Positions 1-64,000 of a stretch of 64,000 nt of DNA are shown here, piece by piece. The notes beneath the pieces are model-generated. The model was given only the letters and a program-made list of their open reading frames with translations, did not search any database and had not been told where the DNA came from. The position numbers and the translations under genes were made by a program. Location of the stretch: the NCBI GenBank assembly GCA_045586685.1, contig JAZNAU010000042.1, forward strand, positions 1 to 64,000, written 5' to 3'. How positions within the stretch are numbered: position 1 is the first letter of the stretch; each line of letters begins with the position of its first letter. Source of the stretch: Clostridia bacterium (GTDB lineage: Bacteria > Bacillota > Clostridia > HGM11514).

Positions 1-42
1 GAACAGCCTAAGCTGTCCCCATATTTTCCCTTTTCTAATACT

Positions 43-70
43 ATTATATCACAAAAATTATAAAAGTCAA
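43..70 (-). promoter_or_regulatory. sigma-A-type promoter firing leftward out of the window
   Basis: Minus strand reads TTGACT-16 nt-TATAAT with TG extended -10; divergent from the promoter at 121-149. Confidence 0.55.
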
Positions 71-120
71 GGGGTTCAACAAAAAAAGTTGTAATTTATT
101 AAAACTTTTTAAAAATTTTA

Positions 121-149
121 TTGACATTTGTTGTCGAATATGGTAACAT
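121..149 (+). promoter_or_regulatory. sigma-A promoter of the XRE repressor gene
   Basis: TTGACA(121-126)-17 nt-TAACAT(144-149) with TG at 141-142; SD AAGGAGG before ATG 172. Confidence 0.7.
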
Positions 150-171
150 TATAGAAAAAGGAGGGATAATT

Positions 172-621
172 ATGAATTTTGGCGAGCAATTAAAAATCAT
201 CAGAAAACAAAAAGGCTATACTCAAGACGAGCTGGCAGACGAAATGAATCGGCGGTTTGGAAACAAGCTAACCAAAAGCGCCCTGTCCCGATACGAAAAC
301 AACCGTCAGGAAATGTCTGCAAAAACCCTGCAACAACTGGCAGAAATCTTGAAAGTATCTCCCGGCATCTTAATGAGAGAGCCGAAGGAAAGAGTGGAAT
401 TGTCAGATTATATTGACGAAGTGGAAAAGGATTTGCGTGGAATGATGCAAAGCGGAGAGCTCCAATCCCCCGAGGATGCAGAAAAAATTATTTTTGCCAT
501 GAAATGGGCTATGAATATGGTCAATGAGGAAAAAAAAAAAAATACACCCCCCGAAAATATCGGGAAGAGGAATGAGAGTAATGATTCAACGAAAAGTAAA
601 GGAACTGATACGAAAATTTAA
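172..621 (+). CDS. XRE-family HTH repressor, ImmR/phage-repressor-like (C-terminus probably frameshifted at A13 tract; expected end 575)
   Basis: FGEQLKIIRKQKGYTQDELA...KSALSRYENN HTH_3 pattern; ATG 172 follows strong SD; adjacent ImmA-like gene. Confidence 0.85.
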   Translation: MNFGEQLKIIRKQKGYTQDELADEMNRRFGNKLTKSALSRYENNRQEMSAKTLQQLAEILKVSPGILMREPKERVELSDYIDEVEKDLRGMMQSGELQSPEDAEKIIFAMKWAMNMVNEEKKKNTPPENIGKRNESNDSTKSKGTDTKI

Positions 622-1063
622 AACAAACGATCCGTTTCTCTTAGCAGATTACTGTAATATAAAACTCATGTATGCCGATCTTGGTCATCTGGGTGGTTTC
701 TATCAGTATTATAAACGAACCAAGATTATCATGATCAACGAAGCACTTTCCTCTCACGAGCAACGGGAGGTTTGCGCCCACGAGCTGGGTCATGCTCTGT
801 TACACCCCAAAAAAAACCGTTTTTTTCTGCATCGGAGCACCTTTCAGAATTGTGATAAACTGGAACGGGAGGCAAATCTTTTTGCCGCCTGTCTACTGAT
901 ACAAGAAAATGACGCCCGTGAATTTCTTCAGCAAGGCGTCACTATAAACCAGATTTCTTCCATAACAGGAGTTTCGTCTTCTCTGGTAGAAGAGCGGATG
1001 TGTCTGTTCATGAAAGAGAACGCAAAAACCGAATTCCAAAAGGAATACACAGAATTGCAGTAA
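572..1063 (+). CDS. ImmA/IrrE family metallo-endopeptidase (anti-repressor)
   Basis: TNDPF N-terminal motif, CAHELGH (HExxH), EREANLFAACLL; follows XRE gene. Confidence 0.9.
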   Translation: MRVMIQRKVKELIRKFKTNDPFLLADYCNIKLMYADLGHLGGFYQYYKRTKIIMINEALSSHEQREVCAHELGHALLHPKKNRFFLHRSTFQNCDKLEREANLFAACLLIQENDAREFLQQGVTINQISSITGVSSSLVEERMCLFMKENAKTEFQKEYTELQ

Positions 1064-2345
1064 GAATATCAGAGCAGGCTTGGGTCATCTGTACCCCCAT
1101 TTCTCCAAACCAGACAGGCAACAGGAAAATCAGGGGTAAGAAGAAATAGCCTTGTCTTGCACAGGATAAAAAGGTTGCCGTCCAATATTTTCCAATAGAC
1201 TGAAAGGTCATGTTACACATAACGCCAATAGGAATCAGAGGCAGTGAACAGCATTGCCACCGCAGTGCTTTTGCACCAAAATCAGAGGCAGAACGATCTT
1301 CAATAAACCATGCCATTACCTCCGGTGCCATGAAAAACATTACAATACCGAAAGACGTCATTAACAAAAAACCCACCGTAAATGTAAATTGGATTGCCTT
1401 CTTAACGCGGTCAAATTTTTTCGCTCCGTAATTGTAGCCGGCTACCGGCTGATACCCTTGTCCTATCCCTAAAGAAATACTGAACAGCATCATAAAAATC
1501 TTGCTGACGATAGACATTCCTGCAATGGCATAATCCCCGTACAGACCGGCACTATGATTTAACGCAACAGTAGAAATACTTGCAAAACCCTGTCTGCAAA
1601 AAGAAGGAAGTCCGGTTTTGATAATATCAAAGTAAATAGGTAGCTTTACAGAAATCTTCTTCACAGACAAATGCACAACGCTTTTATTCCGAAAAAACAT
1701 GGATAATAAAATTCCAAAGCTGACACACTGACTTAACAAGGTGGCAATGGCAGCTCCCGCCGTTCCCAATCGTAATACAAAAATAAGTACAGGGTCCAAA
1801 AGCATATTTAAAATACCGCCTGTTGTGAGTCCTATCATGGCAAGCTTTGCCATTCCCTGACTTCGCAAGACATTATTCAATACAAAGGATGCCGCCATAA
1901 TCGGTGCTCCCAGTAAAATATATTTTCCGTAGGCACGGGCATGAGGTAAAATACTGTCGCTTGCCCCCAGCACCTTCATCAAAGGGTCAAGAAAAAGTAA
2001 TCCCAGTACCGTTAGCATGATGCCAAACAACACAGCAGCAAACAAACCGGAGGATGCCACACCATCAGCTTCCTCATTTTTTTGTTCTCCTAAAAGACGG
2101 GAAATCAGACTTCCCGAACCCATTCCCAAAGTAAACCCTACCGCCTGAATGATTGCCATAATGGAAAACACCACCCCTACCGCAGCAGAGCTTGCCGTTC
2201 CCAATTTAGATACAAAATAAGTATCCGCCATATTATAAATAGAAGATACCAGCATGCTGATAATGGTGGGAATCCCTAAAGATACAATCAATCCCGCTAC
2301 ATTTTCTGTTGTCATTTTTTCAAATTGTTTTTGCTGACGATTCAA
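1008..2345 (-). CDS. MATE family efflux transporter
   Basis: IPTIISMLVSSIYNMADTYFV, LDPVLIF...GTAGAAIAT, GYNYGAK motifs; ~12 TM. Confidence 0.93.
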   Translation of the reverse strand: MNRQQKQFEKMTTENVAGLIVSLGIPTIISMLVSSIYNMADTYFVSKLGTASSAAVGVVFSIMAIIQAVGFTLGMGSGSLISRLLGEQKNEEADGVASSGLFAAVLFGIMLTVLGLLFLDPLMKVLGASDSILPHARAYGKYILLGAPIMAASFVLNNVLRSQGMAKLAMIGLTTGGILNMLLDPVLIFVLRLGTAGAAIATLLSQCVSFGILLSMFFRNKSVVHLSVKKISVKLPIYFDIIKTGLPSFCRQGFASISTVALNHSAGLYGDYAIAGMSIVSKIFMMLFSISLGIGQGYQPVAGYNYGAKKFDRVKKAIQFTFTVGFLLMTSFGIVMFFMAPEVMAWFIEDRSASDFGAKALRWQCCSLPLIPIGVMCNMTFQSIGKYWTATFLSCARQGYFFLPLIFLLPVWFGEMGVQMTQACSDILTAILCIPFGIRFLRSLS

Positions 2346-2377
2346 TTACTTCATTCCTTTCTGACCTTCTTCCTTTT

Positions 2378-2406
2378 ATTGTATAATATTTTTTTATTTT
2401 TGTCAA
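2378..2406 (-). promoter_or_regulatory. sigma-A promoter of MATE gene
   Basis: TTGACA-17 nt-TACAAT on minus strand. Confidence 0.7.
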
Positions 2407-2555
2407 ATAAATATCCCCCCAGATATAACGGGGGTATGTCATTTTCGGGCATAGCCCTAATACTACCGGAAACACACAAGTGCGTTTTTTTGTTGGCCTG
2501 CCAGTCATGTAATTGCTACTTGTTACCTATAAATGAGCTGTACTGCTCTATCAAG

Positions 2556-2664
2556 AGGTTCAGGAGCGAAGCCCCTGTGTCGTTTTAAGGGGCGCGGGAG
2601 AAATAGAAATCCCCCGCGTTTTTGATACTTTTGTCGCACAAAAACAGGCCCGCCCGCCAGGGCA
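2556..2664. repeat. GC-rich multi-hairpin REP/MITE-like extragenic element (single copy in window)
   Basis: Four adjacent hairpins: CAGG-A-GCGAAGC-C-CCTG, CGCGGG..CCCGCG, TTTTGT-CGC-ACAAAA, GCCC-GCCA-GGGC. Confidence 0.4.
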
Positions 2665-2671
2665 TACAAAG

Positions 2672-2709
2672 CGAAAACCTTGAAGCTCAAAAGAACTTCA
2701 AGGTTTTCG
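2672..2709 (-). terminator. Stem-loop just after the SGNH hydrolase stop codon
   Basis: 14-bp perfect inverted repeat CGAAAACCTTGAAG/CTTCAAGGTTTTCG. Confidence 0.6.
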
Positions 2710-2712
2710 TCT

Positions 2713-3408
2713 TTATAGAGTTTTCAACCAAGTATCAACAATATCCGCTGTTACATCATATCCCAAAGAAGTCAGATGCTGGCTGTCCACATAATAACCT
2801 GTATTTTCCTGTTTATTCTGTTCAGGAGTTTTTGTTGGGTCATACATATTGGGAATAAAAGGATTCAAATAACAACCATTCCAAAGATCCAGATATGGAA
2901 TTCCCCACTTTATACAAATTTCAACCGCCTTGTCGAAATAAAGCCGACGCATGGCAATATCATTAAAATTCATTCCCATTTTCTGGGCTACAATATATCC
3001 AATTTTCTTTCCCTTCCAATACGTTACCGTACGGCAGAAAACACTTTCTAATGCTCCGCAAAAGGTAGTAGTATCGAAAGAATCTTTATCATAACCAGGT
3101 TGAATTATCCCAAGACGGGTCATTTTCAGCAAATCTGCATCATTAGTTCCGCCTTCTAATATGACATAATCTGCTTCAGGATACTCCAAGTGCATTGTTT
3201 CAAGCGTCCGGCTAACAGAATGTCGCTCATTTCCATTGGCATGAGGAGGAGCCTGCTCCGCAACAGTTCCACCTCCCTTTCCATAATTTTTACAGATTGC
3301 TTCATTTTTTTTTGCAATTCTGGTTGCCCAGTTTCCCCATTCCTCAGTTCCCATGCAAATGGAATCTCCGTTCCAAAGAAGCAACTTTCCTTTTAATTGA
3401 TTACTCAT
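2713..3408 (-). CDS. SGNH/GDSL hydrolase
   Basis: Block I NGDSI, block III EGGTND, block V DSQH. Confidence 0.85.
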   Translation of the reverse strand: MSNQLKGKLLLWNGDSICMGTEEWGNWATRIAKKNEAICKNYGKGGGTVAEQAPPHANGNERHSVSRTLETMHLEYPEADYVILEGGTNDADLLKMTRLGIIQPGYDKDSFDTTTFCGALESVFCRTVTYWKGKKIGYIVAQKMGMNFNDIAMRRLYFDKAVEICIKWGIPYLDLWNGCYLNPFIPNMYDPTKTPEQNKQENTGYYVDSQHLTSLGYDVTADIVDTWLKTL

Positions 3409-3463
3409 TTGTTTTCCTCCTTTTAAATGTATTTTAAAAATAAACTTTATTATCCACTTTCAC

Positions 3464-4822
3464 TTATAAATTTAAAAACTGACTTGCTACCCAAAAATAG
3501 ATTAGCAATGAAGCAGAGTCCATAATCGTGGAAATAAAGGGACTTGCCATCACTGCAGGGTCAAACCCCAGCTTTTTTGCAAAAATCGGCAATCCCGCTC
3601 CCACCACCTTTGCACAGATGATGATAAAGGGCAAGGTCAAGCTGACCACCAACGCAACCAGAACACCCCGTTGATCCATCAACATCATTTTCCCAAAGTT
3701 ACAAACAGCTAAGGTTAGTCCGCAAAGGAGTGCAACAACTGCTTCCTTCCCCATAACGCGGAAGGCGTCGTTAAATTTCAATTCTCCGGAAGACAATCCT
3801 TGAATTACGGTAACAGATGCCTGATTCCCCGAATTTCCTGCCGTTCCCATAAGCATTGGAATATAAGCGGTCAAAGCCACGCATGCAGCTAGTTTATTTT
3901 CAAAAGAGGTAATTATCATTCCGGTAAAGGTTGCAGAAATCATCAATAATAACAACCAGGGTACTCTTGCTTTCCACAAATGAAAAGGGCTGGTTTTTAA
4001 ATAGGGTTTATCAGACGGCGTTACTGCTGCCATGATTGCAATGTCCTCACAGTTTTCTTCTCTCAAAATGTCCATCGCATCGTCTACCGTAACAATTCCC
4101 ACCAAGCGGTTTTCTCCGTCTACCACAGGAATTGCCAAAAAGTCGTACTTATCAAACTGTTGAGCAACCGTTTCCTTGTCCTCCAAGGTATTGACGGAAA
4201 TAATGTTGGTTTCCATAATGTCGCCAAGTTTCACATTTCCGTCAGCCAGCAACAAGGTTTTTACCGACACAAGACCAATCAGTTTTCTGTCCGCCTCGGT
4301 TACATAACAGGTATAAATAGTTTCTTTATCAACACCTGTTTTTCTGATATGGTCAAAGGCTTCCGTCACCGTCATATCTTTTTTCAAATCAACATATTCA
4401 ATAGTCATAATGCTGCCCGCACTATCCTTAGGATACTGCAGCACTTCATTGATTTTTTTACGCATTTCCGAGTCCGTTTGCTGCAAAATACGTTTCACTA
4501 CATTGGCAGGCATCTCTTCAATTAAATCCACTGTATCATCCAGATACATCTGATCAATCACTTGCTTTAATTCATGGTCACTGAAGGAGCGAATCAAAAG
4601 CTCCTGGGTTTCAGATTCCATTTCAACAAACACTTCTGCCGCCGTTTCTTTAGGCAGAATGCGGAACAAAAGAGGCAAAGATTCTTCCTCTGCTTCTTCT
4701 GCCATCAAGGCAATATCCGTCTCATTCATGGTATCGAGTACAGCTCTTAACTGTACCATCTTTTTTTCTTCCAATAACTGTAACGCTTGACAGCTCAACT
4801 CTTCAAAATCATATTCATTCAT
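3464..4822 (-). CDS. mgtE: Magnesium transporter MgtE
   Basis: MgtE N-domain, two CBS domains, GTAGNSGNQ and DPAVMASPFISTIMD TM motifs; ATG 4822 fits the SD better than GTG 4831. Confidence 0.95.
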   Translation of the reverse strand: MNEYDFEELSCQALQLLEEKKMVQLRAVLDTMNETDIALMAEEAEEESLPLLFRILPKETAAEVFVEMESETQELLIRSFSDHELKQVIDQMYLDDTVDLIEEMPANVVKRILQQTDSEMRKKINEVLQYPKDSAGSIMTIEYVDLKKDMTVTEAFDHIRKTGVDKETIYTCYVTEADRKLIGLVSVKTLLLADGNVKLGDIMETNIISVNTLEDKETVAQQFDKYDFLAIPVVDGENRLVGIVTVDDAMDILREENCEDIAIMAAVTPSDKPYLKTSPFHLWKARVPWLLLLMISATFTGMIITSFENKLAACVALTAYIPMLMGTAGNSGNQASVTVIQGLSSGELKFNDAFRVMGKEAVVALLCGLTLAVCNFGKMMLMDQRGVLVALVVSLTLPFIIICAKVVGAGLPIFAKKLGFDPAVMASPFISTIMDSASLLIYFWVASQFLNL

Positions 4823-4884
4823 TGGGGTCACCTTCCTTATGTATATTTGTTAGAAAGTATGACACACCGAAACACAGCTGTTAT

Positions 4885-4983
4885 TCAGTTGTTTAAGCAA
4901 TGAGACAAGCAGATTCGGACAAATTCCAAACCCTCATTCCATTGCTCCACGGGTTTCATACTGTTACTACTGCCTGAATCCAC
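4885..4983 (-). CDS. Candidate 32-aa leader peptide (uORF) of mgtE: MDSGSSNSMKPVEQWNEGLEFVRICLSHCLNN
   Basis: SD GAGGTG 6 nt before GTG 4983; stop TGA 4887-4885; fills the mgtE leader; below the ORF-track length cutoff. Confidence 0.45.
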   Translation of the reverse strand: MDSGSSNSMKPVEQWNEGLEFVRICLSHCLNN

Positions 4984-5017
4984 TATACTCACCTCACTAA
5001 TCCTTGGTTTTTCTTTT

Positions 5018-5782
5018 CTATTTACTAGTATCACCAAAAAGTGATATAGAAATCAAATTCACATCCTGCAAACACTCGTTTTCAAACACAAAGTTGGCAT
5101 ATAGTTCTCCTTTGCCTCCATAGCCTACAAAATATCCTGTTTCTTTCTCGGGTTCTCCTAACAGTTCTTTCAATTCCGATTGAGAAATTCCTTTATATTC
5201 TGCCAAAAAATCAGCTAACATCAATTCCCGCTTCGGTGAAAAGTTCTGCCATTTTTCAACCGAAAACGTCTGACAATGTTGATCTAATTTTGCCGTTATG
5301 GGGGTAGTCAAATTCCAACTCAGCATAGTCGCTGCACCTACAAAAACAAAAATCACCAGAGAAACACCTATGGTTTTCAATGTTTTCTTTGGAATCTGCC
5401 GAATCTTTTTTCTCACCAGTGCAAACCGAACCAATGCAGTCGTGAAAAAGGTGCTCACCAAGAATATTAAAAAAAAGAAATCTATGGTCTGATAAGGACC
5501 AACTTCATAATCTGCCAAAAAGCCGTCCTGTTGATAATCTTCTACAAGATTGACAAGAGAAATAATTTTATATCCTAAAAAGACAATCAACAATGAAACA
5601 CGGGAAAATTTCATTGCATCCCAAGAGGTCAATTTCCATGTCAACACCACCAACGCTGCCAAATACACCGTCATCAGTGCCATAGACACCGTTGAAACTT
5701 CTCCGGCATCTGAAAAAATCCAGAGTGCCAATAAAAATACAATTCCTGATACAATCGAAAATAGATATTCTCTCAGTTTCAT
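5018..5782 (-). CDS. Hypothetical membrane protein with C-terminal soluble domain
   Basis: ~5 hydrophobic helices, then FSVEKW..RELM..ELKELLGEP; start overlaps trmD stop (ATGA). Confidence 0.75.
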   Translation of the reverse strand: MKLREYLFSIVSGIVFLLALWIFSDAGEVSTVSMALMTVYLAALVVLTWKLTSWDAMKFSRVSLLIVFLGYKIISLVNLVEDYQQDGFLADYEVGPYQTIDFFFLIFLVSTFFTTALVRFALVRKKIRQIPKKTLKTIGVSLVIFVFVGAATMLSWNLTTPITAKLDQHCQTFSVEKWQNFSPKRELMLADFLAEYKGISQSELKELLGEPEKETGYFVGYGGKGELYANFVFENECLQDVNLISISLFGDTSK

Positions 5783-6474
5783 TCTGTTTCCTCCAAAAGT
5801 TCAGGCCTTTTCGCCTTTGTTCGTAACACCGACTGTTCTTTCCGCCAAGCATCAATTTTTGCATGATGACCGGATAATAACACCTCCGGCACTCGTTTTC
5901 CTTCAAAGATTTCCGGACGGGTATATTGGGGATATTCTAATAATTTCCCGTCGTACAAGGATTCTTCTCTAAAAGATTCCTCCTGTCCGCCCAAAACACC
6001 CGGAATCATACGGCTGACCGCATCAATCACCGCCATAGCAGGAATTTCGCCGCCGGTTAAAACATAATCACCGATTGACAGTTCAAAATCAACAATTTCT
6101 TCCAAAGCGCGTTCGTCAATTCCTTCATAATGACCGCAGAGTAATATAACGTGCGAAAAATCATGGGCAATTCTGCGTGCTGTTTCCTGACGGAACACCT
6201 GTCCCTGAGGAGACATATAAATGCAAACGGGACGGTAATCTAAATCTGCAGTAATCGCACGAAAAGCCCGCACCACCGGCTCTGCCTGCATGAGCATCCC
6301 TGCTCCTCCCCCATAAGGGTAATCATCCACCCTGCCGTGCTTATCGGTAGTATAATCACGGATGTTGATGAAATTCAGCTCCAACAATCCTTTTTCCTGT
6401 GCACGACCAATAATACTGTCTGACAAAACGGGAGGAAACATTGCAGGAAACAGGGTTAATACATCAAATCTCAC
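5779..6474 (-). CDS. trmD: tRNA (guanine37-N1)-methyltransferase
   Basis: DDYPYGGGAGM, CGHYEGIDER, SIGDYVLTGGE, EYPQYTRP. Confidence 0.98.
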   Translation of the reverse strand: MRFDVLTLFPAMFPPVLSDSIIGRAQEKGLLELNFINIRDYTTDKHGRVDDYPYGGGAGMLMQAEPVVRAFRAITADLDYRPVCIYMSPQGQVFRQETARRIAHDFSHVILLCGHYEGIDERALEEIVDFELSIGDYVLTGGEIPAMAVIDAVSRMIPGVLGGQEESFREESLYDGKLLEYPQYTRPEIFEGKRVPEVLLSGHHAKIDAWRKEQSVLRTKAKRPELLEETE

Positions 6475-6965
6475 TGTTCCTCCATCCCTTCCATTAAGTG
6501 AACAAAAATTCCTTCTTCCAAATCAACCTTTTCTACCACATCATCAATCACAGGAAGCAACAGTTCCTTCCCGTTTTCTGTAGATACAATATATACGTCG
6601 TTTGCACCGGTCTGAAGAACATCCTTCAGTTTTCCCAATGCTCGACCTTCCTCGTAAACAGGCAGTCCGATTAAGTCTGAAATTAAGTTTCTTCCTTCTT
6701 CCAGTTGGTCTGTGACCTCATTTCTTTCTGCCCAGATAATTTTCTGTTTCAGCCCTTCGGCCTGTTCGATGGCGTCAATCCCCTTCAGTTTCAGAATCAA
6801 ACCGCCCTTTTGGTAACGCACCTGTTCCAAAGAATATTCCCTGTTATCAATCCATACACGGGAAAACCCTTCAAAGAATTCGGGGGTATCGCACCAACTC
6901 ATCGCCTTTACTTCTCCCCGCAGACCGTGGGTATTATTGATTTTTCCTACTTCAATTTTTTTCAT
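6471..6965 (-). CDS. rimM: 16S rRNA processing protein RimM
   Basis: GKINNTHGLRGEVK, TGANDVY; start trimmed to MKKIEV at 6965. Confidence 0.95.
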   Translation of the reverse strand: MKKIEVGKINNTHGLRGEVKAMSWCDTPEFFEGFSRVWIDNREYSLEQVRYQKGGLILKLKGIDAIEQAEGLKQKIIWAERNEVTDQLEEGRNLISDLIGLPVYEEGRALGKLKDVLQTGANDVYIVSTENGKELLLPVIDDVVEKVDLEEGIFVHLMEGMEEQ

Positions 6966-7061
6966 AGTGTTCTTCCTTTCAATACAAGCATAGGGACGAC
7001 TGTTTATGCCGTCCCGTATCCAGTATTGCAGCATATCGGTCAAAAGACACCAATTTTGCCA

Positions 7062-7295
7062 TTATACAATATCCACTGACACCATTTTGTTTTCACGAAT
7101 GGCGGCAGCTTTCACTACTGAGCGGATTGCTTTGGCAATTCTGCCTTGCTTACCGATCACCTTGCCCATATCGCTTTCTGCTACGCGCAGTTCCAAAACG
7201 ATACTGCCGTCCTCTTTATCAATCTGTGTCACATTCACATCCTGAGGACAATCTACCAAGGCTTTTGCAATGGTTTCCAGTAATTCTTTCATCAC
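7062..7295 (-). CDS. khpA: KH-domain RNA-binding protein KhpA
   Basis: DMGKVIGKQGRIAKAIR; position between rpsP and rimM. Confidence 0.95.
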   Translation of the reverse strand: MMKELLETIAKALVDCPQDVNVTQIDKEDGSIVLELRVAESDMGKVIGKQGRIAKAIRSVVKAAAIRENKMVSVDIV

Positions 7296-7322
7296 CAGAT
7301 CCCCTTTCCTCTTGACAAATTT

Positions 7323-7565
7323 TTAGCCAATAATCCCTTGCTTTTTCATCAGAGATTTTACAGTATCGGTAGGCTGTGCACCCTTCTTCATCCATTCGGT
7401 TGCTTTTTCAGCATCTATTTTCACTTCTGCAGGATCGCACAAGGGATTGTAAGTACCGATTTCTTCAATGAATCTGCCATCACGAGGATAACGGGAATCA
7501 GCTACAACAATTCTGTAGAAAGGAGCCTTCTTTGCACCCATTCTCTTTAATCTGATTTTTACCAT
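7323..7565 (-). CDS. rpsP: 30S ribosomal protein S16
   Basis: [34 protein letters not shown]. Confidence 0.99.
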
Positions 7566-7625
7566 TTGTATTTCACCTCCTTACAGGATTTCTTATCTCA
7601 AATATCTGACGATATTTTCAAACAA

Positions 7626-8963
7626 TTACATAGGAAACGGAAATCTCATTTTGCCCCGTTTCATTTTTTTGGGATTGGCAAACTGTTTCATCATTTTGCA
7701 CATCTGGTCAAACTGCTTTAACAACGCATTGACATCGCTGACCTTGGTTCCGCTACCCATTGCAATTCTTTGCTTGCGACCGGAATTGATAATAGAGGGA
7801 TTTTCCCTTTCCTCCATGGTCATGGACTGAATCATGGCACCCAGACGGGCAAACTGCTTTTCATCCACTGTAATTCCTTTGAGTTTTGCCTTATCCATTC
7901 CCGGAATCATATCAAGCAGGGAGGATAAAGGACCCATATTTTTCATTTGTTCCATCTGGTCCAAAAAATCATTCAGTGTAAATCGTTCGCTACGCATTTT
8001 CTGTTCCAGTTCTATTGCCTTTTTCTCATCAAAAGCTTGTTCAGCCTTTTCAATCAGGGTCAGAACATCACCCATACCTAATATACGGGAAGCCATTCTG
8101 TCAGGGTGAAACACCTCTAAATCTGAAAGTTTTTCTCCCATCCCTGCATATTTAATAGGTTTTCCGGTTACCGCACGGACAGAAAGAGCCGCACCGCCTC
8201 TGGTATCCCCATCAAGCTTGGTTAAAATCACACCGTCAACTGAGAGCTGATCGTGAAAACTTTGAGCAACATTCACTGCATCCTGACCGGTCATGGCATC
8301 CACTGTCAGCAAAATTTCCTGAGGCTTTACCGCCTCCTTAATGTCACAAAGCTCTCCCATCAGGGTTTCATCAATGTGAAGACGGCCTGCGGTATCAATC
8401 AGTACAACATCATTCAAATTGCTTTTGGCATAACGCAATGCACGTTCTGCGATTCCCACAGGGTCTTGGCAATCTTCCTCGGCATACACAGGAATATCCA
8501 ACTGTTTTCCTACCACCTGCAACTGTTTGATTGCTGCCGGACGGTACACATCGCAAGCAACTAAAAGAGGGCGCTTGCCGTCCTTTCTCAATAACCCTGC
8601 CAGCTTTGCACATGTGGTGGTTTTCCCCGCCCCTTGTAACCCAACAAGCATATACGCTCCCGGTGGATTGGAGGAATAGGTCAATTTTTCTGCTGTTCCT
8701 CCCATTAACGCTGTCAATTCTTCGTTAACAATTTTTATCACATGCTGACCCGGTGTCAAGCTTTCCAGCACTTCCGCACCCACAGCACGTTCCGATACAT
8801 TTACTATAAACTCTTTTACAATTTTGAAGCTGACATCCGCCTCTAAAAGGGCAAGTTTCACTTCCCTCATGGCAACCTTGATATCGCTTTCGGTCAGTTT
8901 TCCTTTCCCCCGTAATTTGGCGAAGGTCTGAGAAAGCTTATCTGCTAAATTTTCAAATGCCAT
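7626..8963 (-). CDS. ffh: Signal recognition particle protein Ffh
   Basis: GLQGAGKTT, DTAGRL, TKLDGD, M-domain RMASRILGMGD. Confidence 0.99.
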   Translation of the reverse strand: MAFENLADKLSQTFAKLRGKGKLTESDIKVAMREVKLALLEADVSFKIVKEFIVNVSERAVGAEVLESLTPGQHVIKIVNEELTALMGGTAEKLTYSSNPPGAYMLVGLQGAGKTTTCAKLAGLLRKDGKRPLLVACDVYRPAAIKQLQVVGKQLDIPVYAEEDCQDPVGIAERALRYAKSNLNDVVLIDTAGRLHIDETLMGELCDIKEAVKPQEILLTVDAMTGQDAVNVAQSFHDQLSVDGVILTKLDGDTRGGAALSVRAVTGKPIKYAGMGEKLSDLEVFHPDRMASRILGMGDVLTLIEKAEQAFDEKKAIELEQKMRSERFTLNDFLDQMEQMKNMGPLSSLLDMIPGMDKAKLKGITVDEKQFARLGAMIQSMTMEERENPSIINSGRKQRIAMGSGTKVSDVNALLKQFDQMCKMMKQFANPKKMKRGKMRFPFPM

Positions 8964-8970
8964 TTCTCTA

Positions 8971-9294
8971 TCACTCCATTTGTTCTGCTAAAGAAAGAAT
9001 TTCATCGGCACAATTTTTCGCAAGTTGCTCCGTCGTCTTTCTTAGCTTTTCTAACAATTCCCGATTTCTGGTTTTCTTTTTCAAAAGCCCCAACCGTTCT
9101 TCGTAAAAATATAACTGTTTCTCCCCCCGACGGATTAAATCAAGCACCGCCTGACGGGTAATGGTATAATGTTCGGTAATTTCTGTCAGGGATAAATCTT
9201 CTTCGTAATACAAGGCAAGCACATCTGCCTGTCGAGGGGTAATGAGATTTTGATAACAATCCAGAAGTAATCCGATTTCCGCATTTTTCTGCAT
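8971..9294 (-). CDS. ylxM: YlxM/UPF0122 putative DNA-binding protein
   Basis: LYYEEDLSLTEI..ITRQAV..YEERLGL; directly upstream of ffh. Confidence 0.92.
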   Translation of the reverse strand: MQKNAEIGLLLDCYQNLITPRQADVLALYYEEDLSLTEITEHYTITRQAVLDLIRRGEKQLYFYEERLGLLKKKTRNRELLEKLRKTTEQLAKNCADEILSLAEQME

Positions 9295-9320
9295 CTTTGG
9301 TACCCCTCCTCTGTTTTTTC

Positions 9321-9379
9321 TGTAAAGGGTTTCTCCTTTACACCTCTATTATTATACCCGTTTTTTTTTATTTTGTCAA
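9321..9379 (-). promoter_or_regulatory. ylxM-ffh promoter followed by an 8-bp palindrome
   Basis: TTGACA(9379-9374)-17 nt-TATAAT(9356-9351); TGTAAAGG-N6-CCTTTACA at 9321-9342. Confidence 0.75.
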
Positions 9380-10554
9380 GAGTTTTTTTGTTTTTTTCGG
9401 ACAAATTGTAAAATTCCAAGGACCAGCATTATGGGAAACACAGTTGTTGCCAGAATTCCAATTTGAAATCGATTTCCAAATGCATGGGAAACAACACCTG
9501 CCAACCCAGGGCCGACAGAACATCCCGTATCTCCTGCCAAAGCAAGATAAGCAAACATCCCCGTTCCTCCCATGGGTAGTGTCCTTGCCGCCAGACTGTA
9601 AGTTCCGGGCCACATAATTCCTACAGAAAAACCACATAACGCAAAACCAACCAACCCAACCATAGGAACCGGTGCCAAACCAATCATCAAATAACTGATT
9701 ACACACAAAACACCGCAAATGAAAATGATTTTCGGAAGGGAAATTTGTTCACTCAGTTTTGCATACATCACACGGGAAATTCCCATCATAACCGCAAAGA
9801 ACATAGCTCCTGTCAAATCCCCTATGGTCTTACTGACCCCCAAAGCATCCTCCGCTAAAGCAGATGCCCACTGGGATATGGTAAGCTCACTTGCTCCCGA
9901 ACATAGCATCAACAATAAAAACAACCAGTAAACAGGCATACCGAATAACTGCTTTAAGGACATGGGTTTTGTGTGATCCTCCAAGGTTCGAATAGGCACA
10001 AAGCAAAACAGAACTCCGTTTACAGCAGGAATGACGGCAAGAAGAACTGCCATCGTCCTCCAATGCTCAATTCCAACGGCAGAAAAAAAGAGGGTGGATA
10101 ATGCCACAACACCCACCTGCCCCCAACAATAAAAGGAATGGAGCAGACTCATAGTCCCCTCCTTCCTCTCTGTAGGACAAGCTTCCACAATAGGACTTCC
10201 CAGTACTTCAATCAGTCCTCCGCCCATGGCATAAAAGAAAACAGCAAGCAACAATCCGTAATATTCATTAGAAAATAAGAACGGAAATACAGCAATGCCC
10301 GTAAGTCCTATCACAGCACTTGCATGAGCAAATACCATACAGGAACGATACCCGATTCTGCTTGCAAATTTTGAGGAAAGAAAATCCATCACTAACTGAA
10401 CGGCAAAATTAAAGGTTGCAATAAATGCAATCTGTTCTACAGATAGTTCCCAAATTTTGCGAAAAAGCAAAAATAACAACGGAGCAAAATTATTCACAAT
10501 CGCCTGTACAATATATCCCACCATACTGACAGCAATGGTTTTATTGTAATTCAT
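9376..10554 (-). CDS. MFS transporter (fucose-permease-like)
   Basis: 12-TM pattern, GGGLIEVLGSP, LLHSFYCWG; start trimmed to MNYNK after SD AGGAG. Confidence 0.88.
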   Translation of the reverse strand: MNYNKTIAVSMVGYIVQAIVNNFAPLLFLLFRKIWELSVEQIAFIATFNFAVQLVMDFLSSKFASRIGYRSCMVFAHASAVIGLTGIAVFPFLFSNEYYGLLLAVFFYAMGGGLIEVLGSPIVEACPTERKEGTMSLLHSFYCWGQVGVVALSTLFFSAVGIEHWRTMAVLLAVIPAVNGVLFCFVPIRTLEDHTKPMSLKQLFGMPVYWLFLLLMLCSGASELTISQWASALAEDALGVSKTIGDLTGAMFFAVMMGISRVMYAKLSEQISLPKIIFICGVLCVISYLMIGLAPVPMVGLVGFALCGFSVGIMWPGTYSLAARTLPMGGTGMFAYLALAGDTGCSVGPGLAGVVSHAFGNRFQIGILATTVFPIMLVLGILQFVRKKQKNS

Positions 10555-10581
10555 AACAAAACTCCTCTTATGAATAAAGAA

Positions 10582-10617
10582 AGAACCGACACAATATTGT
10601 CCTCTGCGTCGGTTCTG
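10582..10617 (-). terminator. Probable intrinsic terminator of guaB
   Basis: AGAACCGAC..GTCGGTTCT stem followed by TTCTTT on minus strand. Confidence 0.55.
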
Positions 10618-10625
10618 TTTCATTT

Positions 10626-12107
<1,482 letters not shown>

Positions 12108-12132
12108 TCATAAATAAATTTATATTATTACA

Positions 12133-12161
12133 ATTATAGCAATTCTTTTGAGAAATGTCAA
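12133..12161 (-). promoter_or_regulatory. guaB promoter
   Basis: TTGACA-17 nt-TATAAT with TG extended -10. Confidence 0.75.
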
Positions 12162-12240
12162 GAAAAACAATAAAATTTTCCCCATTTTTCAAGTGAACTT
12201 TTAAAAGTTGACATTTTTTTCATATCTTCGCCAAAAAAGA

Positions 12241-12269
12241 TTGCTTTTTTTCCTTAATTATGATATAGT
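12241..12269 (+). promoter_or_regulatory. Promoter of the MBOAT operon
   Basis: TTGCTT-17 nt-TATAGT with TG extended -10. Confidence 0.5.
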
Positions 12270-12317
12270 TAAGGATAGCGGATTTACCGCATGATATGAG
12301 GGATTGGGGTTTCTTAT

Positions 12318-13694
12318 ATGATTTTTTCAAGTACATTATTTTTGTTTTATTTTTTACCTACTGTATTATTAGCCTACTATCTTGTTCCAAAAAAAGCAAA
12401 AAATGCCGTGCTCTTTTTCTTTAGTCTTGTGTTTTATGCATGGGGAGAACCCGTTTACATCGGCATCATGTTGTTTTCCATTTTATTCAACTACGCCTGC
12501 GGGCTTGCTTTGGAAAAATTTAAACAGAAAAAGCAGATTCTCATCGCCTCGGTGATTATCAATCTGGGGATTTTATTTTTCTTTAAATATACAGACTTTT
12601 TTCTTGGAAGCATCTTAAATCCGCTGATTCCGGGAAGCGTACCTCTAACAGGAATCACTCTTCCTATCGGCATTTCTTTTTATACGTTTCAAACCATGTC
12701 TTATGTGATTGATGTCTATCGGGGCAAAGCATTCCCACAGAAAAATCTGATTTCCTTCGGAACCTATGTGGCATTGTTTCCCCAGTTGATTGCTGGACCC
12801 ATTGTCCGCTACACCTCCATTGAAAAGCAACTGGAAAACAGACAGGTAACTGCAAAGGGCATCTGCACAGGTATTCTGTATTTTATTATCGGATTATCGA
12901 AGAAGGTGTTGATTGCTAATAACATTGGTCTGCTTTGGGACACCATGCACGGTGCAGAGCATTTATCTGTTGTTTCTGCATGGCTGGGAATTTTGGCTTT
13001 TACCTTCCAGATTTATTTTGATTTTTCCGGCTATTCAGATATGGCAATCGGTCTGGGTCGGTTATTTGGATTTCAATTTGAACAAAACTTTCATTACCCA
13101 TACATTGCCCGCTCCATCACGGATTTTTGGAGAAGATGGCATATCAGTTTAAGCAGTTGGTTTAAAGAATATGTCTATATTCCTTTGGGCGGAAACAGAG
13201 TTTCCCCCTCCCGCTTACGATTCAATCTTCTGATTGTCTGGGGGCTTACAGGTTTCTGGCACGGTGCAAGCTTTAATTTTATTGCATGGGGATTGTATTA
13301 TGCAATTCTGCTGATTTTGGAAAAAGAGGTATTTGGGGTATGGTTGGAAAAATTGCCCAAGATTGTACAAAACTGTTATACTCTCTTGTTTGTTATCATC
13401 GGCTGGGTCTTTTTTGCGGCAAATGATTTTGGGGATGCCTTCCGTTACTTAGGTGCCATGTTCGGTTTTTCGGGCAGTCTTATTGATTCAGCAGCACAAT
13501 ATGCATTTACCTCTTACGGGCGGATGCTGTTACTGTGTCTGTTTGCTATGCTTCCCTTGGGCAAAAAGTTTGGGAAAAAGCTGTTTCAAAAAAATCCATT
13601 GTTGGTACTTCTTCCTGCCGTCTTACTCTTTTTCCTTTGTCTGACCTATCTTGCAGGTGCATCTTATAATCCATTCCTGTACTTCAGATTTTAA
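12318..13694 (+). CDS. MBOAT family O-acyltransferase (AlgI/PatA-like)
   Basis: LPIGISFYTFQ, FPQLIAGPI, DFSGYSDMAIG, FWRRWHISL, GFWHGA, NPFLYFRF. Confidence 0.95.
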   Translation: MIFSSTLFLFYFLPTVLLAYYLVPKKAKNAVLFFFSLVFYAWGEPVYIGIMLFSILFNYACGLALEKFKQKKQILIASVIINLGILFFFKYTDFFLGSILNPLIPGSVPLTGITLPIGISFYTFQTMSYVIDVYRGKAFPQKNLISFGTYVALFPQLIAGPIVRYTSIEKQLENRQVTAKGICTGILYFIIGLSKKVLIANNIGLLWDTMHGAEHLSVVSAWLGILAFTFQIYFDFSGYSDMAIGLGRLFGFQFEQNFHYPYIARSITDFWRRWHISLSSWFKEYVYIPLGGNRVSPSRLRFNLLIVWGLTGFWHGASFNFIAWGLYYAILLILEKEVFGVWLEKLPKIVQNCYTLLFVIIGWVFFAANDFGDAFRYLGAMFGFSGSLIDSAAQYAFTSYGRMLLLCLFAMLPLGKKFGKKLFQKNPLLVLLPAVLLFFLCLTYLAGASYNPFLYFRF

Positions 13695-13709
13695 AGGAGG
13701 GCGATTTTT

Positions 13710-15896
13710 ATGAAAAAAAACTTGAAACGATTTAATTTCATCATCATCAGTTTGTTCGGACTGTTGGTCATCTTTAATTTATTTCGCCCAAAAGGAGACT
13801 ATTCTTCTCTGGAAAACAGATATTTGCAGGATTTTCCCAATTTCTCTTTCAAGGCATTAAGCAACGGAACCTTTATGGAACAATTTGAAAGCTTTGCCAA
13901 TGACCAATTATTAGGAAGAGATTTTCTGGTGAAAAGACGGGCAAAAACCGAGATTTTACTGGGCAAAAAAGAAAATAACGGTGTTTACTTTGCAGAGGAC
14001 GGCTATCTGATCGAACAGCCTCCTGTTCTGGAACAGGAAATTGTACTGGAAAACCTCAATGCAGTGAAAACACTTCACTCTTTGGGGCGGTTCAGAATCA
14101 CTCTTTCCGTTGTTCCCCCTGCTTATGAAATTTTAAGGGAGAAACTTCCCGACCATGTTTACAGTCCCGTGATTCTTAATCTGAATCAGGCGATTCGAAA
14201 GGAACTGAAAGACACCGGTGTTCAGATTGCAGACCCTTCCTCTGTTTTATGGAACCACCGAAATGAATACATTTATTATAAAACTGACCATCATCAAACC
14301 AGTCTCGGAAGCCGTCTATCTTACGAGTCTTTAGCACAATTTTTAGGCTATGAACCCTTGGAAGATGTGGCATTTCATCCCGTGGATGTTTCTCATTCCT
14401 TTTTAGGCACCACCTACTCCAAGGGACTTGTTTCCGTAAAACCGGATACCATTACAGCTTACGAAACAAAGCCATCGGCAACCGTATCTTTTCCTGAGAA
14501 ACAGGAACAATTTGATTCTGTCTATTTCAAGAATCATCTTGAAGAAAAGGATCAGTACGCCTTCTTTTTGGACGGGAACCACGGACTTGCAGTTGTAAAA
14601 GGGCCTAACCAAAACGGACGGCATCTGGCAATCTTTAAAGATTCCTATGCCCATAGTCTTGCTCCCTTCCTCGCCAATCATTTTGAAACCATTCATTTTA
14701 TTGATTTGCGGTATTTTCAGGGAGACATTTTGGAATATCTTCACAACAACCAACTACAGGATGTGCTCTTTTACTACAGTGCACCTAGTTTCATGACCAA
14801 AGGAACCTTGGACAAGGTAACCGCAAGTGTGGAAACCTCCCCTTATGCACACTTCCAACCCTTTGGGCGAGTAGAAGAAAATGAACCTGTAGATGCTGGA
14901 TATTTTAATGATGCCGTATTTGTTGGAGATTCTCTGACAGTAGGCTTTCAGATGTACTCTGATCTGGTGGAGGCAGATTTTCTGTCAAGCACCGCCCTTT
15001 CTATTACAGGCTTAGGAAGCGTGGATGCACCAAGCGGTGGCGGTACTATTTTAGATCGGATTCAAAATGATGCCTACAAAAAAATCTATATTATGCTTGG
15101 TATCAATGAGTTGATTGAGCCATCAAACAAGGATGCTTTCATAGGTAAATACGAAGCCTTAATTAACACCATCAAGCTAACCCATCCTCAGGCTTATATT
15201 TATATTCAATCCATTCTTCCTGTTTCTCAAAAAGAGGATGCAAAGGGAAGACTGCGAAATGAATATATTTATGATTTTGACGATGCTTTGGAAGAATTAG
15301 CTGCTAACAAGGGGGCATATTATCTTGATATTGCATCCGCATTGGCAGATGAAAACGGATTTTTGCCGGAACACAGCTCTGTTGACGGGATTCACCTGAA
15401 TGAGGAATATTATTTAAAATGGCTTGACTACTTGAAAACACATACTGTATATGACCCTCTTGCCGCCAAAGAGGTTGCGGCAATGGACTCTTTCGAACCG
15501 ATTGTCAGTGATTACGACATCACAGGCATTGCTTCTAACTTAAAAGACACCATTACTTTCACTGACGAAATGGGTCAGCTTCGTTATGCAATGCTCTGTA
15601 AAACCCATGGAATTGACTCTGAAATAATAGCAAATGCCACAGGATTTATTGGTGGCGGAGCTACTGCAGAGGAAATTGCGGTATTTGAAGTAAAAAAGAA
15701 AAAGAACGCAAATACCGTCAAACAATTATTAGAAGAATATGTTCAGACCAGAAAGGCTAGCTTTGAAACCTACCTTCCCGCTGAAGTTCCAAAATTAGAG
15801 CATCCTTTCCTGTTCTCAAAAGGAAAACTAATTGTTTTGGTCATTGCTGACGACCATGCACAGGCAGAGAAAATCGTTCGAAATGCCCTGAAATAA
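13710..15896 (+). CDS. DHHW (AlgJ/AlgX-like) + SGNH/GDSL + DUF4358-like multidomain protein
   Basis: N-terminal anchor, SSLENRYL, YYKTDHHQT, FKDSYA; then FVGDSL, MLGINE, DGIHL; C-terminal AEEIAVFEVK..FETYLPAEV. Confidence 0.8.
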   Translation: MKKNLKRFNFIIISLFGLLVIFNLFRPKGDYSSLENRYLQDFPNFSFKALSNGTFMEQFESFANDQLLGRDFLVKRRAKTEILLGKKENNGVYFAEDGYLIEQPPVLEQEIVLENLNAVKTLHSLGRFRITLSVVPPAYEILREKLPDHVYSPVILNLNQAIRKELKDTGVQIADPSSVLWNHRNEYIYYKTDHHQTSLGSRLSYESLAQFLGYEPLEDVAFHPVDVSHSFLGTTYSKGLVSVKPDTITAYETKPSATVSFPEKQEQFDSVYFKNHLEEKDQYAFFLDGNHGLAVVKGPNQNGRHLAIFKDSYAHSLAPFLANHFETIHFIDLRYFQGDILEYLHNNQLQDVLFYYSAPSFMTKGTLDKVTASVETSPYAHFQPFGRVEENEPVDAGYFNDAVFVGDSLTVGFQMYSDLVEADFLSSTALSITGLGSVDAPSGGGTILDRIQNDAYKKIYIMLGINELIEPSNKDAFIGKYEALINTIKLTHPQAYIYIQSILPVSQKEDAKGRLRNEYIYDFDDALEELAANKGAYYLDIASALADENGFLPEHSSVDGIHLNEEYYLKWLDYLKTHTVYDPLAAKEVAAMDSFEPIVSDYDITGIASNLKDTITFTDEMGQLRYAMLCKTHGIDSEIIANATGFIGGGATAEEIAVFEVKKKKNANTVKQLLEEYVQTRKASFETYLPAEVPKLEHPFLFSKGKLIVLVIADDHAQAEKIVRNALK

Positions 15897-15909
15897 TAAA
15901 AATAAAAGG

Positions 15910-15949
15910 AATCGTCGGAAAAACTCCATATTTTCCCGACGATTTTTTT
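15910..15949 (+). terminator. Intrinsic terminator between the MBOAT operon and convergent trpB
   Basis: AATCGTCGG..CCGACGATT stem followed by T-run. Confidence 0.7.
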
Positions 15950-15995
15950 GTAATGTAATACCAAATAAAAATCTAATATTTACTATGATTTTCTT

Positions 15996-17216
15996 CTATC
16001 TGATTCCATACTTTTCTATAATATAATCCATATCCTTATCCCCTCTTCCGGACAGATTGATAAGAACTGAACCCTTCTCCATTTTCTTTGCAAGTTTCAT
16101 ACCATAGGCGACCGCATGAGAACTTTCAATGGCAGGAATAATTCCTTCAAGACGAGCAAGCTTATAGAAAGCGTCAATGGTTTCTTCGTCGTCAATGACA
16201 TCGTATTTGACTCTTCCAACTTCCTGTAAAAACGCATGTTCCGGACCGGAAGAAGGATAATCAAGACCGCTTGCAACAGAGTAAACGGGAGCCGGCTCTC
16301 CGTTTTCATCCTTCAGCATAATGCTGTTAAAGCCATGCATAACTCCTTCGGTTCCATATTTCAAACTTGCGGCATGATCTCCGAGCTCCGGACCCTTTCC
16401 AAGAGGTTCAATACCGTAAATATCCACAGGATCATTTAAAAATCCGGAGAAAAGTCCCATTGCGTTGGAACCTCCGCCTACACAAGCAACAATAGCATCT
16501 GGAAGATGCCCTGTCATATCAACAAATTGTTCTCTTGCTTCTATTCCCACAACACTCTGGAAATCACGCACCATCATAGGGAACGGATGAGGTCCGAGAA
16601 CCGACCCAATACAATAAATAGAATCCTGATATTCCTTACTGTAAGCATCAAATGCCGCATCTACCGCTTCCTTCAAAGTCTGCAGACCATGGGTAACCTC
16701 TACAACCCTTGCTCCAAGAATTTTCATTCTTGCCACGTTGGGAGCCTGTTTTTTAATATCAACCGTACCCATGTAAATATCACATTCCAAGCCAAAATAT
16801 GCCGCCGCTGTAGCCAAAGCAACGCCATGCTGTCCGGCTCCTGTTTCGGCAATTACCTTTTTCTTGCCCATGTATTTGGCAAGCAAAGCTTCTCCCATAC
16901 AGTGATTGAGCTTATGAGCACCGGAATGATTTAAATCTTCCCGTTTTGCATAGAGCTGAACGGTGCCGCCCAAGGCATCAGAAAGACGTTCCAGATGGGT
17001 TACAGGAGTAGGTCTGCCCTGAAATTCTTTTCTGATTCTGCGAAGTTCAGCAATGAATTTTCTGGACTGACAAATAGAAAAATAAGCTTCCGTAATTTCT
17101 GCCATAGCAGCTTTTAACTTGTCATCAATATAAACACCGCCATACTTTCCGAAATAACCCTTTTGGTCAGGATAATGTTTAAAATAAGTTTCAAAATCAA
17201 TTCCGTTATAATTCAT
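15996..17216 (-). CDS. trpB: Tryptophan synthase beta subunit (TrpB1-type motifs, no adjacent trpA)
   Basis: [14 protein letters not shown] (PLP Lys), [30 protein letters not shown]. Confidence 0.97.
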
Positions 17217-17313
17217 GATAGATTCCTCCAAATAATAGTTTAATTTTTATCATCCGCTTTTTCGCCATCGTTTTGATAAAAGAAACATCCCAAGTCCTCC
17301 AACCTCTGTTATA

Positions 17314-17575
17314 AAAAACAAAAATCCTTGACAGAATACACTACTCTGTCAAGGACGAATTCACAAAATCCGCGGTGCCACCTTGAATTCACGATTATCT
17401 CGTGCACTTAGCGGAGTACCAGCATACTCCCGACTTTTTACGCAAGTCTTACGTCAACGCATTTAACGTTGCCCTCAACAGTCCATATTACGCAAAGAGC
17501 CTTTGTGGAACTCGCACCGTCATCCACTCGCTCAGAAAGACCGACTCTGCCTTTTTTCTGTCTCAACGGTTTTCA
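17314..17575 (-). promoter_or_regulatory. T-box riboswitch with Trp (UGG) specifier
   Basis: T-box AAGGTGGCACCGCGG at 17384-17370; terminator stem 17355-17325 plus U-tract; UGG at 17485-17483 at the stem I specifier position. Confidence 0.9.
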
Positions 17576-17585
17576 ATTTACCTTT

Positions 17586-17614
17586 ATTATATCATCCTTT
17601 TCGGATTCTGTCAA
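17586..17614 (-). promoter_or_regulatory. trpB leader promoter
   Basis: TTGACA-17 nt-TATAAT with TG extended -10. Confidence 0.8.
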
Positions 17615-17621
17615 TACTTTT

Positions 17622-19055
17622 TTATTCTTCTGCGGGAGAAATCGGTATCAAGTCAGCTTCATTTTCTACTAATTCAGCGTCCGGCTCGGTTGTTATAACT
17701 GGCTCAACAGTCTGTTCAGGTGTTGGTGTTGGAGATGGAGTCCAATATTCCACCTGTTGGGGATCAATTCCAAAATCTTCAGGGTTTTGGTTGGGATCTA
17801 ATATAATATAATGATCTTTTCTTTCCGGAGTTGGTTCAATTTTTGGAATGGTCAGGGTTTCCAAAGGCTTAGGTGTTTGTGCAACAACAGGCACTTCCTT
17901 TTCTTTTTTTGTTTTATCCGGTGTATCCATTGCATCAGCAAACAAGCTATCCTCCAACACATCCGAAGCATATTCATAATAATACTCACAAAAACGAGTG
18001 GCATCATTCAGCGCTTCTTCATCTAAATCATGGGTAATCCCTTGGACAGAAGAACCGTTATTCCATTGCCAACCCACAAATAAATTCTGACCGATATCGC
18101 TTAACTGCAATTTAGAAATCTGCTCTGTATATGGGTTGAATTTAGCATTGATCAACCCCATTGCCGAGGTTTCATTTACTATGTAATAAGTATTTTCCAA
18201 AAAGTTTGCTGTCAGTCCCGGAAGCACCTCCGGGGTAATATCTTGTTGGGCATCGCCCTCCAAAGCAATTCCAGACAACCACAAAAGCTCCCCTGCTGTA
18301 AGGTCTGTCAGTACTGTTTCTGCACCAATTTTTGCTAATTCCTTCGGCGTATCCAGCTTAATAATTGCTTGCTTTGCAAAAGCTTTCATAAAGCTTTGTT
18401 GGGCACGAATTCTTCCTAAATCGCCGTCTACATATCCGCAATACCTGACAAAATCCAAAGCATCCTCCCCATTTAAGGTTTGCTCCCCGATTGTCAGATG
18501 AATGGATAAATCCTGGGCGGAATCGTCATAATCCATTTGTTGTGGCACCATTATTGTTACCCCGCCAATGTAGTCAACCAGCTTTTCAAAACCGTCATGC
18601 TTAATTAGTATATAGCGGTCAACGGGCAAGCCCGTCAGATTTTTCAGTTCTTTTTTTATTTCGTCTATTCCACCATTACTATACGCCTTGCAAATTTGCA
18701 TATTTTTTCTTCCGCTTTCTGACAAGGTATCCTTTGGAACAGATAACAGGCGAAGAGATTTCTTATCTTTTTCTAAAGCTGCTAACATAATCGTATCTAA
18801 ATCTTGAAACCGGTCTATACCTGCAATCAGAAAAATAACTGTATTTTCATTTCGTCCTTCTTCTTTTATTACAATTTCATCTCCTGAAGAACCAAATAAT
18901 AAATTCAATCTGGTAACCAGAGAATTTTCCCCTTTAATATGCTGATATGCGGTGTAATAACAGCACCAGAAAACAATCAGAATCAAAGCAATAATCCCAA
19001 CCGTCAGTACTGTTTTTTTATAATTTTCCCACCATTCATTCAACCTTTTTTTCAT
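17622..19055 (-). CDS. LCP (LytR-CpsA-Psr) family protein, divergent active site, Pro/Thr/Glu-rich tail
   Basis: N-terminal TM, LDTIM, SVPKDT, LVDYIGGV, GEQTLNGEDALDFVR, GDLGRIRAQQ. Confidence 0.85.
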   Translation of the reverse strand: MKKRLNEWWENYKKTVLTVGIIALILIVFWCCYYTAYQHIKGENSLVTRLNLLFGSSGDEIVIKEEGRNENTVIFLIAGIDRFQDLDTIMLAALEKDKKSLRLLSVPKDTLSESGRKNMQICKAYSNGGIDEIKKELKNLTGLPVDRYILIKHDGFEKLVDYIGGVTIMVPQQMDYDDSAQDLSIHLTIGEQTLNGEDALDFVRYCGYVDGDLGRIRAQQSFMKAFAKQAIIKLDTPKELAKIGAETVLTDLTAGELLWLSGIALEGDAQQDITPEVLPGLTANFLENTYYIVNETSAMGLINAKFNPYTEQISKLQLSDIGQNLFVGWQWNNGSSVQGITHDLDEEALNDATRFCEYYYEYASDVLEDSLFADAMDTPDKTKKEKEVPVVAQTPKPLETLTIPKIEPTPERKDHYIILDPNQNPEDFGIDPQQVEYWTPSPTPTPEQTVEPVITTEPDAELVENEADLIPISPAEE

Positions 19056-19070
19056 AGATGCTTCCTTTCG

Positions 19071-21143
19071 TTAATTCAATACCAAATCACGGGACTCGTA
19101 AGAGAAAAACTCTCGAATCCGTTCTTTTAAATACAGATTCTCCGTTCTGCTCAATTCAGGATCTTCTGTCAAAAGACTTGTTGAAGCCTTTGCAGCAAGC
19201 TGAATTAAGGCACTGTCCGAAAATAAATTGGCAACCTTCAGTTCCGGAACACCGTGCTGACGGGTTCCGAAAAATTCCCCAATACCACGCAGTTCCATAT
19301 CTTTTTGAGCCAGTAAAAAACCGTCGTTTGTCTGACTCATAATTTTCATTCTCTCATTAGCAATTTCTGAATTGCTTCGGCAAATCAAAATACAGTAGGA
19401 CTGATGATTGCCTCTTCCTACGCGTCCCCTTAACTGATGTAATTGAGAAAGTCCGAACCGTTCTGCATTTTCTACAATCATCACCGTAGCATTTGGGACA
19501 TTGACTCCTACTTCCACCACTGTTGTACTGATTAACACTTGCAATTCTCCTGAAGAAAACTGCTCCATAACCCTATCCTTTTCCTTTAGTCTTCCGTGAA
19601 GCAGTCCCACCTTATACCCCGCCAACTCACGGTTGCAAAGCTTTTCAGCATACTCTGTCACAGCCTCTGCTTCCAATAAATCTGAGGGGTCTACAAGGGG
19701 ACATATAATATATGCCTGTCTGCCCTGATCTAATTCTTTTTTTAGAAAATGATAAATTCTGTCATGCATCCTTTCTCCTACGCCGTAGGTTTTGATTACC
19801 TGACGGCCGGGAGGTAATTGGTCGATGACAGATAAATCCAGATCACCATATAGCGTTAATGCGAGGGTTCTGGGAATGGGTGTTGCAGTCATAACCAGCA
19901 TATTCGTCTCTTTTCCGTGGCACAGAGCCGCCCTTTGGCGTACCCCGAACCGATGCTGTTCATCTGTAATCACCAAACCAAGCTTTGGAATATGTAATTC
20001 CTCACTCAACACCGCATGAGTTCCGATGATCAATGCCGCCCCATTTGCCGCAGCCTCCAACGCTGCCATTTTTTCCTTCTTCTTCATTTTTCCCGTTAAA
20101 AGAACACACTCAATCTCTGGAAAGGGTGAAAAAAATTGTTGAAAGGATGCAAAATGTTGACGGGCTAAAATTTCTGTTGGTACCATCAAAACAGACTGAA
20201 ATCCGCTTTTTGCCGCCGCAAATACCGCGCAAGCAGCTACCGCTGTTTTTCCCGATCCAACATCTCCCTGAACAAGTCGGTTCATCACACGGGGTTGCTT
20301 TAAATCTTGTAAAATTTCATCAATCACTTTCTGTTGGGCGTCTGTGAGCTGATAAGGTAAGGAATGCACAAATTCATTCACACTATCTGCTTGCAAAAAA
20401 GGTTCCACCATCAGGCTTTGTCTGTTCCCGCGAAGCAAACGCAAGCCCGTTCCCAGCAAAAACAATTCTTCAAAGGCAAGACGTCTTTTCGCTAGGGAAA
20501 GGCTGTAGGCATCCTTAGGGAAATGAATCTGCTCCAACGCAAAGTTAATTTCACAAAGCTGATATTTTTCCCGAAACTCAGCGGAAAAAATATCCTCCAA
20601 ATTCCCCCCCGTCTGTTCGAGACAATTTTGAATCACGCTCATACAAACCTTACGGGACAACCCAGCTACCAGATTATATTTTGGTACAATTCTTCCGCAA
20701 AGTCTGCCTTCCTGTTCAACAGACTCAATTTCTGTGACAGTCATTTGCTTTTCACGTCCTGAACGGCTAATTTTACCGTAAAACAAATATTCCTGCCCGC
20801 GCTGTAATTTTGCCGCCATATATTTTTGATTAAAAATCAAAACAGGGAGCGCCCCTGTTGCATCGGATACCGCACAGCGAAACAGGGAAAAATTCCGCCT
20901 GATTCGTTGTTCTCTCGGATTCACCTCTGCACGGGCACGGATACACACGGTATCCCCCTCCCTGCACTGTGCAATCGGAATAATATTAGATCGGTCCTCA
21001 TAATCTCTCGGAAAAAAATATAACATATCCAATACTGTTTCCACACCAAGAGAACGAAACAGTTTCGTACGCTGTTCCCCTACGCCCTTCACATATTGGA
21101 TGCTTTTTTTCGCCAGACTGGACCCTCTTTTCATCCCGCTCAT
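19071..21143 (-). CDS. recG: ATP-dependent DNA helicase RecG
   Basis: QGDVGSGKT, DEQHRFG, TATPIPRT, QLHQLRGRVGRG. Confidence 0.98.
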   Translation of the reverse strand: MSGMKRGSSLAKKSIQYVKGVGEQRTKLFRSLGVETVLDMLYFFPRDYEDRSNIIPIAQCREGDTVCIRARAEVNPREQRIRRNFSLFRCAVSDATGALPVLIFNQKYMAAKLQRGQEYLFYGKISRSGREKQMTVTEIESVEQEGRLCGRIVPKYNLVAGLSRKVCMSVIQNCLEQTGGNLEDIFSAEFREKYQLCEINFALEQIHFPKDAYSLSLAKRRLAFEELFLLGTGLRLLRGNRQSLMVEPFLQADSVNEFVHSLPYQLTDAQQKVIDEILQDLKQPRVMNRLVQGDVGSGKTAVAACAVFAAAKSGFQSVLMVPTEILARQHFASFQQFFSPFPEIECVLLTGKMKKKEKMAALEAAANGAALIIGTHAVLSEELHIPKLGLVITDEQHRFGVRQRAALCHGKETNMLVMTATPIPRTLALTLYGDLDLSVIDQLPPGRQVIKTYGVGERMHDRIYHFLKKELDQGRQAYIICPLVDPSDLLEAEAVTEYAEKLCNRELAGYKVGLLHGRLKEKDRVMEQFSSGELQVLISTTVVEVGVNVPNATVMIVENAERFGLSQLHQLRGRVGRGNHQSYCILICRSNSEIANERMKIMSQTNDGFLLAQKDMELRGIGEFFGTRQHGVPELKVANLFSDSALIQLAAKASTSLLTEDPELSRTENLYLKERIREFFSYESRDLVLN

Positions 21144-21149
21144 TCCTGT

Positions 21150-22745
21150 TTATTCTACAGATAGAATGTAGTGATATACCGGCTGACCGCCTGCATAGCA
21201 AACCACATCACAATCTTCAAATTTTTCTTCCAATTCTTCTTTCAACTGTTCTGCTTTTTCCTTTGTTGTTTCCTGTCCGTAGTAAATGGTAATGATACCA
21301 CTGTCCTCATTCACCAAGGTTTCCAATGCAGAAACAGAAGCTATATTTTCATCCGACTCGGCACAAACAACACCGCTTGCCGTTACACCGATGAAATCTC
21401 CTTCACGCACTTTTACATCTCCAATGGTGGTATTTCTTACTGCATTGGTCACAGATGCGGTTTCTACCTGATTCAACGCACCGCACATACGATCATAATT
21501 TTCATTTTCTGATAAATCAGGTGCAAAAGAAGCAAGTGCTGCCACACATTGAGGTATGGTTTTGGTGGGAACAATTTTCACCTGACAGTCTGATACCATT
21601 TCAGCTGCCTGATTCGCTGCCAAAATAATATTCTTGTTATTGGGAAACACATAAACAGTTTCACCATTTGCAGATTTTACCGCATTTACAATATCCTCTG
21701 CACTGGGATTCATGGTCTGTCCGCCTTCGATTGCAACTGTCAATCCCATCTCCTTCAATATAGCACAAATTCCGCTCCCTGCGCATACTCCCACAAAGGC
21801 AAAAGGCACACGTTCTTCCGCTTGTTGTTTCCTTTGTGCAGTTTGCTCCTTCATATTGTCAATTTTAATATCGGTCAGTCCACCTACCGTTAAAGCAAGT
21901 CCCAACACATTTTCGGGATGATCAGTATGCACATGAACTTTTGCAAAATCTGCATCGTCAATCACAAGCACACAATCTCCAATTTTTTTCAGTTCCCTTT
22001 CAATGGAACCTGCTTTTTTTATAGGAGATTCTTTTAGGATAATCAGCTCTGTGCAATAAGTAAAAGGACTTTCAATATGCAAATCCTCATTTATCACCTT
22101 TGCAGGCTCAGCCGTTTCCTGAACTTCAGACAACTCAACAGGACTTCCTTGTTCCAGAACATAGTAAGCCCCTTCCAAAATTTTCAAAAGACCTAAACCA
22201 CCGGCATCAACCACGCCTGCCTGTTTTAATACAGGCAACATTTCAGGTGTTTTTTCCAGTGCCTCTTTTGCTCCTTTAATAACAGCTTCCAGCTGTTCCT
22301 TTCCATTTTCAAAGGTTCCTGTTGCAGATTCCGCACCCAATCTTCCCACTGTCAGAATGGTGCCCTCTGTAGGGTTCATGACAGCACGGTAAGCAACTGC
22401 TACCGATTCTTTAAACGCTGCCGAGAAAACTTCAGGTGTTCCTACCTCTGCCGTTCCCAATCCCTTTGCAAATCCTCTTAGGAACTGAGAAAGAATCACT
22501 CCCGAGTTTCCTCTTGCACCTCGCAAAGCCGCACCTGCCGCACGGTCAGCTGCCTTATATAAAGAATCACTCGGGTTTTTCTTCATTTCCTGTGCGGCTG
22601 CCATCATGGTTTTTGCCATGTTTGTTCCGGTATCACCGTCAGGCACGGGAAATACATTCATATCATTAACCATCTGCTTTTGATTTTCCAAGTGATTTGC
22701 CGCAGAAATAATCATTGCAGAAAATAATGCTCCATCAATGTTCAA
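21150..22745 (-). CDS. fakA: DAK2-domain fatty acid kinase subunit A (YloV)
   Basis: NVFPVPDGDTGTNM, GARGNSGVILSQ, KVHVHT, GGQTMNPS. Confidence 0.93.
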   Translation of the reverse strand: MNIDGALFSAMIISAANHLENQKQMVNDMNVFPVPDGDTGTNMAKTMMAAAQEMKKNPSDSLYKAADRAAGAALRGARGNSGVILSQFLRGFAKGLGTAEVGTPEVFSAAFKESVAVAYRAVMNPTEGTILTVGRLGAESATGTFENGKEQLEAVIKGAKEALEKTPEMLPVLKQAGVVDAGGLGLLKILEGAYYVLEQGSPVELSEVQETAEPAKVINEDLHIESPFTYCTELIILKESPIKKAGSIERELKKIGDCVLVIDDADFAKVHVHTDHPENVLGLALTVGGLTDIKIDNMKEQTAQRKQQAEERVPFAFVGVCAGSGICAILKEMGLTVAIEGGQTMNPSAEDIVNAVKSANGETVYVFPNNKNIILAANQAAEMVSDCQVKIVPTKTIPQCVAALASFAPDLSENENYDRMCGALNQVETASVTNAVRNTTIGDVKVREGDFIGVTASGVVCAESDENIASVSALETLVNEDSGIITIYYGQETTKEKAEQLKEELEEKFEDCDVVCYAGGQPVYHYILSVE

Positions 22746-22760
22746 CGCTCATTCCTCCGA

Positions 22761-23114
22761 TCAATCCACTCTGATTCCGTCTACACAAACCTGTACCTTT
22801 TTCGGGATAATTCCGGTCATTTCTTCTATCATATAGGAAACTGTAGACGAAATATTTTCACCAATGGCAGCAATGTTTACCCCATGCTCCACCATAATAT
22901 GCAATTCTAAAGATACCGCACCTTCCTTTTGAACCACACGGATTCCTTTTGTCATATTTTCTTTTTTCAGTAAATTTACAATCCCGTCCCGTGTACCTCT
23001 CTGGGTCATGCCGACCACACCGTAGCAACGGGTTGCTACACAACCGGCAATATTTGCTATTACGTTATCTGTTACTTCAATCAAGCCGTACTTTGTTTCA
23101 GTTATCATACTCAT
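22761..23114 (-). CDS. Asp23/Gls24 family protein (YloU)
   Basis: CYGVVGM, GVNI..IG; conserved position upstream of fakA. Confidence 0.9.
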   Translation of the reverse strand: MSMITETKYGLIEVTDNVIANIAGCVATRCYGVVGMTQRGTRDGIVNLLKKENMTKGIRVVQKEGAVSLELHIMVEHGVNIAAIGENISSTVSYMIEEMTGIIPKKVQVCVDGIRVD

Positions 23115-23197
23115 AGCATCACAGCCTTTCATTCAATATTACAAAAATGTTACATACTGTTATTATAACACGGTTTTTAAAAAAATTCTACCCTTTT

Positions 23198-25237
23198 TTA
23201 TAAAATTTCTATACAATTTATATTTTTCCTTTGTTTTGCCAGGTCAAAATCCCGATTTCGGCAAGTAAACAGCAAAATCTGTGTGCCTGTCCGACGGGCA
23301 TAGTCATCCAATACAGCAATGGTTTGCTCTGCCCGAGTATCGTCATATTGCATCAGAACATCATCTAGCAACAAGGGAGCTCCTGTTTCCATCAGCTCCA
23401 GCATGGCAAGTCGGAAAGCAAGGTAGGTTTGGTCAAAAACCCCGCCCGAAAACTGTTCCAGAGAACAAGTATGAGATTCTTCTGTCAGCTTCACGGCATA
23501 TTCTTTGGAAATTCTCACTTGGCTGTACTTTCCCTGTGTCATTTGTTCTAAAAGTTCCCCTGCCCTTTGATTTAAGTTGGTGCCAAATTGCTGTTCCATT
23601 TGCTGATATGCTTGCTCCAATACTTCCAGCGTCACATTTAAAACCTGTTCTTTTTTTCTGTATTCTTCCCGTTTTTGTTCCCATTCTATTCTGGTTGCTG
23701 TCAACATTTCGGGTGCTATGTCATATAAATGTTGTTGTTTTGCTTCCAGTTGTTCACTCTCACGAGCCAATTCCAATTCTTTTTGGTGCAATTCTTCTTT
23801 GGAAAGGGCTGGCATACATATATCTTCTACCTCTAAAACCTCATCCATCCTTTTTCCCGCCAACGCCTTTTGCAGTAATTCTTCATAGGTTTTTATCTGA
23901 GTCAGAGCGGATTTCCTTTCTGCCTGACGAGTTCTTCTCTCACTGCAAAGAGAAAACAGCTGTTCCGGAGAAGAACAGTTCAGGTGTTTTCCTTTCTCCT
24001 CATATTCCATAATCTTTTTTTCAAGAGCCTTCATTTGCTCCTGTCTCTTTTTCTGTTGCGTCATGGCTGCATCAGAAGCACTTTGCCGCTCCAAAGACTC
24101 CGTATATTTTTGAGAAAATTCATTGGAAGTACGGCAACCGTATGCTTCCCATGGCTGTTCTGTTTTACGGACTGCCAAAATAAGCATCCCTATCAAAGAA
24201 AGAGCTGTAGGAACAAAGCACCAAGGTGTTATCAGTATACCGCATAATGCAAATACTGCAGCTGAAACGAGGCATGTTATCAGCAATCCAAGCGGGCGTT
24301 TCTTACCCTTCATAACCCGAGTAAATTCCTCTTGAGAGCAAAGAACCGATGCAGATGTTACAACCTCCGTTTCCTGTTCCTTCACCAAACGCAACGTTTC
24401 CTCTTCCTGCTTCCATTCCCGAGCAATGACCTCGTATATTTCATATTCCTCATCTGCTCCCTCGGAAAGCTGATAAAGGCGGTCCAGCTCCTCCTGATAT
24501 TCTACACATATCCGCTTTTGCTCTGATTTTTCAAATCCATCCCATTGTTTTTCCATTTTTCGAAGGAGTTTTAATTCCTGTTCAATTTCCTGAATACGAC
24601 GGTAATTTTCGGCACCTTGAGAAATTTTTTCTTCCATCAATTTTTCCTGCTCACGGTACTCAAGAACCTTTTGTTCTGCTTGGTTTAACAATCCTCCGTC
24701 TCCCCGTCTGTTACGAAGTTTTGAAAGCATGGTGTTCAGGGTTTTTACACACGCTCCGTAAGAAACCTGCGTCTCCCCTGTGTGTTCCAGATTGGCCAGC
24801 TTTTCTGCTATTTCATCCTTGTTATCCTTTACAATCATAAGCTGACCCTGAGTTACACAAGCAGTTTTTAAAAAGGTTTCTGCTCCCATGGAAAACAATT
24901 CACGTCCCAAAGATTCGGGCACCATTCTTTCCTCGCCGTTTTGATTATTGAAAAAAGTGACTTTATCCCCTTTTTTGGTTTTGCCAAATTTCACCTGATA
25001 GAGCCATTCTCCGTCCTGTTCAAATATCATACTGCCATGGGGGGCAGTCCCGTTCCATGGGGAATATTTCTCCCGTCCCTTTGTCTCAAATCCATAAAGA
25101 CAAGTCTTTAAAAAGGCAAGAAAACTACTTTTTCCCGCACCGTTTTCGCCATAAATTACATTCAATCCGGATTCAAATTCTTTTTTACAGTCAGAAAGGC
25201 CGCCAAATGCACCAATATGTACTTGTTTCAATTTCAT
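23198..25237 (-). CDS. YhaN/SbcC-like coiled-coil ABC-type ATPase
   Basis: YGENGAGKS Walker A, FSGG signature, LLLDD Walker B, central hydrophobic segment. Confidence 0.85.
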   Translation of the reverse strand: MKLKQVHIGAFGGLSDCKKEFESGLNVIYGENGAGKSSFLAFLKTCLYGFETKGREKYSPWNGTAPHGSMIFEQDGEWLYQVKFGKTKKGDKVTFFNNQNGEERMVPESLGRELFSMGAETFLKTACVTQGQLMIVKDNKDEIAEKLANLEHTGETQVSYGACVKTLNTMLSKLRNRRGDGGLLNQAEQKVLEYREQEKLMEEKISQGAENYRRIQEIEQELKLLRKMEKQWDGFEKSEQKRICVEYQEELDRLYQLSEGADEEYEIYEVIAREWKQEEETLRLVKEQETEVVTSASVLCSQEEFTRVMKGKKRPLGLLITCLVSAAVFALCGILITPWCFVPTALSLIGMLILAVRKTEQPWEAYGCRTSNEFSQKYTESLERQSASDAAMTQQKKRQEQMKALEKKIMEYEEKGKHLNCSSPEQLFSLCSERRTRQAERKSALTQIKTYEELLQKALAGKRMDEVLEVEDICMPALSKEELHQKELELARESEQLEAKQQHLYDIAPEMLTATRIEWEQKREEYRKKEQVLNVTLEVLEQAYQQMEQQFGTNLNQRAGELLEQMTQGKYSQVRISKEYAVKLTEESHTCSLEQFSGGVFDQTYLAFRLAMLELMETGAPLLLDDVLMQYDDTRAEQTIAVLDDYARRTGTQILLFTCRNRDFDLAKQRKNINCIEIL

Positions 25238-25248
25238 AAATCGGCCTC

Positions 25249-26280
25249 CTATTCTTGTATCGGTTTATGATCCAATAAGGCAACACCCATTTCTAATGCC
25301 TTTTTCAGCACTTCATTATCAGGAGTTTCTTTTAACCGTTCCAACATTTCACGGACAAACAAACCACGCAAGGTATATTCATCCGCCATATCCTCATAGG
25401 ATAAATACGGTACACATTCTGAGCGTAATTTCAGATAATAAAACCGCTTTTCAATTCGTTCTTTCAACACTTCTGTCAAAAACGGAAAGTCAGGATCTAT
25501 ACTTCCTGTCAGGTGAATACTCCAGCAATCCTTACCCGGATTGGGACATGCCTCAAAAATAGCCTCTTCAATTCCCTCATATCCGTTTTGATTTTTTAAC
25601 GAAACAGTCAAGCAATGATACTGTCTTCCTTTTAACGGAACAAACGACAGATTGCCGATTTCTCCCATAATCACACCTTTTTGTCCTGTTTCATCAAACC
25701 CACCGCCCAATGGCACACCGCTGTAAGCGTAATTTCCTTCCAAGCCGGAAAAGGAATGAACATGACCCAATGCACAGTAAGTAAAGGGTGCTAATTCTTC
25801 ACGAGTCAAGGGGTTATAGTCACTATTCCCGCCTAAATCTCCATGAATACACAAAAGATTTATCTGTTCATGATTGACCTCTATCTTCCCCACAGGCAAA
25901 CCGCAGTTTCCGTAGACTGCAAACTGTCCGCAATCCACTTTTTCCGTTTCTCCTCGAAAAATATGCACATTTTCACCGAAATCAAAAAGTGCATAAGGAG
26001 AATCAGGTGTATAGGGGTCATGGTTCCCCGGTGCAATAAACACCTTTACATGGGGAATGGATGCAAATTTTTCCCGTATCAGCATCAAATATGACAAATC
26101 AAAATAATGACTATCAAAGAAATCCCCGGCAATCAGAAGCACATCCACATCCTTTGCCAAAGAGATAATTTCATAAAATATATCCATCTGTTCTGCTTTT
26201 GCCTCTGCCACTTTCACAGAATCGGTCATTCCGGCAAAAGCACGGTTCAAATGCAAGTCTGCACAATGCAAAATCCGCAT
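25249..26280 (-). CDS. YhaO/SbcD(Mre11)-like metallophosphoesterase nuclease
   Basis: ADLHL, AGDFFD, PGNHD, LGHVH. Confidence 0.88.
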   Translation of the reverse strand: MRILHCADLHLNRAFAGMTDSVKVAEAKAEQMDIFYEIISLAKDVDVLLIAGDFFDSHYFDLSYLMLIREKFASIPHVKVFIAPGNHDPYTPDSPYALFDFGENVHIFRGETEKVDCGQFAVYGNCGLPVGKIEVNHEQINLLCIHGDLGGNSDYNPLTREELAPFTYCALGHVHSFSGLEGNYAYSGVPLGGGFDETGQKGVIMGEIGNLSFVPLKGRQYHCLTVSLKNQNGYEGIEEAIFEACPNPGKDCWSIHLTGSIDPDFPFLTEVLKERIEKRFYYLKLRSECVPYLSYEDMADEYTLRGLFVREMLERLKETPDNEVLKKALEMGVALLDHKPIQE

Positions 26281-26283
26281 TGC

Positions 26284-27507
26284 CTACACTTCCTTCCGAA
26301 TAATGGTTCCTGCAGGGAAATCCCCTTGGGGCGCATCAATCATCACCTTCATCTGGGCATGAGGAGCACAATCAATCTCCTGCCCCCGTTCATTTTTCAT
26401 CATCCCTACCTGATGGGACACAAATCTTCCCTCAGGCGGTACAAATTCCACACGGTCTCCCAAGGAAAAACGGTTTCTTTGTTCCAGATATACAATGCCG
26501 TCCTCCACCCGTTCTACCACGCCTACAATATCATAGGTTCTGATATAAGAGCTGGTACCGTAAATCTGTCCGGCTTCTTTAGGATTTCCCAATGCAAATC
26601 CTGTATAATAATCACGATGGCTGACCTTACAAAGCTCTTCAAAATAATACGGGTCCTTTTTGTATTCTGCTCCTTGGACTTCAAACGCATCCAGAGCCTC
26701 GCGGTATGCCTTTGTCACAATGGCATTGTAATACCCACTCTTAACCCGACCTTCAATTTTCAGGCTATTCACACCTGCCCGCTTTATCTCATCCAGATAT
26801 TCCACAAGACAGATGTCCTTTGCATTAAACAAAAAGGTTCCGTGTTCATTTTCTGTAATCTGCATAGGCTGACCGGGGCGTTGTTCCTCCGTTACATAAT
26901 AATTCCATCGGCAAGGCTGGGCACAGGCACCACTGTTAGCATCTCTCCCTGTAAGATAGGAACTTAACAAACATCTTCCGGAATAGGCGATGCACATGGC
27001 TCCGTGCACAAACATTTCAATCTCCAGCTCCGGGGAAACATTTTGTCGAATTTCTGCAATTTCTTCTAAAGACAATTCCCGCGCCAGCACCACACGGGAT
27101 GCACCCATTTTATGCCATAAATTCATGGAACGGTAATTGGTATTGCTTGCCTGGGTGCTCACATGAAGACGAATTTTATCCTTATATTGAGAGGCAATTT
27201 CAAACGCGCCCAAATCGGAAATAATCATGGCGTCTGCCCCTGCATCTACTGCGATACGGCAAATTTCATCAAAGCCTTCCAGCTCATGATTGTGTAAAAT
27301 TACATTGGCTGTCAGATAGACCTTCTTGCCTATTTTGTGAGCCAATTCTACCGCTTCCCTTAATTCATCGGGAGTCAGGTTATCTGCCGCCGCACGGAGA
27401 GAAAAACGGTTCAATCCGCAATACACAGCATCAGCACCGTATTGCAATGCTGTTTTTAGTTTTGAAAAATTTCCGGCAGGAGCAAGTAACTCCAATTTTT
27501 TACCCAT
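26284..27507 (-). CDS. U32 peptidase family protein (TrhP-like tRNA hydroxylation)
   Basis: ELLAPAG, GADAVY, HGAMCIAYSGRC, CAQPCRW, LKIEGR; start trimmed to MGKK. Confidence 0.9.
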   Translation of the reverse strand: MGKKLELLAPAGNFSKLKTALQYGADAVYCGLNRFSLRAAADNLTPDELREAVELAHKIGKKVYLTANVILHNHELEGFDEICRIAVDAGADAMIISDLGAFEIASQYKDKIRLHVSTQASNTNYRSMNLWHKMGASRVVLARELSLEEIAEIRQNVSPELEIEMFVHGAMCIAYSGRCLLSSYLTGRDANSGACAQPCRWNYYVTEEQRPGQPMQITENEHGTFLFNAKDICLVEYLDEIKRAGVNSLKIEGRVKSGYYNAIVTKAYREALDAFEVQGAEYKKDPYYFEELCKVSHRDYYTGFALGNPKEAGQIYGTSSYIRTYDIVGVVERVEDGIVYLEQRNRFSLGDRVEFVPPEGRFVSHQVGMMKNERGQEIDCAPHAQMKVMIDAPQGDFPAGTIIRKEV

Positions 27508-28156
27508 TTGTATCACACCCTTTTTTATAAGCCAATGCCACTCCGTCTCCCAAAGGAAGAAGAGAAGTGACATACTCTTCATTGTTCATCAATTCGTTCA
27601 AAAATTCTCTTAACCGCTTTACAATGGTAATTTTTCTTCGTACTACCAGTTCATCCGTTGCCGTCATTCCCTTATATAGTACATTATCACAAACCAGAAT
27701 ACCTCTTTGTGGAATCAAAATCTGATTCAAAAAGGTTTCGTACTGTCCCTTAGCTGCATCAATAAATACCAAATCAAATTCTCCAGTTACCAAAGACAGG
27801 GTTTTGGTAGCATCTCCTTCGATAATGGTAATTCGATTTTCCAAGCCTGCTTCCGTAATATATTGCCGTGCAACAGAAATCATAGTTTCATCCCGCTCTA
27901 AAGTCACAATCTCTGCCCCACAGCTCTTTGCCATTGCGATAGCAGAATAACCAATGGCGGTTCCGATTTCCAAAATCCGTTTTGGTTGCTTCACCGCACA
28001 CAAAAATTGTAAAAAAGCAGATGTTTCCCTCTGTGAAACAGGCACCTCATGAGTTTCGGCAAACTTTCTCATTTCGCAAAGCAAGGGATCCTTATCATCT
28101 GTCATTTCCCGTAAATACCGAATAATATAGTCATAGTTAATGTTATCTTCAATCAC
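27500..28156 (-). CDS. SAM-dependent O-methyltransferase (TrmR/YrrM-like)
   Basis: ILEIGTAIGYSA, FIDAAKGQY, DNVL; paired with U32 gene. Confidence 0.88.
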   Translation of the reverse strand: MIEDNINYDYIIRYLREMTDDKDPLLCEMRKFAETHEVPVSQRETSAFLQFLCAVKQPKRILEIGTAIGYSAIAMAKSCGAEIVTLERDETMISVARQYITEAGLENRITIIEGDATKTLSLVTGEFDLVFIDAAKGQYETFLNQILIPQRGILVCDNVLYKGMTATDELVVRRKITIVKRLREFLNELMNNEEYVTSLLPLGDGVALAYKKGCDTNG

Positions 28157-28158
28157 AA

Positions 28159-29085
28159 TTACACCCCATTAAACAAGAACACCTGAAACAAAACAAAACT
28201 GATTAAAATCAGCAATCCCGGAAAACTGAATACAATCCGACCCAATTCATAAGCCACACTTTTTTTCATTGGAATTTCCATTCTTGCACCATTTTCAAGG
28301 TTATGTATCTTAAATAACCGATTTAACAAAAGAAAGCCAAGCAAGGATGCCAAAAACAGAATAAACATCAGAATTTCAACCCAAAGAGAAGACATGTTTT
28401 GCTCTGCCATAAAACTAATTAACACCACCAAGTTGTTCACTCCGTGTAAAATCATTCCCGACCAGATAGAACCTGTCTGTAATACTACGGTTGCCAGAAC
28501 AACCCCCAGAATAATAGTAGAAATCAGATTTCTTATATCCAGATGTACAATAGCGAACAAAAAAGCAGATGCCGCAATGGCGCTCTTACTACCTCTCCAT
28601 AAATACGCATGTAACACCACTCCGCGCATCAAAAGCTCTTCTGTTACAGTAGGAATCAGAACCACTGCCGTCAGCGCCAGCAAAAAGCTTCTTCCGTTCC
28701 CCGGCACAGGTAACACACCGGTTGCTGTTTCCGCGCCGAACCAACTTAACACTAAAACGGTTACCGTGTTTATCATCCGACAAATATACTGAATGCAAAC
28801 ACCCATCCCTATCAGAATCAGCACGTTTTTCTTGTCAAGCCGATGAATCAGAAAGGTTTGGGTTACATCAATATTTTTCGGATAAAGATGCAAAGCTGTA
28901 GGAAGTAACACTGCAAAAATCTGCAAAAAAATCCGTAGTAAATAGCCGTCCGGTCGTTCAAAACTAAAAAAAGAATATAAGATTCCATACACCACGGTAC
29001 AAAACACCTGCAGTAAAATCACCGTAAACAGCAGCCATTGTACCCCGCTGGGTGTGAGCTGATAACTGTTTTTTATCTTTGGCAT
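28159..29085 (-). CDS. CPBP (CAAX/Abi) intramembrane metalloprotease
   Basis: EELLMRG, FAIVH, HGVNN. Confidence 0.88.
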   Translation of the reverse strand: MPKIKNSYQLTPSGVQWLLFTVILLQVFCTVVYGILYSFFSFERPDGYLLRIFLQIFAVLLPTALHLYPKNIDVTQTFLIHRLDKKNVLILIGMGVCIQYICRMINTVTVLVLSWFGAETATGVLPVPGNGRSFLLALTAVVLIPTVTEELLMRGVVLHAYLWRGSKSAIAASAFLFAIVHLDIRNLISTIILGVVLATVVLQTGSIWSGMILHGVNNLVVLISFMAEQNMSSLWVEILMFILFLASLLGFLLLNRLFKIHNLENGARMEIPMKKSVAYELGRIVFSFPGLLILISFVLFQVFLFNGV

Positions 29086-29096
29086 CTCACATCCTC

Positions 29097-29630
29097 CTAA
29101 ATATCATATACTTGATTGCGGATTTCTTCCGCTTTTTGTTCACCCATGAATGCCTCAATAATGGCATAGGCAAACTGATTGGCTACACCCGCAGATTTTC
29201 CGGTAATCACATTTCCATCCCGAACAACTGATTCCTGAGAAATCGTTGCTCCAATCAGTTTGTTTTCAAAACCGGGATAGCAGATTGCTGTTTTCCCGTT
29301 CAGCAGACCCATTCCGCCAAGAATTAAAGGTGCTGCACAAATGGCTGCTGCCATCCCGTCCCTCTCTAAGCAAGCAATAACGGTGTTGCGAACATACTCG
29401 CTTTCGTTTAAATGATTGGTTCCGGGCAAACCTCCGGGCAATACTACCATTCGCGGAACCTCTGTTTCCTCGGGAAGTAAATCTGCCGTTACGGGAATGT
29501 TATGAGAACCCGTAACCACTTTTCCTGTCACTCCAACTGTTTTCACTTCGATTCCAGCACGGCGGGCATAGTCCACCACTGTCAATGCCTCAATTTCTTC
29601 AAAGCCTTCTGCTAACATTACATAAATCAT
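29097..29630 (-). CDS. DJ-1/YajL/PfpI family protein
   Basis: GFEEIEA, LPGGLPG, AAICAAP. Confidence 0.92.
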   Translation of the reverse strand: MIYVMLAEGFEEIEALTVVDYARRAGIEVKTVGVTGKVVTGSHNIPVTADLLPEETEVPRMVVLPGGLPGTNHLNESEYVRNTVIACLERDGMAAAICAAPLILGGMGLLNGKTAICYPGFENKLIGATISQESVVRDGNVITGKSAGVANQFAYAIIEAFMGEQKAEEIRNQVYDI

Positions 29631-29640
29631 ACTGCCACCT

Positions 29641-30600
29641 CTAATTCAACATTAAATTCATATAATTTTGTCCCTGTAAAATCAAGGAAGTCAATGCTCC
29701 TATTGTAATTTCAGGTGCGGTTTCTGTTGTTTTTTTAACCTCACCATTTCTCACAGTAAAAGTGCCGTTATTCTCGGAAATCCATGGGTCTGTAATAAAA
29801 AACTTGCAATCGGATAAATATTGCATCGCTTTTTGAACATTGATAACTCTTGCCTGTCCAAAAGGTTTTTGAGAGGTCGGGGATAGCAACACCCCATCTC
29901 CCATTTGACAAAGCAAAGCATTGATTGCTTCTTCGTCTCCCATGGCCTCTTTTACTACCGTTTTTTGTTCAAAACGGCTGACAAGAGCATAGGCTCCTTC
30001 ATTACACCACAGCTCTCCCTTTTCAAAACGGAAGTGTTCTTCCAATAAAATATCCCACTGTTCTTTTGTTCTTGTAAGAAAGGAGCAAAAGTGTTTTTCG
30101 CAATACTGCTCATACCATTTCCAAAGATTGGAAACATCATCCGTTCTTTGTCCTCTTCCCTTCCCTTTTGGCAAAGATTTTTCTTCCAAAAAGAAAACAT
30201 CGGTATATCCGAATTTTATATAAAGCTCAGGTTTTGCGGGAATCAAAGCAGAAAACACATCTCCTCTTCCATACATGACCTGCAGTGCCCTTCTCATCAT
30301 GGCAGTCATATATCCCTGTCCTCTAAACTCAGGCAAAGTAGAAACCCCTGACAAATAAGAACAAGGCACCCTTTCCTTTCCCAACTGCAATCCATAAGGC
30401 ACCATTCCAAGATACGCCCTTGCATCCCCCTGTTCCCCCAAAAGAACAAGACTATCTTCAGTTTTATGAACACGATTCATATAAAATGCTACAAAATCAG
30501 GACTATCTGCGGGAAAACAGGTCTTCCAAAGCAATGCTCCTTGTTCTTTATTTTCACAAAATACAATATTATTTTCTAATGACAACAGTCTGCACCTCAA
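29641..30600 (-). CDS. Eis-like GNAT acetyltransferase
   Basis: VSTLPEFRGQGY acetyl-CoA motif, YIKFGY, SCP2-like C-terminus; true start may be TTG 30585 after GAGGTG. Confidence 0.85.
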   Translation of the reverse strand: MRCRLLSLENNIVFCENKEQGALLWKTCFPADSPDFVAFYMNRVHKTEDSLVLLGEQGDARAYLGMVPYGLQLGKERVPCSYLSGVSTLPEFRGQGYMTAMMRRALQVMYGRGDVFSALIPAKPELYIKFGYTDVFFLEEKSLPKGKGRGQRTDDVSNLWKWYEQYCEKHFCSFLTRTKEQWDILLEEHFRFEKGELWCNEGAYALVSRFEQKTVVKEAMGDEEAINALLCQMGDGVLLSPTSQKPFGQARVINVQKAMQYLSDCKFFITDPWISENNGTFTVRNGEVKKTTETAPEITIGALTSLILQGQNYMNLMLN

Positions 30601-31447
30601 TCAATTTTTCAGGAACATAAGATAGCTTTGCCTTTCGCAAGGCTTCCAGCCCCATATCCTCCTCACGGTCGATAAATACAGCCTCATGAAATTCATGCTC
30701 ACAAAACTGCTGATTTATCATTGGGTATGCACCCTGATAGGATGCATCCGCTTTTTCCATGTGAATCAAAGCTGTGTCCGCTGTCAGCATTTCCCCAATG
30801 GTAAAAGCAACCACTTTTGAATCCACCGTCAGCACACCGCCTTTACATTCTAGTGCATCAAAATCCTCAATGGATTTTCTCACTGCATCAAATTCACATT
30901 CCCGTGAAAAATCGTCCATTTCTGTTTTACTGTCCAGCCATTCTTTTTCCAATGCAAGACATTCTTTGGCAAACTCTTTAGAAAAAGAATGATATTCATA
31001 AGCATATAAGCTTTTAAATTTATTGATATGATTTCGCTTACTGTGCAATTTCTTCCCCGACAGCGTTACCAGTTTTTCACGCAAATACACATAATCGTAA
31101 GAATCACGACGATCTGTCACAGTCAGGTCGGAATACCACAATTTCATTTGTGCAAGCATGTCGTTGGTCAACATCCCAAAATACAAACATTCCGAAAATT
31201 CTCTTCTCAAATGTTCGATAGCAGAATGCACATCTCCGTCCCCAATGGGAAAAGAAGCAAAGGTGCATCCTTTGATGTTCATTACAACACAAAGACAATC
31301 TTCTATAATCTGCCATTTGACTCCCGTCATCTTCTCCCACAGATACATGGTGGTAAAATTACATTGAGAATAGGCGTAACTTTTTTTCTGCAGATACTCC
31401 CGAATCACAAACCTATCCTCCAGTCTTAAAGGACTCCAAGTCAACAC
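30569..31447 (-). CDS. DUF2156 (aminoacyl-PG synthase C-terminal-like) soluble protein
   Basis: DYVY..LSGKKLHSKRNHINKF, HMEKA, DREEDMGLEALRKAKLSY. Confidence 0.88.
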   Translation of the reverse strand: MLTWSPLRLEDRFVIREYLQKKSYAYSQCNFTTMYLWEKMTGVKWQIIEDCLCVVMNIKGCTFASFPIGDGDVHSAIEHLRREFSECLYFGMLTNDMLAQMKLWYSDLTVTDRRDSYDYVYLREKLVTLSGKKLHSKRNHINKFKSLYAYEYHSFSKEFAKECLALEKEWLDSKTEMDDFSRECEFDAVRKSIEDFDALECKGGVLTVDSKVVAFTIGEMLTADTALIHMEKADASYQGAYPMINQQFCEHEFHEAVFIDREEDMGLEALRKAKLSYVPEKLIEVQTVVIRK

Positions 31448-32118
31448 AATTCATCTCCATTTAAAAGTTCCGTCACTAAATTCCACACCTCGTCTGAAAT
31501 TTCCTCCGGCGTTTTAATTACACCGTCTTTTGCGCAAACAAGCCGTTTCCAACCCATCTGCTCTGCCACAGAAACTGCATTTTCATAAGCCCGATGCATA
31601 TAGCCGGTATCCTTTTCGTGGATATCCTTTTGCTTTTCACCGGTGATTTTGTTATTTCTCTCTTTCATAAGAAGAGAAGCATATTGAGGGGGCATATCCA
31701 AAAACACCACCAAATCAGGTCTGGGCAGTTCCATTAACCCATACTCAAATTCAGAAAGCCAACATAAAAACTGTTGACGGCGTTCTTCGTCCTCAATTTT
31801 GCAAGTCTGGTGAATCATATTGGAAGTCACATAACGGTCTGCCAAAATAATTCCACCATTGTTATAATATTCTCCCCATTTTTGTTTATAGGATGCATAC
31901 CGATCACATGCAAAAAAGACGGATGCCACTTCCGGACTCACATCATCTGCATGAGTACCAAATTCTCCGTTTAGATACATTTTCACCAAAGCCGAAGACT
32001 GGCTTTGATAGTCAGGAAAAGAGACTCTTTTCGCATTGGAAAGCCTTTGGTGCAAAAGTTCTGTCTGTGTTTGCTTACCACTGGCATCAACCCCTTCAAT
32101 TACAATCAGCTTACCCAT
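31441..32118 (-). CDS. tmk: Thymidylate kinase family protein
   Basis: EGVDASGKQTQ P-loop, DRYVTSN, PDLVVFLD; adjacent to thyX. Confidence 0.88.
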   Translation of the reverse strand: MGKLIVIEGVDASGKQTQTELLHQRLSNAKRVSFPDYQSQSSALVKMYLNGEFGTHADDVSPEVASVFFACDRYASYKQKWGEYYNNGGIILADRYVTSNMIHQTCKIEDEERRQQFLCWLSEFEYGLMELPRPDLVVFLDMPPQYASLLMKERNNKITGEKQKDIHEKDTGYMHRAYENAVSVAEQMGWKRLVCAKDGVIKTPEEISDEVWNLVTELLNGDELC

Positions 32119-32890
32119 GATTTTGCTCTCCTAAATTCTTGAATTTCGCCCGTATTTCTGTTGCATGTCCACAAGTCATACTGCCCTCTTTACAAGGTCC
32201 GGACACACAGGAAGGTCCTGCTTTTGCAAAAAGCATGGGAGCTATATCACGCACCAACATCAACATCTGTGTTGCCAGCTCTCTAATTTCCCATTGAGCA
32301 CGGTTGCAGCAGCGCAAACGGAAGAAGTTATACAAGCTTCTTGCGTTCATTGTTACAATCATTTTGGTTTCACAACCGTTAGGTAGAACAAAACGTGCAT
32401 CTTCAATCGCCATCTTTTCAGCCTGACGGGCAGCAGATTTTTCTTCCACACCCTCATCCAACAATCGCTGATAGTGATTCTTACTTAAAATCTCTGTCAA
32501 ACGGTCATATTTTTGCTGGATTTCTTCCATTACTTCATCAAAAAATTCTTTTGCCTCAGGGCATTGCTCAATTTCCGGAGGGGTCACATAAGCAAATTGA
32601 TTTTCCATTACATACCGCTGGGATTTCACACTGAAGGAAGCGATTCTGTGACGTGTAATCTGGGCAAGCAACGCACGGGAAATCCCCTCAATTCCAAAGG
32701 TAAAAGAAACATGCTCAATAGGACTTTCGTGCCCCAAAGACATAAGATGTTCAATAAATTTCTCTGTTTTTTCAGGATTTAATCCTTCCATCAGTCCGTC
32801 AATGTCAGAAGAAGAATAGCATAATTTTGCAGCGGCAGCTACTAATCGCTCCGGATTTGGGGTATGCTCCAATAAAGTTACTTTAAGCAT
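32111..32890 (-). CDS. thyX: FAD-dependent thymidylate synthase
   Basis: GHESPIEH, RHRIASFSVKSQRY, EDARFVLP, AQWEIR. Confidence 0.97.
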   Translation of the reverse strand: MLKVTLLEHTPNPERLVAAAAKLCYSSSDIDGLMEGLNPEKTEKFIEHLMSLGHESPIEHVSFTFGIEGISRALLAQITRHRIASFSVKSQRYVMENQFAYVTPPEIEQCPEAKEFFDEVMEEIQQKYDRLTEILSKNHYQRLLDEGVEEKSAARQAEKMAIEDARFVLPNGCETKMIVTMNARSLYNFFRLRCCNRAQWEIRELATQMLMLVRDIAPMLFAKAGPSCVSGPCKEGSMTCGHATEIRAKFKNLGEQNHG

Positions 32891-33620
32891 TTGCTCCGTC
32901 TCCCTTCCAATTCTTTTTTATCACAGTCATTAAAAACTTTGGCAAATTCATCATCCGCCCTATTCTTGACGGTTGCTTTATTAACCGATAAAACCATTCC
33001 AAATTTGTTTTACAGAAAAATTCAGGAGCCCGCTTCACCGTTCCCGCCAGCACATCCACAGTTCCGCCTGCACCAATGCAAACCTTCACCTTGAGCTCGT
33101 CCCGATATTTTGCAATCCAGTTTTCCTGACGGGGAAATCCTGTACAAACCATTAAAAAGTCTGCATTTGAATTGTTTATCTGCTCTATAACAGCCTCGTC
33201 ATTTTTAAAATATCCGTCACAAAAACCCGCAACACGGATTCCGGAATATTTCTCTTTCATGTTATTGGCAGCCATTTCTGCAACACCCGGTTTTCCACCC
33301 AGCAAAAAGACGCTTTTGTTGCGAGAGGGTAATCCTTCCAGCACATGGCAACACAGCTCAAATCCCGGAACACGCTCTTTAACCGGTGTGCCAATAATCT
33401 TCGCTCCATATACCACACCGATGCCATCCGGCAATGTCAAATCTGCCGAATTCAGCACATCTCTATACTCCGGCACATGATACGCATGATAAACAATTTC
33501 CGGATTGGGAGTGACAACCATACGGGTTTCTTCCTCCTCCAACCATTGGAAAACCGTTTCAACCGCTTCGTCCATTGTGACATTATCAATTTTTACACCC
33601 AAAATATGTATTTGTTCCAT
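32883..33620 (-). CDS. WecB/TagA/CpsF family glycosyltransferase
   Basis: VTPNPE, PDGIGV, GFPRQE, KRAP..LEWFYRL. Confidence 0.92.
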   Translation of the reverse strand: MEQIHILGVKIDNVTMDEAVETVFQWLEEEETRMVVTPNPEIVYHAYHVPEYRDVLNSADLTLPDGIGVVYGAKIIGTPVKERVPGFELCCHVLEGLPSRNKSVFLLGGKPGVAEMAANNMKEKYSGIRVAGFCDGYFKNDEAVIEQINNSNADFLMVCTGFPRQENWIAKYRDELKVKVCIGAGGTVDVLAGTVKRAPEFFCKTNLEWFYRLIKQPSRIGRMMNLPKFLMTVIKKNWKGDGANA

Positions 33621-33719
33621 CAGCCGGTCGGCCCCTTTCCTTTCTTACCCTTACAGGGTAAATATAAAGATATAATGTTATTATAAAATCAGTAAATGAT
33701 TTAAATACCGAGTATTTTA

Positions 33720-33960
33720 CACAATCCACACCAAGTCCTGCCATGTCAGGCCTTTCCTTCTCTTCACTTTTGCCCGTTACCTGACAAACATATTGTAAAA
33801 CTTCCGAAACATCAATGTGGAGAATATCAGATATTCTTTTTGTAAAAGCCTTATTTAAATCTTTAGACTGATAAAGCAGATATTGCAAAGAATATGTTGC
33901 AATATCTTCTTGAGACCCTCTTATGTGTGGATATAAATGTGCTAATAATGAATAAGACAT
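33720..33960 (-). pseudogene. 5' fragment of a putative PD-(D/E)XK nuclease-like gene
   Basis: SD-preceded ATG 33960; protein-like up to ERPDMAGL, then reads into AT-rich intergenic DNA and the next gene start; no E-x-K follows. Confidence 0.5.
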
Positions 33961-33985
33961 ATTTATTTTCCCTTTCGTTTCAAGG

Positions 33986-34339
33986 TTATTGATTTCCTTT
34001 CGCAGTAGTTACGGATGCTATAAGCAATTTCCTAATTTTGCTACATTTATCGTATATCTCTATATATTCTTCTTCAGTTATCATTTTCGTTTCCTTAAAA
34101 AGTCCCAACCAATAATCGCTTTCATAGCATTCTTTCAAAGCGATTTGAAACTTATTTATAAAATCAGCTTTGCTTGCTGCATAATTTGCTTCGTGAATAT
34201 TAGCACCAATGCTTGTTCCACTTCTTAAAAGCTGATTTAACAACACATTTCCTTTTCTATTTTCTTTGATTTCAGTACAAAGGTTTACAATATCAACCGC
34301 AAATTGTTTTGATAAATCTACCAGTCTGTTTTCTTTCAT
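33986..34339 (-). CDS. Four helix bundle protein (TIGR02436 / 23S rRNA IVP / Avd-like fold)
   Basis: NQLLRSGTSIGANIHEA, SKADFINK..IALKEC.E..YWL signature. Confidence 0.93.
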   Translation of the reverse strand: MKENRLVDLSKQFAVDIVNLCTEIKENRKGNVLLNQLLRSGTSIGANIHEANYAASKADFINKFQIALKECYESDYWLGLFKETKMITEEEYIEIYDKCSKIRKLLIASVTTAKGNQ

Positions 34340-34354
34340 ACCTTTTCTCCATTT

Positions 34355-34540
34355 AATGAATTGACAACTTCGTTGTCATGAATTGGCTAAAGCCATGAAT
34401 TGTTGCTATCGCAACATGAATTAAATTGCCTTTTAATGCACTTTAGTGCAATTCATGAGCCGTAAAGCTCAATTCATGAAATCTTTGATTTCAATTCATG
34501 CTGAAGGCAATTCATTGAGTTCAAGTTTCACTTGAACTCA
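34355..34540. repeat. Mirror-symmetric array: 4x ATGAATT then 4x AATTCAT, interspersed with distinct hairpins
   Basis: ATGAATT at 34356, 34378, 34395, 34416; AATTCAT at 34450, 34471, 34493, 34509; self-complementary spacers. Confidence 0.9.
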
Positions 34541-34568
34541 TTATATCACAAACAAAGAAATATTTCAA
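34540..34568 (-). promoter_or_regulatory. sigma-A promoter reading through the array into the four-helix-bundle gene
   Basis: TTGAAA(34568-34563)-17 nt-TATAAT(34545-34540) with TG extended -10. Confidence 0.7.
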
Positions 34569-34585
34569 CTATTTTGTTTTTTTGC

Positions 34586-34614
34586 TGGACTTTCTGCGAA
34601 ATTTGTAGTAAAAT
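34586..34614 (+). promoter_or_regulatory. Probable manA promoter
   Basis: TGGACT-17 nt-TAAAAT. Confidence 0.45.
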
Positions 34615-34643
34615 AGAATTAGAACAAAAACAGGAGGCAAACC

Positions 34644-35561
34644 ATGTATCCTTTAAAAATGAAGCCTGAAATAAAGCACCTCATTTGGGGCGGAAAAAGA
34701 CTTCGTGAATTTTATAATAAAAACTGTACCCGTGATGATGTGGGTGAAAGTTGGGAGGTTTCTGCCCATCCGGAAGGATTAAGCTACATTGCAAATGGTG
34801 CTCTAAAAGGGGTTTCTTTGGCAGATGCGATTCAACAATATCCGGAAGAAATTGCACCGGTGGAATTTCCTCTTTTATTTAAACTGATAGATGCCAGTCA
34901 AGATCTGTCCATTCAAGTGCATCCTGACGATGCTTACGTTCAGAAAACCAACAATAACCTTCACGGCAAAATAGAAATGTGGTATATTATTGATGCAAAA
35001 CCGGGTGCCCGTATCGGGTACGGCTGGAATCAGACCATGACTCCTGATTTGGTCAGACAAGCCATTGAAAACGGCACTTTGGAGCAGTATATTAACTATA
35101 TTCCCGTAACAGCAGGACAAGCTTATTTTATTCCTGCCGGAATTGTGCATTGTCTTTGCAAAGGTCTTTTGGTAGCAGAAATTCAACAAAATTCCACCAT
35201 GACCTATCGTCTCTACGACTATAACCGCAAAGACAAAAACGGAAATAATCGTCAACTTCACATCCACGAAAGTCTGGATGTGCTTGATTATTCCGATAAC
35301 AGAAATGCAACGGTTGTAACAGGAGATAATGTCATTTTGGCAAGTTGCCCCTATTTTACGGCTGAAAAAATTATAAGCGACTATTACAAAGGAGATACCA
35401 AGGATACATTTGAAATTCTGTTTTTTGTTAACGGACACGGAGAAATTATTACAGATCAAGGAACGGAATCTTTCCAAGCGGGAGATACTTATCTGCTCCC
35501 CTCCTCTCTTGGTGCATATACCATAAAGGGACAATGCACCATAATGCGATGTGTAGAATAA
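34644..35561 (+). CDS. manA: Class I mannose-6-phosphate isomerase
   Basis: IWGG, GESWE, LSIQVHPDD, EIQQNS..TYRLYDYNR. Confidence 0.92.
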   Translation: MYPLKMKPEIKHLIWGGKRLREFYNKNCTRDDVGESWEVSAHPEGLSYIANGALKGVSLADAIQQYPEEIAPVEFPLLFKLIDASQDLSIQVHPDDAYVQKTNNNLHGKIEMWYIIDAKPGARIGYGWNQTMTPDLVRQAIENGTLEQYINYIPVTAGQAYFIPAGIVHCLCKGLLVAEIQQNSTMTYRLYDYNRKDKNGNNRQLHIHESLDVLDYSDNRNATVVTGDNVILASCPYFTAEKIISDYYKGDTKDTFEILFFVNGHGEIITDQGTESFQAGDTYLLPSSLGAYTIKGQCTIMRCVE

Positions 35562-35581
35562 ACTCAATAGAAAGGATAGAA

Positions 35582-36739
35582 ATGATGAATATTGCAAAAG
35601 ATATTAAATATATTGGTGTAAATGACCATGAAATTGATTTATTTGAAGGCCAATATGTAGTTCCAAACGGTATGTCTTATAACTCCTATGTGATTTTGGA
35701 TGAAAAAATTGCGGTGTTAGATACAGTAGATCAAAATTTTGGCAAGGAATGGCTTCATAATATTAGCAATGCAATAAACGGAGGAACTCCTGATTATCTT
35801 ATTGTTCAGCATATGGAGCCGGATCACTCTGCCAACATTAAAAATTTTACCATTCAGTATCCGGATGCAAAAATTGTTGCGTCAGCAAAAGCTTTTGTTA
35901 TGATGAAGCAGTTTTTTGGTACAGATTTTCCAGAAAAACAAATGGTTGTCGGAGAAGGCGATACCTTGGATTTAGGAACCCATAAATTGACCTTTATTAC
36001 TGCACCCATGGTTCATTGGCCTGAAGTCATTGTCACCTATGACAGCACCGATAAAGTGTTATTTTCCGCTGACGGATTCGGTAAATTTGGTGCTCTTGAT
36101 GCACAAGAAGACTGGGCTTGCGAGGCACGGCGTTATTATATCGGTATTGTAGGAAAATACGGTGCACAGGTGCAGACTCTTTTAAAAAAGGCTGCAACTT
36201 TGGACATCAAAACCATCTGCCCTCTTCACGGCCCTGTATTAGCAGAAAATTTAGGCTATTATCTTAATTTATATAACATATGGTCAAGTTATGAGGTAGA
36301 ATCCGAAGGTGTGGTAATTGCTTATACTTCTGTTTATGGCAATACCAAAAAGGCAGTATTGGACCTGGCTGAACAATTAGAAAAACAAGGCTGTCCCAAG
36401 GTTGTGGTAAATGATTTGGCAAGATGCGATATGGCAGAAGCGGTGGAGGACGCATTTCGCTATGGAAAACTTGTTCTCGCCACTACCACTTATAATAACG
36501 ATATATTCCCTTTTATGCGTGAATTTATCGATCATCTGACCGAACGGAATTTCTGCAACCGAACTGTTGCCTTTATGGAAAACGGAAGTTGGGCTCCTGT
36601 TGCGGCAAAGACGATGAAGGGAATGCTTGAAAAATGTAAAAATCTCACTTATGCCGATACAACTGTAACAGTTTTATCTGCTCCAAATGAAGAAAATTCA
36701 TTAGAAATCAGGGCATTGGCAAGTGAGCTTTGTAAATAA
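35582..36739 (+). CDS. fprA: Flavodiiron protein (FprA, A-type flavoprotein)
   Basis: HMEPDHS, MVHWPE, FSADGFG, flavodoxin domain SVYGNT. Confidence 0.93.
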   Translation: MMNIAKDIKYIGVNDHEIDLFEGQYVVPNGMSYNSYVILDEKIAVLDTVDQNFGKEWLHNISNAINGGTPDYLIVQHMEPDHSANIKNFTIQYPDAKIVASAKAFVMMKQFFGTDFPEKQMVVGEGDTLDLGTHKLTFITAPMVHWPEVIVTYDSTDKVLFSADGFGKFGALDAQEDWACEARRYYIGIVGKYGAQVQTLLKKAATLDIKTICPLHGPVLAENLGYYLNLYNIWSSYEVESEGVVIAYTSVYGNTKKAVLDLAEQLEKQGCPKVVVNDLARCDMAEAVEDAFRYGKLVLATTTYNNDIFPFMREFIDHLTERNFCNRTVAFMENGSWAPVAAKTMKGMLEKCKNLTYADTTVTVLSAPNEENSLEIRALASELCK

Positions 36740-36760
36740 TTAAAATTGGAGGTTAATGGT

Positions 36761-36919
36761 ATGAAAAAGTATGTATGCGACGTATGCGGTTGGGAATATG
36801 ACGAAGAACAAGGTGCTCCCGATCATGGTATTTCTCCCGGCACAAAATTTGAAGATTTGCCTGAGGATTTTGAATGTCCTCTTTGCGGAGTGGGCAAAGA
36901 TCAATTTTCTGAAGAATAA
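36761..36919 (+). CDS. Rubredoxin (52 aa, missing from ORF track)
   Basis: [14 protein letters not shown]...[20 protein letters not shown]; SD GGAGG. Confidence 0.97.
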
Positions 36920-36925
36920 AAACCT

Positions 36926-36964
36926 AAAAAGGTTCCCGTTTACAATAACTGCGGGAACCTTTTA
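36926..36964 (+). terminator. Terminator after rubredoxin
   Basis: AAAAGGTTCCCG..CGGGAACCTTTT. Confidence 0.7.
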
Positions 36965-36982
36965 CATAAAAGGGGGATTGTT

Positions 36983-37735
36983 ATGAATTTAGTTTTACTT
37001 ACCGCATTAGGCGTTGGAGGAGCTACCGTGTTTGGCTCCTGTATCGGTTTTTTATTTAAAAAGTTATCCCATAAATTTTCAGATATTATTCTATCCTTTG
37101 CGGCAGGGGTCATGCTTGCAGCAGCCGTGCTGGGACTCATTCTGCCCGCTGTGAATTTTGGTGAGAAAAATGGCCTGATCATTACCGTAATCGGCATTTT
37201 TGCAGGTGCACTTTGTTTGAATCTGATTGACAAGTTAGTCCCTCATCTTCATAAAATGATTGGATCTGACAGCGAAGAACACAATAATGCAGATTTAAAC
37301 AAGGTACTATTGTTTGTTTCTGCTATTGCAATTCACAATCTTCCTGAAGGAATTGCCGCCGGTGTTGGCTTTGGTTCAGGAAATACTTCCCAAGCACTGT
37401 TAATTGCAGGCGGAATCGCATTGCAAAACATTCCGGAAGGTATGGTCATTATTGCTCCCTTGCTTGCAGCAGGGGTCAATCCCTCCAAAACCTTCATTTC
37501 TGCTATGATAACCGGCCTGGTGGAAGTCATAGGAACGCTAATTGGTTATTTCGCAGTTAGCTTTTCCACGGCGATTCTCCCCTTTGCTCTTGCTTTTGCG
37601 GGAGGAACCATGCTTTACGTAATCAGTGATGAAATGATTCCGGAAACTCATGCTCATGGTCATGAGCGAAATGCCACTTATGCGTTGCTGATAGGATTTT
37701 GTGTTATGCTGATAAGCGATGTATTGTTGGGATAA
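36983..37735 (+). CDS. ZIP family metal transporter (ZupT-like)
   Basis: FAAGVML, HNLPEG, QNIPEG, EMIPE. Confidence 0.92.
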   Translation: MNLVLLTALGVGGATVFGSCIGFLFKKLSHKFSDIILSFAAGVMLAAAVLGLILPAVNFGEKNGLIITVIGIFAGALCLNLIDKLVPHLHKMIGSDSEEHNNADLNKVLLFVSAIAIHNLPEGIAAGVGFGSGNTSQALLIAGGIALQNIPEGMVIIAPLLAAGVNPSKTFISAMITGLVEVIGTLIGYFAVSFSTAILPFALAFAGGTMLYVISDEMIPETHAHGHERNATYALLIGFCVMLISDVLLG

Positions 37736-37782
37736 ATACTTTGCACGTTTTTTAGAAGGAACACTGAACTGGTTTGTGTTAT

Positions 37783-37817
37783 AAAAAATGGCTTATCAAG
37801 AGATAAGCCATTTTTTT
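37783..37817. terminator. Bidirectional intrinsic terminator
   Basis: AAAAAATGGCTTATC-AAGA-GATAAGCCATTTTTT between convergent genes. Confidence 0.8.
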
Positions 37818-38940
37818 ACGATATAAATTTTTGATACTGTTCCGGTGTCATAAACACGCAATTTTTTGTTTTTAAAAATTTCACAATGGTTTCCAATTCT
37901 TTAAAAGACTGGTCATCCCACTGCCCCGGATGAGCCTGTATCACAAAATAAGGCAATTCTTTCACAAACTCATACCGTGCAAAAAACAACTGACTGCTTA
38001 CAATGCCCGTACCGGTTTCAATTTCACAAATGTGATCAGAAGATAAATTTAACGCATGAAGCCGACTATTGGTATCGTGCATAAACATAACAGTTTGAAT
38101 CTGAGGAAACTCGCAATTTAACACCGATATGGTATCTTCGTTATTTTGATTATAGGATGCACTAAAGCAAGTTGTACGGTATTGAAGCACTGTTTCCATC
38201 AAATCATAAGTTTTACAAATAATGTCCCGTTGTTCCTTATAAGTAGATGCAGGTGTTTCTTTTAAAGCAGCAAACTCACCCGCTGAATGATCGTATCCAT
38301 GAATCCAAAGCTGATGACCTGCCAAAATCCAGCTTTTTATCAATGAAATTTGATTTTGATATTTTTTAGGATTTGTCTTGGCATCCTCAAGCCATTTCCC
38401 CAAAATACCCGCTGTAGCGGGAATCCCTTCTTTAGATAGATAGGACATTGCTTTGTTAAAACGAGCCGTTTGATTCCCTACAGTTGGCCGCAAATCATCA
38501 AACTTAAACACGATTACTTGTGCCGGAAGCAAGGCATCTTCTGCAACTGGACAACAAATTTCCATAGAATCCTTCCATAAAATGTAAGCCTTTATTTTGT
38601 CGGCCCGTTTCAGGTTGTCCAATCTGAATTGATAATTCGTTACTCCTGAGGACAACATCCCTGTATATAACACCTGTGATTGCTGTAATTCTCCATTGGA
38701 AAAAGCAGCAACCGCAACAATGGTTTCTTCCGTTTGAGAAGAACGGTCGGTAACGGATACAGTACCCTCAACCACAGTATCGTTCATCAACTCTGTCTGT
38801 GTTGTCATTCCGTCAATCATCACCTCAACCGAAACTGCTTCTAAAATTGTCATGTCATCTATCGCTAAAACGGGTTGTTTCATACCAATTCCGACACAAA
38901 CCAACAATATTCCCCATAAAAATAGTACAATCCGTCTCAT
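37816..38940 (-). CDS. Secreted polysaccharide-deacetylase-like (NodB fold) protein
   Basis: Signal peptide MRRIVLFL..VLA; FKFDD, HGYDH, IQAHP, FMTP motifs. Confidence 0.7.
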   Translation of the reverse strand: MRRIVLFLWGILLVCVGIGMKQPVLAIDDMTILEAVSVEVMIDGMTTQTELMNDTVVEGTVSVTDRSSQTEETIVAVAAFSNGELQQSQVLYTGMLSSGVTNYQFRLDNLKRADKIKAYILWKDSMEICCPVAEDALLPAQVIVFKFDDLRPTVGNQTARFNKAMSYLSKEGIPATAGILGKWLEDAKTNPKKYQNQISLIKSWILAGHQLWIHGYDHSAGEFAALKETPASTYKEQRDIICKTYDLMETVLQYRTTCFSASYNQNNEDTISVLNCEFPQIQTVMFMHDTNSRLHALNLSSDHICEIETGTGIVSSQLFFARYEFVKELPYFVIQAHPGQWDDQSFKELETIVKFLKTKNCVFMTPEQYQKFIS

Positions 38941-39075
38941 ACTTTGTCCTCTCTCAGCATTATCCACAATCTATTGTGTTGTACCGACTAAAACACACAT
39001 ATATATTGTACCTTGTTTTTTACAGTTTGTCAACAAGAAAATTAAAATTTGATTAAAAAATTTTTACAAACAAAT

Positions 39076-39106
39076 AAAAAATCCGGTCATATAAATGACC
39101 GGATTT
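39076..39106 (-). terminator. Terminator of the rplK-rplA unit
   Basis: 12-bp stem AAATCCGGTCAT/ATGACCGGATTT followed by U-tract on minus strand. Confidence 0.8.
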
Positions 39107-39119
39107 GGGTTATTGTTAA

Positions 39120-39815
39120 TTAGTCACCTACACGGGCAGGATTGATTTTAATTCCAGGGCCCATTGTAGAAGAAATAGCAACACTCTTAAGGTACTGTCC
39201 TTTTGCTGCAGCAGGTTTTGCTTTAACCAATGCATCCATCAGAGTGTCTAAGTTTTCCTTCAGTTTTTCAGGACCAAAGGATACTTTTCCAATGGGGCAG
39301 TGAGTAATATTAGTTTTGTCAAGACGGTATTCAATTTTACCGGCTTTAATATCATTGATAGCCTTTGCAACGTCCATTGTAACGGTACCGGCTTTCGGGT
39401 TAGGCATCAAGCCTTTGGGACCCAGAACCTTACCCAGACGACCTACCAGACCCATCATATCAGGGGTAGCAACGATGATATCGAAATCAAACCAGTTTTC
39501 GCTCTGAATTTTCTGCACCATGTCCTCTGCACCTACAAAATCTGCACCGGCATCTTTTGCTTCTGTTTCTTTTTCACCTTTAGCAAATACCAAAACACGA
39601 ACAGTTTTGCCTGTTCCGTGAGGCAGGACAACTGCACCTCTTACCTGCTGATCAGCATGTCTGGAGTCAACACCCAGCTTTACATGAACTTCAACAGTTT
39701 CGTCAAATTTCGCTTTACCGGTTTTTACAACCAAATCAACTGCTTCTGCAGGATCGTATAATTTGCTTTTATCAATCAGTTTTGCACTTTCTTGATATTT
39801 CTTTCCTCTTTTCAA
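39120..39815 (-). CDS. rplA: 50S ribosomal protein L1
   Basis: [29 protein letters not shown]. Confidence 0.99.
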
Positions 39816-39832
39816 ATTGCTCTACTCCTTTC

Positions 39833-39865
39833 GTGGTAACACGGAACCCTTCCGGTTCCTCCCAC
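39833..39865 (-). promoter_or_regulatory. L1-binding autoregulatory RNA site before rplA
   Basis: GUGGGAG-hairpin-UUACCAC, the 23S-mimic pattern, next to the SD. Confidence 0.7.
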
Positions 39866-39944
39866 AAGATTACGGGATTTTCTTCGCATAGCTAAAGTTT
39901 CTTCCCGCAAAAGAATACTTTGGCGAAGGGTTGACTTATAAATC

Positions 39945-40370
39945 TCAGTCTACTACAACAATGCCCATACTTCTTGCCGTTCCGGCAATCATGCTCATTG
40001 CCGCATCAATATCAGCAGCATTCAAATCAGGCATTTTCGTTTCAGCAATTTGGCGAACTGCATCCTTAGTGATATTAGCCACCTTGGTTTTGTTCGGCAC
40101 GCCGGAAGCCTTATCGATTTTACAAGCCTTCTTAATCAGTACAGCAGCGGGAGGAGTCTTTGTCACGAAAGAGAAAGATCTGTCCGCATACACTGTGATG
40201 ACAACAGGAATTACCAGACCGGCATCCTTTGCTGTCTTTTCGTTGAATTCCTTACAAAATCCCATAATGTTTACACCGTGCTGACCCAGTGCAGGACCAA
40301 CAGGGGGTGCCGGAGTTGCTTTACCGGCAGGAATTTGCAATTTAATGAAACCAACAACCTTTTGAGCCAT
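39945..40370 (-). CDS. rplK: 50S ribosomal protein L11
   Basis: [26 protein letters not shown]. Confidence 0.99.
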
Positions 40371-40393
40371 AGTTTATTGCACCTCCTTAAAAT

Positions 40394-40430
40394 GTGGTAA
40401 ATGGCGGAACGGTTCATCCGTTCCTCCCAC
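40394..40430 (-). promoter_or_regulatory. L1-binding autoregulatory RNA site before rplK
   Basis: GUGGGAG-hairpin-UUUACCAC next to the SD. Confidence 0.7.
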
Positions 40431-40488
40431 CTATAACAAACGGCCGATGCCGAATATTATCTTAACAATTCTGCTTGTCCAAAGCAGA

Positions 40489-41010
40489 CTATACCAAAAG
40501 TTCCACCTGATCAAATTCCAGTTCAACCGGAGTTTCTCTGCCGAACATAGAAACACAGACACGAACCTTTTTCTTTTCCATGCTAATTTCTTCTACCACA
40601 CCGATAAAGCTTTCCAGAGGTCCATCTACCACCTTCACGCTATCACCAACATGATAATCAATGGAAATAATTTTTGTTTCGATACCCATATTTGCCGCTT
40701 CATCATCAGTCAGAGGCACAGGTTTGCTTCCGGGTCCAACAAACCCGGTAACACCTCTGGTATTACGAACGATATACCATGTTTCGTCCGTCATTACCAT
40801 TTTAACCATTACATAAGTTGGAAACTTTTTGCGGATAGATACCTTTTTTTGTCCATCCTTCATTTCCACAACTTCTTCCATGGGAACCTGAACATCCACT
40901 ACCAAGTCTTCCATGTTACGATTTTTAGCGGTCAACTCAATACCGTCTCTTACTTTGTTTTCATATCCCGTCAGGGTATGAACTACATACCATTTTGCGT
41001 TCTCTGCCAT
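40489..41010 (-). CDS. nusG: Transcription factor NusG
   Basis: WYVVHT..GYENKV, VRNTRGVTGFVG, MFGRETPVEL. Confidence 0.99.
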   Translation of the reverse strand: MAENAKWYVVHTLTGYENKVRDGIELTAKNRNMEDLVVDVQVPMEEVVEMKDGQKKVSIRKKFPTYVMVKMVMTDETWYIVRNTRGVTGFVGPGSKPVPLTDDEAANMGIETKIISIDYHVGDSVKVVDGPLESFIGVVEEISMEKKKVRVCVSMFGRETPVELEFDQVELLV

Positions 41011-41057
41011 TGTTGCAGGAAGCCGGTCGGCCTCCGCACCTCCTTTTGCTTTCTAAA

Positions 41058-41276
41058 TTAAGCTAAATTCAACAGTGCTTTCAGTCCCAGACTGAATACC
41101 CAGTCCAAAGCTGCAAGACAAAGACCTACAATAATAATGGTAATCAAAACAACTGTAGTATCCTTTCTTACTTTAGAGAAGCTGGGCCAGATTACCTTTT
41201 TCAGTTCCGCCCAAACACTTTTGAAGTATTTTCCGATTCTTTGAAATAAATTCATTTTTTCCGCAGCTGCTGCCAT
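41058..41276 (-). CDS. secE: Preprotein translocase subunit SecE
   Basis: ELKKVIWPS plus single TM; synteny. Confidence 0.95.
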   Translation of the reverse strand: MAAAAEKMNLFQRIGKYFKSVWAELKKVIWPSFSKVRKDTTVVLITIIIVGLCLAALDWVFSLGLKALLNLA

Positions 41277-41304
41277 GGTATGAATCCCTCCTGCCTAAAA
41301 TAAA

Positions 41305-41454
41305 CTATTTGGTTTCTTTGTGAGCTGTGTGTTTCTTGCAGAATCTGCAATACTTGCTCAACTCCAGTCTGTCGGGAGTATTCTTCTTGTTCTTTATTGT
41401 GTTGTAATTTCTCTGTTTGCATTCTGTGCAAGCTAATGTAATTTTTACTCTCAT
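41305..41454 (-). CDS. rpmG: 50S ribosomal protein L33, Zn-binding form (missing from ORF track)
   Basis: [49 protein letters not shown]; SD AGGAGG. Confidence 0.98.
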
Positions 41455-41538
41455 CGGTGCACCTCCTACCTACTTTCTACCGAGTAAATACGAAATTTGA
41501 ACATAAAAAATAAGCCTTTTCGTACCCAAGTATAAATA

Positions 41539-41567
41539 ATGATACCATATTTTCGCAAATTAGTCAA
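41539..41567 (-). promoter_or_regulatory. rpmG-secE-nusG promoter
   Basis: TTGACT-17 nt-TATCAT with TG extended -10. Confidence 0.6.
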
Positions 41568-41678
41568 GAGTTTTTCAAAATATTTTTTTGAAAACCACTT
41601 TTAAGTGGAATTATGACAAAAAAATTCTAAATAGGATATAATATTATTAGAAAAAATTTATTTCAAGGAGAATTTCAC

Positions 41679-43028
41679 ATGAGGAACTATTCAGCAATTA
41701 CTTCGGAAATTTATTATTTAGCAGAGCTTTGTAAACAAAACAGTAACATTGACCCTGAGCTTTATCAGGTTCATCAGGTAAAGCGAGGATTGCGAGATTT
41801 AGACGGAAAAGGTGTTGTGACAGGTCTGACAGAAATTTCTACCATTATTTCCTCAAAAAACAATGCCCCTTGCGAGGGAAAACTTTACTATCGCGGGTGT
41901 AACATTCATGACCTGGTACAGGGTTTTATGAAAGACAACCGATTCGGCTTTGAAGAAACGGTATATTTGCTGTTGTTTGGAAAACTGCCCAATCAAGAAG
42001 AACTGGAACAATTTGAAAAGCTTCTGGTGTCTTACCGCATCCTTCCTACCAATTTTGTGCGTGATGTAATTATGAAGGCTCCCAATCAGGATATTATGAA
42101 TTCTCTTGCAAGAAGTGTATTAACCTTGTATTCCTACGATAAAAACTCAAATGACACAAGTCTGCCAAATGTCCTTCGCCAGTGCATTCAGTTGATTGCA
42201 AACTTCCCTGCCCTTTCGGTTTACGCTTATCAGGCATACCGTCATTATGGAAAAGGAAAGGGGTTATATATTCATCGTCCGGACCCAAATTTATCTACAG
42301 CAGAAAATATCCTACGGATGTTAAGACCAGATAAAAAATACACTGCACTGGAAACAAAAATTTTAGATTTAGCTTTAGTCCTCCACGCAGAGCACGGTGG
42401 GGGAAACAATTCTACCTTTACTACTCATGTAGTCACCTCATCCGGAACGGACACCTATTCTTCTACAGCCGCCTCCCTCTGTTCCTTAAAAGGACCGAAA
42501 CATGGCGGTGCCAATATTAAAGTAACTCAGATGTTCAATGATATGAAGCAACAAGTGCGTCATTGGGATGACAAAGAAGAAATTAAGGATTATCTAAACA
42601 AATTATTAAATAAGGAAGCCTTTGATAACGCAGGCTTGATTTACGGAATGGGACATGCTGTTTACTCCCTGTCCGACCCCAGAGCCAATATTTTCAGAGA
42701 CTTTGTAGAACAACTTTCAAAAGAAAAGGGGAAAACCAAGGAGTTTCAGTTGTATTCCATTGTAGAACAGCTGGCTCCAAAAGTAATCGGAGAGAAACGA
42801 AAGATTTATAAAGGAGTCAGCGCCAATGTGGACTTTTACAGTGGCTTTGTCTATTCCATGTTGGACTTACCTGAAGAACTGTACACTCCCGTTTTTGCCA
42901 TTGCAAGAATTGCAGGTTGGAGCGCTCACAGAATGGAAGAATTGATTAACGCAAATAAAATCATTCGCCCCGCTTATAAATCTGTATCGGAAAGAACACC
43001 TTATATTCCTCTTAAGGACAGAAAATAA
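41679..43028 (+). CDS. Citrate / 2-methylcitrate synthase family
   Basis: HAEHGGGNNST, GPKHGGAN, GMGHAVY..DPR, NVDFYSG. Confidence 0.95.
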   Translation: MRNYSAITSEIYYLAELCKQNSNIDPELYQVHQVKRGLRDLDGKGVVTGLTEISTIISSKNNAPCEGKLYYRGCNIHDLVQGFMKDNRFGFEETVYLLLFGKLPNQEELEQFEKLLVSYRILPTNFVRDVIMKAPNQDIMNSLARSVLTLYSYDKNSNDTSLPNVLRQCIQLIANFPALSVYAYQAYRHYGKGKGLYIHRPDPNLSTAENILRMLRPDKKYTALETKILDLALVLHAEHGGGNNSTFTTHVVTSSGTDTYSSTAASLCSLKGPKHGGANIKVTQMFNDMKQQVRHWDDKEEIKDYLNKLLNKEAFDNAGLIYGMGHAVYSLSDPRANIFRDFVEQLSKEKGKTKEFQLYSIVEQLAPKVIGEKRKIYKGVSANVDFYSGFVYSMLDLPEELYTPVFAIARIAGWSAHRMEELINANKIIRPAYKSVSERTPYIPLKDRK

Positions 43029-43037
43029 TGTTTTGAT

Positions 43038-43084
43038 AAAGGAGCTGTAGCAAAATAAACTCTTTTTGCCACAGCTCCCTTTTT
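43038..43084. terminator. Bidirectional terminator between convergent genes
   Basis: GGAGCTGT-A-GCAAAA..TTTTGC-C-ACAGCTCC with flanking A/T runs. Confidence 0.7.
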
Positions 43085-43779
43085 CAACCCATCATAACAG
43101 AAATTAAATAAATCAATGCCAAATGGAGGGGATAATACACATAAAACAAATATTTCATCTTCCATGTTCCCCGTTTTCCGTTATAGAACGCAAGAAAAAT
43201 CAAAGAAAGCAAAGAATACCACTGAATACCTCCAAAAGATAATGCAACAAAAACCAACCCAATTGCTGTCAATGTTAATTTCCCCAATTTTGTTTTAGAA
43301 AGATAAATGAACACCGGAACCATTACGCCCCAAAAATCATAATCAATCTTAAAATCGGTATCAGACAGTTTTTCAGGCAAAAGTTCTGTCACAAAGAAAA
43401 CACCCATAAGAAAAATGCAAAGTAAAATCATTCCGGCTCCGCTTCGTTTTTGCAATGTGTAATCAATCAAATAAATCAATCCAATGGATAAGGAAAAGGT
43501 AACTAAAATACACTGATACAATGAACCTTGAGCAAAAAAATACACAACCTGACATACAATCGCCAAGCCTGTCATCATACCCAGATAGTGTTTTCTGTTT
43601 TTGGTATACGTGCACCCTTCTGCAATCATATAGGCAAAAATGGGAAACGCCAGTCTGCCGATGATTCGAAAGACAGTCAATTCCGGAAATAATACCATAC
43701 CCAGATGATCCGCCGTCATAGCAATCAGTGCAATAATTTTTAATTGATTTCCTGTAAATATCCCCTTCATTTTTATCAC
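43084..43779 (-). CDS. TraX family membrane protein (putative acyltransferase)
   Basis: LKIIALIAMTADH, GRLAFPIF..AEG, YNGKRG, FYVYYPLHL. Confidence 0.9.
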   Translation of the reverse strand: MIKMKGIFTGNQLKIIALIAMTADHLGMVLFPELTVFRIIGRLAFPIFAYMIAEGCTYTKNRKHYLGMMTGLAIVCQVVYFFAQGSLYQCILVTFSLSIGLIYLIDYTLQKRSGAGMILLCIFLMGVFFVTELLPEKLSDTDFKIDYDFWGVMVPVFIYLSKTKLGKLTLTAIGLVFVALSFGGIQWYSLLSLIFLAFYNGKRGTWKMKYLFYVYYPLHLALIYLISVMMG

Positions 43780-43782
43780 CTG

Positions 43783-44307
43783 TTATTTTATGTAGTCAAT
43801 TAGCTCATTCACTGCTGTTTTCTCGGTAAAATCTCCGTCTGTATCACATAACCTCACCAAAAGCTGTTCCATTTCTGTTGGATTTTCTTTAGAGGACATG
43901 ATTATCTTCAATGTTTTCAATGCTGTTCTGTGAACAGGAGATAGCTCCTCTAAAATCATTTTTCCCAGGAAATTGAATACTCGAATCCTCTCTCTTATTT
44001 CGGGTTTGAAATTCTTTTCTATAACCATTTTGTCGTAATAGTCCCGACAGTCAAGAGGAGTAATCCCCGTTGTATAAACCACCAATCTTTTCCCTTCCAG
44101 CTTTGTCATGTTTTTGGTAATTAAAGTCACTCCGTTAATCACCTCTGCGTACAAACCGCCACCATAAATCACGGTATCATACGCCTGTAAATCCTCAATC
44201 TTTACTTCTTTCGCATCCCGTACAGGACAACCTAAAGCTGTTCCAATCCACTGTGCATAGGTTTTTGTAGAACCGTATTTGGTTTTATAAATGACGATTG
44301 GGTTCAT
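43783..44307 (-). CDS. Flavodoxin-domain protein (HemG/Flavodoxin_5-like)
   Basis: YKTKYGSTKTYA, YGGGLYA. Confidence 0.85.
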   Translation of the reverse strand: MNPIVIYKTKYGSTKTYAQWIGTALGCPVRDAKEVKIEDLQAYDTVIYGGGLYAEVINGVTLITKNMTKLEGKRLVVYTTGITPLDCRDYYDKMVIEKNFKPEIRERIRVFNFLGKMILEELSPVHRTALKTLKIIMSSKENPTEMEQLLVRLCDTDGDFTEKTAVNELIDYIK

Positions 44308-44379
44308 GTTATGCCTCCTATCTTTTTTCCGACATCATATGCCTGGTACATTTCAATTATGAATGAATCTTCCCTGTTT

Positions 44380-45735
44380 TTATTTTCCGCAAGATAAACT
44401 TTGTTGAAGCTGTGTAACTACTTCTACATGAGAAGTTCTTGGGAACATATCATACGGATAGACCGCATCAGACTTATAACCCGATTCAGAAAACAATTTC
44501 ATATCACGGGCAAGGGTTGCAGGATTACAGGAAACATACACAATCCGCTTTGGGCCGATCTGCAAAATGGTTTCAATCAATTCCGGAGAACAACCCTGAC
44601 GTGGCGGGTCAATAACCGCTACATCAATAGATGTATCCTGAAAACGATTCACGGTATCTTTTGCATCACCGCAGAAAAAGCTTGCGTTTGCAATTCCGTT
44701 TCTTTTTGCATTCTCCCGGGCATTTTCCACCGCCTGAGGAACAATTTCAACACCATAAACCTCTTTTGCCCTCTTTGCAAAGAGGAGGGTCATGGTCCCG
44801 ATTCCGCAATATAAATCCAAAACGGTGTCTTGTTCCGTTAGCTCTGATAATTCCAACGCTTTTTGATATAACTGCTCTGTCTGAGCATGGTTAATTTGAA
44901 AAAAGGAATGGGGAGAAATCAAAAATTCCAGTCCGCATAAACGGTCGGTAATCGTACCGTCCCCCAGCAATGGAATCATCTCTTTCCCAAGGACTACATT
45001 GGTTTTCTCCAAGTTGATATTTTGCACCACCGTGACAGCCTCTCCCAAAGCTTTTTTCATTTTTTCACAAAGGCGTTCTTTGTCAGGGAGATTCTTTCCG
45101 TTTGTAACAATACAAACCATAGTTTTTTCTGTTCCATATCGTAAATACAGATGTCGAATCAAACCACGATGAGTCTTCTCGTCATAAGAATTAACACCCG
45201 TTTCCTTCATATATTCCAACAATGCTTTTGAAGTTGCATCCGTTCGTTTGTCCTGAATTAAGCAGTTTTGACAAGATACCAATCTATGAGAACGGGACGC
45301 ATAAAAACCGACAACTGCTTCATCGTTTTCTGTTCCCACAGGAAGCTGTGCTTTGTTACGGTAATGAAACTGATTGGAAGAAGGCATTACATCAAATACC
45401 TGCACATCAAGCCCCCCAATTCGTTCCATCGCATCGCTTACTAACTGCTTTTTAAATCGTAGTTCTTCCTCGTATGACATATGCCGAAGATGACATCCTC
45501 CACATTGAGGATAAGAAACACAATCCAAATCCCTTCTCTGGGCAGAAGGCTCTATCAGCTTTACTATTTTTCCGTAGGCATAGTGTTTATTTACCTTTAA
45601 CAACTGTATTTGAGCAGTTTCTCCTTTAAGCATTCCTGCTACAAATACAACAAATCCGTCCGTACGGCAAACACCTGCTCCTTCACTGGTATAACCATGG
45701 GCAGTCAATGTCAGGACTTCATTTTTTTGTGGCAT
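44380..45735 (-). CDS. rlmD: 23S rRNA (uracil-C5)-methyltransferase
   Basis: TRAM domain, CGGC Fe-S motif, SFFQIN, DPPR, YVSCNP, DMFP. Confidence 0.93.
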   Translation of the reverse strand: MPQKNEVLTLTAHGYTSEGAGVCRTDGFVVFVAGMLKGETAQIQLLKVNKHYAYGKIVKLIEPSAQRRDLDCVSYPQCGGCHLRHMSYEEELRFKKQLVSDAMERIGGLDVQVFDVMPSSNQFHYRNKAQLPVGTENDEAVVGFYASRSHRLVSCQNCLIQDKRTDATSKALLEYMKETGVNSYDEKTHRGLIRHLYLRYGTEKTMVCIVTNGKNLPDKERLCEKMKKALGEAVTVVQNINLEKTNVVLGKEMIPLLGDGTITDRLCGLEFLISPHSFFQINHAQTEQLYQKALELSELTEQDTVLDLYCGIGTMTLLFAKRAKEVYGVEIVPQAVENARENAKRNGIANASFFCGDAKDTVNRFQDTSIDVAVIDPPRQGCSPELIETILQIGPKRIVYVSCNPATLARDMKLFSESGYKSDAVYPYDMFPRTSHVEVVTQLQQSLSCGK

Positions 45736-45738
45736 ACG

Positions 45739-46662
45739 TTATCTCACAGCCTTTCGTAACCTTTCCAAAATGGTTTCCATATAGTCGGGAACAGGACATG
45801 AAAAAATCATTTTTTCCCCACGTACGGGATGAACAAATCCAATTTGTACCGCATGGAGGGCTTGGGTGTGCAGTCCAAAAGGATTTTTCCCTCCGCTATA
45901 TACTTCATCTCCAATAACGGGATGACCGATATGCTGCATATGAACTCTGATTTGGTGAGTTCTTCCTGTTTCCAACCGACACTCCACGAAGGTATATTCT
46001 CCAAACCGTTCCAATACTCTGTAATGAGTAACAGCGGAACGGGAATTTTTCTGAGTCACGCACATTTTTTTTCGTTGGGTGGGATGTCTTCCGATGGGAG
46101 CGTCCACAGTTCCTTCGTCCTCTCGAAGATTCCCCCGCACAAGGCATACATACACCCGACGACAGGTTTTTTCTTTAATTTGTTCAGCAAGACTCAAATG
46201 AGCTTCATTGGTTTTGGCAACCACAATCAAACCGCTGGTGTCCTTGTCAAGCCGATGAACAATTCCCGGGCGAATCACCCCGTTTATTCCCGAAAGCTTT
46301 CCTTTTGCATGAAACAGCACCGCATTCACCAACGTTCCCGATTCGTTCCCTGCAGCGGGATGCACCACCATTCCTTTTGGCTTGTTGATGACCATTAGTT
46401 CTTCATCTTCAAACACAACATCCAAAGGAATGTCCTCCGGTTTTACCTCCAATTCCTGAGGAGGAGGCACAGTAACAGTAATTTCATCTGAGGGCACAAC
46501 CTTCAGACAAGTTCGTACCTTTTTGCCATTACAAACAACCTTCCCTTCTTCAATTAACCGTTGCACGTAAGAACGGGTCATTTCCTCGCAAACAAGGCTG
46601 ATATATTTATCAATTCGTTCAGGCTCAGCGTTTTGAGGAACAATAAAAGTTTTTTCCTTCAT
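45739..46662 (-). CDS. rluD: RluA/RluD family pseudouridine synthase
   Basis: S4 domain, NKPKGMVVHP, HRLDKDTSG, TGRTHQIR; ATG 46662 overlaps lspA stop. Confidence 0.92.
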   Translation of the reverse strand: MKEKTFIVPQNAEPERIDKYISLVCEEMTRSYVQRLIEEGKVVCNGKKVRTCLKVVPSDEITVTVPPPQELEVKPEDIPLDVVFEDEELMVINKPKGMVVHPAAGNESGTLVNAVLFHAKGKLSGINGVIRPGIVHRLDKDTSGLIVVAKTNEAHLSLAEQIKEKTCRRVYVCLVRGNLREDEGTVDAPIGRHPTQRKKMCVTQKNSRSAVTHYRVLERFGEYTFVECRLETGRTHQIRVHMQHIGHPVIGDEVYSGGKNPFGLHTQALHAVQIGFVHPVRGEKMIFSCPVPDYMETILERLRKAVR

Positions 46663-47144
46663 TGGGTTTTCCCTCGCAAAATATATATTCCAAGCACAAG
46701 CATTCCTACCACAATACAGCAATCCGCCACATTGAACACAGGAAACGAAATAAACCGAACCTCCAAAAAGTCAATCACATAAGATAAACGGATACGGTCA
46801 ATCAAATTCCCCACCGCTCCTGCCATTACAGCAGAACCGCTTGTCAACAGAATGGGATTGGTTATTTTACTATGTAGCAAATACCAAACAGCGCCTATCA
46901 ATACAAGGACCGTCAGCCCCAAAAGCAACCATTTCTGCCCCTGTAAAATCCCAAAAGCGGCACCTGTGTTTCGCACATAAGTAAGAGAAAATATTCCGTC
47001 TATGACATCTATAAATCCTTTTGGTTGTAATTTCGTTTGTGCCCAATGTTTGGTTAGCTGATCAATAGCAATAATGATGATCCCAAACCACAAATAAGGC
47101 AGTAACAACCTGAAAGAAAGTTCTTTTTTCTTTATTTCTTCCAT
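46659..47144 (-). CDS. lspA: Lipoprotein signal peptidase II
   Basis: DQLTK, NTGAAFG, GNLIDR, VIDF, FNVAD. Confidence 0.96.
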   Translation of the reverse strand: MEEIKKKELSFRLLLPYLWFGIIIIAIDQLTKHWAQTKLQPKGFIDVIDGIFSLTYVRNTGAAFGILQGQKWLLLGLTVLVLIGAVWYLLHSKITNPILLTSGSAVMAGAVGNLIDRIRLSYVIDFLEVRFISFPVFNVADCCIVVGMLVLGIYILRGKTQ

Positions 47145-48202
47145 ATTGCCTCCAATCCCCAAAGCACTGCCTCTTCGGGTACATCGTTTCTTAACTGTAC
47201 ATTCCCTAAATCAAGAGGAAGAACAAATTTCAGTTTTCCATCTTCCTGTTTTTTGTCCCCCTTCATGGCAGTTAGAATGGTTTCCTTTTCACACGCGGGA
47301 AGCTCTTCCATCAATCCCAATGCGCGGATTAGTGCTATCACTTCTTCACTTTTTTGAAACAAGCCCATAAATTCTGCGGTACGGCACGCGGAAATCATTC
47401 CTAAGGAAACCGCCTCTCCATGATAAATTTCATGATTGGTTGCAGTTTCATAAGCATGGCCAAAAGTATGACCAAGATTCAAAATGGCGCGAAGTCCCTG
47501 CTCCCGTTCATCCTTTGCCACAATTTTTGCTTTAATTTCACAGCAATATCCAACAATTTCTGCCAGAACATCGCTATCGCGAGCCTCAATCTTCTCTTTA
47601 CGGGTCATCAAATCAGAGTACAATGGCTCTCCTTCCAGCACAGCATATTTTGCCACCTCTCCAAGACCCGTTTTATAGTCCCGCATGGATAGAGTTTCCA
47701 AGGTTTTCAGATTGGCAAATACTAATTTTGGCTGATAAAACGCTCCTATAATATTTTTTACGGAATGAAAATTTACACCCGTTTTCCCACCCACACTGGA
47801 ATCCACTTGTGCAAGCAAGGTGGTGGGGACTTGGACAAAGGAAATACCCCGCATAAAAGATGCTGCTGCAAATCCTGTAATATCTCCCACGATACCCCCA
47901 CCTAAAGCAAGAAGGGTTCCCTTACGGTCAAAACGATTGCTCATCAGGGATTCATAAATTTCCGAAATGGTTGTGAGCGTTTTACAGTCCTCTCCTCCGT
48001 CTATTTCATGCCATGTAAGAGAAAATTCCTTTAGTTCTTCCTCAAGCTGTTCTCCATACAGTTTACGGATATTGGGTTCGGTGATTACCATGATTTTCTG
48101 GTGTACCCCAACGGTTTTTAGTTCCTGTGCCAGACCATAAAAACTATCTGTCAGAACAATGGGATAGCTGTTTTCATTCAAATCTATCCTGATTCGTTTC
48201 AT
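47132..48202 (-). CDS. aroB: 3-dehydroquinate synthase
   Basis: GGGIVGD, PTTLLAQVDSSVGGKTG, LNLGHTFGHA, HGEAV. Confidence 0.96.
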   Translation of the reverse strand: MKRIRIDLNENSYPIVLTDSFYGLAQELKTVGVHQKIMVITEPNIRKLYGEQLEEELKEFSLTWHEIDGGEDCKTLTTISEIYESLMSNRFDRKGTLLALGGGIVGDITGFAAASFMRGISFVQVPTTLLAQVDSSVGGKTGVNFHSVKNIIGAFYQPKLVFANLKTLETLSMRDYKTGLGEVAKYAVLEGEPLYSDLMTRKEKIEARDSDVLAEIVGYCCEIKAKIVAKDEREQGLRAILNLGHTFGHAYETATNHEIYHGEAVSLGMISACRTAEFMGLFQKSEEVIALIRALGLMEELPACEKETILTAMKGDKKQEDGKLKFVLPLDLGNVQLRNDVPEEAVLWGLEAIWKK

Positions 48203-48264
48203 TTGTCTATCACTCCCGGTAACAATAGTGGGCGAACTACCCGTCCGCCCACAGATCGATTTTT

Positions 48265-51045
48265 TTAATCTGCCAGATTATCCCGACAACGCTGACACAA
48301 ATGATCTTCTCCCACTGTGGTAGAGTACATCCAGCAACGTTCGCACTTTTCACCTTCCGCAACGGTGACTGTTATCCACAAGTTTTCTGTTTGCTCAGCT
48401 TTCCCTTCCGTTCCTGCCTCGTTAATCAACTCTACTGCGGAAACAATCAGCAAGCCCGAAAGCTTATCTTCATAGTCTTTCAATAATTGATAGGTTTCAT
48501 CTGTCGCCTTCAGGGTTACTTTTGCACCCAGAGAATGACCGATTACTTTTGCCGCTCTGGCTTCTTCCAATACTTTCGACACATCGGAACGAATGGTCAG
48601 CAAAGCCTCAAACCGATTCATCAATGCATCATCACAATATTCAGGATTCATCTTCGGCATTTCATTCAACAGAATACTTTCTGTTTCCACACCCTCATGA
48701 TGTGGCATAAAGCTCCAGATTTCTTCAGAAGTGAACGCCAGAATGGGAGCAAGCAACCGAACCAAAGAATCTAAAATCAGATACATGGCAGACTGGGTAC
48801 TTCTTCTTGCCTTAGAATCCGCTTTTTCGGTATACAATCTGTCTTTTAAAACATCCAAATAGAAGTTACTCATCTCTACCACGCAGAAATTATGAACACT
48901 GTGGTAAATAATATGATAATCAAAGTTCTCATATGCTTGAACAACCCGCTCTACAAGACGATTCAAGGTAATCATTGCCCAACGGTCAATTTCTGTCATA
49001 TCAGCAAAGCTTACCAAATCCTGATTGGGATCAAAGTCACTCAAGTTGCCCAGCATAAATTTTGCTGTATTTCTGATTTTACGATACACCTCGGACATCT
49101 GCTTTAAGATTTCCTTGGATACACGGATATCAGAACGATAATCGGAAGATGCAACCCACAAACGCAAGATATCCACCCCGTAATCCTTCACCAATTCCAT
49201 AGGATCTAAGCCATTGCCCAAGGATTTAGACATCTTCTTTCCTTCCCCGTCTACAACCATACCATGAGTCAACACCGTTTTGTAGGGTGCTTTTCCCGTT
49301 ACAGCAACAGAAGTAAGCAATGATGATTGGAACCAACCGCGGTACTGGTCATTTCCTTCCAGATAGATATCCGCAGGCCACTGCAAATCAGGGCGTTGTT
49401 CCAATACGGACATATGAGAAGAACCGGAGTCAAACCATACATCCATAATATCTGTTTCTTTATCAAATTGTTCACAACCGCACTCGGGACATTTGGTATT
49501 AGCAGGCAAAATTTCATTTGCTTCCATTTCGTACCAAGCACCGGAGCCTTTTTGTGCAAACAAATCACGAACTGCACCGATTGTTTCGTCGGTAATCAGC
49601 TCTTTGCCACAATCCTTACAATAGAAGATAGGCAAGGGAACGCCCCACAAACGCTGTCTGGAAATACACCAGTCAGAACGGTCTTTTACCATGTTGGTAA
49701 TTCTCTCCTGTCCCCATGCAGGAACCCATTTCACACTATTGATGGCATTGATGGCATCTTCTTTGATGGCATCTACGGATGCAAACCATTGCTCGGTTGC
49801 ACGGAAAATAATCGGGTCCTTACATCTCCAGCAGTGAGGATATTGGTGAACAATAGGTTCAACTGCAAGCAACAGATTGCTTTCTTTTAAGGTTTCGGCA
49901 ATCACCTTGTTTGCCTTTGCATAATACAGTCCTGCAAAAGGACCTGCTTCTTCGTTCAAAACACCCTTATCGTCAACGGGAACAATGGTAGGAAGTTTAT
50001 AAGCCTGACACACGTTAAAGTCATCTGCACCAAGACCGGGAGCAGTATGAACACAGCCTGTACCAGCATCTAAGGTAACGTGTTCCCCTGTAATAATCAA
50101 GGATTCACGGTCCAAGAAGGGATGGGCACACTTCATCAACTCCAACTCTTCCCCCCGGAATGTTGCCACTTCTTCATAATCACTTAAGCTGATTTTCGAT
50201 GCAACAGTTTCAACCAAATCCTTTGCCATAATATAATATTCATTACCAACTTTCAGCAAGGAATATTCAAAACGGGGATTCAGAGAAATAGACACGTTAC
50301 CCGGCAAAGTCCAGGTGGTGGTGGTCCAAATCACAAAATATACATTGTCCAATCCGCCCGTCACAGGAGATAGTTTCCCCAAATCGTCCTTTACAGGGAA
50401 TTTTACATAAATGGAATCTGTCCCGTCTTCCTTATATTCAATTTCAGCTTCTGCTAATGCAGTTTCACAAGTTGGGCACCAGTAAACAGGCTTTAATCCC
50501 TTATAAAGCAAGCCTTTTTTTGCCATAGCACCGAACACTTCAATTTCCTTGGCTTCAAATTCCGGTTGCAGGGTAATATATTCGTTATTCCAATCACCCA
50601 ATACACCCAGGCGACGGAACTGCTCCTTCTGATTGTTCACATATTTCATAGCAAAGTCATGACAAATCTGACGGAACTTAACGGGGCCTGCCTCAGCACG
50701 GTTCACCCCCAATTTCTTAATCGCCTGCTGTTCGATGGGAAGACCATGAGTATCCCAGCCGTGAATCATAGGAGTACGAAATCCTGTCATATTTTTATAT
50801 TTAATGACAAAATCCTTCAGAATTTTGTTCAAGGTATGCCCCATATGAATATCACCATTGGCAAAAGGAGGCCCATCATGCAAAATATACATGGGACTAT
50901 CCGCCTTTTTCTCCAACAATTTTCGATACAAATCTTTTTCTTCCCAAACTTTCAGCATTTCAGGCTCACGCTTAGGAAGGTTCGCCCGCATAGGGAACTC
51001 GCTGTTTGGTAAGTTCAGCGTGCTGCTGTAATCTACCTTCTCCAT
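48265..51045 (-). CDS. ileS: Isoleucine--tRNA ligase (type 1)
   Basis: HMGH, WTTTTWTLP, WCISRQR, KMSKS, C-terminal CERCW..CQRC Zn finger. Confidence 0.98.
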   Translation of the reverse strand: MEKVDYSSTLNLPNSEFPMRANLPKREPEMLKVWEEKDLYRKLLEKKADSPMYILHDGPPFANGDIHMGHTLNKILKDFVIKYKNMTGFRTPMIHGWDTHGLPIEQQAIKKLGVNRAEAGPVKFRQICHDFAMKYVNNQKEQFRRLGVLGDWNNEYITLQPEFEAKEIEVFGAMAKKGLLYKGLKPVYWCPTCETALAEAEIEYKEDGTDSIYVKFPVKDDLGKLSPVTGGLDNVYFVIWTTTTWTLPGNVSISLNPRFEYSLLKVGNEYYIMAKDLVETVASKISLSDYEEVATFRGEELELMKCAHPFLDRESLIITGEHVTLDAGTGCVHTAPGLGADDFNVCQAYKLPTIVPVDDKGVLNEEAGPFAGLYYAKANKVIAETLKESNLLLAVEPIVHQYPHCWRCKDPIIFRATEQWFASVDAIKEDAINAINSVKWVPAWGQERITNMVKDRSDWCISRQRLWGVPLPIFYCKDCGKELITDETIGAVRDLFAQKGSGAWYEMEANEILPANTKCPECGCEQFDKETDIMDVWFDSGSSHMSVLEQRPDLQWPADIYLEGNDQYRGWFQSSLLTSVAVTGKAPYKTVLTHGMVVDGEGKKMSKSLGNGLDPMELVKDYGVDILRLWVASSDYRSDIRVSKEILKQMSEVYRKIRNTAKFMLGNLSDFDPNQDLVSFADMTEIDRWAMITLNRLVERVVQAYENFDYHIIYHSVHNFCVVEMSNFYLDVLKDRLYTEKADSKARRSTQSAMYLILDSLVRLLAPILAFTSEEIWSFMPHHEGVETESILLNEMPKMNPEYCDDALMNRFEALLTIRSDVSKVLEEARAAKVIGHSLGAKVTLKATDETYQLLKDYEDKLSGLLIVSAVELINEAGTEGKAEQTENLWITVTVAEGEKCERCWMYSTTVGEDHLCQRCRDNLAD

Positions 51046-51082
51046 TGTTTTTCACCTCATTTGTCTATTTTCACTGCAACAT

Positions 51083-51850
51083 TTACAGTAAACGTTTTGC
51101 TTTTATATAAGTTCTGCCTTTTCGGCTTAAACCACCAATTTCACTTAATTCTGAACGACCCATTCCCCGAAGAGATATCACATCTCCCGTATGCAGTTCT
51201 GCACTCGGGCTCGTCCATTCCTCCCAGTTCACCATCACACGCCCGGAGGCAATAGCCTCCTGTGCTTTTCCTCTGGGCAGGGAATAAACAGCTGCGATAA
51301 TGCAGTCTGCCCGCAGGGATGCAACCGTATCTGTTAGTTCAAGAAACTTTTTTGGAGGAATTATTACCTGTTCTACAGGGATTTCCTCAGGTTTTACAGA
51401 ATATCTGCCTATGGTTCGAATTTCCTGAAGTAAAAAGTCCACCAATGCTGTATCACAAAAAACAGTGGCTCTTTTTTCAGTTACCAAAATATCGCCTGTT
51501 TTAGAACGGTCAATCCCTAAATTCATCAATGCCCCCAGTACATCCCGATGGCTGACCTCCCACAGAGACGAAGAAGTCAATTCCACCGCACTGACCGGAA
51601 ACCAACTGCCCTCTGCATCCTTCTCGCCAAAAGAAACCATGCATCGCTCCGCTTCCTCATATCCACCCCATAAAACCGGCTCGCAATCACCAAACCACTG
51701 TCCGATTTTACGGCATTTGCCCGGATCTAAAAAAAATCCGGAGGGTTTCCAACCTCCCCTTGCTCCTTTCGCAAGTTCAAAAAGTCTGGAAACCAAAATT
51801 TTATCTTCTTCCAAAGACACCTGTTGCAACAATCTCTTTTTTTCTATCAT
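51083..51850 (-). CDS. ylmH: YlmH/Sll1252 S4-domain RNA-binding protein
   Basis: GGYEEAER, HRDVLGALM, ASLRAD, DVISLRGMGR. Confidence 0.9.
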   Translation of the reverse strand: MIEKKRLLQQVSLEEDKILVSRLFELAKGARGGWKPSGFFLDPGKCRKIGQWFGDCEPVLWGGYEEAERCMVSFGEKDAEGSWFPVSAVELTSSSLWEVSHRDVLGALMNLGIDRSKTGDILVTEKRATVFCDTALVDFLLQEIRTIGRYSVKPEEIPVEQVIIPPKKFLELTDTVASLRADCIIAAVYSLPRGKAQEAIASGRVMVNWEEWTSPSAELHTGDVISLRGMGRSELSEIGGLSRKGRTYIKAKRLL

Positions 51851-52137
51851 AGTAATATCCGAATCAACAAAATAAGTACCGATTCACACAAATCAGCCAG
51901 CAATATGACCACCAGAAAGGACCAATCAAATATTCCCGGTAAGGAAAATCGTTCCTCTAAAAACTTTCTTACAGGGCTAAGAACCGGCTCTGTTACCGTC
52001 ATAATCCATCTATATAAAGGATGCCCCTCATCCAACGGACGAAAACTAAGCAATATCCGTCCAATCAAGAGTAAATTAAATAAAGATATGATGATCCTTA
52101 TGATACTGATTAAGATAGCGGAAATCAAAGCGACCAA
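51847..52137 (-). CDS. YggT/YlmG family membrane protein
   Basis: TEPVLSPVR, DWSFL; synteny. Confidence 0.88.
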   Translation of the reverse strand: MVALISAILISIIRIIISLFNLLLIGRILLSFRPLDEGHPLYRWIMTVTEPVLSPVRKFLEERFSLPGIFDWSFLVVILLADLCESVLILLIRILL

Positions 52138-52568
52138 CCGCCTCTTTTCAATTCATCCTTAAAATCTCCTAAAATACTTACGTTATAAGGAGTTGCAAGA
52201 AAAATGCCATTTGCAATCTTTTGGATGCTTCCTCCCAGGGCATATACTGCTCCGCTCAAGAAATCAACCATTCTTCTGGATAAATCCTTGGGAAGAGTTT
52301 CCAGATTGATCACAACCGGATTTTTCGTTTTCAAATAATCAGCAACATCTCTTGCCTCATCAAAGCTCATGGGGGACATTACCACAACCTTTAACTGGGC
52401 AGTTGTGTGAATATTAACCACTTTGCTTCTTTTGTCCAAAGGATTGACTGTCTTGGTTCTGGTATCACTTACAGCTACCGACTCATTCTCAAGTTCAAAT
52501 ACTTCCTCTTCGTCCAAGGTGTCAAACCCAACAAATTCCATAATCTGCTTTACAATTTTTGGCATCAT
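52125..52568 (-). CDS. sepF: Cell division protein SepF
   Basis: VVINL, RMVDFLSGAVYALGG, IFLATP. Confidence 0.95.
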   Translation of the reverse strand: MMPKIVKQIMEFVGFDTLDEEEVFELENESVAVSDTRTKTVNPLDKRSKVVNIHTTAQLKVVVMSPMSFDEARDVADYLKTKNPVVINLETLPKDLSRRMVDFLSGAVYALGGSIQKIANGIFLATPYNVSILGDFKDELKRGGWSL

Positions 52569-52600
52569 TTTTTCTTCCTCCTAATGGTTTCTTTTTATAA

Positions 52601-53317
52601 TTACTGCATCTGTGCAGCATAAATTCTTTGACCGAAAATAGAAGTTCCTACCCGTACGTGAGTGGCACCTTCTTCAATGGCAGCTACATAATCACCGCTC
52701 ATCCCCATGGACAAAACATCCATACTTATATTATCGTACTTTTTTTGTTCAATGTCAAGAGCCAAATGTTTCAACTTTGCAAAATAAGGCTTATTTTCTT
52801 CCGGATTACTTACAGGTGGCGGAACTGTCATCAAGCCGCAAATCTGAATTTTTCGTTTTCCTGCGGCAATTTCCAAAAATCGTTCCACTTCATCAGGGGA
52901 AATTCCAAATTTGCTGGTTTCTCCCGAAACATTGACCTGCAATAAACATTTAACGGTACAATTCTGAATTTCCGCTTCCTTTTCCAGTGCTTCCAGCAAA
53001 TGAACACTGTCAACGGAATGAATCAAGTCGGCATAAGGCAACACTTGTCTGATTTTATTGGTCTGCAAATGACCAATCAGATGCCAGGAAATTTCTCTGT
53101 CAATTTCTTGCCGTTTTCGGCATAACTCCTGTACGCGATTCTCTCCCACTGTTGTAATTCCACAATCCAATGCCTGTAAAATAGTGGGTACCTCCACCGT
53201 TTTTGTCACAGCAACCAAGGTGATTTCTTCCTGCTTTCTGCCACTTTTTTCTGCTGCGGATTTGATATTATGCTTTACTTGTTCAATTCGTTCCAAAATC
53301 TCATTTTTTTCTGTCAT
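52601..53317 (-). CDS. yggS: YggS family PLP-homeostasis protein
   Basis: VAVTK, GENRVQE, HLIGHLQTNK, SMGMS.D, VRVGT. Confidence 0.96.
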   Translation of the reverse strand: MTEKNEILERIEQVKHNIKSAAEKSGRKQEEITLVAVTKTVEVPTILQALDCGITTVGENRVQELCRKRQEIDREISWHLIGHLQTNKIRQVLPYADLIHSVDSVHLLEALEKEAEIQNCTVKCLLQVNVSGETSKFGISPDEVERFLEIAAGKRKIQICGLMTVPPPVSNPEENKPYFAKLKHLALDIEQKKYDNISMDVLSMGMSGDYVAAIEEGATHVRVGTSIFGQRIYAAQMQ

Positions 53318-54531
53318 CGCAGCAATTCTCCTTCTTTTATGTTGCTTGTCCTTTCATTGATAATTTCGTCATACAGTTTCACCTGATTGGTTGGCGTCTG
53401 CTCAGAACTGATAATGACCGTTTCATCCGTTCCGAATAAAATATCCACAGGACAGAATACAGCAACACCGCCCTTGATTACATAGACACCGGATACATCA
53501 TCCTTCACTCGAACCGCTGAACGGGAAAAACAACTGCCCGTATACCGCTGTTTGATCAATTCAACCTTTAGTTTTCTGTTATTCAGTGTTGCTTTTACAT
53601 CTGTCATACAACTGACCGAAACACAAACCTCACCATTTTGTTCCTGAGAAACAGTAGCAATTTTTGCCGGGATTCTTTCGTTAGGATCACCGCTGAACCG
53701 CAAGTAAACAGTATCTCCTACTTTTAAGGTGTCTAACTGCTGTACTGTCAGATTAAACAAAAAATACCACTTATAATTATTGACAATCTTCGCCACAGGC
53801 TGAGCAGAAAATTCATCTTCCGGATGGGAAATTTCTGTTTCCAATAAAGTGTCCACATCCTTCGGCATCAGACTTCTCAGATTGGTAGTACCGATCCGAG
53901 CTTCAAATCCGTCTGTCAGATAAGTAAAAACACCTGCCTGACGGGCATATAAATCTTCACTACGCAAGCCTGTTTCCAACTCTCTTTTTTCGGAATAAAG
54001 CTGATAAAGCTTGCTGGCTTCTTCCGTTTGCTTTCCTTCCAGAATCAGTCTTTTGCTGTGAAGCTGGGTTATTTCACTTTGAATCCGGGAAATCTGTTTC
54101 CCATCACAACCAATGGAGGCATCTACCATTTCCTCTACCAATGAAGCAATACGGGTATTGATTTTTTCAGGATCATTCATTCCGTTTTCAAACATTTCTT
54201 CTTTTTCTTCCAACTGATTGATTTCCTGATTGATCTGTTTCAGGCGGGCGGTTGTTTCAGAAGTCATTTCTCCAAAATACACCGTTCCCAACTGTTCACC
54301 CGTGTTAACACGGGTTCCGTCACTGTGAGGGCTTTCAAATATTCCGCCCTCTGCAGACGTATAAACCCATTCCTCGCGCACCACAATTCCTTCTACCTGT
54401 ACCGAATTTTCTAGAACACCCTGACGAACCAGTTCAGTACTGGTGGGACTGCTGGTTACGGAAATGATGGTAAAGGCTGCAACATATACCACTGCCAATA
54501 TGATAACTGCAACTGTAACAGTCTTTTTCAT
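53314..54531 (-). CDS. HlyD/RND-adaptor-like membrane-anchored protein
   Basis: N-terminal TM, GIVVREE, coiled coil, DGFE, KIVNNYKWY, LYDEII; typical clostridial neighbour of yggS. Confidence 0.75.
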   Translation of the reverse strand: MKKTVTVAVIILAVVYVAAFTIISVTSSPTSTELVRQGVLENSVQVEGIVVREEWVYTSAEGGIFESPHSDGTRVNTGEQLGTVYFGEMTSETTARLKQINQEINQLEEKEEMFENGMNDPEKINTRIASLVEEMVDASIGCDGKQISRIQSEITQLHSKRLILEGKQTEEASKLYQLYSEKRELETGLRSEDLYARQAGVFTYLTDGFEARIGTTNLRSLMPKDVDTLLETEISHPEDEFSAQPVAKIVNNYKWYFLFNLTVQQLDTLKVGDTVYLRFSGDPNERIPAKIATVSQEQNGEVCVSVSCMTDVKATLNNRKLKVELIKQRYTGSCFSRSAVRVKDDVSGVYVIKGGVAVFCPVDILFGTDETVIISSEQTPTNQVKLYDEIINERTSNIKEGELLR

Positions 54532-54534
54532 ATC

Positions 54535-54777
54535 TTATTTTTCCGCATCCTCTCCTGTCATAATGTTGACGGGCTTTGCGGGGATAATCGTAGAAATTGC
54601 ATGCTTATACACAAGTTGTTGTTTTCCCTCCACATCTAAAATGACAATATAATTATCAAAACCTCTTACTGCTCCCTTAAACTGAAAACCATTTGTCAGA
54701 TAAATAGTAACAAATACATGTTCCTTTCTGCATTGGTTTAAAAATACATCCTGCAGATTCAATGTTTGTTTTGTCAA
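54535..54777 (-). CDS. hfq: RNA chaperone Hfq
   Basis: [20 protein letters not shown]. Confidence 0.97.
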
Positions 54778-54789
54778 ACTACATTCCTC

Positions 54790-55725
54790 CTATATTTTCA
54801 TCAATTCACGAAAGCCCTGTAAGCTTTCTATTTCGTCCGCTACCTCTGCCGTTGAACGGGCGGTAGCATCCACCCATACCATTCTTGAATCGGCTCTGAA
54901 AAAAGTCATCTGCCGTTTTGCATATCTTCGGGTCGCCTGACGGATTTCGTCTGCCGCTTCAGATAGAGTCATATTCCCCTTAAAATACTGCTCCATTTCT
55001 TTATAACCAATGCTTTGAAAAGAAGTGCCTTCCATTTTTTTAAGCAAGGAAGCAACTTCTCCTTCCAATCCTTCCTCCAACATCTTGTCCACCCGACGGT
55101 TAATCCGTTCATAGAGTTTTTCACGATCAACCATAAGTCCTACCCGTAAGGTAGTATAAGGAGATGGACGGGAAGCCGCTTTTTTCTGATGCTGGGTCAT
55201 GGTAATTCCTGTAACGTGATAGACCTCTAAAGCACGAATAATTCTTTTTTCATCATTGGGATGAATCCGTTTGGCAGACTCAGGGTCAATAGTATTTAAT
55301 TCGCTGTGAAGCACAGCACTTCCTTCTTTTTTTGCTCGTTTTTGCAAACTTTCCCGAAATGTTTCATCCGACTGACCTTCAGAGAAATCCAGATAATCTG
55401 TCACAGCCCTGAGATACAGTCCTGTTCCTCCGGCTAAAATGGGTAGTTTTCCTCTGCCGGCAATTTCCCTAATCGCGCAATCTGCACGTTTTGCATACTC
55501 TGCTACAGAAAAATTTTCATTAGGTTCTGCCACATCCAGAAGATGATGAGGAATCCCTCTCATTTCTTCCTGAGTAGGTTTTGCGGTTCCAATATCCATA
55601 TAACGGTAAATCTGCATAGAATCGGCTGAAACCACCTCTCCCCCGTGTCGGACCGCTAATTCAACCGCAACCGCAGTTTTGCCCGATGCGGTGGGTCCTG
55701 CTATCATCAGCAATGGCTGTTTCAT
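54790..55725 (-). CDS. miaA: tRNA dimethylallyltransferase
   Basis: GPTASGKT, DSMQIY..MDIGTAK, GGTGLY, RRYAKRQ. Confidence 0.98.
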   Translation of the reverse strand: MKQPLLMIAGPTASGKTAVAVELAVRHGGEVVSADSMQIYRYMDIGTAKPTQEEMRGIPHHLLDVAEPNENFSVAEYAKRADCAIREIAGRGKLPILAGGTGLYLRAVTDYLDFSEGQSDETFRESLQKRAKKEGSAVLHSELNTIDPESAKRIHPNDEKRIIRALEVYHVTGITMTQHQKKAASRPSPYTTLRVGLMVDREKLYERINRRVDKMLEEGLEGEVASLLKKMEGTSFQSIGYKEMEQYFKGNMTLSEAADEIRQATRRYAKRQMTFFRADSRMVWVDATARSTAEVADEIESLQGFRELMKI

Positions 55726-55728
55726 TGG

Positions 55729-57555
55729 CTACACTATCCTTTTAAATTGCTTTTCAATCATCGTTTTAGTCATGGTAATCACAATCGGTCTTCCGTGAGG
55801 GCAAGTAGAAGGCAATGCCATCACTTCCTTCACCATCTGCTCCATTTCTCTGGGGTGCAGATGGTGATTCGCTTTTACTGCTTTATGACAAGCAATAGAA
55901 TATAACAATTCACTTTCTGTCGCCCCACGATCTCCTGCATTTTTCATAGCATGGTAGGTTTCCCAAAAGAGTTTTTCTGCATCCTGCCCCTCCTGACTTA
56001 CGGGAGCCCCTGTCATACGATAAGCGTGATCACCAAATTCCTCCAGTTCAAATCCTACAGAAGCAAGAAGAGACAGTTGTTCTTGCACCGCTGTAAAATC
56101 CGACGCTGTCATATCCAACACTACAGGCATCAACAAAGTCTGAGAAATCGGCTTATCTGATTTTCTCTGCCGTAACAATTCTTCAAACAAAAACCGTTCA
56201 TGGGCGGCATGCTGATCAATCAGCAGCATTTCGTCGCCCCGTTCCGCCACAATATAGGACTTAAACAACTGCCCTACAATACGGAGTTCCTCGGTTTTTT
56301 CTATCATTTCTTCAATGGGTTTTTCGTTTTCCGTTGCCTTTGGTTCCGATTCTGTTTTAATGGTTACAACGGGTTGCTGTAAAACAGGTTGCTCCAAGGT
56401 AAGGTTTTTGGGAAAACTCGGTTTGGGAACATCTCTTTTCATCGGCTCTGTCCACGTGGGAACAAAGCTTGGCTTTTTCTCTTCCATGGGCGGTATCAAC
56501 CGTTCAGTCACAACAGACTCTTTAGGTTCTTGTTTTTGAACGGATAATTGAATTTCCGGCTGATAAGTTGCACCAAACAATGCATTTTTTACCGCCCAGT
56601 AAATCGCACTCATCACCGATTTTTCATTGGAAAACTTCACTTCAAGCTTTGCGGGATGCACATTCACATCTGTAAAAGACCGCTCCAAAGATACCATTAC
56701 AACCCCAAAGGGATATTTTCCTTTCATAATGCCGTCCTGATAGGCTTGCTCCATGGTTGCCGTCATACTACGGCTCTTCACCAGTCGTCCGTTGACAAAA
56801 AAGGTCTGATAACTTCTGGTGGAACGGGCAATGGCGGGCGTTCCGCAAAAACCGGTGACTGTTACACCGTCTGCCGTATATTGAAGCTCTGCCAACTGGT
56901 CTGCATATTCTCTGCCATAAATGGCATAAATACAATTTTTTAAATTCCCATCACCGGGGGTATGAAGTTTTTCCTTTCCGTCTGAAATGAACCGGAAAGA
57001 AATCTGCGGATTTCCCAAAGCAAGATGAATCACCACATCCTGTACTGCCGCCGCCTCTGCTGCATCCTTTTTCAAAAATTTCATTCTGGCGGGTTGGTTA
57101 AAGAATAAATCCCGCACCGTAAAGGTTGTCCCGTCAGGACAGCCCGCTTCATGAGAATCCTCCACATTTCCCGCCTTCATGCTAAGATACATTCCAAACT
57201 GCTGTTCCTTTGGTTTGGTAAACACTTCTACATGGGATACAGCCGCAATACTTGCCAGTGCTTCTCCGCGAAAACCTAGTGTTCCGATTGCAAATAAATC
57301 TTCGGCATTTTCTATTTTACTTGTGGCATGGCGTAAAAATGCAGTGGGTAAATCGTTAGCCACAATACCGCTTCCGTCATCTGAGATTCTCAAAAAACTG
57401 ATTCCGCCGTTTTTAATCTCAACTGTAATTTTTCCGGCTCCCGCATCAATGGCATTTTCCGCCAATTCTTTTACAACGGATGCAGGACGCTCCACTACCT
57501 CTCCTGCCGCAATCATATCCGCAACCAAAGAATCCAATACTTTAATCTGAGCCAT
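55729..57555 (-). CDS. mutL: DNA mismatch repair endonuclease MutL
   Basis: IAAGEVVERP, GFRGEAL, DQHAAHER, CPHGRP; start trimmed to MAQIK. Confidence 0.98.
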   Translation of the reverse strand: MAQIKVLDSLVADMIAAGEVVERPASVVKELAENAIDAGAGKITVEIKNGGISFLRISDDGSGIVANDLPTAFLRHATSKIENAEDLFAIGTLGFRGEALASIAAVSHVEVFTKPKEQQFGMYLSMKAGNVEDSHEAGCPDGTTFTVRDLFFNQPARMKFLKKDAAEAAAVQDVVIHLALGNPQISFRFISDGKEKLHTPGDGNLKNCIYAIYGREYADQLAELQYTADGVTVTGFCGTPAIARSTRSYQTFFVNGRLVKSRSMTATMEQAYQDGIMKGKYPFGVVMVSLERSFTDVNVHPAKLEVKFSNEKSVMSAIYWAVKNALFGATYQPEIQLSVQKQEPKESVVTERLIPPMEEKKPSFVPTWTEPMKRDVPKPSFPKNLTLEQPVLQQPVVTIKTESEPKATENEKPIEEMIEKTEELRIVGQLFKSYIVAERGDEMLLIDQHAAHERFLFEELLRQRKSDKPISQTLLMPVVLDMTASDFTAVQEQLSLLASVGFELEEFGDHAYRMTGAPVSQEGQDAEKLFWETYHAMKNAGDRGATESELLYSIACHKAVKANHHLHPREMEQMVKEVMALPSTCPHGRPIVITMTKTMIEKQFKRIV

Positions 57556-57572
57556 TTCCTGCACCTCCCTTT

Positions 57573-60179
57573 TTAACCTTTCAATTTTTGTTGCATTTGA
57601 TACAAACAATTCATTGCCTCGATGGGTGACATGGTAGACACATCTAAGGTTTTCAACTGTTCCAGCACTTCCATGCTTCCCAAATCTTCAAGTCCCATTT
57701 GCATTTTCGGTTCTTCCTCCACCTTAGGCAAGGAGTTGCTTTCGGACTTTCCTTCCTCTAACGAGGCAAGAATTTTCTTCGCCCGTTTTAACACATTGGA
57801 AGGTACGCCCGCAAGCTTTGCTACTTCAATTCCAAAGCTATCATCTGCACCGCCGGAAATAATTTTTCGCAAAAATACCACATCATCTCCCCGTTTTTTC
57901 ACTGCAATACAGTAGTTTTTTACACCGGGCAGCTTGTGTTCCTGCTCCCTCAGTTCGTGATAATGAGTGGCAAACAAGGTTTTTGCTCCTAACAATTTTG
58001 GGTCCACCACATGTTCAATGACCGCCCATGCAATAGAAAGCCCGTCAAAGGTACTGGTTCCTCTGCCAATTTCATCTAATATTAACAAACTTTTTGGGGT
58101 GGCATTTTGTAAAATATACGCCACCTCGCTCATTTCCACCATAAAGGTACTTCGTCCCGACGAAATATCATCCGACGCACCCACACGGGTGAAAATTTTA
58201 TCAACCACACCGATTTGCGCTGATGCAGCCGGAACAAAAGAACCAATCTGAGCCATCAGAGTAATCAACGCTACCTGACGCATATAAGTGGATTTTCCCG
58301 CCATATTAGGTCCTGTAATCATAGCAAGACGATTTTCGTTTCTGTCCAGCAATGTATCGTTAGGAACAAACAAATTAGTTCGTTGCATTTGCTCTACCAC
58401 AGGATGGCGTCCGTCACGAATTACAATTTTATCCGACAAATTGATTTCGGGCATACAGTAATTATTTTCTGATGCCACTGCCGCCAGAGAACAAAGGCAA
58501 TCAGTGACAGCCACAGCCTGAATGGTTCTTTGAATCCTTGGCAAATTGCTTTCAATGGTGCCAAGAAGTTGCTCAAACAACTCATACTCCAAAGCCGCAA
58601 TCCGTTCTCCTGCACTTAATATAGTATCCTCCAGCTTTTTCAGTTCATCGGTAATATACCGCTCACAGTTAGCCAGAGTTTGTTTTCTGATATAATGTTC
58701 GGGTACCTTATCCTGAAAAGACTTGGTAACCTCTATGTAGTAACCGAAAACTTTATTATATCCTGTTTTTAAATTCTTAATTCCCGTCCGTTCCCGCTCC
58801 GTCTGCTCAAGCTCGTTTATCCACTGCTTGCCGCTTTTCATTGCCTGACGGTACTTGTCCACCTGTTCATGATATCCCTCTTTTATCATGCCTCCTTCTC
58901 TGACTGAAAAAGGAGGTTCATCAGCTACAGCACGTTCCAGAAGGAAATATAAATCCTCCAAAGTGTCCAACTCTTGAAATTGCTCTGCGACCAAAGTGCT
59001 TTTACTGTTTTCCAAAAATTGCTTAATTTTTGGAAGAACTTGTATAGAATAACGAAAGGAAACCAAATCACGGGCATTGGCTGTTTTATAAGAAATTTTA
59101 CTCATCAGCCGTTCAATATCCAACATCCCTTTTAGTATCCGCATCAATTCCTGACGGCGAATGCTATCCGAAAACAATTCCTCTACGCCGTTTAATCGCT
59201 TACGGATGGAAACACAGTTAATCAAAGGTCTTTCCAGCCACTTCCGAAGAAGTCTTGCTCCCATGGCGGTGCCTGTCTGGTCAAGGACAGAAAGCAAAGA
59301 CCCCGCCTTGCTCTTTTCCCGCATGGTTTCGGTGATTTCAAGATTTCGACGGGTGTTCAAATCCAACTCCATAAACTCCCCGTCTGTATAAAAGTGAATT
59401 TCACGGATATGCTCCAATGAAACTTTCTGGGTTTCTTGCAAAAAACCAAACATGGCACCGCAGGCACGCAGGGTATATTGTTGCTCCTCTAACCCGATGC
59501 TTGCAAAATTATTGGTATGAAACTGCTGTTCCAGTGCCAATTTTGCCTGTTCTAAAGAAAAACACTCCGAATCCAGATATCCCACACGAAGCCCAAACCG
59601 TTCCTCAACAAAGGCGGAAAAGTGTGTTTCATCCGAACAACCTGCATTCACCAGCAATTCACTGGGATGATATCTGCCGATTTCGTTATAAATACGGAAC
59701 AAATATCCGTCTCCTTCAAATCGGGTAGCAGAAATTTCGCCGGTAGTAATATCGCCGAATGCAATACCGCCGCCCTTTTCATCACGATAGATGCAACACA
59801 GATAATTGTTCTTTTTTTCATCCAGAACATTGGTATCAATCAACGTCCCCGGACTTACCACACGAATAATTTCCCGTCTGACAATTCCCTTTGTGGTTTT
59901 AGGGTCCTCCACTTGTTCGCAGATGGCAACCTTATACCCCTTTGCAATCAGACGGGCAATATAGGCGTCTGCCGAATGGAAGGGCACACCGCACATGGGG
60001 GCACGGGTTTCCAGTCCGCAATCACGCCCTGTTAATGTAATTTCCAGTTCTTTGGAGGCAATCTCAGCGTCACGGAAAAACATTTCGTAAAAATCACCCA
60101 GACGGAAGAATAAAATTGCATCTTCGTTTGCCTGCTTTACTTCCATATATTGTTTCATCATTGGTGAGAGTTCTGCCAT
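57573..60179 (-). CDS. mutS: DNA mismatch repair protein MutS
   Basis: GDFYEMF, TGPNMAGKST, STFMVEM, DEIGRGTS, ATHYHEL. Confidence 0.99.
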   Translation of the reverse strand: MAELSPMMKQYMEVKQANEDAILFFRLGDFYEMFFRDAEIASKELEITLTGRDCGLETRAPMCGVPFHSADAYIARLIAKGYKVAICEQVEDPKTTKGIVRREIIRVVSPGTLIDTNVLDEKKNNYLCCIYRDEKGGGIAFGDITTGEISATRFEGDGYLFRIYNEIGRYHPSELLVNAGCSDETHFSAFVEERFGLRVGYLDSECFSLEQAKLALEQQFHTNNFASIGLEEQQYTLRACGAMFGFLQETQKVSLEHIREIHFYTDGEFMELDLNTRRNLEITETMREKSKAGSLLSVLDQTGTAMGARLLRKWLERPLINCVSIRKRLNGVEELFSDSIRRQELMRILKGMLDIERLMSKISYKTANARDLVSFRYSIQVLPKIKQFLENSKSTLVAEQFQELDTLEDLYFLLERAVADEPPFSVREGGMIKEGYHEQVDKYRQAMKSGKQWINELEQTERERTGIKNLKTGYNKVFGYYIEVTKSFQDKVPEHYIRKQTLANCERYITDELKKLEDTILSAGERIAALEYELFEQLLGTIESNLPRIQRTIQAVAVTDCLCSLAAVASENNYCMPEINLSDKIVIRDGRHPVVEQMQRTNLFVPNDTLLDRNENRLAMITGPNMAGKSTYMRQVALITLMAQIGSFVPAASAQIGVVDKIFTRVGASDDISSGRSTFMVEMSEVAYILQNATPKSLLILDEIGRGTSTFDGLSIAWAVIEHVVDPKLLGAKTLFATHYHELREQEHKLPGVKNYCIAVKKRGDDVVFLRKIISGGADDSFGIEVAKLAGVPSNVLKRAKKILASLEEGKSESNSLPKVEEEPKMQMGLEDLGSMEVLEQLKTLDVSTMSPIEAMNCLYQMQQKLKG

Positions 60180-60209
60180 TTCTTCCGCCTCCTTTTTCTT
60201 TTTTTACGA

Positions 60210-60596
60210 TTAGTGACAGCCTCCGCAACTTTCGCAACTGCCGCTGCAACCGCTATTTCCTTGGGGAACCACATGCTGTGCAATCAAGGTGTTAATTTTT
60301 TTCATCAACGCATCAAATGCCTGCTGGGTGTAAATATATTCCTTAATGGTAGGATTTTCGTTTAGCTTTTGATATTCTGCCGTAAGCTTTTCTTTATATT
60401 CCTCCATTTCTTCCTTGGTAGGTTCCCCCATTCTGACCTTCATGGAAAATTCGTTGGTCAGTTCGTTATAGGCAGCAAGCTGTGCCTGAGCAGCCTCATC
60501 TGCCAGCTGAGCTTCTTCTGCCTTTTTCATGCTTACATATTCATCACTTTGGGCAATCAGTTTTCCTAAAAGTGACGCTTGTTCCAAAATATCCAT
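60210..60596 (-). CDS. YlbF/YmcA (Com_YlbF) family regulator with Cys-rich tail
   Basis: Helical YlbF-like pattern; C-terminal GCSGSCESCGGCH; miaB-X-mutS synteny. Confidence 0.8.
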   Translation of the reverse strand: MDILEQASLLGKLIAQSDEYVSMKKAEEAQLADEAAQAQLAAYNELTNEFSMKVRMGEPTKEEMEEYKEKLTAEYQKLNENPTIKEYIYTQQAFDALMKKINTLIAQHVVPQGNSGCSGSCESCGGCH

Positions 60597-60597
60597 T

Positions 60598-62001
60598 TTA
60601 ATAGCTCCTTTCGCCAATCAGAGACCAGGTTTGTGCCTCTGTTACTGTTACATTTATATATTGTCCTGTCAGTTCCTCTGACCCTTTTAAATGAACCAAT
60701 TTATTTCCTTCTGTCCGTCCGGCAAGCATGGAACTCTCATGCTTTGCCTTTCCTTCAATCAGAAGCTCAAAGGTTTTTCCCACATAGCTTTCGTTGATTT
60801 CTCTGGAAATACGGTTTTGCAACTCTAATAATTTCCCAAATCGTCTTGATTTATCCTCTTCCGTTGCCAAATCCTCCATGGTTGCCGCAGGTGTTCCGTG
60901 CCGTTTGGAATAAATAAAAGTAAACAAACTGTCAAAGCGCACGTGCTCCACCAGTGACAGGGTATCCTCAAACTCTTCCTCCGTTTCTCCGGGAAAGCCT
61001 ACAATCACATCACTGCTTAACACCACATGGGGAAGATAAGAACGAACCATATCAATCAGTCCTAAATAATGTTCTCGGGTATATTTCCGATTCATTTCTT
61101 TCAGCACACGGTTATTCCCCGACTGAAAAGGCAAATGAAGCTGATTGCAAATGTTGGGAAATTCCGCCATCGTCCGAATCAGTTTTTCACTGATATCCTT
61201 AGGATGAGAGGTCATAAAACGAATTCTGCGAAGGTTAGGCGTTTGTGCCACCTGGGAAAGCAAATCGGCAAAATCACAACCACCCTTATAAGAATTGACA
61301 TTCTGCCCCAACAGCATAATTTCACTGATGCCGGACTCTACTGTCTGTCTGACTTCCGAAAGCACGTCCTCCCTGTCACGGCTACGCTCCCGTCCTCTTA
61401 CATAAGGTACAATACAGTAAGAACAAAAATTATTACAGCCATACATGACCGATACACCTGCTTTTACAGGGTTGTCCCGCAAAATAGGTAAATCTTCTGC
61501 AATGGCTCCGTCTGAGCATTCCGAATCAAACACCCTTTCCTCATGATAAGAACGATACAGTATTTCAGGAAAACGATACAAGGCATGAGTGCCAAACACC
61601 ATATCCACGTGAGGATATTTTCGTTTAATGGTCTCAGCAACCAAATTCTGCTGGGTCATACATCCGCACAGGGCAATTTTCAATGAAGGCTTTCGTCGTT
61701 TGTGATGTTTCAAAGCCCCCACCTTACCATACACTTTCAGCTCTGCATTTTCCCGTACTGCACAGGTATTAAACACAATCAAATCTGCCTGATTCAAGTC
61801 GTCTGTAAACAGAAAGCCCATTTCCTTCAGCATTCCGCAGATTCTTCTGGAATCATTTTCATTTTGCTGACATCCATAGGTCTGAACACACGCCATCCTG
61901 CCCCTCAGAGAAAGGTCTGCCACCTGTTGCATATACTGTTTTTGACGGTCAATTTCCTGTGCTGAAATATGCTGACTTTGTGCATTTTTCTGTTCTGCCA
62001 T
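60598..62001 (-). CDS. miaB: tRNA-2-methylthio-N6-dimethylallyladenosine synthase
   Basis: TYGCQQN, NTCAVRE, CNNFCSYC radical-SAM motif, TRAM domain. Confidence 0.97.
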   Translation of the reverse strand: MAEQKNAQSQHISAQEIDRQKQYMQQVADLSLRGRMACVQTYGCQQNENDSRRICGMLKEMGFLFTDDLNQADLIVFNTCAVRENAELKVYGKVGALKHHKRRKPSLKIALCGCMTQQNLVAETIKRKYPHVDMVFGTHALYRFPEILYRSYHEERVFDSECSDGAIAEDLPILRDNPVKAGVSVMYGCNNFCSYCIVPYVRGRERSRDREDVLSEVRQTVESGISEIMLLGQNVNSYKGGCDFADLLSQVAQTPNLRRIRFMTSHPKDISEKLIRTMAEFPNICNQLHLPFQSGNNRVLKEMNRKYTREHYLGLIDMVRSYLPHVVLSSDVIVGFPGETEEEFEDTLSLVEHVRFDSLFTFIYSKRHGTPAATMEDLATEEDKSRRFGKLLELQNRISREINESYVGKTFELLIEGKAKHESSMLAGRTEGNKLVHLKGSEELTGQYINVTVTEAQTWSLIGERSY

Positions 62002-62057
62002 AGCTGACTCCCTTTCCTATCATACTTTTCCTGAGCATAATACCCCAGTATCCTTTA

Positions 62058-62086
62058 ATTATACCTTTTTCTTTGGATTCTGTCAA
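62058..62086 (-). promoter_or_regulatory. miaB operon promoter
   Basis: TTGACA-17 nt-TATAAT. Confidence 0.75.
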
Positions 62087-62160
62087 TGGTTTTTGGATGG
62101 AAATTCGGAAAAAGAACAAAAAAATTTTTTCTTATTTTCTATTTCTTTTTTAGATAACAC

Positions 62161-62189
62161 TTGCTTTTTTTTATAATTTTCGATATAAT
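62161..62189 (+). promoter_or_regulatory. ttcA-galU promoter
   Basis: TTGCTT-17 nt-TATAAT. Confidence 0.6.
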
Positions 62190-62211
62190 AGAGGTAGAAA
62201 GGATGGAAATA

Positions 62212-62958
62212 ATGAAACATTTGTTAAGTCATGTCCGCCGATGCGTGGAGGACTATGATATGATTCAGACCGGCGATCGGATTACAGTGGGTATTTCGGG
62301 GGGAAAAGATTCTCTTTGTCTGCTCTATGCCTTAGCCAATCTGAGACGGTTTTATCCAAACAAATTTGACCTTGAGGCAATAACACTGGATATGGGTTTT
62401 GAGGGACTTGATTTTTCCAAAATTCAAGCTTTGTGTGATACTTTAGAGGTGCCCTATACCGTGGTCAAAACGGATATTGCACCCATTATTTTTGAAGCAA
62501 GACAGGAATCCAACCCCTGTTCCCTTTGTGCTAAAATGCGTCGGGGAGCACTTCACGATGCAGCACTGGCAAAGGGGTGTAAAAAGGTAGCGTTGGGACA
62601 TCACTTTGACGATGCAGTGGAAACCTTCTGCCTCAGTTTGTTTTTTGAGGGAAGAATCAACTGTTTCTCCCCTGTCACATTTCTTGACAGAAAGGGCATT
62701 ACTTTGATTCGTCCCATGCTTTATTTACACGAACGGGAAGTGGTTAACCTAAAAGAAAAATACAGTTTCCCGGTAGTACGTAACCCTTGCCCCGTAGACG
62801 GGCACACAAAACGGCAGTATATCAAAGATACACTTCGAAATTTAGAACGGGAAAATCCGGGATTACGGGATCGATTTTTCGGAGCCATTCAACGTTCTGA
62901 ATTAGAAGGTTGGAAACCGGTCAGAACAGAAAAAAGGAGGAAAAAATATGAAAGTTAG
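62212..62958 (+). CDS. ttcA: tRNA 2-thiocytidine biosynthesis TtcA family protein
   Basis: SGGKDS PP-loop, [23 protein letters not shown]. Confidence 0.9.
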
Positions 62959-63814
62959 AAAAGCAGTCATTCCCGCAGCAGGTCTGGGAACAAGATTTTT
63001 ACCTGCCACCAAAGCACAGCCAAAGGAAATGCTCCCTATTGTGGACAAACCCACGATTCAGTATATTATTGAAGAGGCGGTCCGTTCGGGAATTGAAGAC
63101 ATTATTATCGTAACCGGAAGAAGCAAACGTGCCATCGAAGATCATTTTGACAAATCTTATGAACTTGAGGTAGAGCTTTCAAAAGGACAGAAACAGGAAC
63201 TGCTTTCTCTTGTACAGGATATTTCCCGACTGGCAAACATTTACTATATTCGTCAGAAGGAGCCTCTGGGACTTGGTCATGCCATTTACTGTGCCAAAAC
63301 CTTTGTGGGAAATGAACCTTTTGCAGTTTTATTAGGCGACGATGTGGTTGACGCACCTGAAAAGCCCTGTTTAAAGCAGATGATAGAAGTATTTGACCAG
63401 TATCAGACATCAGTTTTAGGGGTACAGACCGTTCCCCGTCAGGACACCAACAAATACGGTATTGTCGCAGGAAGCCAAATTTCAGAACGAATTTATAAAG
63501 TAGATACTTTGGTAGAAAAACCAAAAGTGGAGGAAGCGCCCTCCAACATTGCAATTTTGGGTCGCTATATCATTACCCCCGAAATTTTTACCGAATTGGA
63601 GCAAACCACTCCCGGTGCAGGCGGTGAAATTCAGCTGACAGATGCACTGCTTCGTCTGGCACAAAAGCAATGCATTTATGCCTATGATTTCATGGGCAGA
63701 CGGTATGATGTAGGAAACAAGGAAGGTTTCTTGGAAGCCACCGTGGAATTTGCATTAAAACGGGAAGATTTAAGGGACGAATTTCTGGCTTATCTGAAAA
63801 GTCTTTCTCTGTAA
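62948..63814 (+). CDS. galU: UTP--glucose-1-phosphate uridylyltransferase
   Basis: [34 protein letters not shown]. Confidence 0.98.
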
Positions 63815-63828
63815 AGCAATACAACTAC

Positions 63829-63868
63829 AAAAAAGTGTCAAGGAAACTATTTCCTTGACACTTTTTTT
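63829..63868. terminator. Bidirectional intrinsic terminator
   Basis: AAAAAAGTGTCAAGGAAA-CTA-TTTCCTTGACACTTTTTT. Confidence 0.85.
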
Positions 63869-64000
63869 ACCAGACAGATATCCGCTCTGTAGGGGGAACA
63901 TACATCCCATCCCCCGGCTGAATATCAAATGCTTTGTAAAATTCCTCAAAATTCACCACAACACGGTTAACGCGCAGATTTTCTGCTGCATGAACATCAT
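63867..64000 (-). CDS. C-terminal end of an M13 family (PepO/neprilysin-like) metallopeptidase, continues beyond window
   Basis: Minus strand translates DVHAAENLRVNRVVVNFEEFYKAFDIQPGDGMYVPPTERISVW-stop. Confidence 0.85.
   Translation of the reverse strand, partial: DVHAAENLRVNRVVVNFEEFYKAFDIQPGDGMYVPPTERISVW

What the first reader, a model, noticed from the sequence alone, without database searches (positions are those of the whole stretch)
34355..34540. Mirror-symmetric 'hairpin ladder' in the leader of a four-helix-bundle (Avd-like) gene: candidate undescribed structured RNA/ssDNA-protein system
Seen: four invariant ATGAATT (34356, 34378, 34395, 34416), then four copies of the reverse complement AATTCAT (34450, 34471, 34493, 34509). 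The spacers differ in sequence but each is a hairpin: GACAAC-TTC-GTTGTC, GGC-TAAA-GCC, GTTGC-TATC-GCAAC, (apex) TGCAC-TTTA-GTGCA, GAGC-CGTAAA-GCTC, GAAATC-TTT-GATTTC, the weak GC-TGAAG-GC, then a 10-bp TGAGTTCAAG/CTTGAACTCA stem. Pairing copies 1-8, 2-7, 3-6 and 4-5 gives a trunk of four 7-bp helices with three four-way junctions, and both strands can fold this way. It fills the space between a consensus minus-strand promoter (34568-34540) and the SD (~34350) of the TIGR02436 gene. Established: this protein family has no known function and shares its fold with Avd, the RNA-binding accessory protein of diversity-generating retroelements. Inference: constant linkers with variable but paired spacers indicate selection for structure. 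The element could be a multivalent binding scaffold or autoregulatory leader for the oligomeric protein. Alternatively it acts as ssDNA/cruciform (minus-strand loops C-GAA-G and C-GATA-G are stable DNA mini-hairpin loops) for mobility or recombination.
Basis: partly seen in the sequence, partly recalled or inferred. Interest (0 to 1): 0.88.

Follow-up and report, generated by a model that had tools for sequence, protein, structure and literature searches.

The report
Mobile hairpin-ladder and four-helix-bundle cassette
The mirror-symmetric hairpin array is real and is the front end of a small mobile cassette, a relative of the orphan "Gut-1" RNA motif, which across gut Clostridia always accompanies one family of four-helix-bundle genes of unknown function and here has landed just behind a host promoter.

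Summary
There are four ATGAATT and four AATTCAT heptamers with hairpin spacers, a 10-bp 5' hairpin, and an 11/12 sigma-A promoter.

The ladder is not a private leader. It is part of an 854-bp insertion (33686-34539) that four congeneric genomes lack at the orthologous site. The insertion sits directly 3' of the -10 box of the host wecG-like promoter, and that box is duplicated at the other junction.

The genome holds four such arrays, but only this one abuts a PF05635/TIGR02436 gene.

In a sample chosen by protein alone, 56 of 81 homologues have a mirror heptamer ladder upstream, against 3 of 83 downstream and 6 of 810 shuffles. The linker heptamer and its reverse complement change together between protein clades (ATGAATT, AGCTAAAT, G/ATGAAAT, GTGRTAT, TCGATAT and others).

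One arm of the G/ATGAAAT type is Rfam Gut-1 (RF01706), an orphan motif. The window copy does not score against that model.

My best reading is a mobile cassette whose fold-back ladder is the cognate nucleic-acid partner of its pentamer-forming Avd-like protein. That binding is inferred, not shown.

Solo arrays far outnumber the genes, so an unrelated mobilising enzyme remains possible. I rate it a new variant of a known kind, with high interest.

The parts
34563..34568 (-). -35 hexamer TTGAAA of the host (wecG-like) promoter
   Evidence: The same promoter is present in the element-free site of G010 and G006.
34540..34545 (-). -10 hexamer TATAAT, with a TG two bases upstream. This is the upstream copy of the duplicated hexamer. 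Its last T is also the first base of the P0 stem.
33686..34539 (-). The whole insertion (854 bp), absent from the orthologous site of four congeners. It holds P0, the ladder, the four-helix gene and a fragment of a foreign gene.
   Evidence: Flanking genes lie 1002 bp apart here, against 141-176 bp in G010, G006, G009 and G007. Junctions were read.
34516..34540 (-). P0, a 10-bp hairpin at the 5' edge of the element
   Evidence: P0 varies between copies and shows compensatory changes. Of about 42 correctly oriented P0 copies, 39 abut a TATAAT-like hexamer.
34450..34515 (-). 5' arm in gene orientation: four ATGAATT linkers (34509-15, 34493-99, 34471-77, 34450-56) with rungs h1 (34500-08), h2 (34478-92) and h3 (34457-70)
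34423..34449 (-). Apex: hairpin GCAC/GTGC (34438-49) plus a single-stranded A-rich stretch with GGCAATT (34423-37)
   Evidence: A related apex core (RGC(R)AAT) recurs in other linker types (read by eye).
34356..34422 (-). 3' arm: four AATTCAT linkers (34416-22, 34395-401, 34378-84, 34356-62) with rungs h5 (34402-15), h6 (34385-94) and h7 (34363-77)
33986..34339 (-). Four-helix-bundle gene (117 aa; PF05635/TIGR02436). The Shine-Dalgarno GGAG lies at 34347-50.
   Evidence: PDB 2RLD matches at E 4e-28.
33724..33960 (-). 79-codon 5' fragment of a foreign gene, carried inside the insertion. The annotatable ORF 33586-33960 runs on into host sequence.
   Evidence: The homologue at G274:C14 is 81% identical over residues 1-79 within a 351-aa open frame. 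It has its own promoter and no four-helix gene. There is no Pfam or NCBIfam hit above cut-off.
33680..33685 (-). Second copy of TATAAT at the downstream junction. It is either a target duplication or the element's own terminal motif.

Best explanation
The ladder is the cis-acting fold-back element of a small mobile cassette whose only gene encodes the PF05635 four-helix-bundle protein.

Shown:
- The cassette (33686-34539) inserted immediately 3' of the -10 hexamer of the wecG-like promoter.
- The host promoter can therefore read P0, the roughly 190-nt ladder, the four-helix gene, a dragged-along gene fragment and then wecG. The layout is shown; the transcription itself is not.
- The same architecture (a hairpin P0, n linker-plus-mini-hairpin units, an apex, then n reverse-complement linker-plus-mini-hairpin units) precedes this protein clade throughout gut and rumen Clostridia.
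- The linker heptamer changes in concert on both arms from clade to clade.
- One arm of a sister type is the Rfam Gut-1 motif.

Inferred:
- The heptamers of the two arms pair into a roughly 28-bp trunk of 7-bp periodicity, with the mini-hairpins as rungs. Rung-less relatives have just this trunk as a long hairpin.
- The homo-oligomeric protein (pentameric by homology to Avd and 2RLD) binds this periodic structure. Each protomer would read one repeat, as Avd protomers read flipped-out bases of one stem-loop.
- This binding would serve autoregulation or protection of the leader, and very possibly the cassette's spread.
- Gene-less solo and half arrays, which outnumber the genes, would be non-autonomous or decayed copies.
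For: 1. Empty sites. In four congeners the two flanking genes lie 141-176 bp apart, against 1002 bp here. G010 and G006 keep the TTGAAA-17-TATAAT promoter without the element. TATAAT is present at both junctions. The C47 solo copy is flanked by ATGATATAAT and ATGATATCAT.
2. Promoter context. Of about 42 oriented P0 copies, 39 abut a hexamer matching TATAAT in at least 5 of 6 positions. Each has a different -35 region and spacer.
3. Protein-first sample. I fetched 90 loci and 85 were usable. The exact-7-mer mirror score is 2 or more in 56 of 81 upstream regions, 3 of 83 downstream regions and 6 of 810 shuffles.
4. Co-variation. Linker type follows the protein tree, with 24 changes against at least 53 in each of 200 label shuffles.
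5. Array-first sample. Of 12 homologues found, 10 lie within 101 nt downstream of an array.
6. Hairpins. 294 of 423 unique spacers form hairpins, against a mean of 10 in shuffles. Loops are strand-asymmetric: TNC or TNNC in 109 cases, GNA or GNNA in 5.
7. Within the ATGAATT type, 94% of cells pair. Eight pairs carry double changes. Five of 13 ladders have a G-U at one trunk position.
8. Rung-less relatives fold as long heptad hairpins.
9. Gut-1 (RF01706) scores at or above its gathering cut-off in 14 of 21 G/ATGAAAT-type loci. It also scores on the opposite strand over the other arm.
10. The Avd pentamer contacts one RNA stem-loop with all five protomers (bioRxiv 10.1101/2023.10.23.563531, passages read). 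2RLD is deposited with five chains.
Against: - No binding, transcription or transposition data exist. No RNA run holds the locus.
- Gene-less arrays are the majority. They account for 3 of 4 arrays in this genome and about 136 of 146 in array-first loci.
- Several array-rich genomes showed no cognate-type protein. G087 has 26 AGCTAAAT pattern hits but a single homologue, of the ATGAATT type. G008 has 8 ATGAATT hits and no homologue; it is 87% complete.
- Linker-protein co-variation is also what simple linkage would give.
- The protein's invariant residues are the same in all linker types, so no specificity residues are evident. It is only mildly basic (median pI 8.4).
- In tRNA-trailing types a promoter lies between the ladder and the gene, so the ladder is not always in the mRNA.
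- With the -10 abutting P0, the usual start site would fall inside P0's 5' arm (inference).
- Single-linker variants are not compensated on the partner arm: 2 of 13 ladders have an unpaired position.
- The protein has no recognisable nuclease or recombinase motif.
Confidence: 0.5

Rival explanations
1. The arrays are an independent REP/BIME- or MITE-like family of ssDNA-folding repeats, spread by an unrelated trans-acting enzyme, for example an HUH/Y1-type or other transposase that inserts 3' of TATAAT. Four-helix genes would merely share the same landing niches (promoters, 3' ends of tRNA operons) or be carried as passengers. Protein-linker co-variation would reflect co-inheritance only.
For: - Solo arrays greatly outnumber genes and occur in genomes without a cognate gene.
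- Half arrays show no orientation bias relative to neighbouring genes: 44 on the same strand as the downstream gene, 41 on the opposite strand.
- Many arrays sit at contig ends.
- Copies differ by whole modules.
- Three-base-pair stems with GNA or GNNA loops closed by C-G on one strand match the hyperstable DNA mini-hairpins I recall from the literature.
- Insertion 3' of a fixed hexamer, a subterminal hairpin and no terminal inverted repeat resemble the IS200/IS605 logic as I recall it.
- The 3' end is imprecise here, since a foreign gene fragment was carried along.
Against: - Nearly every member of this protein clade has a ladder in one fixed orientation directly upstream: 56 of 81 by a strict criterion, and most of the rest by eye.
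- All eight linkers of a ladder stay identical yet differ between protein clades.
- The only Y1-like gene in this genome (C13, 23.8 bits) has unrelated hairpins and is not near any array.
- No candidate enzyme was found next to the arrays.
Confidence: 0.27
2. The ladder is purely an RNA-level element: a structured 5' leader or small RNA of the Gut-1 class that regulates or stabilises the four-helix mRNA. On this view it has no role in mobility, and its spread is incidental.
For: - A strong promoter sits immediately upstream in the ATGAATT and AGCTAAAT types.
- The orientation relative to the gene is fixed.
- There is covariation in the hairpins.
- G-U occurs at one trunk position in 5 of 13 ladders, readable on the sense strand.
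- Weinberg et al. 2010 rated Gut-1 a likely RNA (PMC2864571, table and passages read).
- Avd binds RNA.
Against: - In tRNA-trailing types the ladder lies between a terminator-like P0 and the gene's own promoter.
- The likely start site falls inside P0.
- Solo arrays lie in either orientation relative to genes.
- Many stems are only 3 bp with triloops, which is marginal for RNA.
- The two arms are the same kind of entity in opposite orientation, so both DNA strands fold alike.
Confidence: 0.15
3. The ladder is a double-stranded DNA array of protein-binding sites (an operator, iteron or centromere-like array) made of direct and then inverted heptamers.
For: - The heptamers are invariant and arranged direct-then-inverted.
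- The array lies next to, or overlaps, the promoter in all types.
Against: - Palindromic spacers with covariation and strand-asymmetric loops have no role in duplex binding.
- Heptamer spacing is 16-22 bp in rung types but 7 bp in rung-less types. The two are equivalent only after fold-back.
Confidence: 0.05

Closest known systems
Gut-1 RNA motif (Rfam RF01706; Weinberg et al. 2010, PMC2864571)
   Same: Three short hairpins are separated by an invariant heptamer (GUGAAAU). The motif is found in gut bacteria and its function is unknown. The model hits the 5' arm of G/ATGAAAT-type ladders upstream of homologous four-helix genes, and hits the other arm on the opposite strand.
   Different: - The window's linker is AUGAAUU and its hairpins differ. 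There is no RF01706 match even at E<=10.
- The model covers one arm only.
- In the parts of the paper I could read, I found no mention of the mirror arrangement, the link to PF05635, multiple linker types, or mobility.
Avd and its binding stem-loop in diversity-generating retroelements
   Same: The protein is a homologous four-helix-bundle. Avd is a pentamer that grips a structured RNA next to its own gene, using the same residues from different protomers. PMC10053308 equates PF05635 with Avd.
   Different: There is no reverse transcriptase, template repeat or variable repeat at this locus. The genome's two RVT_1 genes lie on other contigs, and its true DGR, with its own Avd, is on C32. The partner here is a repeat ladder, not a single 9-11-bp stem-loop.
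REP/BIME repeats with their RAYT gene (recalled, not tested against a model)
   Same: Short hairpin repeats are dispersed in intergenic DNA in both orientations. They are arrayed with linkers, and each repeat class is tied to one clade of a flanking single-copy gene.
   Different: Here the hairpins vary and the linker is constant, which is the reverse of REPs. The linked gene is a four-helix bundle, not a Y1 transposase. Insertion is behind -10 boxes and tRNA operons.
23S rRNA intervening sequences encoding PF05635 proteins (recalled; Pfam description)
   Same: The same protein family rides in a stable-RNA operon beside a long fold-back stem. Of 85 loci here, 26 lie directly after tRNA genes on the same strand.
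   Different: The gene lies outside, not inside, the fold-back. The host context is a promoter or tRNA trailer rather than an rRNA helix.
Integron cassettes / IS200-IS605 elements (analogy only, recalled)
   Same: The unit is promoterless, has a folded single-strand site, and is placed just downstream of a resident promoter. It inserts 3' of a short fixed motif and has no terminal inverted repeats.
   Different: No integrase or TnpA is linked. The targets are many different promoters. The fold is a multi-hairpin ladder.

Membership tests
PF05635 / TIGR02436 four-helix-bundle protein | Profile score above the curated cut-off | tested here: met
   PF05635 scores 90.3 bits (cut-off 33.8). TIGR02436 scores 99.9 bits (cut-off 24). 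2RLD matches at E 4e-28.
Gut-1 RNA (RF01706) | Covariance-model score of at least 50 bits | tested here: not met
   No Gut-1 match at E<=10 in window 33500-35200. None at the gathering score in 5 other ATGAATT-type loci.
Gut-1 RNA (RF01706) | Architecture: short hairpins separated by one invariant heptamer | tested here: met
   Model consensus and alignment, compared with the window parse.
Gut-1 RNA (RF01706) | Same genomic partner (upstream of a homologous four-helix gene) | tested here: met
   14 of 21 G/ATGAAAT-type protein-first loci score at or above the gathering cut-off.
Diversity-generating retroelement (Avd-TR-RT) | Adjacent reverse transcriptase and template/variable repeats | tested here: not met
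   RVT_1 is found only on C11 and C32. No RT-sized ORF lies within 31000-38000.
REP/RAYT | A conserved hairpin sequence, with a Y1 transposase gene flanked by the repeats | tested here: not met
   The hairpins vary and the linker is constant. The only Y1_Tnp hit (C13, 23.8 bits) has other hairpins and is not near any array.
MITE (DDE-type) | Terminal inverted repeats at the element ends plus a fixed-length target duplication | tested here: inconclusive
   A duplicated TATAAT (6 bp) flanks the C42 copy, and a 10-bp repeat with one mismatch flanks the C47 copy. No terminal inverted repeat was seen at the ends by eye. The inverted arms are internal.
Type III toxin-antitoxin (ToxIN-like) | Tandem identical repeats of about 34-36 nt before an endoRNase toxin of known families | tested here: not met
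   The repeat unit is a 7-nt linker with differing hairpins in direct-then-inverted order. The protein is PF05635.
CRISPR array | Direct repeats of 23-50 nt with unique spacers | tested here: not met
   The repeats are 7 nt, the spacers are hairpins conserved between copies, and half of the repeats are inverted.

The most novel reading that the evidence does not exclude
PF05635 four-helix-bundle proteins and their heptamer-repeat hairpin ladders (Gut-1 and at least a dozen sister types) form a new kind of mobile nucleoprotein element. An Avd-like pentamer would bind the folded ladder, as single-stranded DNA or RNA. It would direct copying or insertion, perhaps with a host reverse transcriptase or a single-strand transposase, into melted DNA just 3' of sigma-A -10 hexamers and behind tRNA/tmRNA terminators. 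The element would thereby capture host transcription. This would also explain the same family's presence in 23S rRNA intervening sequences and inside cas operons.
Probability: 0.2. Interest if true: 0.95.

Novelty: new variant of a known kind. Interest (0 to 1): 0.78.

Why it matters
Two long-standing orphans become one testable system. One is the PF05635 '23S rRNA intervening-sequence protein' family, known since the 1990s and widespread, which has turned up inside rRNA, cas and restriction loci. The other is the Gut-1 RNA motif, described in 2010.

- The data give a defined nucleic-acid partner for the protein. They also provide a natural specificity series: a dozen or more linker types, each with matching protein clades, for binding and swap experiments.
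- There is a clear presence/absence polymorphism with mapped junctions.
- If insertion really targets -10 hexamers, it would be an unusual way for a selfish element to secure expression without silencing the host gene.
- The arrays are common in human and ruminant gut Clostridia, and they break assemblies.

Tried and rejected
- **RNA evidence:** no RNA holder is listed for the locus.
- **Orientation:** half arrays show no orientation bias relative to neighbouring genes. I therefore dropped the idea of a sense-strand 5'-UTR regulator for solo arrays.
- **Folded strand:** counting G-T against A-C mismatches to pick the folded strand gave 6 against 13 on the ATGAATT strand, too few to decide.
- **Kissing loops:** I checked UNC/GNA loop pairing between arms by eye on L188 and L193. 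The loops are not consistently complementary, so I dropped the idea.
- **Mirror detection with one mismatch** was too permissive (shuffles often scored 2-3), so I report the exact-7-mer version.
- **Automatic P0 detection** was noisy and was replaced by P0-motif counting.
- **C47 and C9a sites:** synteny breaks on one side in G010, so the boundaries are less crisp than for C42. The G010 half array at L012 is absent from the G000 orthologous spacer, but that spacer differs throughout.
- **Plasmid and phage collections** gave only weak gene-level similarity and no ladder match.
- **Literature:** searches for TIGR02436, PF05635, 23S_rRNA_IVP, 'four helix bundle protein', Gut-1 and Avd-like found no paper linking the protein to such repeats. 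This library lacks most subscription journals.
- **Other classes considered and rejected:** a type III toxin-antitoxin system, CRISPR, integron attC, iterons and a chance AT-rich repeat. See the membership tests.

Full report
**1. Observation**

The sequence is as described. ATGAATT occurs at 34356, 34378, 34395 and 34416. Its reverse complement occurs at 34450, 34471, 34493 and 34509. That is 8 of the 31 hits in the 64-kb window, within 160 bp. A 10-bp hairpin, which I call P0 (34516-34540), follows directly on a minus-strand TTGAAA-17-TATAAT promoter that matches 11 of 12 positions and has a TG before the -10.

Both strands fold about 7-8 standard deviations better than dinucleotide shuffles, with RNA or DNA parameters. 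The DNA-parameter optimum of the minus strand is the proposed trunk with rungs. The downstream ORF (33986-34339, minus strand) is PF05635/TIGR02436. Rfam gave nothing credible for this stretch, even at E<=10.

**2. It is a repeated, mobile element, not a private leader**

The window is contig C42 of a 1.55-Mb genome, G000. That genome holds four such arrays: C42, C47:21465-21580, C9:49351-49448 and C9:52987-53107. They carry homologous hairpins in the same order, but whole modules are missing in some copies. Only the C42 copy abuts a four-helix gene.

The orthologous site in four congeneric genomes is empty. The wecG-like and manA-like genes are 141-176 bp apart in G010, G006, G009 and G007, against 1002 bp here. 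G010 and G006 keep the same TTGAAA-17-TATAAT promoter, which there serves wecG directly.

The extra DNA is 33686-34539. It starts right after the -10 hexamer (34540-34545) and ends at a second TATAAT (33680-33685). It contains P0, the ladder and the four-helix gene. It also contains the first 79 codons of a foreign gene. The full-length homologue of that gene sits in G274 as a 351-aa open frame, 81% identical, with its own promoter and no four-helix gene. So the cassette arrived from another context and dragged flanking DNA along.

The C47 solo ladder is flanked by ATGATATAAT and ATGATATCAT. The C9a copy, including its terminator-like P0, is missing from the orthologous 3' flank in G010.

Across all loci held, about 42 correctly oriented P0 copies were counted. 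Of these, 39 abut a hexamer matching TATAAT in at least 5 of 6 positions. Each has a TG-extended -10 and a TTG 17 nt upstream, but otherwise unrelated promoter sequence. In the nine closest relatives the next gene is co-oriented, 20-80 nt away, and of unrelated function. This looks like repeated capture of different host promoters.

**3. Distribution**

The triple-linker pattern is found in 6 of 12 genomes of the order. It is found in 62 of 401 sampled genomes of the class, where the reversed control pattern gave almost nothing. Some of the 62 are unrelated tandem repeats.

Most titles are gut or rumen Clostridia MAGs, including Acutalibacteraceae, Oscillospiraceae, Christensenellales, Scatosoma and Ruminococcus. 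The scan also hit 16 IMG/VR contigs, some of them true arrays. Many arrays lie at contig ends.

Identical module strings occur in other families (G087, G297).

**4. Structure is under selection**

- Of 423 unique spacers between two ATGAATT linkers, 294 close with at least 3 Watson-Crick pairs. Shuffles average 10, with a maximum of 20.
- Loops are strongly strand-asymmetric. On the ATGAATT strand, 56 triloops are TNC and 5 are GNA. Of the tetraloops, 53 are TNNC and none is GNNA. The loops therefore read GNA/GNNA, closed by C-G, on the AATTCAT strand.
- In the mirror ladder, the 5' arm therefore carries YNC loops and the 3' arm carries GNA-type loops on either DNA strand. The two arms are the same kind of object in opposite orientation.
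- In 13 complete ATGAATT ladders from different genomes, 94.2% of cells pair, against 24-41% with slid partners. Eight pairs have changes on both sides (in P0, h2, h3 and h5).
- The four trunk helices are invariant apart from a G-U at one position in 5 of 13 ladders and an unpaired position in 2 of 13.

**5. The link to the protein family is general, and the linkers co-vary with it**

In loci found through arrays, 12 homologues of the protein turned up, and 10 of them lie within 101 nt downstream of an array.

I then sampled by protein alone. Of 399 scored class genomes, 97 have homologues at E<=1e-10, often several each. I took the 30 loci offered plus 60 more down the list. Of these 90, 85 gave a usable ORF. 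The dropped ones include L191 and L192, whose matches carry in-frame stops.

A 7-mer present at least twice, followed by at least two copies of its reverse complement, is found in:
- 56 of 81 upstream regions of 330 nt,
- 3 of 83 downstream regions,
- 6 of 810 shuffles.

By eye, most of the remainder have degenerate or half ladders.

The heptamer differs between clades: ATGAATT (74-100% identical proteins), AGCTAAAT, ATGAAAT, GTGAAAT, GTGRTAT, TCGATAT, ATGATAT, RATGATG, GTGAAGT, ATGAAGY, TCTTCAC and AGTTTTA. There is also a rung-less form in which abutting heptads make one long hairpin. On the protein tree the linker label changes 24 times, against at least 53 in each of 200 label shuffles (81 rows, 14 states). 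Relatives share labels, so this shows linkage, not necessarily interaction.

Forward and reverse linkers always change together. Rung and rung-less designs become equivalent only after fold-back into a roughly 28-bp duplex of 7-bp period. I take this as the best evidence that the trunk forms.

AGCTAAAT-type arrays are also multicopy. They occur in 36 of 401 genomes, with up to 60 pattern hits, far more than there are genes.

**6. Two settings**

In the ATGAATT and AGCTAAAT types a host promoter abuts P0. In 26 of 85 protein-first loci the cassette instead follows a tRNA gene, and all 40 tRNA calls are on the same strand. In those loci P0 looks like the terminator. A sigma-A-like promoter often lies between the ladder and the gene, for example in L252, L262, L267 and L272. 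The ladder is therefore not always part of the mRNA. That weakens a pure leader-RNA model.

**7. What is known**

Rfam's Gut-1 (RF01706) has the consensus of three hairpins separated by GUGAAAU. It matches the 5' arm of G/ATGAAAT-type ladders at or above its gathering score in 14 of 21 such loci. It scores more weakly in 5, and not at all at E<=0.001 in 2. It often also matches the other arm on the opposite strand.

Weinberg et al. 2010 list Gut-1 as a likely non-coding RNA found in human gut only, not cis-regulatory and not a riboswitch; no function is stated in the parts I read (PMC2864571; I read the table and passages, and the supplement was closed). Searches of the held library found no paper tying PF05635 to such repeats. 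Zhang and Ye found PF05635 genes inside cas loci (PMC3936711, passage read).

The protein's closest solved relative is 2RLD, deposited with five chains. PF05635 is treated as Avd-like (PMC10053308, passage read). [quoted passage not shown]

This locus is not a DGR. The genome's two reverse transcriptases are on C11 and C32, and C32 carries a true Avd-TR-RT unit.

**8. Reading**

Shown:
- a mobile cassette placed behind the -10 box of a host promoter;
- a conserved ladder architecture tied to one protein clade;
- concerted change of linkers between clades;
- selection for hairpins;
- kinship with Gut-1.

Inferred:
- the trunk forms;
- the oligomeric protein binds its periodic repeats;
- this binding serves regulation, spread, or both.

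Against the inferred part:
- solo arrays dominate and occur without a cognate gene;
- the protein's invariant polar residues (Q36, R39, S43, G45-A46-N47, E50, D59-F60, E70, E73, Y76-W77, C99, S109) are shared by all linker types;
- there are no expression or binding data.

The main rival is an independent REP/MITE-like ssDNA repeat moved by an enzyme not yet identified.

**9. Verdict**

The finding is real and more interesting than a single odd leader, but it is neither unique to this gene nor wholly undescribed. I file it as a new variant of the Gut-1 kind of motif. Its newly recognised features are the protein partner, the mirror organisation and its mobility.

Noticed in passing
G000 contig C32:52134-53715 (loci L186, L317), outside the window: A true diversity-generating retroelement. 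It has an Avd-like gene (23.5 bits), then an AAC-rich stretch that looks like a template repeat, then an RVT_1 gene.
   Followed up: partly
G000 contig C13:2761-3054 (L187): A weak Y1_Tnp-like ORF (23.8 bits), bracketed by its own GGGAACGACC...GGTCGTTCCC hairpins. It is a possible RAYT/IS200-like unit, unrelated in sequence to the ladder.
   Followed up: partly
G000 contig C30:25187-25510 (L185): A second four-helix gene (52% identical) directly after a tRNA gene. It has a terminator-like hairpin and a rung-less heptad fold-back instead of an ATGAATT ladder.
   Followed up: partly
L194 (G247) and L196 (G217), just after the four-helix stop codon: A second P0 plus 5' half array (four modules and the apex hairpin) follows the gene, before the host gene. 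Recombination between the two direct half arrays would delete the gene and leave a solo half array.
   Followed up: partly
L015, L021, L044, L045, L166: Gene-less ATGAATT ladders share a conserved tail of about 40 nt (TAAAAACAAGGTGCATC...CACCTAATT) that ends in TATAAT. In L015, L021, L045 and L166 another P0 follows directly, so elements seem to stack in tandem behind one promoter. In L015 the next element is an AGCTAAAT-type gene whose ladder has collapsed to one linker.
   Followed up: partly
L189, L191 (ATGAATT type) and L207 (AGCTAAAT type), just 5' of P0: Instead of a -10 box, a shared sequence TTTTTGTCCCTGRCTTGACA precedes P0. Its meaning is unknown.
   Followed up: no
3' arm, first or second rung, in several linker types (e.g. 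window relatives L189-L196; L202, L204): A recurring non-palindromic rung, GGAGCGAAGCGAG and variants, contains GCGAAGC. From memory, this is the classic hyperstable DNA mini-hairpin.
   Followed up: no
L171 and L180 (IMG/VR contigs): Several ATGAATT/GTGAATT arrays lie within 5-10 kb of contigs classed as viral. L180 also has a tRNA. The gene content was not examined.
   Followed up: no
G000 C43:180-500 and L009, L011, L012: Another short repeat, GAGAAAAGCCTATCCCCCGAGCAG, recurs next to half arrays and twice in the G000 spacer.
   Followed up: no
L250:293-390: A SAM riboswitch (79.5 bits) lies downstream of a four-helix cassette. It is an ordinary neighbour.
   Followed up: no
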